DNA of 63,040 bases, the filler included, from Ministeria vibrans ATCC 50519 (lineage: Eukaryota > Protista > Filasterea): the NCBI GenBank assembly GCA_943704425.1. It is 10 parts of 10 records of this genome, joined end to end, with 100 filler letters (N's around TTAATTAATTAA, not from the genome) between each part and the next. Parts side by side here need not be neighbours in the genome. Positions count along the whole stretch, not along the records: positions 55,855 to 59,744 come from CALSCP010002162.1; 9 more parts are not named here. One strand, 5' to 3'. Both the position numbers and the translations under genes were made by a program. Below the pieces are notes generated by a model. The model was given only the letters and a program-made list of their open reading frames with translations. It made no database searches and was not told where the DNA came from. Shown in pieces: positions 1 to 63,040 of this stretch (position 1 is the first letter of the stretch; the number at the start of each line of letters is the position of its first letter).

Positions 1-46
1 CCCGCCCCGCCTGCTTACCCCCACCCCCCTGCTCCTGCACTCCAGC

Positions 47-3035
47 TTCCGCCTGGAGAATGCGCTTGAAAGCCTCTACAGCGGCGGCCAGGTGGCGCTG
101 AGTTGCGCCGGCGAACACATCTTTTGTCCATGCGACGAACGCGTGCGCGTCGTCGACACGGCGACCGGCCTGGTTGTGGCGACTCTCGAGAGCGACACGG
201 AGCCGGTCACGTCGATCGCGGTGTCGCCGGACGGCGCCACAGTCGCAGTGGCCAGTCGCAGCATGCACATTCGGCTGTGGCGGTGGAAATCAAACACCGT
301 CACGCACACGTGGAAGGTACGAATCACTCCCGCACTCCGCCGCACAATGGTCGAGAGGCACGATGCGACGCGACCGCGGCAGTCTCAACCCGCTTTGTTT
401 CGTCTCTTGTAGCCCCACGACGTTCCTGTCTCTTCGATGGACTTTGACCCCACGTCGACGCTCCTCGCCACCGGCTCCAGCAACGGCAGCGTCAAGGTGT
501 TTGACGTCGAGCGGGGCTTCTGCACCCACAACTTTCGCGGCTCCCAGGGCATTGTGTGCACCGTGCGCTTCTTTCCCATGGCGCGTCGCCTCCACCTGTA
601 CACAGCCGCCGATGACTGCAAAGTGCGCGTCTGGTCGCTCCAGAAGAAGGCCTGCATTGCCATCCTTGAGGGGCACGTCAGTCCCGTGCGCGCCATCGCC
701 TTCCTGGGCCCGAGCCATGTCCTCACAGGCGGCCGCGACAAGGTCATCCACGTCTGGCGAACGACGGCCGACAAAAAGCAACAGGAACAGCACGAGCACA
801 CTCGCATCCGAACCATCCCCGCTTTCGAGTGCATCGAAGGTCTTTGCGCCCTTCCAGTGGGCACCACCTGGAGCAACACAGGCGATGGAACCGCCCCCAG
901 CACTACCACCACAACTGTCACCGCAACCTCTCACTTCGTGAGTGCTGGCGAACGCGGTCTTGTCCGCGTGTGGGACCTCTCGCGCGGCGAATGCGTCTAC
1001 ACCGTGCCCGGTACCACCGACAGCGTCAAGTCCATCATGCATTTGGTTCCAGCACCACCACCCGCCTCTAAGAAAGAAGACACAGTCGCCGAGACAGAGA
1101 CAGAGCGAGCAAAGCCCTTTGCGTTCCTCTGCGCCGACATTGAGCAGGGTCTTACTTTGTACACGGCTATTCCCACTCTCGCTGCAGACAAGTACATTGT
1201 CGGCGATAACGACGAGATTATCGACCTTCGCATTGTTGACCCGGACAGCGTCTCGACTGCATCACCTGCCACTGACACGGTTGCTCGTCTTGTCGTTGCG
1301 ACCAACACAGACCAACTTCGTGTGTTCCGTCTTGATAACTTTTCTGCTGAGGTAAATCAGACGTCTTGCTTCTTGTTATTCATCTCACTTAACCTCTTTG
1401 CTTGTGTTGTTTTATCTCTTTCTCTTTATCACGTTGTTTTTTGTTTTTGTTTTTTTGTTTTTTTTTGTTCTCTTTCTACTTTTTTTTTCTTTTTTGGTTT
1501 TTTTCTCTCTGTTTCTTTCTCTGTAGGTTCTTTCGGGACACACCAACACAATTTTGTCAGTGGACGCGAGTGGCGACGGACGGCTGTTGGCGACGAGCTC
1601 AAAGGACACGACAGTGCGGTTCTGGCGATACCGCAAAGGGCGCTATGTGAGTGGCGGCGTTGGCCTGGGCCACACGGATGCTGTGGGTGCCGTGGCACTG
1701 GCGGTGCGCTCGGGGGCATTTGCTGTGTCGGGCTCACTGGACCGCACACTGAAGATTTGGGACGTATCGGAGGCGAGTGTTGGCAAAGGAAAGAAGGTGA
1801 CTGCGCGAGTGACAGTGATTGGCCACGACAAAGACATCAATGCAGTTGTGGTGGCGCCCAACGACAAGGTGTTTGCGTCAGCGTCGCAGGACCGCACTGC
1901 CAAGGTGTGGCGCACTGACACAGGAGCACTTGTGGGCGTCTGTCGTGGTCACAAACGCGGTGTGTGGTCGGCGCAGTTTTCGCCTGTCGACCAGGTTCTT
2001 GCGACTGCCAGCGGTGACCGCACTGTCCGTCTTTGGTCTCTTGCCGACTTTAGCTGTCTGAAGACCTTTGAAGGTCATGCCAACTCCGTCTTGAAGGTAG
2101 CGTAAAAAACGCGTAGAAGAAGGGATATGTTTTTTTTCATGCTTGGTTCATTTTTTTTTCAGGTCGTGTTTGTGACGCGAGGAATGCAGTTAGTGTCGAG
2201 CGGTGGTGATGGGCTGGTGAAGCTGTGGACGGTGCGGACGAACGAGTGTGTGGCTACGATGGACGGACACACGGAGAAGGTGTGGGCGGTGGCGGCGGGT
2301 GGAGATGGGGATGTGGTGGTGAGCGGAGGAGGCGATGGGGTGCTGAATGTGTGGCGGGATGCGACGCAGGTGGATGCCGCCGAGGCCAATGCGGCCGCTG
2401 AGAAGCAGATTCTGATGGAGCAAGACCTGGCCAATGTGATGCGTGACAAGAACTACGTGCGTGCGCTGCAGTTGGCTATTGAGCTGCAGCAGCCGCGTCG
2501 CGCGCTCGGAATTATCCGCGAGCTGCTGGGCGAGACGACGGACACTCGCGGTCTTGCGAGTGTGCTCACGGCACTCGACGACGACCAGCTGGCGGCAGTG
2601 CTGCGCTTTGTGCGCGACTGGAACACCAACTCCAAGCACGCGGCGGTGGCCCAGCAAGTGCTCAATGTGATTGCGCGCGCCATTCCCGCTGCGCGTCTGC
2701 TTGGGTCGCCCGATATCAAGGCGCTGCTCGAGGCACTTCTGTCGTACACGGACCGTCATTTCCAGCGCGCAGTGGGAATTGTCGAGCAGACTTACCTTAT
2801 TGACTACACGTGGAACGTGCTCCGTGGTGGTGTGGTGGAGGACGGAGTGACCAAGAAGCGACCCCTTGAGGAAGACACGGAAAAGGAAACGGAGCAGAAG
2901 ACCGTGGCAGAGACTGAGAAGATGACTGAAACCGAGAAGGTGACTGAGACAGAGACTGAGATGGAAAAGGAAGAGTCACAGGTTGTGATGAGCCCCAGTG
3001 GTCGCCCCAAGCGCAAGAAGACAAAGAAACTGTAG
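47..3035 (+). CDS. UTP13: U3 snoRNP/SSU processome WD40 protein UTP13 (TBL3); 5' end lies outside the window; introns at about 317-412, 1352-1526 and 2097-2162
   Basis: Many WD40 repeats (GHVSPV..VW, GHTDAVGAV..IWD, GHDKDINAV, GHKRGVWSAQFSPVDQVLATASGDRTVRLW). C-terminal Utp13 domain (EQDLAN..ALQLAIEL.QPRR; LRFVRDWNTNSKHAAVAQQVL; LLSYTDRHFQR). Splicing at GT-AG sites keeps the frame. Confidence 0.93.
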
Positions 3036-3146
3036 ATCCTCATCTCATTTGTAAAATTAAAGAAGAACAAAAAGAATATTTTGTTGGGGTTTTTTTAATC
3101 ACACAAGACGCTGAGAAGGAAAGAAAAAGGAAGAAGAAACATAAAA

Positions 3147-3299
3147 TTAGGTGAGACATTCTCGAGCCTCAATAATGGCTCTGCTCTGCTGTTGAAGAGT
3201 CTGGCGTTCAGCACAAAAGCGCTTCTCAAGAGAGACACCAAAGGCAGCGGCGATAAGCGCAAGCAGCTGCTCTTCCTCGTCGGTAGATGTGCCTGAAAC

Positions 3300-3388
<89 letters not shown>

Positions 3389-6300
3389 AAGTGATAGAGA
3401 GAGAGAGAGAAACAAAGTGGTAGAGAAAAACAAAGTGATAGAGAGAGAGGAACAAAGTGATAAAGAGAGAGAGGAACAAAGTGATAGAGAGAAACAAAGT
3501 GATAGAAAGAGAGAAATAAGACGCATGTCAGCACCGATATGTTGTACGATCGTATGTGTTACCCAGGTCAGCAAATTCGTCGTCGGGAGAGAGAGAGGAA
3601 GCCGGAAGGGAGAAAGAGGGCCCCAGAGCAAGCACCCACAATTCGGCAAGGATCGCCTGCGTTTCGTCAAGGCTGAGTTCGCGGCCAAGCGGGACCATGT
3701 GAGCGGGCGAGAGCTGGTTCAGCAGGGCCGCTAAAGCCGTCTGGCGCTCGCGACGGCTGTTGTTCTCGTTCAGGAGGGGCAGGCGTTCGCGGGCAAGAGC
3801 CTTGGCGCGTGTCTGAATGGAGTCGATTTCGGCACGGAGCAACTGAACGCGTTCGCGCACAGCGACACGGAGCGAGTCAAGGTCGTTTTTGAGGGGTGCT
3901 GCCTCAATGCGCTTGCGAAGAGGCTCGAGCAGCGTATCGATGACCGGGCGCACCTTGTCCTTGATGGCCTGCGTTGCTCCACTCTCGCGGCGGTACTGCT
4001 CGCCGTAGATGCGCTCCGTGTGCGGTTGCTCGACATACTGCAGGAACAGAGCCCACGACACCTGACTCAGCAGCGCCAAAAAGTACATCCAAAGATTGCC
4101 ACTGATGATCGCCAGTCCATAGTGACCCGCAAAGCCCATGTACTAATGAAAGAAAAATGATTTCATGAGTGAGTGAGAGGGTGAAATGAAAGAGAGTGTG
4201 CTACCTTTTCAGGGTTGTTCAGGAAGCGGTAGATTCCCGTGTAGTTGATATTGCTCTTGACGTCGGGCAAGAAGAAGTCACCGTAGAACCAGCCAAAGTC
4301 GCCGAGAACCTCATAGGACTCAAGGGAGGCCAAGACATGAAGAGCCACAAGAACGGCGCCAAGAACATGACGGAAGAGAGTGCCGCCCACCGCCCAGTCG
4401 TCGGGAAGGTGGTAAAGACTCAGAGTGCACACGACAAAGGAGAGGTGCGTGCAGAGAAGGGAGGCGGTAAAGAGTGTGCGGAACTGATCGAATGCGTAGG
4501 CTTTGGTGAAACCGCGAAGAACCCAATGCCGCGTGAACCATTGCGAGTTGGACTGGTGGAACAACAGCAGACCTAGAGTGTGTGTGACGTGTGTTAGTGA
4601 CAAGTCAGTGAGTCAGGGGAGCGAGTACCAAGTCCGCCCGAGTGCAAGAGACGAAAGGCAACCGCCATCAGGAAAAAGAAGCGCGCAGAGAGAGGCAGGA
4701 AGACACTGAGGGACAGCAGAGCAAGGACAATCATCAGAAGGAGATCGGATGCGCGAAGAGGGTCCAACTGCGACAGACCAAAGAAGGTACTGCCCCGAAA
4801 GTACTTGCGAAGAGCCTAAAATTGCAGAGAGATGAATGAGTGAGGAGATTAAATCGATCAAATGACTCGTGTGTGTATCTTCTCTCTTTACCTTTGCTTG
4901 GTCTGCATCCACTGCTGGCTTGGTGGGCTTGCCATAAATCTTTTCAATGTGAGGATTCTCAACGACATACAGAAATGCAAACTAAAATCGCAACGTCATG
5001 TCAGTATACAAACACCCAGTAAGATGTGTGTGTGTGTGCACTGACCTGCATAATATGAGCAGCAATGCTTGCATAGAGCACCACATAAGAACGCATGGCA
5101 AGCGAACAGCCATACTTGAACATATACCCCACTGAGTACATTGGATGAGGAGCCTAAAACACACACACACACACATAGCAGAATACAAAATAAGTGCATA
5201 CTTATTATTATTATTATATTTTTGTCATAAAATTTACCATTTGGTACACTCCGTCAAATGTGAGTTGTGCGTCGATGGTGAACCAGAAGTCGGACCAGTA
5301 CCATGCTTCGACTTTGACAACGCGCAAAGCATCCTTTTTGATCCACAGGTTCAGCACGCACAGAAACACTCCAGCACAGTACTATACCAAAAAAAAAAAA
5401 AATAGAGTGAGAGAGGGAATCGCCAAATTGGAAAAGAGAGAATCGACAGAATGTGCGAGTGTGTATCGCCAAAATGAAAAAGTGAGAATCGAGGAGGATT
5501 GAATTGAGTGACTGACCTGAAGAACATCAAAGAGACCAAGCGAGGTAGTCGGAAACTCCATGTACGACAGACAAAAGAGGGCGTAGGTCGAGAGGTCCTG
5601 GCCCAGCACAATGTCGACGAGCTGGCGGAAGGCCAGCCAGGCGTTGAAGGCAGGTGGAGCACTGTCAAAGTCAAATGACGGGTCAAGTTTGCGCGAGAGC
5701 GCGGTGCGCATTAGCTTGTAGAGACGCGTGTTGGATTGCGTGCGCATGAACCACTAAAATAGTACCCACCCCCCAAAAAAAAAGAAAAGAGAAAAAAAGA
5801 AAAAAAGACAGAGTAAGAAATGAAAGACAGTTGAAGCGCGCATCAGACACTTTTCGTACCTCCATTGCTCGCGTGGACCATTGAGTTTCCGACTGGGCAC
5901 GCAACAGAAAACCAATGCCAATGTCGTAGGCGCAGCGCCAGAAGAAGAAAAGACAGAGAAAGAGGAAGGGCGAGGGGCGCACCCAGACGAAGAGGTAGAG
6001 GTGCAGTGCAAAGATGCTGAGATGAAGGTAGTCGAAAATGTTCCAGGTGTGCGGGTGCATGATGGAGTGGAGGACGTCGTGGGTCTCGGGCACGACAAAG
6101 CCCGAGCCGGACTTGGTGCGGCCGCGACGGCCCACCGGAAGCTGTTCCTTGGCGCTCCTTGCGGCGGACGCCTTGGGCGCCTCCGGTTTCGCCTGGTTTC
6201 GGGCAGAGCGGCGCTGACGCACGCCGGAGTTGGGCGTCTCCTGTGCTGTGGCGTCACCGACGGCCGACGACTCGCTGCGGTCCGTGCTGTCGTCGTCGTC

Positions 6301-6702
6301 GACGGCGCTGTCGTCGCTGGCGAGGTCCGTCGTGGCGCTTTGGGAGGGCAGGCGAAAGAAGACTTCTTTTTCCGGCGCCGCCAGCGTGCTTGTGGGCTCG
6401 GAAACGGTGTCTTCGCTGGCGGAGGGCGGCGCCACGCCTGCGGGTTCGTCAGTCGCGCTGACGGTGGCGTCGGGGGCGGTGGTGGGAGGCAGGGATGGGG
6501 AGGAAAGTCGGTCCACGTCGGTCGGCGTGATAACATGTGATTCAAGTGAAATCTGCGCGTCGTCGTCGCTTGCTTCGGCTGCACTTGTCGGCTCAGAGCC
6601 GTTCGGATGCGATGGTTCGGGAGGGTCGGGCGACGGGTCGAGCAGGGGCGCGACACAGGCGGGCGTTGGGGGGGTGGGATTCTCGTGTGTGCTGTCGGCC
6701 AT
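3147..6702 (-). CDS. CHO2: Phosphatidylethanolamine N-methyltransferase, CHO2/PEM1 type (two PEMT halves, acidic disordered N-terminus), multi-exon
   Basis: The spliced product contains [42 protein letters not shown] and [11 protein letters not shown]. The second half contains [28 protein letters not shown] and [11 protein letters not shown]. These are signatures of fungal Cho2. Confidence 0.88.
3301..3510 (+). repeat. Intronic (GA)n microsatellite with interspersed ACAAAGTGATAG units
   Basis: Directly visible in the last CHO2 intron. Confidence 0.9.
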
Positions 6703-7187
6703 TAGAGGGAATATCTATGTCGAGCAGAAGGCAACAATGCAGCGGGTGAAGGTACGACTCTTGTAGCGAAGGCTCATGCAACAAGATAAAAAATTAATAT
6801 TATTTTAGTTTCAGCCATTGCCCATTCAAATGTCTAATCATTCAACTCATCGATCACTCACCCAAGGCCCGCGACACACCTACCCAACAAGCTCGTGACG
6901 AGACACGTAAAAGGTCACGACTCACGGCCAGAGTCCAGACGGGCACAAGCAGGTCTGACAGGTCGCTCAGGAGTATGAAATGTGTATTTTTAATAATAAT
7001 TCTCTTTCGACATTCCTCACAGCTTCTGGCGCAAAAGAACAGTCTCAGATACCAGTTGCGACGGGCAATCATTCTGAATAGCAATTTCACGTGTGCGCAC
7101 AATTTAGTTGATCACACAGTGATCACAAGTGTGTCACAAGTTGTTAGTTCACTCCATTTTCTTTTTCGCTTTCAGTTTCCCCTTACG

Positions 7188-7309
7188 ATGGGGTGTTGTT
7201 TCTCGTCGGATGCGCGTAGGCGCAGCGAGGAGACAGAGAGTCTTCTCGCGTCCAAGCAATTGTAAGGCAGTGGGTCGGCAGTGGATGTTTGAGTCGGCAG
7301 AACTGACAG

Positions 7310-7351
<42 letters not shown>

Positions 7352-8000
7352 TCTCTCTCTGCAGCGCGCGATATGTATCGGAGAACGACGAGGACTTGAA
7401 GTTGCTCGACGCCTCCAAAATCAAACTGCACGGCCGTGTTGGTAAGAACGAGAGAGAGAGAGAGAGAAAGAGAGAAGGGGAATTTTTTTTTTTTTTTTGC
7501 ATCGATTGGATGACAAGAGAACGAATGACGGACTTACACTGTGACACAGGCAAGGGTGCATTCGCAACAGTGTACAAGGGCATCTACGGAGGCCAGCCCG
7601 TCGCCGTGAAAAAGTAATTTTGGGGCGAAAGGGGCAAAAGCAGTTGAGGGAACTGAGTCGGCGCTGCTCGTAGATATTACTATCAGACGCTCAACAACCC
7701 CGCCGTGAAGAGGTTTTGCCGCGAAAGTCGCTTGATTCGGTACGCTGCAGGGCTCTGCTGTGCTGTGCTGAAGCTCATTTGGTTTTTTTTTTCTTTTTTT
7801 TTTTTCGTGTCATCTCCTGCTCATAATTATAATGGCAGATCATTAGACCATCCGAATGTATTGAGATTCCACGGATTCTGCGTGATGCCACCGCATTTGT
7901 GCCTTGTAACACAGTTCTACGAGAATGGTTCGCTTCGAGAAATGTTGAAAAGAGCGACGCAGCCACTTGAGTTCAGTCAGGTGAGTGTACTGTCTATCTA

Positions 8001-8031
<31 letters not shown>

Positions 8032-8609
8032 GTTTGTGTAGCTTCTTGTGTTTTTTGGTTTGGCTTTTGTATCTGATTGTTGGGTGTGTGTAGGCGCTGC
8101 GTTTGAGTCTGGGGTGCAGTTACGGAATGGCGCATCTGCACTCGCGGGATCCGCCGATCATTTGGCGCGACTGCAAGTCGGCCAACTACCTTGTGGGTGC
8201 TGGGGACGTGGTAGTCCTTGCGGATCTGGGGGAAAGCCGTGAAGTGCGCGACAAGATGACGCGTGGAGTGGGCACGCCGTTGTGGATGGCGCCTGAGGTG
8301 ATGCAGGGTCAAGGACGACGTGTGCGGTACACGACGGCTGCCGACGTGTATGGGCTGGGGCTGGTCTTCTGGGAGATTGTCACACGACGGACGCCCTTTG
8401 ATGAGATTGCTGACTTTAGCGTACAGGGCACGGCTGGCCGCAACATTCGTCCGACCCTTCCACCGGAGGTCGACGAAGACTATGCACAGCTCATTCAGGA
8501 TATGTGGAATACGGTTCCGGAGGAGCGCCCAAGTGCACAGGAGGTTGTCGAGCGCATTGAGGGCATGCTCAGGCAACGCAGCATCCCTTTTCCCAACACT
8601 GACGCCTGA
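7188..8609 (+). CDS. Small TKL-group protein kinase with an N-terminal MGCC acylation motif (6 exons)
   Basis: Spliced: MGCCFSS..; GRVGKGAFATVYKG; VAVKK; LDHPNVLRFHG; IIWRDCKSANYL; ADLGESR; GVGTPLWMAPE; ADVYGLG; RPSAQEV. All junctions are GT-AG and in frame. Confidence 0.88.
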
Positions 8610-8658
8610 CACTCTTGTGGCAGTTCCGAAATTGGCGACCATGCAAAGATGAAGAAGA

Positions 8659-8660
<2 letters not shown>

Positions 8661-8741
<81 letters not shown>

Positions 8742-8926
8742 NNNNNGAATACACACTGACACTAGTATAATGTTAATATTATTATGAGATTGCATAATCA
8801 TTATATTAGGGGGAGAAAGAGAGTGAGTAAGCGATTGAGTGAATGAAAGAGAGAGAGAGTGGGTGAGTGAGTAAGCGACTGAGTGAATGAAAGAAAGAGA
8901 GAGAGTGAGTAAGCGATTGAGTGAAT

Positions 8927-8976
<50 letters not shown>

Positions 8977-8990
8977 GTGAGTGAATGGCA
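8661..8990 (+). repeat. (GA)n tract plus about three copies of a GAGTAAGCGA(T/C)TGAGTGAATGAAAGA unit
   Basis: Directly visible. Confidence 0.85.
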
Positions 8991-9429
8991 GGAAAGAAGC
9001 GAGTGTGAGAGAATAAATGATTCAATAATTTGTGACAGAAAAATAATAATAATAATAATAATACTCAAAATAATAATAATAATAATAATCAAAATTAATA
9101 AAAATTTCAAAACTAGTCTCAAATTTTTATCGTCATGTGCGGAGTGCGATGTTGCGAGAGGGAAAGAGTGAGAGTGCGATTGAGAGAGAATTATCCATTT
9201 TGTATGAGTTTGAGAGAAAGCCAACCAACTTTCGCAAGTGGGCTGTACAGTAAATATGTAATGAACTAAGAATAAATAATATTTATAAATGGGTTGTATT
9301 AATGTATTCTTCTTCTATTTAGAGTTCTTAGTCCGTAATCCAATTTTATTTCATTTATCATAAATCATTCTGCAAATTGAAATATTTTCCTAATTTTTTT
9401 GATTTTTTTCAGAGAATTCGCTACATGTC

Positions 9430-9984
9430 ATGCTCGGAGTTGCTCACCGTCGCTCTCTGATGCTTCACCGTCTGAATACGAAGGGGCCGGTCTTGTATGC
9501 CTGTGCGCGAGACAGTGACCCGCACTCCAATGGAAACTCGCACCCGTCGACTCCCAAGCCCAACTTCGATAGGCTTGTCCGAACCCTTGCGGAGAGGTTA
9601 CGGCGCACGTTTGAGGGCATCGACCATACGGATATGTGCGACGAGAGCGTCGTTCTCGCAATTTCCGTCTCGCCTCTTCCAAAGGCCGAATTTGTCGGTC
9701 TGCCGAAATACCGGAAGGCTATGCGAACGTGGCGCACGGCCATGGCCGCCACACTGACCCACCCTAGTATTGAGATTTGCGACATCGTCCTGTTGGCGCG
9801 CGAGAGACGCGCAGTCGTCGCGTGGGATTTGCAAGTTCGCGCCGAACTTCCTCTGTCTCCTCTGTCGTTCCACGGGTCCCTGATCTCAAACTTTGACTTT
9901 AGCGAGAATGGTCTTATTGTGCGACACGAAGTGACTCGTGAATGTCGGCCGTGGAACCGAAATGGCACGAATTTGTGTTTGTAG
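9430..9984 (+). CDS. Intronless 184-aa protein, possibly NTF2/SnoaL-like fold, with a possible mitochondrial presequence
   Basis: ATG-initiated GC-rich ORF between AT-rich flanks. The N-terminus is Arg-rich and acid-poor. The C-terminal pattern (VVAWDLQV..FHGSLISNFDFSENGLIVRHEV) resembles SnoaL/DUF2358 proteins. Confidence 0.5.
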   Translation: MLGVAHRRSLMLHRLNTKGPVLYACARDSDPHSNGNSHPSTPKPNFDRLVRTLAERLRRTFEGIDHTDMCDESVVLAISVSPLPKAEFVGLPKYRKAMRTWRTAMAATLTHPSIEICDIVLLARERRAVVAWDLQVRAELPLSPLSFHGSLISNFDFSENGLIVRHEVTRECRPWNRNGTNLCL

Positions 9985-10170
9985 TAATATTTTGTAAAGC
10001 GAAAGGTGTCTGTGATATAGTAACGTGAAACGTCTCAACTCTCAATGATCAATCGACAGTGAGAGCCGAAAATCATTAAAACTTACTCATCTTCTTCTAC
10101 GAGACATGAATTTTGTCTTTATTTTTTCTGTCGTTGACTGACTATCGGAACAACTACTAATGTTTTATGT

Positions 10171-11427
10171 ATGATTCTGCCAGACGAACTTCTCGTCGCC
10201 ATAGTGGCCCGATGCCCCGCCTCAGTTGCCATGCGACTACGTAGGACCTGCCAGCAGTGGTTTCGTGTGACTACGAGCGACGGGTGGCGCTGCTTGCGTG
10301 TTGTGGATGGTGAAACGCAAGATCGTCGCGAAACCGAACTCTTTCTGCGACTATCCGCACAAGCGGGCACCTGGCGCCACCTGATCAACACTGGCAAGCT
10401 GCACGTTCCCTTTGAATCTGCCGATGAGGCTTCGCGCGATTGCGAGCGTTCAATTCTTCTCAAATGCCCACTTGTGTTTGAGGCGATCGCCTCCTCCTGC
10501 AACGTTGCGCTGGAGGCCCCCCGCAGCGAGGGAGCCGCATGCTCCAGTGGCGATCCCTCCCTGTGGGCGTTTCTCTGCTCCAATGCCCCCGACGTTGAGC
10601 TGTACGCCCAGGTGGCGAGCCGCTACGAGCCGCTCTCCGAAGTGCGCATTCGTCTCAATCTCTTGGCCGCCTGCGAACGAGCGCACTGCCTCCCTCTTGT
10701 GCGTCTGCTGATCCACTCTCTTGCTGATCCTTCGTGGATCTGGCTTGACGAGGAGCAAGAAGCCATTCAGACGGTCGTTTTGTCAGATGCACCCTCAGTA
10801 TTGCCTCTGCTCTTGGAGGTTGTTGACAGCGATGCTGCGCGCTCCACGCTCGTGAATGAGGCTTTGAATCACGCGGCTGTTCGAGCGGCTGATGACACTG
10901 TCAAGCACCTGCTTGAACACTACAACCCTACGGCCTCTGCGCAATCTCACGCTCTGCGATGTGCCGTGTGTGTCGACCGTGCGAGTGTCGTCGACATCCT
11001 CTTGCACGCCCCCTATTCAAAAGCTGACCCATCCGAGGCGGAGTGCGCTGTCCTTGAAGACGCTGCGAAAATGGGTTCCTCACACTCTTTGGAGCTCCTT
11101 CTACGTGATCCGCGCGTCGACGTGCACCAACACGGTGTGAGAGCCCTATCACTGGCATGCGACTACGGCCATGTAGACGCAGCGCGTGTGCTGCTCGCCT
11201 GTTCCCGCGTCGACTCGAGCTCTCTCGCTCAGTGCGACGCCCTCATTGGCGCCGCCGACAACGGCCATGTAGACGTGGTTACATTGCTCCTGAGCGACCG
11301 TCGCGTCGACCCCACAGCACGCATGAATGAGGCGCTCTCGTGTGCCCGCCATTCAGGTCATCAGCGGGTCGTGCAAAAGTTGCTGGGTGATTCGCGTGTG
11401 CGCAACTTTGAAGATCGCTTTTTCTGA
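10171..11427 (+). CDS. Intronless F-box-like plus ankyrin-repeat protein
   Basis: N-terminal LPDELLVAIV..LRRTCQQW (F-box pattern). C-terminal ankyrin repeats: ACDYGHVDAARVLL, AADNGHVDVVTLLLSDRRVDP, ARHSGHQRVVQKLL. Confidence 0.8.
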   Translation: MILPDELLVAIVARCPASVAMRLRRTCQQWFRVTTSDGWRCLRVVDGETQDRRETELFLRLSAQAGTWRHLINTGKLHVPFESADEASRDCERSILLKCPLVFEAIASSCNVALEAPRSEGAACSSGDPSLWAFLCSNAPDVELYAQVASRYEPLSEVRIRLNLLAACERAHCLPLVRLLIHSLADPSWIWLDEEQEAIQTVVLSDAPSVLPLLLEVVDSDAARSTLVNEALNHAAVRAADDTVKHLLEHYNPTASAQSHALRCAVCVDRASVVDILLHAPYSKADPSEAECAVLEDAAKMGSSHSLELLLRDPRVDVHQHGVRALSLACDYGHVDAARVLLACSRVDSSSLAQCDALIGAADNGHVDVVTLLLSDRRVDPTARMNEALSCARHSGHQRVVQKLLGDSRVRNFEDRFF

Positions 11428-11468
11428 ATAGCATCGCAATTACAATGTACACTATCCTTGTATGTATT

Positions 11469-12425
11469 TTAGAACGAGTCGGCTCGAAGAAAGAGATGGT
11501 CATCAATGGACGCGCAAAAGAGAGTTTGCTCCAAGAGCAACGCATCGGAAGGAGCGACCGAGCGATAGAGAAAGCCGCGATCGGTTGTGTGCGAGAGTAC
11601 AGGTAGATGTTCGGGAGTGAGCTGGTGGGGACAGGTGCACGGTGCAGTGGTGGGGGAAAGCAGCGCGTTGACAAGGTGGGAGAAGAGTGGTGTGTGGCGT
11701 GGGAAACATTCGCTGATGGCATTGGTGCTTGAGTCGCCTGCGACATAGGCACACACTTGGTGTTTGCGAAGGGCCACAACAATGCGATGGGGTCCGTGCT
11801 CGAGCACCCACTGGCGCCAGTAGGCATCGGTGCGTTGAAGAGGACCCACAAATCCGCGGATGCCGTTGCAGTGCAGTTGCTGAATCTGGGCCAGAACCGC
11901 CCCTTGATCGTCCACGGGGAGCGTTGACAAGTGCACAATTTGCGTGTCGCAGGGGAGTTTCGTCGAATGGGGCACTGGCAGGGCAATGCAAGAGTAGCGG
12001 ACGAGCACCCGGCGCCACCCACATCGCTCATAAAAGTCTTGAACAGGCGGCCGGCTGGCGTGGAGCGCCGCGACGCGCAGAGAGCGCCCTGTGGTCTGTT
12101 GAGCTATGTGTGCGCAGGCACGGTCCAACAGCCGACGTGCGAGGCCCTGACCGCGACACGACGCTCGTGTGCTCACGTCTCCCACCCCCCCACAGTACGC
12201 AACGTGCCTTCCCACCTGGATTTCCCGCTGGTACACGCGCAGTGTGCTGTTTAGCTGCGATGGGAGTTGGCTGTCAAATTCGCACAGAATGTCGTTGGGG
12301 CTCGCAGAGGGATCGGACGTCCACTTGCGCTCAAACACATGCCGAATGTCTCCTCGTTCCGCAAAGCACTCTGCCACAAAGTCAAGCCAAGCAGCGATCT
12401 GGCTAACGTGCAGGCTGATCTCCAT
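11469..12425 (-). CDS. Intronless GNAT acetyltransferase, Eis-like
   Basis: Acetyl-CoA motif A (GGVGDVSTRASCRGQGLARRLL) and motif B (FYERCGW). The ORF is 318 aa with a second GNAT-like half. Confidence 0.78.
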   Translation of the reverse strand: MEISLHVSQIAAWLDFVAECFAERGDIRHVFERKWTSDPSASPNDILCEFDSQLPSQLNSTLRVYQREIQVGRHVAYCGGVGDVSTRASCRGQGLARRLLDRACAHIAQQTTGRSLRVAALHASRPPVQDFYERCGWRRVLVRYSCIALPVPHSTKLPCDTQIVHLSTLPVDDQGAVLAQIQQLHCNGIRGFVGPLQRTDAYWRQWVLEHGPHRIVVALRKHQVCAYVAGDSSTNAISECFPRHTPLFSHLVNALLSPTTAPCTCPHQLTPEHLPVLSHTTDRGFLYRSVAPSDALLLEQTLFCASIDDHLFLRADSF

Positions 12426-12622
12426 AAAAGATAAATAAGTTGAAATTGACTGTTTCTCATTGATCTCTATTCGCTACGGAGACAACGGAGTTAGGACGTA
12501 GACGTACATAAGCACCTTTGCCGTCACTTGGATCAGCAAATACAATGCGTCTGAAGTGATCCTTCTCTTTGAGATCCAACTTCTTTAGGTCATCCTCTTT
12601 TTTTTCCGCACCTTAGCACACG

Positions 12623-12797
12623 ATGGAGGGTACGACACGTTGCACGCGCACGGCGAGGAGGGCATGGGGGGTGTGTGGGGGCAAGCAGTGTGCTGACGGG
12701 GGGTGTCTTGTGCCTTGCAGAGGACCAGAAGGTCAACGTTCACTTTGGCGACGACGACGACGACGACGTCGACATGTTCGCCCCCGTTTCTTCACAG
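12623..12797 (+). CDS. First two exons of an unidentified gene (MEEDQKVNVHFGDDDDDDVDMFAPVSSQ...), truncated by the contig end
   Basis: ATGGAGG|GTACGA ... TTGCAG|AGGACCAG splices in frame, followed by the donor CAG|GTGAGC. Confidence 0.45.
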
Positions 12798-13071
12798 GTG
12801 AGCCTCTGTTCCTTGCTGCTGCTGCTGCTGCTGCTTCCATCGCTCTCTTCTTCTCTTCCCTTTTTTTCTTTTTTTTTCTTTTCTGTTTTTCTGTCCTTTT
12901 GCACTTTTTCTGTTCTTCAACTTGAACGGTTTGGGGCTTTGGGGGTGCCGTGTTCTTGCGGCGTATGTATTGTCACGGCACTCTACGGTCCATGCTAGCC
13001 ATGGGCTACGCTGAAAACCAAATGCAATTTGAGTTTTCGAGTGCTTTTTTTTTTTTTTTTTTTTTTTTTTT

Positions 13072-13171
13072 NNNNNNNNNNNNNNNNNNNNNNNNNNNNN
13101 NNNNNNNNNNNNNNNTTAATTAATTAANNNNNNNNNNNNNNNNNNNNNNNNNNNNNNNNNNNNNNNNNNNN
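13072..13171. other. Artificial contig linker (N-run, TTAATTAATTAA, N-run); the same linker recurs at about 28767, 42531, 45626, 53227, 54583, 55799, 59789 and 61585
   Basis: An identical 12-mer with stops in all six frames sits between fixed-length N runs. Genes are truncated at these junctions. Confidence 0.97.
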
Positions 13172-13199
13172 GAGAGAGGAGGGAGGGAGAAAGAAGCAA

Positions 13200-13271
<72 letters not shown>

Positions 13272-13375
13272 GAACACCACACTAGAGGCGCGTACACACG
13301 CAAACGCACACACCTATATAGAAGCACACACACGCACACCGCACACACACGTCTAACGCTCTTGCATTTTTGTAG

Positions 13376-24676
<11,301 letters not shown>

Positions 24677-24849
24677 CATCAGTACAATCATTAATAATTT
24701 TCTCAATTCTATTGATTTCTTTACTCGTTGACTCTCCATATCATCCCCATGTCATCCCCTTCCTATCTCACTCTCTCGTTATCTCTTTGGCAATGACATT
24801 CTTTCCCCCTCACTTTTGCTAACAAAAACACAATAATAAAAACGGATAA

Positions 24850-27595
24850 TCAGCACTCGGTGTCGCCTTCCTCCTCCACCTCAATGCCAATAAAGCCGGC
24901 CTGAAATGTCTCCTGGTCAGTATACATGCCTATATGTTTTAATAATGGGTGCGTACCACTGTGGCGGGTGCCTCTTGTGTTGCCGATGGTGCATCTTGCG
25001 CGGGTGATGGTGCTTCTTGCACTGCTTTCTCCTCGGCGCTCGCGCTTGCGTCGGGTGCGGATGCCGCTGCGGCTTCCGGTTCCTCCTGTGCATCCTCTTC
25101 TGCGGCTTCCTCTGTCGCTGTCGTGCTGCTGTCCTCGTCATCCCCTTCTTGCTGCTGTTGTTGGTTATGTCGTTTCGTTGGCGGCCGTCGCTTGGGGCCG
25201 GCGGGGCGTGAAGTGTCGCGGCGTTGGACTGCCGCCGATGCTGACCTGGCCTGTTGCGAGCTGTCGCTGGAAGCGCCGGGCGGAAGGGTCGAAGGTGGTG
25301 GCGGGGCCTGCTGAGCAACGTCCTCGTCGTCCACGTCCATCTCTTTGACAAGAGGGACGCTGGTGGCACCTGGAGGTAGAGTGGTAGGGGGAGGGGGAGG
25401 TTGTTGGCCGGCCTCCTCGTCGTCCACGTCCATGCTGGCCACCTCTTTGACTGCCTCCTCAACCACCGCATCGGTGGTGGCCGCGTCATCACTGTGGTCG
25501 TCGTTAGTGGTGGTTGCGGACGCAAGAGGATCCTCAACCTCGACATCGAGCACTTCATCGTCCTCGTTGGTTGTGTTCTGGTTGCTGTCGTCGTCTTCGT
25601 CGTCGTCGTCGACAAAGCGGAAGGCGGCGACGTTGCCCTCGCCACTCGTGTCCATGGCGGATGCACTGGCAAAGTCAGCGACCCACCCAGACGCCTCCTT
25701 TGACTGAGTCGGGAAGCCCCAGGCACTCTGTCCGCCCTGTGAGTCGTTCCCAAAGCCAAAGGAGGTATCCATAGAGTCGCGCTGGGCGTCGCCATCGGTC
25801 GGCCAATAGGGTGAGTCGCCACTTTCGTCGGCGCTGCTGCGGCGCAGATTGCCAAAGTCAGAGCCAATGGAGAAGGCGCCGCCCGAGCCACCAAGCGCAA
25901 CGGGGTTCATGCTGAACATTCCGGGGACCATCTGCTGGGAGTCCTCGTCGATCCCAAAGTCGTCAGGCATGTTGGGTTGCATTCGGCTGTTAAGGTAGTC
26001 GGTGAAGACCAGCTCGGCGGGAGTCGGCTGGTTGTCCATGCCCTCGAAGAACTCCTCGTCGCTCTCGTCGCTGCAGTTAAGCGGACGGTGACCCCCCAGC
26101 ATCTGTGAGTTGCGTGTGTTCGCCTCGACCAGCGACGATTTGGTGAACTTGTCCCAGTCGTCGCTGAACGACCCGGCGACGTCGCGAATCTCGTCTTCCT
26201 TGGTCGCCTCGACGATCACATTGGCAATGCGCGTCAGATGGCCCATAAAGCCCAGACGCTGACCATGGATCTTGCCGGAGTACTCGTCGTTGGCCAGACT
26301 CGCGCGCACAATGCGTTCCGTCAGCTGGCACTGTTGGAAGAGAATGGTCATCAAGGGCGCACCCAGGTACGTCGTGGGCGGTCCCATGTTCTCTTCGTCG
26401 TCGTTGTTGTTGTCGTTGTCAGCACTGGTATCGTCGTCGTCTGCCTCGACCACATTTGCTGCGGCCACAATGGCGTTCGTTGCGTCCTCCGTCTCCATGT
26501 CGGCAGTGCCCTGAGACTGTGCCACGTCGGCATATGTCTTGGCTTTCTCTGCGGGTTGCTTCTTCTCCTCCGAACTCCCTTGATCGGTCATGTCTGCCGC
26601 CACCTCGTTGTTGTTGTCCGACGTGTCGACGTCCTCCGATGCATCCTTGTCGTTGTCACCAGCCTCATCGTCAGCCTTGGCCTCCTCCTCTTCCCCCTCT
26701 GCACCGCCCTTTTCTTCGTCTTCGTCTTCCTCGTCCTCATGTTCAGAGGCGCCGGTCACTTCGACTTCGGCGGCCTCCTCGGCAGCGGCAGCGGCAGCGG
26801 CCGCCTCTTCGTCAGCGGCAATGACTGCGGCCTCGTGTGCAGCGGCCTCGGCAGCCTCGGTTTGAGCAAGAGCAGCCCAGGCGGTTGCCTGAATGTGTGT
26901 CTGGACAATGGTAGTGATGACGTCCTCGACGACAGAGTGGAGAAAGTTGTTCCAAGGGTAGGCAAAGAAAAGATCGAGAATGGTGTCGAGCATCTTCTCG
27001 TTGGCGACAATCTCGTTGGCCTCAGCGACATTGGCATGAATGACGGCGGCGAGGAGACGGAGCACGCGCAAACGCAGCTGACCAAAGGGTTGCTCAAGGA
27101 CTCCAGTGGTCGTGGCAAACGGTTCGGCGTGCGGCGGGTGTGCGAGGACGGCATGGAAGTCAGCGAGACGCGTCGTGACAGTGCGCACAACCAGACTCTT
27201 GTTCACCAATGAGATGCGCTTTCGCGGCTGCTGAGGCGGACCGTCCTCCTCGTCTTCCATGGGCACCTCGACCACAGGGTCTGAGAGCAGCGAGAGCAGC
27301 AGAGCACATCCGCTGCTCAGACCAGACGGGTTCGAGTCAAACATGTGTTCCATTAGTCGCATAATGTTCACAGGGCTGCATCAAACACAATGACAGTAAA
27401 GAGGAGGGCGAGTTATATATATAAAAAGGGCAAAAAAGAGAGAAATGGTAAGCGTACTCTTCGATGGCGCTGACCATGGGATTGGGTTCGGGGTCGTCGG
27501 GGTTGGCTGCGTCGTTGCAGATGATGACAATCTCCGCCAGCGCCTGCGCTGCATTCTGGTTGACCTGTGCAATACGAGTGAGTGTTCGATTCAGT

Positions 27596-27641
<46 letters not shown>

Positions 27642-28599
27642 CGTGTCGGGTTCAGAAGCAGCAAAGCGGGCAATGAGGCGCTCCGGGAGGCGCTGTTCAA
27701 CAAGCCACTGGAGCATGTCAGCGCCCTCGGGCTCCTCCTGCGTCGCCACAATCTTCATCAAGATGTCCATGATGGCCGGTGTGCCCAGACGCACTAGGAA
27801 TTTTTCAAGCAGTTCCGGTTTCTCGCGCAGATAACCAAAAGTCTAAAACGCCATCGATGAAAATACAATAAGAGAAGCAAGGAAAGAGAGTATTGTCAAA
27901 AGTACCTCGTCTCTCTTCATGTGGATAAGGAGACCAATGATCTTGCTGAAGAAACTTGCCATAAGTGGGTTCAACTCGCCCTCCTTCAAAGAAAAAGAAA
28001 GAAGAAAGAGAGAGAAAGAAACAAATGAGTGACGAGACTACCTCCTTGTCGTTGCGTCTTACCTGATCCAAGAATCCCCATAGCATTTCTACAAGCTTTT
28101 CGTTCATACACATGACGTTGCAGATAGCAGGGACCTCCGAAGAGAGAATTTCTGCGGCAATATTCGGGTACCTTAACAAAAGAAAAACAAGAAGAAAAAT
28201 AACAACGAGTCAGTGTTTACACTCCTCACGACGTCGCATTGAGTGGTGGCCTACTTGAAACGTTCCTTCTCGTCGGCAGACTCGTCCGGGAGCAAAATTG
28301 CGTAGCGGAGAAGGCTCTCCATAGTGTCAGGCTGTGTCAAACTAGAAGAGACACCAAACCAAGAATGGGTTAGCAGCCAAGGAGGACACACACAACGAAG
28401 AGGCAGCGCATGACGAGCGCGCTGTGCTCGTGCGAGGAGGGGACGTGGACGCTCCTTACAAGTCAATGAGGCGCTGGTTGGCCGAGCGGGTGTCCTGCAG
28501 GATCTCATCCTGGTCGAGGAGCTCTTCCAGTGTGTACGCGTCGCGTTCGAGAATCAGGTCAACCGCCGACTGAGTATGAAAGCCAAATTTCCAGAACAT
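24850..28599 (-). CDS. SIT4/PP6 phosphatase regulatory subunit (SAPS domain) with a long acidic low-complexity tail
   Basis: Starts MFWKFGFHTQSAVDLIL..YTLEELLDQDEILQ. Also contains RFKYPNIAAEILS, PFGQLRLRVLRL, LDLFFAYPWNNFLH and RLGFMGHLTRIAN. The last exon (ETFQAG..DTEC*, to 24850) is inferred; the alternative is an unspliced stop at 24939. Confidence 0.92.
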
Positions 28600-28833
28600 G
28601 GCTGTGTCTCTTCGTCTTGCTCAGACACCAAAGGCAGCAACCCGTGTCACTGAGACTTCTACACCCGTGCAGACATTCGTAAGTTGACTGTGGTAAAAAT
28701 TTACGTGACATACAAAAAAAAANNNNNNNNNNNNNNNNNNNNNNNNNNNNNNNNNNNNNNNNNNNNTTAATTAATTAANNNNNNNNNNNNNNNNNNNNNN
28801 NNNNNNNNNNNNNNNNNNNNNNTTCTTTTCGTG

Positions 28834-31447
28834 ATGATCTTACAACTGGCTAGCATGCTGTGTGCATGCGTGGCGGTGCTTGCTCAGAGCAACGTGCACA
28901 ACATGGATGAGTACTTTCGATGGAAAGCTGACCGTCCCGTCGATTTGCTTCAGTCCACCTACACGGACCAAGCAATGGAGCTGCTGCGTCAACGTCGTGA
29001 TACACTGGACAGTATCACGACGGTAGACGGGTGGCGAGAGCGACAGGTGCGCCACTTCAACACACACAGAGAGAGACAGACAGACAGTGAGACTTACCGT
29101 TTCTCGTTTTCCTCTCCTCTCATTTCAGGACATTGTACGAAATGAGCTTCTCGACAACGTCTTTGCACCGCTACCTGCGACGCGCACGCCATTGAATGCC
29201 AAAGTGACTGGTGTGCACCAGGATCCACGAGGATTCCGTGTGGAGAATGTCATATTCGAATCGCGACCCAACTTTTTTGTGACCGCCTCACTGTTTGTGC
29301 CAGACAACGCAACACACAACACGCCCGCTGTGCTCTTTGCCTCGGGTCACTGGGCACTCTCGTACCGCGACCTGGACGACCAACAGATTGTTATTCTCAA
29401 CCTGGTGCGCAAAGGCATCATTGTCTTCGCTTACGATCCCCCGTCACAAGTACGAACAGCCTTAACAACGCACAAAGTTTATTGTTTGTTTGTTTGTTTG
29501 TTTCTCTGTTGCAGGGCGAGCGCGTCATGTATTTTGACCCCGCAACGAATTTGTCTGCTGTCGGTGGCTGCACCTACAACGTGAGCACCTGTGCGCCCCT
29601 CGGAGGTGGATGTACCATCGAGCACGCCTACTATGGCCGGTAGGAATCTTCCCCTTGTTATTGCATTCGTATTTATTTTTTTGCTACGACAGTCAACTGA
29701 GCCTGGTGAACATGACTGCGGCGTCGGTGTGGGTGTGGGATGGAACGCGTGCCCTAGACTACCTTGTAGGTCGTCGTGAGGTGGACGCGTCGCGCGTGGG
29801 CATGATTGGATGCAGTGGGGGCGGAACACAGAGTGCCTATCTAAGTGCAGTAGATGAGCGCATTGGACCGGCCACCATTGGCTGTTACATGTCAACGTTT
29901 GAGACAGACATGACGTGGCAAGGCGTTGCCGATGCAGAACAAGTGTGGCAAGATGGGTTTACGGGGGGGCTTGACAAGTCGGATCTCATGCAAGTGCGCG
30001 CTCCCAAAGCGACTCTGGCCCTTCTGACGACCAATGACGATTGCTTTCCGCTCCAAGGTGGACGTGATGCCTTCACCGACGCCGCGCGCATCTTTTCGGC
30101 TTTTAATGCACCGGGGAATCTCAGTCGCTCCGAGGCGGTGGGCCCGCACGGGTACACACGCGTGAACAACGAACAGGCGTACGCCTTCTTTCTGCGTCAC
30201 TTTAACATGCCCGGACATATTTCGCCCGCTGAAGAGCCCCTTGACCTGCTTCCTTGTACCGCCATGCGCATCACCTCTACCGGACAGATCACCACTAGCA
30301 TTCCCTCTGCTCTCACTGTCCACAATCTTATCCAGAACACAGCGGCGACTCTCACCGCGGCACTCACTCACCAACGCACTCAGAATCAGTCAGCCTTTCT
30401 CGCACAACTCCCCGCCACATCCGCACGCATTTCAGGTCTACGCATTCCCACCACTCTTTCTCCACGCCCCACCTTTATGGGCGCCGACAACTACAACAAT
30501 GGCAACGGCAACCATAGTAGAAGTGGTCGTCAGACGACGCTTAGGCGAACGGCCCACAGTGCGCTGTATACAGCTGATGAAGAGCATAGCCTGGTCATCA
30601 CACCGACACCGGGTGATTTTGAGCGCTGGGTGATCCCAAGCGAAGGCCATTGTGTCATCATCGCAACCCTGTACAAACCCTCGAGGACCGACGACAGTGC
30701 GCCCTTTCCCGTCTTCCTCATGTTCTCCACCTCTCGCTACCCATCCGCCCTCCAGAATGCCACCATACCACTTCTTCTTGCCCGCGGTCTTGGTGTCGTT
30801 CTTGCCAGTGTCTGTGGATGTGGACAGACGGGAAATTCCTTTGGTGAACCTCACTCTGGTGGAAGTAAGAATGAGAGGCAAGTTATATAATAATATTATT
30901 AATAATTAATTTGTTTTTATTAGCTCTTGGCGATAATTTCCCGCGATTTCTTGGACGGTCCACGCCCGGATTTCACGCTGGAGAGATGATTCGCACAGCG
31001 TTGTTTGCAGAGGCACGAACGGATGTGAGTGAAGTGCGTGCGGCAGTGTGTGAGAGTGAGCTGTGTGGGGCTCTGTTGCATGCGGCCGTGTCTGTGGTCG
31101 CGCTAGGCAACATTGGAATGGTTTCGCCTGTCGCCTCGTTTGAGATGGTGGCCACCACCGAATTCTACAATACGTCGACCTACAGTGAAATCAATCGTGT
31201 GCTGGCGTACTACGATCTTCCTGATCTCACGGCGGCACTAGCAGTGAGCGCAACACAAATGTCCCCTACCACTGTGGCACTGGTCTCGCCGGTCGATGCC
31301 ACACTCACGCCACTGTCTTCTTCGGCCTTCCACACCGTATACGAGTGGGTGGAGCGTGTCTACGATGCCCATCAGTGCCCGTTCGTCTCCGCTGTTGGTG
31401 CTCTCTCGCCCACACAAGAGGCCCAGCTTCTTCTCAAACTCATTTAA
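28834..31447 (+). CDS. Secreted alpha/beta-hydrolase of bacterial acetyl-xylan-esterase-like type (two hydrolase-like halves), 4 introns
   Basis: Hydrophobic signal peptide. TPLNAKVTG..FRVENVIFESRPNFFVTASLFVP..PAVLFASGH..YDPPSQGER; WDGTRALDYL..VD..RVGMIGCSGGGTQ (nucleophile elbow); DAEQ; DDCFP; GPHGY. Confidence 0.85.
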
Positions 31448-31556
31448 TCGTATTATTATGATAATAATAAACATGCATGCATCGTATTATTATTGTCGAA
31501 TAAAAGAGCGCAGACGGAATACACTGAGTACACCGGTCTTTTCAATTTTCAGATTT

Positions 31557-32292
31557 CTACTTGGAGAGAAGAGGGTCGCCAGCGTAGGCAAGCGACTCAA
31601 TGCCACAGTCGTTTTCGCCACGAATGATTCGGAAGTAGCCTGAGTCGCCAAAGGAGGCACCCCACGAATTCTTGATCTATTTTGTTTTTGTTTTTGTTTT
31701 TTTGTTCTTTTCAGCGTTGTGTGGATAATATTAATGTATGCGGGTGAACGTACCAGCCAGTATGGAGTGTTGGTCGTAGCGTGTGCGCCCCAACCGACAA
31801 TCTCCACAGAGTGCAGACCTTCGTAGGTTCCGTTCTGGTGCTTGTACACACCGCCCGTGCTGAAATCAAACTCTTTGAAGTCGGAGAAGACGTTAAAGGT
31901 CACGTCTACAGGTCCACGCATCACCTCGCGCATAATGGCGTCAATATGTTTGGAGGCGTCGAGAAAGTTGCCGGCATGCGTGTAGTTGGCAGCGTGATAC
32001 ATGCGCAGTGCAGATCCATCGGCACACGTCGACGGACATTTCTCGACGTGTCCCGATCCGCTGGTGTAAGGAACGCAATCCAGCGTGCTCACGCCTTTCT
32101 TCACAAGAAACGGCCATGCCCATTGCGGAAGTGACCCACAGAGGCAACTAAATAGTGAAACACAAACAAAAACACAATCGTTGAATTTCTCGTACAATAG
32201 AGACAGAGACAGTATTAATATTATTATACTCATAATTAATTAATTATTATAGTCTTGTTTTAACATTTGAGCACAGCTCCCAATTCTCTACT

Positions 32293-32337
<45 letters not shown>

Positions 32338-32371
32338 ATGAAGGTTGCTTGTCAAACAAAGTAGTTCTCTT

Positions 32372-32465
<94 letters not shown>

Positions 32466-32862
32466 CCGAGATTCAGACGCTCGCAGCTCAACAAATCTTG
32501 AGGACTCAGCGTCACATTGACCCCGTGAAAGATACAGAACCTAGGAGAGGGGCAGGAGGGAGGAGGAGCGGCACACAAAGCTCAGGGGACAACCGCCACA
32601 CGAAATGTCTCTTTTCCTACCGATCCGACAGAACTTCCGTCGCAGCAAAGCTCCAGCATGAGCCGCAATGGCCTTGGTCCAGCACCGGATGGATGCAACC
32701 GGGCCACTGGACGCGGGCGTCAAAGGAGAGGGGTAAGTCGATGCCGATCCTTTGAGGCGGTAAGGGCGTCTCAGACACCGCAGGCTGGACCATGACCTGG
32801 TAGGAGACGGTGGGCGGGACCAGGGTAAGGGCTGCGAGGATGACGGCGGTGAAGTAGAACAT
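31557..32862 (-). CDS. Papain-family (C1A) cathepsin B-like cysteine protease, 4 exons
   Basis: Signal peptide; [30 protein letters not shown] (catalytic Cys); LSPQDLLSC; [11 protein letters not shown] (His); YWLIKNSWG (Asn); [16 protein letters not shown]. Confidence 0.92.
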
Positions 32863-33132
32863 TTGGAAATTAAATTGACTGATCACAGAACATTCATAAT
32901 TCACAATTCACAGATCTCTCACAAACAAACCACGACTGCAATACAATATAATATAATTTCAACGCAAAACACTTTCAGCAAGCAAATTAGCAGCGCGCAA
33001 CACAATGCTCTGTAGAATGTAGATCACTAGACAGGATTTAATTCTATCATACTGAGCATGAGGAAGACGTTCAGTCTTCTTTGACAGGAGTGTATGTGAA
33101 AGTCAACAAAAGATGCGCTGTAAGTTAACGTG

Positions 33133-36100
33133 CTACTGCGGAACATGCTGGTCCATTGCAACCTGGTGATCGCAGTCAAAAAGCATTTCAAAAGTCTCAT
33201 TCTCGCCACCTAAAAAGCAAGAAAGTGAGACAGTGTCTGACAAACAAATCACTCATCGAGTTTCTGTGGCTCTTCACCTTCAAGAATGCGCGCGACAGGA
33301 GTGTACACGGGCAATTTCTCCTTCTCAAGGTACCACTCGGCGTACGCAAGGGCCTTCTTGCGCTCTTGCTGGCTGGCACGGCGTCCAATCCATGCGTACA
33401 CACAAAAGCCCGTGTCAAACACAAACGCATCGTCGCTCGTGAGCAGACTGCGACTGATCTTGTTCCCACTCGCAATCTGTTTCAGCGTCAGATTCGCATA
33501 CTCCTCCTTTTGTGCTTGCTTCCGGGCGTCCATTGCCAGCGCAGCATCCTCGCTGCCCACCATCTCAATCAGCATCCGCTCAAACTAAACAAAAATGAAA
33601 CAACAAATACACACACAATACGATATCGAAGGCATAAGAGTGAGAGAGAAAGAGACCAGAGGAGAAAGGGCAATCTTCCTACCACTCCTGAGGTATCATC
33701 AACCACCCAGGACGTCAGCGTACTGCCATACTGGCGATAAAAGGCCTTCTTGCACCCCTCCATCAGTCCCAAGTCGTGCGCAACCACAATCGCCCGACTC
33801 AGTCCCAGTGAGTCTGTGCCCAGTCCCTTCATTGTGCGGTACAATCGGTTTGAGTAGTACTCCGTCAGGTTGCCTGGAACACATAAAAAAAACAAACACA
33901 CACACACACACACAAACACACATACAAGTATATCAGCCTCGCACTTGATCGTTCACTAAACGGACCTTCTATGACATCAAGCAGAAGTAGAAATGCTTTG
34001 CGATAGTGTCCGCTTGAGTTGCGCACAATCGCTGCCTGGATTCCTCCACGCTTGCTCAGCGTCGCATACGCCGCAAACACAGCGCGCAAATGAGCAAAGC
34101 TGCGCCGCGCAAGAATTTCCGTAAAGACCTGATGGTCACTGCCGATCCAGCGCCCTTCCCCAGCACGGTACAGCGAGCGCGCATCGACTGCCACGCGCTC
34201 TGCATCCACAGGGGCATCTTCGGGTGTACGTACACCCTTAATGAGCTCCAGGAGCAGTGCGCGGTAGTCGCCCTCCCACGGGAACTTGGTCTCGCTCGTG
34301 ACCGCCTCGGCTAGATCCGCTCCGTCGTACATAGCCGTAAACGCCTTCTTGATGTCGCGGATGTGCTCGGGAGTGCTGCTGCACAGAACCTCGGAGAGCA
34401 TCGTCTCGTCCGTGCCCAGTCCCGCCATCGCCTTGTGCAGACAGTACGCGTCGCGCTCTGCCCCATTTAGCAGCAGCAAACGACATAGCCGTCGCAGCTG
34501 TGGCTCCAGCAGTGTCTTACTCTTGATTTCGTCAATCACCTCCTTTCCGTAACGCTTCAAGTAAGAATCGCGAATGGCAATGCGGTCGACAAGTGAGCGA
34601 TGCGCAAGCACACTCACAAGGGTGTCGCTGTCCTTGCCAATAAACTTGTGCAGTGCCTTATGCAGTGCAGACACGTCTTCCCCCGTCAACTCGGGCGACG
34701 CAGCCGCACCGGCCGAGCCCGAGGCCATGCCACTGCGACCAAACCCAGGCACAATGCGTGCCACAGGGTCCTTGGCCTCTGTGCCGTCGCTCAGCGAAAA
34801 CAGTCGTCGGCTCACCGCCACTTCTTCGTCGCAGCCACCCTCCTCGGCGCTCGCAATTGGGCCCTCGCCGCCCAGTGCCTCCCAAAAGACGCGAACGGCC
34901 TCGTCGCCACTGCGTTTGGCCAACGAAAACTCATCCAGCACTGTGACCTTCGGGTTGCCCCCTCGGTCGTCGTTGATCGACTGCACCAGTCGAGTCGCTT
35001 TCGAGATTTCCGCAGCGCCCGCTGACGCTCCATTAAATTGGAACAGGGTCAAACCAAGATCGAGCACAAACACATCTGCAGAGGAATGTGAAAAAAAAAA
35101 AAAAAAGATAAAAATTAGATATGAGATCTCAGGCGCATTTAAGTCGCGAATCACATACCACCCGAGTTGAGCGACGAACGGGCCATGGAAACTTCGCGGA
35201 TTGCCACATTGTGTGTGCGGCCTTTGATTTGCAGGAGACGCCCACGGTACTTTGTGGGCTCGACGTGACGAAACCCTGACTCAATACCGCCCTCGAGAAT
35301 GACCATGTCGGGGAAATGGGCAAGGAACTCGCTCGACTCGTAGCCTTGCACTTCACGGTGTTGCACAGGTGCGCCATCGAGCACGTCGTCGAGCTACCCA
35401 CACACATACAAAAATGTGTAAGATGTAATATGACCAATCAAAAAGTCACAGCAAGATGGCTTGTGATGAAGAGTGACACACAATACAAGATGACTTGTGA
35501 TGTAAGATGACCATACAAAGAATCACAACAAGATGGGTTGTGATGTAAGACGACCATAAAAAGAGTGCCACACACAAAACAAGATGACGTGAGATGTAAA
35601 ATGACCATACAAAGAGTGCCACACAACAGAAACACAACCATGTCCCACACACGATGTGAGTGTGTCTCGCTCAACTCCCGCTTACCTCCACCGTCTTGTA
35701 AGCAGCAGTTCCCATTTCATCTTGCGTCGACTCGAGTCCAAGCCAGAAGAAGACGTCCCATGAGAGGGCAGGAGTGTCCTGAGCGTGGAGGAGAGAGGGC
35801 GTAAGAGAGAATGAGTTGTGTTATGTGTGTGATGCACATTTTACTTTGTTCTTGCGATAAGTGTGCAGAATAATGTACGAGTCGCCGGTGAAGAAGGACC
35901 CATACTGGTCCTTGGGCCATGGCACAACCTATGCCCATGAACAGTGTGTAAGTAAGGAGAAACGTTTGTTTTTCTTTTTTTTTATGTTTTTTTTCGAAAT
36001 CGACCTTAAACTTCTCGATGCGCCAGATGAGCAGACCCTCCTTGGTGCCGGCTCCTTTCCACTGCTCCTCCGACTCGGCAGCGGCCTTTTTCACCTTCTT

Positions 36101-36202
36101 TTCGAGATCAGAGCCCAAATTGGAAATGTTTGATGCGCTGATGTCAATGGTCGTCGCCTTGACCAGGCCCATGCCTGCGGGAGCCGGTGCTGGGATGCTC
36201 AT
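33133..36202 (-). CDS. Severin/fragmin-type three-domain gelsolin with an annexin core inserted in domain G3 (8 exons)
   Basis: G1: [74 protein letters not shown]. G2: RLLQIKG..SLNSGDVFVLDLG. Four annexin repeats (KAMAGLGTDE, RAGEGRWIGSD, RTMKGLGTD). G3 remainder: LTSDDAFVFDTGFCVYAWIGRRAS..RILEGGENETF. Confidence 0.9.
35410..35650. repeat. Degenerate intronic minisatellite (TGTAAGATGACCATACAAAGA..CACAC units)
   Basis: About four to five diverged copies are visible inside the gelsolin intron. Confidence 0.65.
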
Positions 36203-36529
36203 CTCGGAGACGGGATGGTGCAGCGAGATAAACACAACTTGATCTCGAGCAAAACGATTAAATTGAAAGTCGAAACGAATAAGGTACTTTTATGTTTCAC
36301 ATGAATCACAATATTTTAATGCAGCTTGCACAACGATGGAGCGCCCATAGATCATCAATTCCTAAATTCTCTGGTTACAAATACGCTACTTACCACTGCA
36401 AGCGTACAAAGAATTTGAGAAATTCGAAGAGACAGTGAGTTATATTATTCATTATTGGTTTTGTTTAGTAAAGTTTTGTTTTGACAGTAAGTACAGCTTT
36501 TGATTCTCTATTAATTATTAATAATTTTC

Positions 36530-36537
36530 TTATTATG

Positions 36538-36612
<75 letters not shown>
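36530..36612. repeat. (ATT)n microsatellite
   Basis: Directly visible. Confidence 0.95.
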
Positions 36613-36615
<3 letters not shown>

Positions 36616-36632
36616 TTCTTTTCTTATTATTA

Positions 36633-38134
36633 TTACACCTTTTTCCCCAGCTCAATCACCTTGGCCTCAAAAAACGAAGTGATCTCACGGAAATTGGGTC
36701 GCAAGGAGGGGTCTTCTTCGCCGGTGCGTCGCATCAGCTGCACGACCTTGGGATCAGCATCGTGAGGAAAGGCCAGTCGCTGACCGCTCAGCACAAAGTC
36801 AATCACCTGCCAGGCATGCTCACACTCCACGTCATAAGGCACCATGCGCGTCATCATCTCCCACACGCACACTCCATACGCCCATACATCCGCCGACGGA
36901 CCATACGGCCGCTCCTGCAACACCTCTGGCGCCATCCACAACAAGGTCCCTTGCTTCTGCGTCAACACAGGATCGACTGACCGCATCAAATCACTCTCCT
37001 CCTCTTCTTCTCCCTGCTCCCCCTCCTCCTCCTTCTCCATCTCTTTCTCCTCTTCGCCCCCAGCCGTCCCTCCGTGCTCCAACAGCGCCGCCGTGAGACT
37101 CTCTCCCGCCCCATCATCCACAAAATGCACATGCTTCTTCTTCCCTTTCCCCTTCTTCGTTTTCTTTCCCTTCTTCCTCATCGTTCCCCACCGCTCCTTC
37201 ATCCCAAGTAGACCCGCACTTCCATTGCTCACGCGCTGTGCCTGACGTACTTGTCCCGCAAATATTCGAGCGGTTCCCTACATTTTGACATTCGCGTCAA
37301 GGGTCATTTCACATCCAATAACAACACTCCTTACCAAATCCCCAATTTTCAACACATAATTCTCATCAACAAGCATATTGGGCGACTTAAGATCACGATG
37401 AATAAACGGTGGATTCTGACTATGCAAAAACAACATTCCCTAAAAAAAAATAGATTAATCTGACTGAGAGGGAGACAGAGACAGAGAAACAAATCATTAC
37501 AAAGAGACAGAAACGAAGTGATAGAGAAGAGGGTGAAATAAACAAACAAAAAGGAGGGTGAAATAAACAAACAAAGAGGAGGGTGAAATAAACAAACAAA
37601 GAGGAGGGTGAAATAAACAAACAAAGAGAAGGGAGAAAAAAAGGGGAGGAAGAAAGAAAGAAATTAAAATGAGAAAACCCAAAGTGAAGAAAGAAACAAC
37701 CAAAGTGGAGGGAGAAAAACCAAAGTGAAGAAAGAAAGAAACAAAAAAAATATTCATACTCTGGCAGCATGCAAGGCAAAGCACATGCGCATATACACAG
37801 TCAGCTCGTGCGCCGTATCCTTGAGCAGCTGACTCAGTGAGCCCCGTGCCATCAGCTCCACTGCCAGAAACGGCACGCGTGTCGTAGCGTTGTGTCCCGC
37901 TCCATAGAAGAACACCACATTCTATCATTGCACATCACACATCAGAGTTTTTTTGTTTTTTTTTTTGAAAAGTGTTACTTCATGTCGGAGAGAACGTAAA
38001 TGTTCAATCTCGTTTGAAAACTCAATTTCACTCTGATCATCTGATTCCATGACTGCTTCCTTCAACTAAACAACACACACAATCAAAACATAATCGTATT
38101 AATGTCTCTCTCTCTCTCTCTCTATCACTTTGTT

Positions 38135-38187
<53 letters not shown>

Positions 38188-38955
38188 AACTCTCTCTCTC
38201 TCTCTCTCTCTCTTGAACTCTCTCTTGAACTCTCTCTTGAACTCTCTCTTGAACTCTCTCTTGAACTCTCCTCTCTCTCTCTTCCTCTCTGTTTCGTCAC
38301 CTTCTTCACTGCGACCGGTCGTCCGGCCCACTGACCCTTCCACACCTCGCCAAATGCCCCTTCGTCGAGCTTCTTCTCCCAGACAATGTCCTCTTCGTTA
38401 ATAAGCCACGACCGTTCCAGGCGCTCCACCTGCTCCTCGCGCACCACCAGCTCCTTCTGCACTCCCGCCAGCATCGTCGCATTGGTCACGGCTGTCCTAC
38501 GCAGCCGTCGTAGCTGCACAAGCCCCAGTACCGCCAAGAAAACCGCAAACAACACTATGGCTGCAATGCCTAGCCACGGCAGACGACACTGATCCGATGC
38601 AAGCCAGCCAAACGAACAGGCACACGTCGTGACACCGCCCCCAATGCGCTCTGCTACAATCGAACACTCTCCATGGCCGTGACACACGTTGGGCACACAC
38701 TGATTGCAGTCAAGAACAGACACGCTGCCCGCGTGCGAAGTGGTAGCATCGCCAGCACACACTGTGCACACAGATGCACCCACAAAGGCGTAACTTCCAA
38801 CCGTACACAGCTCGCACATACCCTGCCCAATATTCGCACTAACAGAACCTGCAGGACACCCCACTCGCGTTCGATGGAGGGCAGCGCCGTCAAACACATA
38901 CAACTCGGGCAGCGCATTTGCACTGCTGCCGTTGTTGGCATCCGATGCAGCATTA

Positions 38956-38988
<33 letters not shown>

Positions 38989-40069
38989 AAAGGAGGAAAT
39001 AGCATAGCGCCGCCGATCCATGGCTGGTTATTCACCGTGGGAAGCAGCAACCAGTGATTCTCAGCAACGCTGTACATATACAGAGTGTCGTACACATGTG
39101 ACGAGTGCATATTGCATCCGCCGCCAAACATGAAGATGGTACTGCCATATGCTGCGTACGAGGCAAGCGACAAGGGAGGCGGTAGGTCACCGGTGGGCGA
39201 TTGTCGCGTCCACGGGTTTGGTGGTGCGCCAGTACTCACTTCGAGGGTCCACAGATCGTCGTAGCACGTGTAAAGGCTGCCGACGTACGTCTGTCCGCCA
39301 AAGAGCACCAGTAGAGTCTGGTCGGGTACCAATTGGATCGCCTGTAACAGTGCACTCTCCCGCCCCGATGGCCCTTCCTGCGTCATCAACGTCCACGTCT
39401 CGCTCAGCACATTGAACGACCAGGTACGATTAGAGAAGTACGACAGGTCACCTTCGTAGCAGCCAAGCAGCGAGAGACAGCCGCCAAACAAGTAAGCTTC
39501 CAAGGCACCATCGCCCATCGCCATACTCATCACCCCACCGCTCGAGGGTGGCGGCCACACTGCTTGGGCACTGGCTGGACGGATTGCTATCCACTCTTGA
39601 CGCTTCACATTCAACTTGGCCATGTCGTTGCAGAAGAGAAATGTCGCAAACGACTCGCATGAGCCGCCAAACAGGTAGGCGTACTCCCCATAGGCAAAAG
39701 CGGCGCCATAAGCGCCCGCACCAAACGCTTCGTTGGTCGTCGTGACCGTCACCCACGAGCCCTCTGTCGCATTGAACATCCACGTCACATTAAAACTATC
39801 GACAATGCTGGCGCCATACACACCACCAAACGTCACAAGGGTGTCTCCAACCTGCGTCACAAAGGCCCCCGACTCCACCGCAGGCGCGGTGGGCGGCGCA
39901 GCCTCCTGCCACGGGTTCACCACCGTCTGGTCAAGAAGCCACGTGTCGCTCGTGGGCTCGGGCGCGCCAAACGCAACTCCGCCATACACAAACACCGCTC
40001 CTACACATGAGAATATAACATGAGAGTAATAAACACATGAGAAAAATAAAATAATAAAAATATAATAAT

Positions 40070-40154
<85 letters not shown>

Positions 40155-41262
40155 CCCTCCAACTTATCCGCAACTAAGACGTACCGACTAGGTTGGAACG
40201 GGATGGAATGGCAGCCGCCGAGAAGGCGCTGCGGCCACGAGGTCCACGGAACGCCCCCAAAGACAGTTGTCGCCAGGTCAGAGACGACTCTTCAAACTGA
40301 TACACGGGCACAGTGGGTTGAAAGGCGTTGCTGAGAAGAAGAACTCCAATCTATATGCAAAGCCCAATTAGAACCAGAGGCGTAAAGTGGCAACGAGAAC
40401 AAACAACAAGACATATCCTTTGTACTCTTACCTTGTCAACATGAAGAGCAAGGGCAAAGCTGACAGGTTCGTCGGCGGAGATGACACTCGAGTTGGAAAC
40501 AAAGGACCACGAACTGTTTTCAATGTGAAAGAGCCACGTGTCTGTGAGCGTGGCGGTCGTTTGAATGTCAAAGGTGGCGCCACCATACAACAGGAGGGTG
40601 GACGCAGACACGGGCGCCATAGCGCTGGAGACGCGCGCTTCCGGGTTAAGCGTGCTATTAGGCATAATCTGGGTCCACGTGAGTGTGTCCGCACTAAACT
40701 TCCACATCTCGTTGGTGCCCTGGCCGAAGACAGTCGTGCCGCCAAACGTGTACAGTGCGCTGCGATCGAGAGCGGTGCAAAATCCCGAAAACGACGCGGT
40801 TAAGGGCCATAGACCCGTAGAACTCCCCATGGGGCTCCAGCTCACAACAATGGATGACGCTGGAGGAGGCGTGAGGATCCACAGCTCTCTGGTGAAGTCT
40901 ACGGAGCCACTTGACGTCTCGGCGATTCCGCCCATCAACACGATTTTCGCAACACCACCAATCACGAGCGTCTCCATGATTGCACCCTCGCGACCACTCG
41001 GAGCGAGGGCGCCTTCGTTGACGTACATCCGTTGCCAGGCGCTATTGTCGATATTGAAGCGCCACAGGCCGGCTGGGTAGCTTCCAAGATTGCCGTCGCC
41101 GCCAAAGACGAACACAAACCGTCCAATGGCGGCCGCGACTGCACCCTCCCGGGGCGGCGGCGAAAATGGAACAGGGACAACAGTATCCCAGACATTAGCG
41201 ATCGCTTCGGCCGCAGAGACCCTTGCGAGAGCGACCAGCGCCAAAAGGTAAATTCGGAGCAT
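36633..41262 (-). CDS. Receptor-like TKL kinase: signal peptide, kelch beta-propeller repeats, Cys-rich/EGF-like segment, single transmembrane helix, kinase
   Basis: Signal [17 protein letters not shown]; repeated kelch motifs (VFVFGG, LYTFGG, LLLYGG, AYLFGG, IFMFGG); CHGHGEC..CACSFGW..C; [22 protein letters not shown]; [45 protein letters not shown]. Confidence 0.9.
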
Positions 41263-41412
41263 TTCGATCTCTTCGGCAGGTATCGCACTCGATCCTCTTC
41301 ACACCAGAAGCAGACGACCTGCAAGTGTAAGGGAGACTGAGTCGAGCGTAAACGATCAATAAGAAGAATAAACTAATAAGAAATTGACTTAATGACTTTT
41401 ACTTATACTGCA

Positions 41413-42155
41413 TTAGTTTACAGGTTCGTGCATCGTTTTGGTCGCAAGAGCATTCAGACGTCGAATATGGTCGACAGGAATCGAGTCCATTCGCATTTCG
41501 TAAATGGTCCTCAGCGTCTTGGCAGATCCCTACAAAATAGAGACCCACCAATAGTAAGACGGACGACCTTTGTTGTTTTTGGCATGTTCTCGGTACGTAC
41601 GTGAATGGAGAAGGGTGGCGCAACGACGTCGCCCGATGAGAGATCGTTCTCTTCGGGCTCGCCCCCGCCAGCCAATTCTGCCGCTGCTGCCGTCACATTT
41701 TGACGACGTGTCGCCTCGGCATCAAGTGCAGTGATGAGAGGCGCGGCATTGACAACGAGAGGCGGACGGATGGCGGAAAAGAGAGCGGGACGGTGAGGGT
41801 TTGCGCCACAGAGTGCAATGAGATGACAAAGAGTGCTCACGAGCTGGCGCTCGAGTGTCTGTTGATAGTGAAACTCTGAAAGCTCGGCAACTTTGTCGGG
41901 ATCGAGAGTGGACAGAGAGAGGGTAAGTGCCTCGACAACAGCCGCAAGTGCAGACGACGAGGCAAAGAGCAGAGGAGACGCGACAAGATTGACAGCAAGC
42001 GTGGCATTGATGCGCACTTTGAAGTTGCGACAGTCTAGAATGGTTGAGGACAGCGCAGTAAAGACGGGCGCAGACCAAGGAAGGGCAACAGGAACAGAGG
42101 GTGCACGGAACGCCGAAAGTGCCGTTGCAAGTGCGTGCGCTGCATTCCATCGCGT
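41413..42155 (-). CDS. HEATR6: HEAT-repeat protein 6 homolog, last two exons (5' part lost at the contig edge)
   Basis: The exon from 42155 reads TRWNAAHALAT..PWSAPVFTALSSTILDCRNFKVRINATLAV..EFHYQQTLERQLVSTLCHLI. This matches the HEATR6 C-terminal pattern as I recall it (RWNACYA..PW....L...C.NFKVRI..EFKY...L..Q). Confidence 0.75.
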
Positions 42156-42234
42156 CTAAAAAGTGAGTGAGTCATTGAGTGCCACGTAAAGGCAGTACAA
42201 GCAAATCAGTGTCAAGTCTCTCTCTATTACTTTG

Positions 42235-42272
<38 letters not shown>

Positions 42273-42328
42273 CTTTGTTTCTTTCTCCTTTCTCTCTTTC
42301 TCTTTCTCTCTCTCTCTCTCTCTCTCTT

Positions 42329-42411
<83 letters not shown>

Positions 42412-42626
42412 AACTCTCTCTCTCTCTCTTGAACTCTCTCTCTCTCTTGAACTCTCTCTCTCTCTCTCTTGAACTCTCTCTCTCTTNNNNNNNNNNNNNN
42501 NNNNNNNNNNNNNNNNNNNNNNNNNNNNNNTTAATTAATTAANNNNNNNNNNNNNNNNNNNNNNNNNNNNNNNNNNNNNNNNNNNNCCCGTCCCTTATTA
42601 TAGTAGCTCGGTGACGTGGTAATACC

Positions 42627-45252
42627 ATGTCTGGAAACGGGATTCCATGTCGACCTCCATCGGCATCTGCAGCCACGACACAAAATGAGTCTCATTCGCG
42701 CCATTCAGCGTCAACATCGCTCAACCTCACTTCTGAGGACACCTCTGCCATCAACGTCAACAAGGACTCTGGTTCTACTTTTATTTCACAAGGTACGAGT
42801 ACCCTTGCTGCGCACGATGGATACAATGCCTTCGCATGGCTGTGCGTGAACTCCAGTTTTTAACCGTTATTTTTCTTTGTCACATTGCTTTTGCACAATA
42901 AGAAGAGCGATATCGCTTACGCCGTCTCCTATCACACTTATAGAACAGGAAGATGAGGTTGCGTTGGAGAAACGGCAGAAACACACCACGTATGTGCGAG
43001 AATGGCGTCGTAGAAGTGGTAGAGTTCATCGTGACAAACCTGGCCGACCACCTATCTGCACTCCAGAGCGCGCGACTGCCGTCATGTCGCGCATCAGTGC
43101 ATCTGCCAACAACGACAGAGCGTTAGTTGCCCGCGATCAGATCAAATTGGTTGTTGAGGCGTCTGCCGGGGGTGTTTTAGCTTCACACAGTCGCCGACGT
43201 TTCCACCAACTCCTCTCGCCCCTCATCACCTCCAGACCTCCTGGCGCACCCGCTGTGGCTTCAAAGAGCCTCTTTCTCAGTGTGAGCGGCACCGCTGATG
43301 CGTACGAGCCGTTCATTAGCGAAGTTGCACATCAACAGCCTGATGGGCAAATGCGTCTCTCTGACTTTCTATTGTTTGACGAGACAAGTATTCCCCTGTC
43401 GCCACCGAAGTGGTACGAAAAGGCTTCTCGCCTTGCTGTGCCTGCCGATGACTCGCACTTTCGGACGGCACGCCCAAAGACACTCATATCCATGCTGGGC
43501 ATGAGCAGCAAGTCCGCAACGACTGCCTACTTCCTCACAGGGGAAGGTGACCTGGTCGGCCCACCTGCCGTCATTCTCCCGCGAGCCTCGCTCTCAGCCA
43601 ATGACTTCGAGGGCCCCCGTCCCGAGTGTATCACTGTGGAGCAGTTTGACAACGTGTGGGTTGCTGGTGCGAGCGAGGGTGGCTTCCGGACGGACCTCTT
43701 TGCGAACTTTCTCATCCACTTTCTTCAACATTTGCCCGACGCTGGTGACCGACAGCGTGTGCTCATTCTCGATCGTGCTGCCGTCCACCTGGCGGCTTTC
43801 GACCGCGAGGACGTGCGCAACGCACTCTACGACAAGAGGGTCAACTTCTTCCTCCTGGCAGGTGGTGTCACGGGCGCTCTTCAGCCACATGACGCAGTGG
43901 TGTTCAACAAATTCAAGAACAAGTTCCGTCTGCTCATTAGTCAGGTGAGTGAAGTCGTGTCGTCGCCGGCTGCCTACCTCAACAACGAGTTTAAGCTCTG
44001 TCGCAACTTCTCCAACGTCGAGCCGTTCGAGAGGTTCGTACAAACGCGCGATTACGACTCAGTTGTGCGCAACATCCAAGGTCGTCTTAATGGCTTCTCT
44101 CCTGTCCTCAACACCAACCAGCTCATTGTGCATATTCTTGCCGCCCTGCGTGAAATTTCCCCTCTTTTGAGGGAGAGAGTTCCTCAGGCAATGTATCTGT
44201 TTGGTTACCACCCCTTCAACCGCGACAACATGCTCAACCGCGTGAAAGATTCCTCCCTTCGTTTTTCTGAGGCTTTTCACCGACACACGCACCCCCACAA
44301 AGACCCCTCACCAGAGCCCCACAACACCTCGGGAGCAGGGGACGCTGTCGTTTCACAACACACGACAACTCAACAAGACCCCCATATGGTCACAATCGAC
44401 ATTGCACGATCGCAAGTGGTGTTTGACCTGCCACCAGTGATCCACACCAAACTTTCCACCATCCAGAACAACGACGAACTTGCCGCCAAGGTCATCTCCA
44501 TCGACATGATCAACCACATTCACGAGGCATTCGTGGCAGCAGACGAGGGCCGTGGGTCATTCATGGACGTCATTCGCCTCGCGTCCACCTTCTCCCGGTC
44601 GGGCAGTGCCACATACAATGCCACTGTGCCTCAACAGCGAGTTGACATCTCACCCAACGGTCACCACCTCGGTCCCACCGCCATGCACACCAGTGAGATC
44701 CTCACTGCACTCAAGAAAGATGCCCCCGACGCACGTAAAGGTCCGCGACACCCGGCGGAGGGTCAACTCGTCGAAGACCACAAAAAAAAAATCACCGAAA
44801 AAAATCAGGCAAAGGTTCAAAAAAACAAAAAACAAATCAGGACGGAAAATAGCATTTTCTCTTCAAGCAGCTTGTATCGTAAATATGGCGACTGTGACTT
44901 GTTGGCATTATAGTCTAATGCATGTGATCTTATGATATAGAAGGAAAAAGACGAACGAAAGCGCAAGAGAGGCGAGCAAGGCAAGGCAGGAAAAAAGGTC
45001 GGTCGTCCCCGCAAGCGACCCCGCAATAACGACCCGCCCCCGACGCACGAAGACGATACAGATGACAGCGACCTCATCGGTGAGGAAGATCATGGCGTCA
45101 ACCCTTCAGCCATGCGTCGAACGTGTCACGCGGATGAGCGCCTTCCTTACGTTCGAAGTCGCCGTGTTCGATCATTTGACGCCAAAAAAACTTCTCGCAC
45201 TCTTTTCCACAACTACGCGGATCTCGACTCAAATGGATTTGACGTATCTTAA
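42627..45252 (+). mobile_element. pogo/Fot1-like (DDE_1, IS630-Tc1-mariner superfamily) transposase gene, probably with 2 introns (about 42792-42942 and 44815-44940); no termini identified
   Basis: Catalytic triad FLLFDETSI / VLILDRAAVH / LQPHDAVVFNKFK. The predicted last exon encodes KKVGRPRKRPR and stops at 45252. Confidence 0.75.
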
Positions 45253-45681
45253 ACGAATACAACACACATGTACCCTTCTATTTATAAGAATATCAGCACT
45301 CATTGTGCCCATTTACAGCGAGCAGCCGTGTGTGTTAAAAAAGGAGACTTTTCGACCAGGTTTTAAAACGACAACACCCAAGGCCTCTACGGGGAGTACT
45401 GGGACTTTTCAGTGCTGCACTATTGAGCTCTGGCAGTAATAACTATAATGAGTAGGAAGCTGGTCACTGTCACTGCCAATCAGCAAAAGAGACGAGAATC
45501 GAAACACAAGCGAAAACAACAAAAACCGGTTGTCAACAATTCTCTCTCCTTTCGAGCACCCACCATTCCTTACATCGATACNNNNNNNNNNNNNNNNNNN
45601 NNNNNNNNNNNNNNNNNNNNNNNNNTTAATTAATTAANNNNNNNNNNNNNNNNNNNNNNNNNNNNNNNNNNNNNNNNNNNN

Positions 45682-45986
45682 CTTGTGGTTGAAGGAGACC
45701 TGCGTCTGCGAGAGGGACACCACAGTCACATGGCCAAAGGCGTTGTTGCCGTCCGTCTGTTGCGTCAGAACAATGCCCGTAGGGACCCCTGACAGAACAT
45801 ATATACTTTAGTAATTAGTAATGTTTTTATATCGCAATGCGAGTGTCGAAACTCAGTCACATGCGTATGCATGCAGACGTTGAAAATCAGCCCAATCGCT
45901 GTATAATTACTCTTGTAAGCCGCAGAATCAAGATTCTACTCGTTCAAGGCCCCTTTGGCCGGTCAAATATGTGTGTGTGTGTGTGT

Positions 45987-46053
<67 letters not shown>

Positions 46054-46350
46054 ATGAACGAAATGAAGGGAACAACGGAAAATTGGTCAACCCGAACAAA
46101 ATTATTTCTCTACCAATTGCGCAAACACTAACGACGTACAAGGTAAAGAAAGAGTGGCAACTATCGGATTGACACTGCAGTCATTGGATGAGCAGTCGAT
46201 GAAGCCGCCAGACAGTGGGTCGAGCGCTGCAGGTGAGAGATCAGATAAGAATTCTTTTCTATAATACTTATTCTGACCTTGTGCATGTGCGAAGAGCAGA
46301 GTCAGGATAAGCGCGGCAAACTGGATAGAGTGACGGATTCTGTAGCACAT
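45682..46350 (-). CDS. 5' exons of an unidentified secreted protein, truncated
   Basis: Signal-peptide-like MCYRIRHSIQFAALILTLLFAHAQG. A downstream GC-rich exon after TGTCAG runs into the gap. Confidence 0.45.
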
Positions 46351-46811
46351 GATTATGTGGGGATTCAACACGTAAAATAGAATAATTTGTTTGAACTGAT
46401 CGAATAGGTTGAATCAACGTTGGTGATATAGCACTGAAACAGGCAAATCAATCCATATTCCAGTGCCAACACCCACGTAAAGTGGCAAGTTACTGATTGA
46501 TCATTGAAGTGAGTAAGGAAGCAAAGGGACTCAAGCGACTCATTTTCCATACGAGACCATCTAATAATTCTCAATTCACTTCGTTTACTCATTCACAAAA
46601 CCCCATGGTCATCGGCCGATCCAAAACAGGTTCGCTTCACCCCCTCACATAACCCTCTTTGAATTTCCTCGCGTGGCAGAGTCTGCTTCAAATTTTTTTT
46701 TTGTCAATTTTCATTCGTTGGCGCGAAAATTGAACTCGAAATCGTTTGAGCGTAGGAGAGGACACCTACGAAGCGCCTCTTGTGGGCGAGGCAGGAGAAA
46801 AGAGCGAACGT

Positions 46812-49542
<2,731 letters not shown>

Positions 49543-49631
49543 ACCTTTTCTTAGTATAATTATTGTGTAAATTATCTCTCTTTGTATTAAATTTTCTCTC
49601 TTTGTACTATTATACAACAATTTTTTTTTTG

Positions 49632-52360
49632 CTATTTGGTGACGCGCTGTCCCCTCCAGAAGACGGCCTTGCGATCAGGATTACTCAGACCCAACTCCTT
49701 GACACCACGACGTTCCCGTTTGGGCGCCCGTCCTGCGTCTCCTCCGCTCTCTTCCTCCTCACCACTCTCGCGCTTCTTCTTCTTCTTCTCCTTCTGCTTC
49801 GGTTCAACATTGAAGCGGTATTCCATTCCTCCAGTTCGCGTGCGTCCCATCACCCCATCATCTGCATCCGCCTCGCCCCGTCGCAACCGCGCCCCCAACG
49901 GCACTGCACTCGACGTGCTCTTGCGCTTCCCAGTCAACACATCAAACACCTCCTTCTCGTCTTCCCCTTCGCGCACCACAAACATCTTCTTGCTCTCTTC
50001 CTTCTTCTTCTTGCGCTCTCGATCGCGAATCCGTCGCTCCGCCCACAGATTTTGTCGCTTCCGTCGACCCTCATCGTTATCCTCCTCATCGTCGTCATCA
50101 TCCTCTTCTCCACCCTTGGCCCTCCTTCGCTCCTCCTCACTCACCAGCTCGCCCCGTTCCTCACGCATCAGCTCCGCCATTCGTTCTCGCTCGTCCTCAT
50201 CGTCACTCTCTCCGCCCACCTCCTCAAACATTGCAGCGAGACGTTCGCGTGTACTGTCCTTCTTCACCTGTGCCACCACCGGATGCAACAGCTTGTACTC
50301 TTCGCTCTCGCGATCAATGCTAAACGTCGCGTCCTTGAACATGGCATCGAATCGCGAGTCGCCCAGTGGATTCGCCACGGCCTCCACCTCGGCCTTGGCC
50401 GCCTTGGCCGCCGCTGCCCGTCGCTCCTCCTCCAACACCCGATCGAGAATTGTCTCCGAGTCGTGGAAAGGCACATCCTCGTCGTCTTCGTCTCTTGCAC
50501 CCTCTTGATCTAGTTCCTCCTGCGCGTTCCTTCGCTGTTGCTGTGCCTTCCACTCTTTGCGCTGTTCCTTCTCCAGCTTCTCCGTCTTCTCCGTCACCGT
50601 GCGCGTGAGCAGCTCCTGCGCATACTCCCGATTGACCTTGGGCAGTCTCTTGCGAATAACGCGAATGCGGTTCTCGCGCTGCTCCTCAATCTTTTGCGCA
50701 ATCTGCGTCTGACGGTACTCGTCAAAGGCAAACGGCTGAGCAATGCTCTTGGCCTTGTGGTACAGGCGAATGTCAATGAAGAAGCCGTGCATGTAGGCGC
50801 GCAGCAGCGACGAACCCACCAGGTGTGCCAGACCAAGCTCGTCCAGTTCGCGACGTGTGACAAACTTGTAGTCGTCGTACAGATCGACGGCTTGGCCCGT
50901 CGCCGCACTTGCGTCCTCCTCCAGCTCATCTGTAATACTCTCGAGGAAAGAGCACCAGCCGGGCGCAGAGCCCAGCTCGGGGATGAAGTAGGCGCCCATA
51001 CGGGGCTGCTCGAGTGCCAACAGAACCAGACCACTGTCAACCGGGTTGGCAATGGTCCCATGACCGTGCTGGACGGGCGCCACGCAGAACCCGTTGATGT
51101 CGGCGTCCGGCTCGAGCGACGTGAACACTTGTCCCGTCTCGCGGTCCCACATTTTGATAATTTTGCGGTCGGCACTGAGGACGTTGCCGCTCGTGTGGAA
51201 GTGAATGGCGTGAATGGGCGAGTCGTACTGATGGTCTTTGATGAGGAGGGGTTCACGCGAGCGAATGTCGTACACAAGACACTGTCCTGTCGAGGTGCCG
51301 ACCGCGAGCGAGAGCCCATTGCTTGTGCAAGTAAGTGCCGAGATCTCGGGCACCAGGTCGGTTGCCTCGCTTGTGCCCGGCAGGCCCACAAGGGCGCGTG
51401 CGACGTCGAGCCGCGCGACACAGCGAGCGGGTGCGCGCGGATCCCACGCTTCGACACGGCCGTCGATGCCGCCCGCGAAGCACAGGTCGTAGGGATGGTT
51501 GATCACGACGGATGTGAGTTCCGGCGACTGCGTCGTGTGTGGTTCGGTAAAGCGACCCTTTTCAATGTTGAGGCGGTAAATATCAGGGCCAGCTATGTGT
51601 GTTAAACAACATGAATAATGAACAACAATGTTTGGTATCCACGATTGTGATGGGGTTGCTTACAGCCGACACAGTAGAGCTCGCATGAGTTGCGATGGTA
51701 GTCTAGACCACGACCAAACTTGGGAATGCGTGTGCGGTAGTGAAAGCCGTACTTGGCGTGCACCTCGATGGTTCGGTCGGCCAGAAGGAACGCCTGCAGA
51801 ATCATCAACGACGATTACAAGTCAAAGACGACGAAATGGATTGTGTGAATGAATAAGAGCAAATATGAGCAAGGCCAAGTCGAATCGGCGTACCATCTTC
51901 TCGTAACCGCCAGACAGCGGCTGGATGGCAACGGGATCGCACGTGAGGTGGCGCTCAAACTTCATCGCGAGGTTGTCGACTTCGTAGCAGCGGATGCGCG
52001 GCTTGTACACGCCCGTCGCCATGATGCACCCGCCGTCGCGCGACATGGCGACCTGCAGCGACGCTGCCGGCATGTCGAAGTCCTGGATCAGCTGAATGCG
52101 GCGCCGCAGACCTGGTGCGAGAGAGGGAGAGAGAGCGCAAAAGGTGAGAAAGTTGACAGATGTTGAGGGCAAAAAAAAAAAAAATCCACGTGTAGAGACA
52201 ATAAAGGCACGCGAGGGTGCGATCATAGTGTCAACAGGGCGGACGTACCCTCGTCTTGCTGCTGCAGGCGGCGGCGTCGTCGTTCGCTCAGCCAGTCGGG
52301 AACTGACCGGCCCGACGCCACATTGTACAGCTTGACGTTGTTGGCGTGTTGCACCTGCAT
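49632..52360 (-). CDS. NOL10: Nucleolar protein 10 / Enp2 (WD40 plus NUC153), 4 exons
   Basis: [18 protein letters not shown]; [13 protein letters not shown]; [13 protein letters not shown]; RIPKFGR; [25 protein letters not shown]; YDDYKFVT; [12 protein letters not shown]; DSRFDAMF. Confidence 0.95.
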
Positions 52361-52648
52361 GCCTTATACAGTGGACACGAGTGCGCAGAAGAGGTACTGA
52401 AAATATTAATGAGTTATGACTTGTGAGCAATTGTCAATTGAGATTTGAGCGAGCGAATGAATGATGAGTCAGACAAATAAGACAATCTATCAAATATCAA
52501 TTCTCATTAATTTTTTTTTCAGTTGTCTTTGCTTCTCTTAGTGTGACCAGGTCGTGATCTGACCAGTGCACTTTGGCGATTGTGTGTGGCGGAAGTTGCC
52601 TTGCGATTCGTTTTTTTTTTTCTTTTTTTTTTTCCGATCCCACTGAAA

Positions 52649-53077
52649 ATGAAACTCGGCGTGATTATCTTGACAGTCGTCACTGTGGCGTGTGGCGTGG
52701 ACGCACGACGGGCTGGGGTGGCACTGCGGCCTATGCGTCGCGTGTTGACTGCAGAGCAGCAGAGAAGACGAGGCACGTCGGAGGCGATGACGGTAGGGCG
52801 GGGAGGGAGGAGAGTGGGGCGAGAGAGCGAGAGCGCGAGAGAGCGAGTGAAACACATTCCCACTTGTGGCGTTGCTTGCGGGGCGGAACGGCCACTTGGC
52901 GATGCGCGAGACGGACGAAATGGGAGGGAGGTTGGTGTTGATGGTGGGTTATGGCAGGGAGTGGATAGCGTGGATATGCGAAAGAGAGCAATGGAGAGAA
53001 CTGAACTTGTCTTGTGTTAGGATGTGTTTGTCTCATCATATTCAGCAACCATTCGAATGGACGGCAATCAGGGATCG
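52649..53077 (+). CDS. First two exons of an unidentified secreted protein, truncated
   Basis: Signal peptide MKLGVIILTVVTVACGVDA. Donor ACG|GTAGGG at 52792; second exon 53021-53077 in frame. Confidence 0.5.
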
Positions 53078-53078
53078 G

Positions 53079-53182
<104 letters not shown>

Positions 53183-53282
53183 NNNNNNNNNNNNNNNNNN
53201 NNNNNNNNNNNNNNNNNNNNNNNNNNTTAATTAATTAANNNNNNNNNNNNNNNNNNNNNNNNNNNNNNNNNNNNNNNNNNNN

Positions 53283-54538
53283 ACGACTGCGAAGTCAAAC
53301 ACTACTGTGTGGCCGGCGTGCAAACGGTGTGCGCCCCTGGCGGCTACAGCGACGAGGCACGTCTGAGCGTGTGTAAAGACTGCAGCGCACAGCACTCGTG
53401 CAACGGTGGCGTGGAGACCGTGTGCCCAGCAGGTTCGCATCAACCATCCACTGGCGAGTCCACCTGTCTCACGTGCTCTATTGGCTCGTACTGCGTCAGC
53501 GGACAGGCCATGCAGGTGTGCGTTGATGGTGAGTTCAACGAAGCAACGGGTCGCAGTGACTGCGACATTTGTCCACGCAACTTCTACTGCACCGGTGGCG
53601 CTCGCATTCTGTGCGCCGAGGGAACGTACACCAACACGACTGGTGTGGGTGCCAACCCCGGATGCACCGCGTGTCCTTCAACCTTCTTCTGCACCGGTGG
53701 AAACATCCAACGATGCCTGGCAGGCACCTACCAAGAGCAGACGGGCAAGGCGTCATGTGATGCATGCGACACGGGCCACTACTGCGTCGAGGGTAGCAAG
53801 ATTATCTGTCCTGCAGGCAAGAAGTGCGTGAATGGCTTCCTTTCCGAGTGTGCTCCGGGAACGCACGCCCTCACAGAGGGCTCGACTCTTTGTGAAGACT
53901 GTTTGGTGGGCCACTTCTGTGTGAATGGAAACCAGACGGTGTGTCCCGACGGCTCCTACCAACACCAGACAAAACAGTCGACATGCAACGACTGCCAGGC
54001 GACCAACTACTGCGTGAATGGCCTGCAGACAGTATGTGCCAATGGCGAGTACCAAGAGCTCACGGGCCAGTCGGCATGTGACTCGTGCAATGCCAATCAC
54101 TACTGTCAGGCGGGTGTGCAGACGGTGTGTGCCCCTGGCGAGTACACCGACGTTGGCGGTCTCTCTGTGTGCGCCGACTGCCCCATTGGCCACAACTGCA
54201 ACAATGGTGTGCGTCTCATTTGCGTTGAGGGACGCTACCAGGACGCGACGGGCAAGACGGAGTGCATTGATTGCCCCATCTACAACTACTGCACAAGCGG
54301 AATTATCACACAGTGTCCCAACGGCGAGTACCAAGAGAACACGCGCCAGAACGACTGTGACACGTGCGCCGCGGGCTGGATGTGTACCAACGGTGGCCGT
54401 ACCATCTGCCCCGCCGGCACCTACCAGGGCGTTGGTGGCAAGAGCGTGTGTCCCACATGTGCCGAAGGCGACTACTCGATCAGCACAGGTAACACCGTGT
54501 GTACCGAGTGCGAAGCGGGCAACTTCTGCACGGCCGGC
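53283..54538 (+). CDS. Fragment of a Cys-rich tandem-repeat surface protein (GCC2/GCC3, ephrin-receptor-like repeats of about 31 aa)
   Basis: An open frame spans the whole contig, with about 13-14 repeats of C-x-x-G-x-Y-Q-x3-G-x3-C-x2-C-x4-Y-C-x2-G. Confidence 0.85.
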
Positions 54539-54684
54539 NNNNNNNNNNNNNNNNNNNNNNNNNNNNNNNNNNNNNNNNNNNNTTAATTAATTAANNNNNN
54601 NNNNNNNNNNNNNNNNNNNNNNNNNNNNNNNNNNNNNNGGGGGGGGGTTTGCGTCGTCGTGGAGCATTGCAATCAGTGTGTCCG

Positions 54685-55039
54685 CACCTGAACGGTGAGA
54701 AGTTTGGCCGAGATGAGGAGCGTGACAGCGCCGACGACGCGCGCCTTCATGGAGAACTCGTTGGGCCACAAATGTTTGGCCATGTCACGCAAGATGGCAG
54801 TGTCAGTCTGTGCGATGGGCGCAGGCGAGAGGGGTTTCTTGGGGAGGGGCGTCGACGAGAGCAAGACTCGCCGTGGCAGCATCACGGGGCGCGGAAACGA
54901 CTGTGTGCGGAGGGGTCTTAGTGGCACAAGGACACGTGCATGTCAAAAAGGCTGTCTTACACTCAGCAATGGCGGCGGGCAGGGTGCACAGGACCGGACA
55001 TTTCGCACCTACACGACAGTCTGGGTGAGTCGTTGTCAT
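54685..55039 (-). CDS. ATM1: Mitochondrial ABC transporter ABCB7/Atm1, 5' exons only (start uncertain)
   Basis: ILRDMAKHLWPNEFSMKARVVGAVTLLISAKLLTVQ followed by a GT donor. This matches the first TM region of Atm1/ABCB7 and is preceded by an Arg-rich presequence-like stretch. Confidence 0.7.
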
Positions 55040-55287
55040 GAAACACATTTTTGAGAAATACCGCCGTCACAATGCCACGGGCGGCCGCAAGTCCTCGGAG
55101 CACGTTCATGATTGTCACTAGTGAGCAGAAGTAGGAAGTATTTGTAATACAAATTTGTTGATTGTTTTTTAATGATGAGTTGATATTGAGTTATACGATT
55201 TGTCGAGCAAGCCCAAAGTGACCAAACTCGATTACTCGAAACCTCTAAACATTATTATTCATTTCCCTCAAGTAGTATCACGCCGTC

Positions 55288-55380
55288 ATGTCGTTCCGAC
55301 AACCGATCATCGTGATGAACCAAAACATGAAGCGCGAGACTGGCCGCAAAGTCCAGCTCGGCAACATCCAAGCATCCAAG
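55288..55380 (+). CDS. CCT3: Chaperonin CCT gamma subunit, exon 1
   Basis: MSFRQPIIVMNQNMKRETGRKVQLGNIQASK then a GT donor. This matches the CCT3 N-terminus (P..V...N.KRE.GRK.Q.GNI.A.K). Confidence 0.85.
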
Positions 55381-55885
55381 GTGAAACATTAAAAAAAAAC
55401 CCGGAAAAAACTCAGTGAGGAGCGCTGTGTGCGACGCCAAACCTGTGGCCCCAAGCTCTGCGAATCCATACGCTAGCACACCCACCCTGTGCCGATTGCA
55501 TTTGGCGCTGGCGTGTTTTCTGCACATGTCAAGTCAGAGTGAAAATGTCTTCTGACGCTGCTCCCTCGCCCCCTCGACGCGCCCTTGCCCCAGTCCAAGT
55601 TGCCCTAGCCCACACACCCTGCCACCAACACATTCGCCGCACCCTTCGTGCCGTACTCTTCCTTGTTGTGTTCGTTACTATGTCCTGTGACATGCTGATC
55701 CGCACACACATGCAGGATCTGCGTGAGACCACGCACGACATGCACTACGAGAATNNNNNNNNNNNNNNNNNNNNNNNNNNNNNNNNNNNNNNNNNNNNTT
55801 AATTAATTAANNNNNNNNNNNNNNNNNNNNNNNNNNNNNNNNNNNNNNNNNNNNCTTACGACCCCCCCCCCCCCCCACCTCTTAC

Positions 55886-58800
55886 TTGTCCCCCGAGTGG
55901 CTTGTCGCAGCCGGCACACTTGGGCACAAAGAGACGGTCGTGGTCTGCGACGCAGTACGGTCGGTCCTTGACAATGAAGAACTCGCCGTCCAACGGCACA
56001 TAACAAGTCTCACACACAAAATGGTCAAGATGCCACTCGCGGTCCATGGCCTGCAATGCATCCTCGCTCTTCTTGATGGGCCTGCTACATCCTCCGCACA
56101 GGCGCTCGTCGCGCTCGCTCGCCAGCTCAAGGTCGCCCACCGACGCAGGCATGCGCCACTCAGGCTCACGCCGTCGCGGCGCAGCAGCAGCGGCAGCAGC
56201 AGCAGCAGCAGCTGACGCCCCAGCACCACTACCACTCGCTCCTGTGCTCTTCTTCTTGCCCACTGCACGTGCAATCGCAACGCCATTCTTAGGCGCGCCT
56301 CCCTCATCCTCACTGTCCGAACTCTCAATCTTGGCATACTCATCGTCCCCATCAATGTCAGCCCCACCTGTGCCTCCTCCTGTCCCAGACCCGTCCTCAT
56401 CGTCGTCCGAATGTCGAAGATCCGCATACTCATCCATCTACACAATAGATTTGATAAAATTAGTACTCTCCTCTCAGCATCTCCTTCCTACGTCTGTGTC
56501 CAAATCAAGAGATGCCAATCGAGTGTTGACTCCCACCGACTTGCCATCTTCCTTGTTCAAAATATCACTACGATCATACAAACACTACATAAGCAAAAAA
56601 AAGAAGACTGTTCCGGCTGGACAATAGAAAATTTACCTGAAGCGGGGAGTGTTCTGATTGGGCTGCTTCTGGACGCCCGGGAGAATACCGTATGACTTGC
56701 GTTGGGGCCCCTTGTATGAGTTGCTGCCGGCGTCGATGGCAGCGCGGCGCTTGAGAGCCTCAAGGCGCGTGTCAAGAAGACCGCGCACCCAGCGCTCCTT
56801 CTCGGGTTGACTGCTTGTGTAGAGACGCAGACAGCGGTTGCGGTCGACCAGCTCAAAGTAGCAGTTGTGTTGCATGTCGGGCGTGTTGGTCTCAACACAG
56901 CACTCGCACACGTCAATGCGCGCCGCGGGCTCCCCAGTGCCTGCCTGCGTGCCCTTCCAGTAGCACAGATGTCCCGTATTCTTCAGCACAAAGTACCGCT
57001 GCTTCTTCATCGCCTTGCCTGGCTTTTGGTTCACCTTGTGCGACGTCTTCCACATGATCCCTTCCAACACCACATCCGACGTTGTCCCCGGCACAATCGT
57101 TGCCGAGATGGCACCACTGCTTGCATTGGCCACCGTCGCCTGTTGCCCCGCCTGTTACACACACACAAAAAAGTGAAAGTAAAAGAAAAGAGAAGCGAAA
57201 AGAGAAAAAAAAAGTGATAGAGGGTGTAAGAGAGAGAGAGAGAAAGAAAGAAGAAAAAATAAAACAAATCAAGGAGACGTGTCAGTCGCGATCAGTAAAG
57301 AGGAAAAATAAATAAAATTATTATTATTATTATTATTAATCATAAAAATTTACGTACTGCAACTGCAAAGGGATGGGCATCCTTGCCACACTTGACGGGC
57401 TGACCGCTGAGTTCGCGCTCAATGACCCACTTGAGGAGGGCGGGTGCCTGCTGCTCGTGCCGGAAGAGCAGCACCAGGGCGCCAATGAGGTCGTCAACCT
57501 TAGAGGCGGGTGTGGCGGCGAAGATGAGGACCATGGCCCAAAAGTCACCGTCAGCATTGGCTGCCGAGTTGCCCTGGACCGTGATGGTCGCAATGAGTGG
57601 ATCGGGCTGTCCGTCGTCGAGCTCCGCCAGCGCATCTTTAAGCTTTTGTGCCTGCAGGCGCAGATGAGAATCGCTCAAGCCAAAGAGGATGGCATCGTCG
57701 ACGGCATCGCCGAGCGTCTGCCACGGCTCCCCCGCCAGGTTCATAATCTCCGGCAGTGGATTTGACACAATGACGGCGGGTGCGTCCGGAACCGTCTCGA
57801 GACACATTGCCTCGACGTACGCCGCGAGCGCTGTAGCGTTTTTCGTGACAAAGCTGTTGTACGGCAGCATGTAGGGCTCTTTGGTGGCAAAGACAAGGCC
57901 GTTGGCAAGCTGTTGCAGAATTTTGCTGCACAACAACAGCGCACGACGACCCTCCGACGGGAGCTTCGAGCCAGGGGGCAGCAGCCCCGATTCGAGGGGC
58001 ATGACAATGGCCGGACAAAGAAAGCGCAAAAACAGAAAGGAGCCCGTCATTCGCGCCGCCAACACATTCCCATGATGCTGCTGAATGCCTGCACGAACCG
58101 CTCGACAAATATCGCGCAGCTCCTTTGGTGCTCCCACCACGCCTTGTGTAATTTGCTCAAACAGCTTCTCGCAAAGTTCCCTACAATGCGCACACACCAA
58201 AAAGTTGTTTCAGACACAATTCAAAAAGACACGCACAATAAATATATCACAGCAGTTCAAAGACACACACAACATCTCTCACATTGTGTCTCTCAGACAC
58301 AGTTCAAAGAAACACGCACGATATCTCAGCAGTTCAAAAACACACACACAGTATCTCTCACATTGTGTCTCTCAGCAACAGTTCAAAGAAACACGCACGA
58401 TATCTCTCAGCAGTTCAAAGACACACACACAATATCTCTCACACTGTGTCTCTTAGACACAGTTCAAAGAAATACACAATATTTCACACTGTGTCTCTTA
58501 GACACAGTTCAAAGAGACACATAATATCTCTCACACTGTGTCTCTTAGACAGGTCAGAGAGACAACACAATGACTCTCACACAGACACACAGACACCCAC
58601 TACAGTAGCCCCCCCCCCCCCATACACACTAAACGTATCATTAGGTCTGACACAATTCCATACACACACACACACACACACACCTAGGATCACTACTTTG
58701 CCACCACTCCATCCCACACTGCTCTCCTTCACCCCAACACACAAGAAAGTTCTCAACACACACTCACCACCTCAAAAAAAAAACCTCACCTCAGCAACTC

Positions 58801-59025
58801 CTGGTTCTTTTCGAGCGTGTCGGCCGGGCCCAGACGGCTGGGATCGACTTCATACGAGAGGCCGCGGGCGACAGCATTGGCAATGGTGTCTCCAAGGATG
58901 CTGACGAGGTAGTCGCTGGCGGCCGCGCGAGCGCAGGCGGTGAGTAACTTGGTTGCGACCGTGTTGGACCGGAACAGCGTCCCGCGAAGATTCGATTCCC
59001 TCGCCGACTCGTCTGCCTCCGCCAT
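55886..59025 (-). CDS. RasGAP-PH-LIM protein (5 exons seen; 3' end truncated inside a second LIM domain)
   Basis: Arginine finger GTLFRSNTVATK, YEVDPSRL, FLFLRFLCPAI, SKILQQLAN..KEPYM. PH domain LEGIMWK..KKQRYFVL..LCYWK..EKERWVRGL. LIM domain CGGC..WHLDHFVCETC..YCVADH, then CAGC. Confidence 0.88.
58205..58550. repeat. Intronic minisatellite (CAGTTCAAAGA(A/C)ACAC..ATCTCTCACA(T/C)TGTGTCTC units)
   Basis: About eight related units are visible in the RasGAP intron. Confidence 0.8.
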
Positions 59026-59844
59026 CTGTCCACACCCCCCATACGCAGAGTCACTTTTTTGTTGAGTTGCGCTGCTTTTTTTCTTTTTCATTTTTTTCAA
59101 AAAAAAATTTGTTGATATCACAAACGACCACAACCAAATACTCACAGGGTCGCCAAAGGGGACCGGCCAGAGGCCATTGAGACGAGGCGGGGCGGGCAGA
59201 GTGCCATTCACAAGCAAACAAAGAGAAACACACAATCAGTGGTTTCTGCTCTTACCGTCGATTGTCAAACAAAGGGATTGGCTGAACGAGAGACGGAGAG
59301 AAGGAGACGGAGGGGGGAGGCGACGCAGAGAGGTCGATGGATGGATGTATGTATGCGGGTGCGTGGGCGTGCCTGCACGCGTGTGTGTCAGAGCGAGAGG
59401 GAATCAAACTGATCGCTTATTCGCTTTAGAGATCTGACTTTTTCTTTCAATCAGCACTTCCGAGCGAGTTCAGCGTGAGCACTGAGCAGGAGTGGGGCGG
59501 CCTAGGCGTCAGGCGACAGTGCGGCGACAGAGGGTGTTTTGTCGTGGCGATCAGCAGTTTGTGCTTAACTGTGCACTCACTGTGCACTGCCCTTACTCAC
59601 AGGTGAGAATCCGCATTTGACCATAGTTATAGTTAATTTTAACTAATTCTCTATTCTATTACTCACTCCTTCTTCTCAGTCCGATCTTGCGCGACAACTG
59701 CCTCCCCCGGAATCCCCTCAGGTTGGCGCCCTGAGACCCCCCCCNNNNNNNNNNNNNNNNNNNNNNNNNNNNNNNNNNNNNNNNNNNNTTAATTAATTAA
59801 NNNNNNNNNNNNNNNNNNNNNNNNNNNNNNNNNNNNNNNNNNNN

Positions 59845-61491
59845 CGCCATGGCGGGCACATCAACATGTTGAACCCATCCGCCGCACTGCAGTCGCTCGT
59901 GGAGAGAGCGCACGTCGACTGCGACAAACGATGTGTGTGTGCTGGCCAGATTGAATCGCTTGGCAAGCGTCACCATCTCCTGTTTGACTTGATGTGCAAT
60001 TGGGCGTGATCCAAAGCCCGTGCGGCTGTGCAAGGGACTGGTGGCGTCGTCAAGATCGCGCAAAAGGGCCCTGGCAGCCATACGGTGCACCAGAAGCCCT
60101 TCGACGCGTGTCTCTTCGCTGATGTCAGCACGTGCCTCGAGTGGTCCGTCAGGCGTCTCGGCCGTAATCCCAATGCTCGTGGGCACGGCTTGGCCCGCCT
60201 CGATGATGCAGTACACTTGAAAACGCTCGCCGTTGAAGACGGGTGGGAGTGTGTGAGGCGCTTGCTTGAGCAGGGCGACGCTGGCGGGCACTGTCGACGC
60301 ACTCGTCACATTAGGGCTGCGGTAGCCCAGCAGACTCTTGACCATGGGCGCACTGCTCAAAGTGGTAGGCGTGTAGGGAGGTGGAGGTGCCTGGGGCTGC
60401 ACGCCCCAGTCTACCTTGACGTTGCGAATGGAGGGCTGCATTGCCTGCTTGAGTTGGGGCACCACCAGCGCATCGAGACGAGTGCTCTCCACAGCAAACT
60501 TGGCAGTGCCATTGCCAGCACGCGCAATTCCTTCCACCAGCGCACGCGACACTGCCGAACCAATGCCCAAGCTGAAGACACGCGCGTGATGATTGTGCGA
60601 GCGCACATACGCCACCACATCGTCCGTGTTCGACACCTGTCCGTCTGTCAGCACAAACACCTGACGCGCATAGCCTGCAATAGGCGCTGCATCCATCACT
60701 GTGCGCAGGGGCGACAGAATCTCGGTTCCACCCAGGTTAGCACTCATGCGTTCGACGTGTTTCGTGGCACTGCGCAGTGTCTGTTCGCAGTAGCGCACCG
60801 ACTTCCGTTCGAACAATTCCATGCGCGAACCAAATCCAACAATGTTGAAGTAGCAGTCGGCAGGCAGGGAGCGCAGGAAAACCTGCAGAGCAGCACATGC
60901 CTGACGCATCTGCGAGCCGGCCATCGAGCCACTGCGGTCCACAACAAAGACATATTCACCTCGCTTGTCGGCCAGCTCAAACTGCGGGCAGATGGTCAGC
61001 ATGGCGGCGTGCGAGCCCGAGGCAGAGTCGTGCTCGAGACACGCCTGCACCACCAGAGGCGTCTCGGGCGTCACCAGTACCACCAGGTCCTGGTCCATGC
61101 TCGTGCCGTGTGCAAGCTGCACGGTGGCTGTGGTGCCTGAGAGTGCTGTGGCAATGGCGTGGCTGTGCGTCGGCGACACAATCGACGTGATGGCAGTCAT
61201 CATGGAGCAGTGGAGTGTCACGTCGAGGCCGTACGACGCGTCTGCCGCAAACGACGCCGTCGGGGGCGCCGGTGTCGGTGCTGTGCCGGCAGGCGTGTAG
61301 CGAGGTGCAACTGCGGTGGGGAGGAGGAAGCGCACGGCGGAACCCTCCGTCTTGAGCTGCGCCACATACGTGAGAGAGACGGTCACGACCGATCCCGCAA
61401 GAATGTTGCCAATGGTCGCGCTGAACACGTCCTCCTGCTCCTGCGACAACAGCGCAGCCCCGTGACCCTGTGAAACTGCGTCATTGTACGC
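59845..61491 (-). CDS. VIT plus von Willebrand A domain protein (VWA5A-like), internal exon, both ends truncated
   Basis: End of a VIT domain (DVFSATIGNI..RFLLPTAVAPRY); MIDAS FVVDRSGSM; FNIVGFGS; ANLGGTEI; VFVLTDGQV; RVFSLGIG; TSFVAVD. Confidence 0.88.
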
Positions 61492-61640
61492 CTACGAGTG
61501 GTGCGAGGGTGTCAGCAAACGGAACGGAAAACGGAACGGANNNNNNNNNNNNNNNNNNNNNNNNNNNNNNNNNNNNNNNNNNNNTTAATTAATTAANNNN
61601 NNNNNNNNNNNNNNNNNNNNNNNNNNNNNNNNNNNNNNNN

Positions 61641-61770
61641 TCTCTCTCTATCACTTTGTTTCTCTCTCTCTATCACTTTGTTTCTCTCTCTCTATCACTT
61701 TGTTTCTCTCTCTCTATCACTTTGTTTCTCTCTCTCTATCACTTTGTTTCTCTCTCTATCACTTTGTTTC
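61641..61770. repeat. Tandem array of six copies of a ~22-nt TCTCTCTCTATCACTTTGTT unit
   Basis: Directly visible. Confidence 0.9.
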
Positions 61771-61798
61771 TTTCTTCTCTCTCTCTCTCTATCTGTTT

Positions 61799-62846
61799 GC
61801 GCGACTGACTGCGTTTGGGTTGCGCGGTGGGCGCAGCATAACATCGCGATCGACTGGTTCGACGCCTAGACTCTGAGCGGGCGGCCCATCCATAATAATG
61901 TTAATCCACAGGATCTGCATGGCATTCATGGGGTTGGGGACGCCCATGCACGTAGATATGGTGATCAGCGACAGTGCCGCAATGCTACGCATATTGTTGC
62001 AATGTGAGGCGACAGTCTAACCTGAGATAGATTCATACCTTGTGCTGAGTTGGAAGCAGACAAAGTTGGTGATGTTGTAGAAAATACTCTTGCCCTCCTC
62101 AATGGCAGACATGATGGTCAGAAAGTCGTCGTTGAGCAGGATCATGTCGGCGGCCTCCTTGCACACATCCTTGCCGGTGAGCCCCATGGCAATGCCAATG
62201 TCCGCCCGTCGCAGTGCCGGTGCGTCGTTGACGCCGTCACCCGTCATCGCCACCACACTCCCGTTCGCCTGATACGCCTGCACAATTGCCAGCTTGTCGT
62301 GTGGTGAAGTGCGGTAGAAGACACGCGCATGACGCACTGCCGTCGCCAGTTGATGACTGCTGTGTAAGGTTCGCACCTGTGCACCGCTCAGACACTGTGA
62401 GTACTCTACGCCGCCCTTGGACGGCGACATGCTCATGCCCATGCTCTGTGTTGCCATCCCTCCGTGGTTACTGCGCTCTCCAATAATGCCCACTTGCTCC
62501 GCCACAGACTCGGCCGTCTCCAGACTGTCTCCAGTGATCATCACAACGGAAACGCCGGCGCGTGACATTCGTGCCACTGCATCGCGCACATCCTGAAGAA
62601 CAATGTAATAGAAGAATGAGAAAAACACGAACCAGAATGGGAGGGTGGTCATCTGACTTCTCTAGGAGGATCAAGGAGACCGGCAAAGCCGACAAAGGCA
62701 AGTGCTGAAGGCTCTTGCTTGGCCGGTGCCACACCACTGACGGGCGTGTAAGCTCCCGTAGCCAGTGCGAGCACACGCAGTCCCTGTCGCCCAATGACCC
62801 GCGCCACCTCGTGCAGCTGCGCCCGTGCTGCGTCGTCCATTGGAAG
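61799..62846 (-). CDS. PMR1: Secretory-pathway Ca2+/Mn2+ P-type ATPase (PMR1/SPCA), internal exons
   Basis: [45 protein letters not shown], and [28 protein letters not shown] (SPCA-type M6 signature). Confidence 0.88.
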
Positions 62847-62983
62847 CTAGAAGACCAGTGATTGTGATTGTGAATAAAATTATCATTTTTAATAAAAATA
62901 ATAATAATAATACTCATAATATTATTATAATTATTATTATTATTGTAATAATAATCATATTTTTATATCAATGTGCATTTTGT

Positions 62984-63039
<56 letters not shown>

Positions 63040-63040
63040 A

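What the first reader, a model, noticed from the sequence alone, without database searches (positions are those of the whole stretch)
57358..59025. Apparently circularly permuted RasGAP domain
Seen in sequence: the likely start (ATG at 59025, directly after an AG acceptor) is only about 18 codons before the arginine finger (TLFRSN). The nearest upstream exon, ending at ACG|GTAAG near 59256, has an in-frame TGA and so looks like 5' UTR. The helices that normally precede the finger are therefore missing. After the normal GAP C-terminus the protein reads DPLIATITVQGN..GDFWAMVLIFAATPASKVDDLIGALVLLFRHEQQAPALLKWVIERELSG (about 57603-57403). From memory, this aligns closely with the neurofibromin segment just before its finger (ERLVELVTMMGDQGELPIAMALANVVPCSQWDELARVLVTLFDSRHLLYQLLWNMFSKEVE-x6-TLFRGNS). 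Established knowledge: the N- and C-terminal segments of RasGAP domains pack together in the extra subdomain, so permutation is structurally feasible. Inference: the chain is opened beside the catalytic finger loop, and the PH domain attaches at the new C-terminus near the active site.
Basis: partly seen in the sequence, partly recalled or inferred. Interest (0 to 1): 0.85.

Follow-up and report, generated by a model that had tools for sequence, protein, structure and literature searches.

The report
Circularly permuted RasGAP domain gene
A protist gene encodes a Ras-inactivating (RasGAP) domain whose first helices have moved to its end, a rearrangement shared by a small family that includes Capsaspora and Pigoraptor and that I did not find described in the literature searched.

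Summary
Spliced contigs from three studies join a 5' leader exon (59395-59256; no ATG; in-frame TGA four codons before the start) directly to the ATG at 59025. No further upstream exon is seen. The protein therefore starts 18 residues before the arginine finger (R19).

After the normal GAP core and C-terminal helices, exon B carries a tail (57612-57358). Its core (57525-57409) matches a profile of 48 canonical pre-finger segments: 25.4 bits, E 5.5e-10. hhalign gives 98.1% probability, E 1.2e-13.

In about 27 ordinary RasGAPs this tail aligns immediately upstream of the finger. In Capsaspora CAOG_02521, a Pigoraptor protein and two metagenomic proteins it lies downstream of the core, as here, with no pre-finger helices upstream. 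One of these (P0035) also starts about 21 residues before its finger.

An AlphaFold model of one homologue matches NF1 from finger to C-terminus (Z 25) and leaves four tail helices over. The tail's three-dimensional position could not be tested: no coordinates were available, exons were not joined, and the window's own partial model was poor in the tail.

This is a new variant of a known fold. GAP activity and any regulatory role of the following PH domain are inferred.

The parts
59256..59395 (-). 5' untranslated leader exon (5' limit approximate). It has no ATG and carries an in-frame TGA four codons before the start codon once spliced.
   Evidence: Contigs X5 record 15 (59256-59395) and X1 record 5 (59256-59381) end here without loose ends. 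Codon check.
59026..59255 (-). Leader intron (230 nt, GT..AG).
   Evidence: Joint 59256/59025 in X1 and X5. A low-depth unspliced contig (X1 record 4) also exists.
58790..59025 (-). Coding exon A: start codon, 18-residue N-terminus, arginine finger loop (TLFRSN) and the following central-domain helices.
   Evidence: Pfam RasGAP positions 12-69, 26.1 bits. NF1-GRD chain positions 74-140, E 1.9e-8. Splice joints.
58969..58971 (-). Codon 19, CGG: the catalytic arginine finger.
   Evidence: Read from the sequence. Aligned to the NF1 TLFRGN motif.
58181..58789 (-). Intron of 609 nt containing tandem repeats (periods about 45 and 81) and a GT microsatellite.
   Evidence: Joint in X1, X5 and X6. Tandem Repeats Finder.
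57775..58180 (-). Exon B, first part (residues 1-135): second half of the GAP central domain, with the FLFLRF (FLR) motif and the conserved R/K/Q/N/K/E positions.
   Evidence: Pfam RasGAP positions 114-207, 54.6 bits. NF1 E 3e-16. Model matches NF1 1341-1464 with Z 17.4, rmsd 1.1. Invariant columns.
57613..57774 (-). Exon B residues 136-189: takes the place of the canonical C-terminal (extra-domain) helices and forms the new connection to the tail.
   Evidence: In homologue P0047 the equivalent region aligns to NF1 up to residue 1528. In the window's own partial model this region has low confidence.
57358..57612 (-). Exon B residues 190-274: the transposed pre-finger helices (the tail) followed by a short linker.
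   Evidence: Family alignments. In about 27 canonical RasGAPs the tail aligns just upstream of the finger.
57409..57525 (-). Core of the tail (exon B residues 219-257): homologous to the two helices that immediately precede the finger loop in canonical RasGAP domains.
   Evidence: HMM of 48 canonical pre-finger segments: 25.4 bits, E 5.5e-10. Only hit in the six-frame scan. hhalign probability 98.1%, E 1.2e-13.
57152..57357 (-). Intron (206 nt, GT..AG), pyrimidine-rich and of low complexity.
   Evidence: Contig pieces 57357/57150 in X1, X5 and X6. Sequence.
56637..57151 (-). Exon C: Ala/Gly/Ser-rich linker, then a PH domain.
   Evidence: Pfam PH, 47 bits, residues 27-125. Joints.
56492..56567 (-). 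76-nt mini-exon flanked by introns of 69 and 54 nt.
   Evidence: Joints 56637/56567 and 56492/56437 in X1, X5 and X6.
55885..56437 (-). Exon D: acidic stretch, poly-Ala, first LIM domain. The transcript continues beyond the piece.
   Evidence: Pfam LIM, 53.5 bits. Loose end of at least 255 letters at 55884 in X1, X5 and X6. The exact 3' end is uncertain by 2 nt.

Best explanation
The gene encodes a multidomain signalling protein whose RasGAP catalytic domain is circularly permuted.

The chain starts 18 residues before the arginine finger. It then runs through the whole central domain and the C-terminal extra-domain helices. Only after these does it supply the helices that precede the finger in every canonical RasGAP. 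A linker, a PH domain, an acidic/poly-Ala stretch and LIM domain(s) follow.

In canonical RasGAP domains the N- and C-terminal segments pack together in the extra domain (established structural knowledge). Joining them and opening the chain at the connection between the last pre-finger helix and the finger loop can therefore keep the fold.

Shown here: the transcript structure and start codon; the swapped order of homologous segments; its conservation in at least four other proteins; intact catalytic motifs.

Inferred: the tail folds back into the canonical position; the protein is an active GAP for a Ras-family GTPase; the PH and LIM domains target it to membranes or adhesion and cytoskeletal sites; the arrangement arose from a tandem RasGAP by loss of the outer parts.
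For: Transcript:
- Spliced contigs from three studies define all exons and a non-coding leader.
- The leader has no ATG and an in-frame stop before the start codon.

Order swap:
- Exon A matches NF1-GRD chain positions 74-140, and exon B residues 2-121 match positions 145-260.
- The tail aligns directly upstream of the finger in about 27 canonical RasGAPs, for example P0103 at 1236-1279 followed by the finger region at 1284-1348.
- The canonical pre-finger HMM scores 25.4 bits, E 5.5e-10, on exon B residues 219-257. hhalign gives 98.1%, E 1.2e-13.
- That HMM hit only upstream of the core in 126 canonical proteins. It hit downstream only in tandem GAPs and in the permuted set.

Conservation of the arrangement:
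- Capsaspora P0004/P0151, where finger, core, tail and PH lie in one continuous exon.
- Pigoraptor P0016.
- P0047, a continuous ORF with the order PH, linker, finger.
- P0035, which starts 21 residues before its finger, has a stop 24 codons upstream and shows no pre-finger hit within about 700 nt upstream.

Phylogeny: the window and Capsaspora pair with SH-aLRT 95. The four closest permuted proteins form one clade with weak support (63). Adding P0035 is not rejected (p-AU 0.23).

Structure: the P0047 model (pLDDT 77.7, pTM 0.76) aligns over residues 12-313 to NF1 1266-1528 with Z 25. Four further helices (321-383, pLDDT 66-80) are left over, about the size of the missing N-terminal segment.

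Catalytic positions: the invariant or near-invariant positions (finger R; FLR; R79, K86, Q89, N93, K100, E101 of exon B) are all present.

Strain differences: the three differences between the RNA runs and the DNA are synonymous, one of them in the tail.
Against: - The three-dimensional equivalence of the tail and the canonical N-terminal helices was not tested. No model coordinates and no permutation-aware aligner were available.
- The window's own exon B folded alone gave an unreliable tail (pLDDT 28-53, spurious strands).
- Against PDB sequences the tail is weak. The single sequence finds nothing. A four-sequence profile reaches NF1 chain positions 21-68 at only E 0.6-0.8, level with an unrelated hit.
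- Contigs cannot prove the true 5' end of an RNA, so a rare isoform from a distant promoter is not excluded.
- No biochemical evidence of activity exists.
Confidence: 0.8

Rival explanations
1. N-terminally truncated GAP domain plus a vestige. The tail is the leftover beginning of a lost second GAP domain from a tandem ancestor. It does not fold back onto the first domain. The GAP domain is then incomplete and may be inactive or serve only as a binding module.
For: Many of the closest sequence relatives are tandem RasGAPs whose second copy is degenerate, for example P0025, P0003, P0005 and P0008. The window's tail was not confidently modelled.
Against: The tail is conserved in sequence pattern and position across five very divergent proteins, and the canonical upstream helices are absent in all of them. 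The catalytic motifs are fully intact. In the P0047 model the tail is helical with pLDDT 66-80 inside a model of pTM 0.76. A vestige would not be expected to keep the hydrophobic pattern of the canonical helices.
Confidence: 0.12
2. Incomplete gene model. An unseen upstream coding exon, beyond the contig edge at 59744 or in an alternative isoform, supplies normal N-terminal helices, so the domain is not permuted.
For: The piece ends 350 bases upstream of the mapped leader. Contigs cannot define RNA 5' ends. Capsaspora, Pigoraptor and P0047 have N-terminal extensions with PH domains.
Against: Two independent runs end the leader at 59381 and 59395 with no loose end. The spliced leader has an in-frame stop and no ATG. 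The N-terminal extensions of the homologues contain PH domains and low-complexity linkers, not pre-finger helices. P0035 shows the same short N-terminus in an intron-poor genome. No pre-finger match occurs in any frame of 59026-59744.
Confidence: 0.04
3. Chance resemblance. The tail is an unrelated helical linker that merely looks like the NF1 pre-finger segment.
For: Matches to individual PDB sequences are not significant.
Against: Profile and profile-profile scores are strongly significant. The register is consistent: the tail ends where the finger region begins in about 27 canonical proteins.
Confidence: 0.02

Closest known systems
Canonical RasGAP catalytic domains (neurofibromin GRD, p120GAP GAP-334, SynGAP)
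   Same: Same fold core and motifs: arginine finger TLFRxN, FLR motif, and the conserved Arg, Lys, Gln and Asn residues of the helix after the FLR motif. Exon B core matches NF1 1341-1464 with Z 17.4, rmsd 1.1, 36% identity. Homologue model matches NF1 1266-1528 with Z 25.
   Different: The helices that precede the finger (NF1 about 1198-1265) are absent from the N-terminus and encoded after the C-terminal helices. The chain termini lie at the finger loop instead of in the extra domain.
Capsaspora owczarzaki CAOG_02521 / CAOG_009560 (hypothetical protein) and Pigoraptor chileana EP01137_P018881
   Same: Same permuted order, followed by a PH domain. Capsaspora also has C-terminal LIM domains and pairs with the window in the tree.
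   Different: About 34% identity in exon B. Both carry long N-terminal extensions with PH domains ahead of the finger, whereas the window protein starts at the finger loop. Neither source name mentions a permutation.
Tandem RasGAP proteins (P0003, P0005, P0008, P0010; Thecamonas 'disintegrin' P0002; Diphylleia P0015; P0025)
   Same: Among the best sequence matches. They contain the junction 'C-terminal helices, then pre-finger helices' that the permuted form keeps.
   Different: They keep the first pre-finger segment and a second, often degenerate, core. They are duplications, not permutations. A direct ancestor-descendant link is not shown.
GAP1-family RasGAPs (RASA2/RASA3-type: RasGAP followed by PH-BTK)
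   Same: A PH domain directly follows the GAP domain. They are the nearest language-model look-alikes of P0035 (a lead only).
   Different: Canonical helix order, N-terminal C2 domains, a BTK motif and no LIM domains (domain content from general knowledge).
Circularly permuted GTPases (YlqF/YqeH class)
   Same: A precedent for natural circular permutation in the GTPase-switch machinery (PMC2848588, listed).
   Different: There the GTPase itself is permuted, which is an unrelated fold. Here the GAP is permuted.
Plexin cytoplasmic GAP domain
   Same: RasGAP-fold variant with altered chain connectivity (Z 14-15 to the homologue model).
   Different: Plexin is interrupted by an inserted Rho-GTPase-binding domain (general knowledge) but keeps the canonical order.

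Membership tests
RasGAP domain (Pfam PF00616) | Profile match above the curated threshold | tested here: met
   Exon B scores 54.6 bits against a cut-off of 28.3. Exon A alone scores 26.1 bits, just below, as expected for a fragment covering profile positions 12-69.
RasGAP domain (Pfam PF00616) | Catalytic arginine finger (FRxN) and FLR motif, plus the conserved Arg, Lys, Gln and Asn residues of the helix after the FLR motif | tested here: met
   TLFRSN at codons 16-21 of exon A. FLFLRF at exon B residues 47-52. R79, K86, Q89, N93, K100 and E101 fall in invariant or near-invariant columns.
RasGAP domain (Pfam PF00616) | RasGAP three-dimensional fold | tested here: met
   Exon B core model matches NF1 with Z 17.4, rmsd 1.1 over 122-124 residues. 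Permuted homologue P0047 matches NF1 with Z 25 over 236 residues. The full window protein was not modelled because exons were not joined.
RasGAP domain (Pfam PF00616) | Canonical order: extra-domain and pre-finger helices N-terminal to the finger | tested here: not met
   Only 18 residues precede the finger. The pre-finger profile hits exon B residues 219-257, downstream of the core. This is the permutation itself.
RasGAP domain (Pfam PF00616) | Stimulates GTP hydrolysis on a Ras-family GTPase | not testable with these tools
   Needs a biochemical assay.
Natural circular permutant of a domain | Both segments homologous to the parent domain, in rotated order, within one polypeptide | tested here: met
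   Finger to C-terminus aligns colinearly with NF1. The tail is homologous to the pre-finger segment. Both lie in one transcript, and core and tail lie in one exon.
Natural circular permutant of a domain | Relocated segment occupies the same place in the three-dimensional structure | not testable with these tools
   No coordinates or permutation-aware aligner were available. Indirect evidence only: the tail helices of the P0047 model have pLDDT 66-80, and residues 239-367 resemble helical bundles at Z 5-7. The window's own tail model is unreliable.
Natural circular permutant of a domain | Not an assembly or annotation artefact; recurs in independent genomes | tested here: met
   The DNA run X19 covers the locus and RNA contigs from three studies agree. 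The same order is seen in Capsaspora within a single exon, in a Pigoraptor transcriptome, and in P0047 and P0035 as continuous ORFs, the latter in three assemblies.
GAP1-type RasGAP (C2-C2-RasGAP-PH-BTK) | N-terminal C2 domains and a BTK motif after the PH domain | tested here: not met
   Pfam finds only RasGAP, PH and LIM in the window's exons.

The most novel reading that the evidence does not exclude
The permuted RasGAP-PH unit is an old, conserved module found in Filasterea and other protists. Cutting the chain at the finger loop frees the catalytic arginine loop at one end and ties its neighbouring helix to a PH domain. Lipid binding by the PH domain, or by the N-terminal PH domain in the longer homologues, would then directly gate finger placement. 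This would be a built-in switch that canonical RasGAPs lack. The family would also be a documented case of permutation by tandem duplication and trimming, with living tandem relatives.
Probability: 0.2. Interest if true: 0.75.

Novelty: new variant of a known kind. Interest (0 to 1): 0.62.

Why it matters
RasGAP domains are among the most studied signalling domains (NF1, p120GAP, SynGAP). As far as I know, and in the library searched, all described ones share one chain order.

A natural, conserved permutant with new termini next to the arginine-finger loop has several uses:
- It shows that the fold tolerates this break.
- It offers a natural template for engineered split or switchable GAPs.
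- It points to a different way of coupling membrane-binding domains to catalysis.
- It gives a concrete example for how permutations arise, because tandem RasGAPs are among its nearest relatives.

It also flags that standard domain profiles, which start near the finger, cannot detect this rearrangement. More cases may therefore be hidden in annotated proteomes; the Capsaspora protein is annotated only as hypothetical.

Tried and rejected
- All searches used single exons by reference.
No result.
- AlphaFold of exon B alone: core excellent, tail unreliable (pLDDT 28-53). Inconclusive for the window's tail.
- Tail against PDB sequences: the single sequence finds nothing. A four-sequence profile reaches NF1 chain positions 21-68 at E 0.6-0.8, tied with an unrelated HOIL-1L hit. 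The register is right but the match is not significant.
- The search for homologous proteins with exon B found only the window's own fragment P0001. With the Capsaspora region it found only canonical fungal BUD2-type GAPs. The word index is too insensitive for this family.
- The 117-row core tree was unresolved. A 63-row tree gave only weak support for one permuted clade.
- P0025 was first taken for a permuted member. It is a tandem GAP with a dead second copy.
- The organism of the window was not identified. The only clues are an ENA metagenome contig and the pairing with Capsaspora.
Full report
**Gene structure**

The piece 55855-59744 carries one minus-strand gene. I laid contigs of four public runs on it.

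Three runs, from three studies with three organism labels (X1, X5, X6), have zero depth in the introns. They show clean joints with GT..AG ends on the gene's strand. A fourth run (X19) covers exons and introns alike and is DNA.

The exons are:
- a leader, at least 59395-59256
- exon A, 59025-58790
- exon B, 58180-57358
- exon C, 57151-56637
- a 76-nt mini-exon, 56567-56492
- exon D, 56437 to about 55885

After exon D the transcripts continue onto sequence that is not on this piece.

The leader is joined directly to 59025 in X1 and X5. It has no ATG, and an in-frame TGA lies four codons before the ATG at 59025. No joint or loose end leads further upstream, and the two contigs stop at 59381 and 59395. 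A low-depth unspliced contig across the leader intron also exists. It adds no in-frame ATG.

The three differences between the RNA runs and the DNA are all synonymous third-position changes. One of them lies in the tail.

**What the exons encode**

Every search used single exons by reference.

| Exon | Result |
|---|---|
| A (79 codons, counting the split codon) | Pfam RasGAP positions 12-69; NF1-GRD chain positions 74-140 (E 1.9e-8); TLFRSN at codons 16-21 |
| B, residues 1-93 | Pfam RasGAP positions 114-207, 54.6 bits |
| B, residues 2-121 | NF1-GRD chain positions 145-260, E 3e-16 |
| C | PH domain |
| D | acidic stretch, poly-Ala, LIM domain |

The invariant and near-invariant RasGAP columns are all present. 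An AlphaFold model of exon B alone reproduces NF1 1341-1464 with Z 17.4 and rmsd 1.1.

**The missing N-terminus and the tail**

Canonical domains have about 70 residues of helices before the finger. Here there are only 18 residues, and they match nothing.

I took 150 representative relatives from an exhaustive HMMER search with exon B. I then ran the exon B tail (residues 136-274) against them.

In about 27 canonical RasGAPs the tail (about 215-259) aligns immediately upstream of the place where exon A aligns. The end of the tail abuts the start of the finger region. Examples: P0103 1236-1279 then 1284-1348; P0003 1381-1424 then 1424-1490.

Further tests gave the same answer:
- I built a profile from 48 canonical segments defined only by position, 95 to 4 residues before the finger arginine. 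It hits exon B 219-257 with 25.4 bits, E 5.5e-10.
- In a six-frame scan of the whole piece this is the only hit (E 3.5e-8). Nothing upstream of the ATG matches.
- A profile-profile comparison of the tails of four permuted proteins against the canonical pre-finger alignment gives 98.1% probability and E 1.2e-13 over 50 columns, ending just before the finger.
- Applied to 212 fetched proteins, the profile hits only upstream of the core in 126 canonical ones. It hits downstream only in tandem GAPs and in the permuted set.

Matches of the tail to individual PDB sequences are weak:
- phmmer of whole exon B reports a sub-threshold second stretch to NF1-GRD chain positions 24-51.
- The tail alone finds nothing.
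- A four-sequence tail profile reaches NF1 chain positions 21-68 at only E 0.6-0.8.

The register is right in each case. Significance comes from the profiles, not from NF1 alone.

**A family, not a one-off**

The same order (finger, core, C-terminal helices, pre-finger helices, PH) occurs in four other proteins:
- **Capsaspora owczarzaki CAOG_02521 / CAOG_009560** (P0151/P0004). Architecture: PH, permuted GAP, PH, four LIM domains. Residues 22-1109 lie in one continuous exon, so this is not a gene-model artefact.
- **A Pigoraptor chileana transcriptome protein** (P0016), with six PH domains.
- **P0047**, a continuous ORF on a Logan contig. Architecture: PH, low-complexity linker, finger and so on, then tail, PH, PH.
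- **P0035**, a continuous ORF on a 29.7-kb eukaryotic contig seen in three bioreactor metagenome assemblies. It begins 21 residues before its finger, much as the window protein does. It has a stop 24 codons upstream and no pre-finger match within about 700 nt upstream.

None of these has a pre-finger match upstream of the finger.

On a core-only tree (133 columns) the window pairs with Capsaspora (SH-aLRT 95). The four closest permuted proteins form one clade with weak support (63). Adding P0035 is not rejected (p-AU 0.23). One origin is therefore compatible with the data but not demonstrated.

**Structure**

I folded residues 240-640 of P0047 with a 44-row alignment. The model has pLDDT 77.7 and pTM 0.76.
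- Foldseek and VIA-align place residues 12-313 on NF1 1266-1528 (Z 25, 236 residues) and on p120GAP 780-1042. That span runs from just before the finger to the end of the canonical domain.
- Four further helices (321-383, pLDDT 66-80) stay unaligned, as a sequential aligner must leave them. Their size fits the roughly 65 residues missing at the N-terminus.
- Residues 239-367 resemble helical bundles (Z 5-7, weak). This is consistent with an extra domain rebuilt from a contiguous chain.

I could not obtain coordinates, so the key superposition was not done. The window's exon B folded alone gave an unreliable tail (pLDDT 28-53).

**Origin**

Many of the best sequence matches to exon B are tandem RasGAP proteins whose second copy is often degenerate. 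They are P0003, P0005, P0006, P0007, P0008, P0010, P0011, Diphylleia P0015, P0019, P0025, P0100 and Thecamonas P0002.

A tandem contains the junction 'C-terminal helices, then pre-finger helices'. Trimming the outer parts would give the permuted order. This is the classical duplication-and-deletion route. It is an inference here, because the trees cannot show descent.

**Mechanism**

I think the protein is an active GAP. The finger, FLR and binding-groove residues are intact.

The tail most likely restores the helices that buttress the central domain and the finger loop. The PH domain follows the tail after about 40 residues in the window and 20-40 in the homologues. It probably brings the enzyme to phosphoinositide membranes. 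The LIM domains probably dock it to adhesion or cytoskeletal partners.

The new termini flank the finger loop. The last helix before the break leads into the PH linker, and in the longer homologues the other side is tied to an N-terminal PH domain. Coupling of lipid binding to finger placement is therefore possible but untested.

**Novelty**

Four full-text searches found no description of a permuted RasGAP domain. The only related item was the permuted GTPase literature. The Capsaspora protein is annotated as hypothetical.

I rate this a new variant of a known kind.

Noticed in passing
window 58210-58582 and 58652-58690 (intron between exons A and B): The 609-nt intron is filled with tandem repeats (periods about 45 and 81, 3-4 copies, 83-90% matches) and a GT/CA microsatellite followed by a G run. 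DNA contigs of run X19 break here.
   Followed up: partly
window 56492-56567: A 76-nt mini-exon flanked by very short introns (69 and 54 nt). It is seen in all three RNA-type runs.
   Followed up: yes
window 56181-56212: A GCA/GCT triplet repeat encoding a run of about 11 alanines between the acidic stretch and the LIM domain. Contigs of all runs break here.
   Followed up: no
window 58873, 57409, 56978: RNA-type runs differ from the DNA run at three sites. All are synonymous third-position changes (Ala51 of exon A, Leu257 of exon B in the tail, Asn58 of exon C). These are probably strain differences, not editing.
   Followed up: yes
window 58997-59285: A low-depth contig (X1 record 4, depth 8.5 against about 525) runs unspliced across the leader intron. 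This is either pre-mRNA or a trace of DNA in the library.
   Followed up: no
window 55855-55878 and 59737-59744: Both ends of the piece are G or C homopolymer runs, which look like assembly or sequencing end artefacts rather than genome sequence.
   Followed up: no
P0005, P0008, P0007, P0194, P0195, P0210, P0002 (related proteins, not in the window): Several close relatives combine extracellular-type domains (bacterial Ig, cadherin-like, IPT/TIG, PSI; the Thecamonas protein is named 'disintegrin') with tandem RasGAP domains. These are receptor-like RasGAPs in protists, reminiscent of plexins.
   Followed up: no
L003 4001-5614 (P0035): A minimal permuted RasGAP of 537 residues on an intron-poor eukaryotic contig from bioreactor metagenomes, next to a 3495-residue BEACH protein. 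Pfam does not assign its last roughly 90 residues, which look PH-like by eye.
   Followed up: partly
P0041 (728 aa, sister of Diphylleia P0015): It has a canonical pre-finger segment upstream and a second pre-finger-like segment (526-580) downstream of its core, with no detectable second core. This may be a half-trimmed tandem.
   Followed up: no
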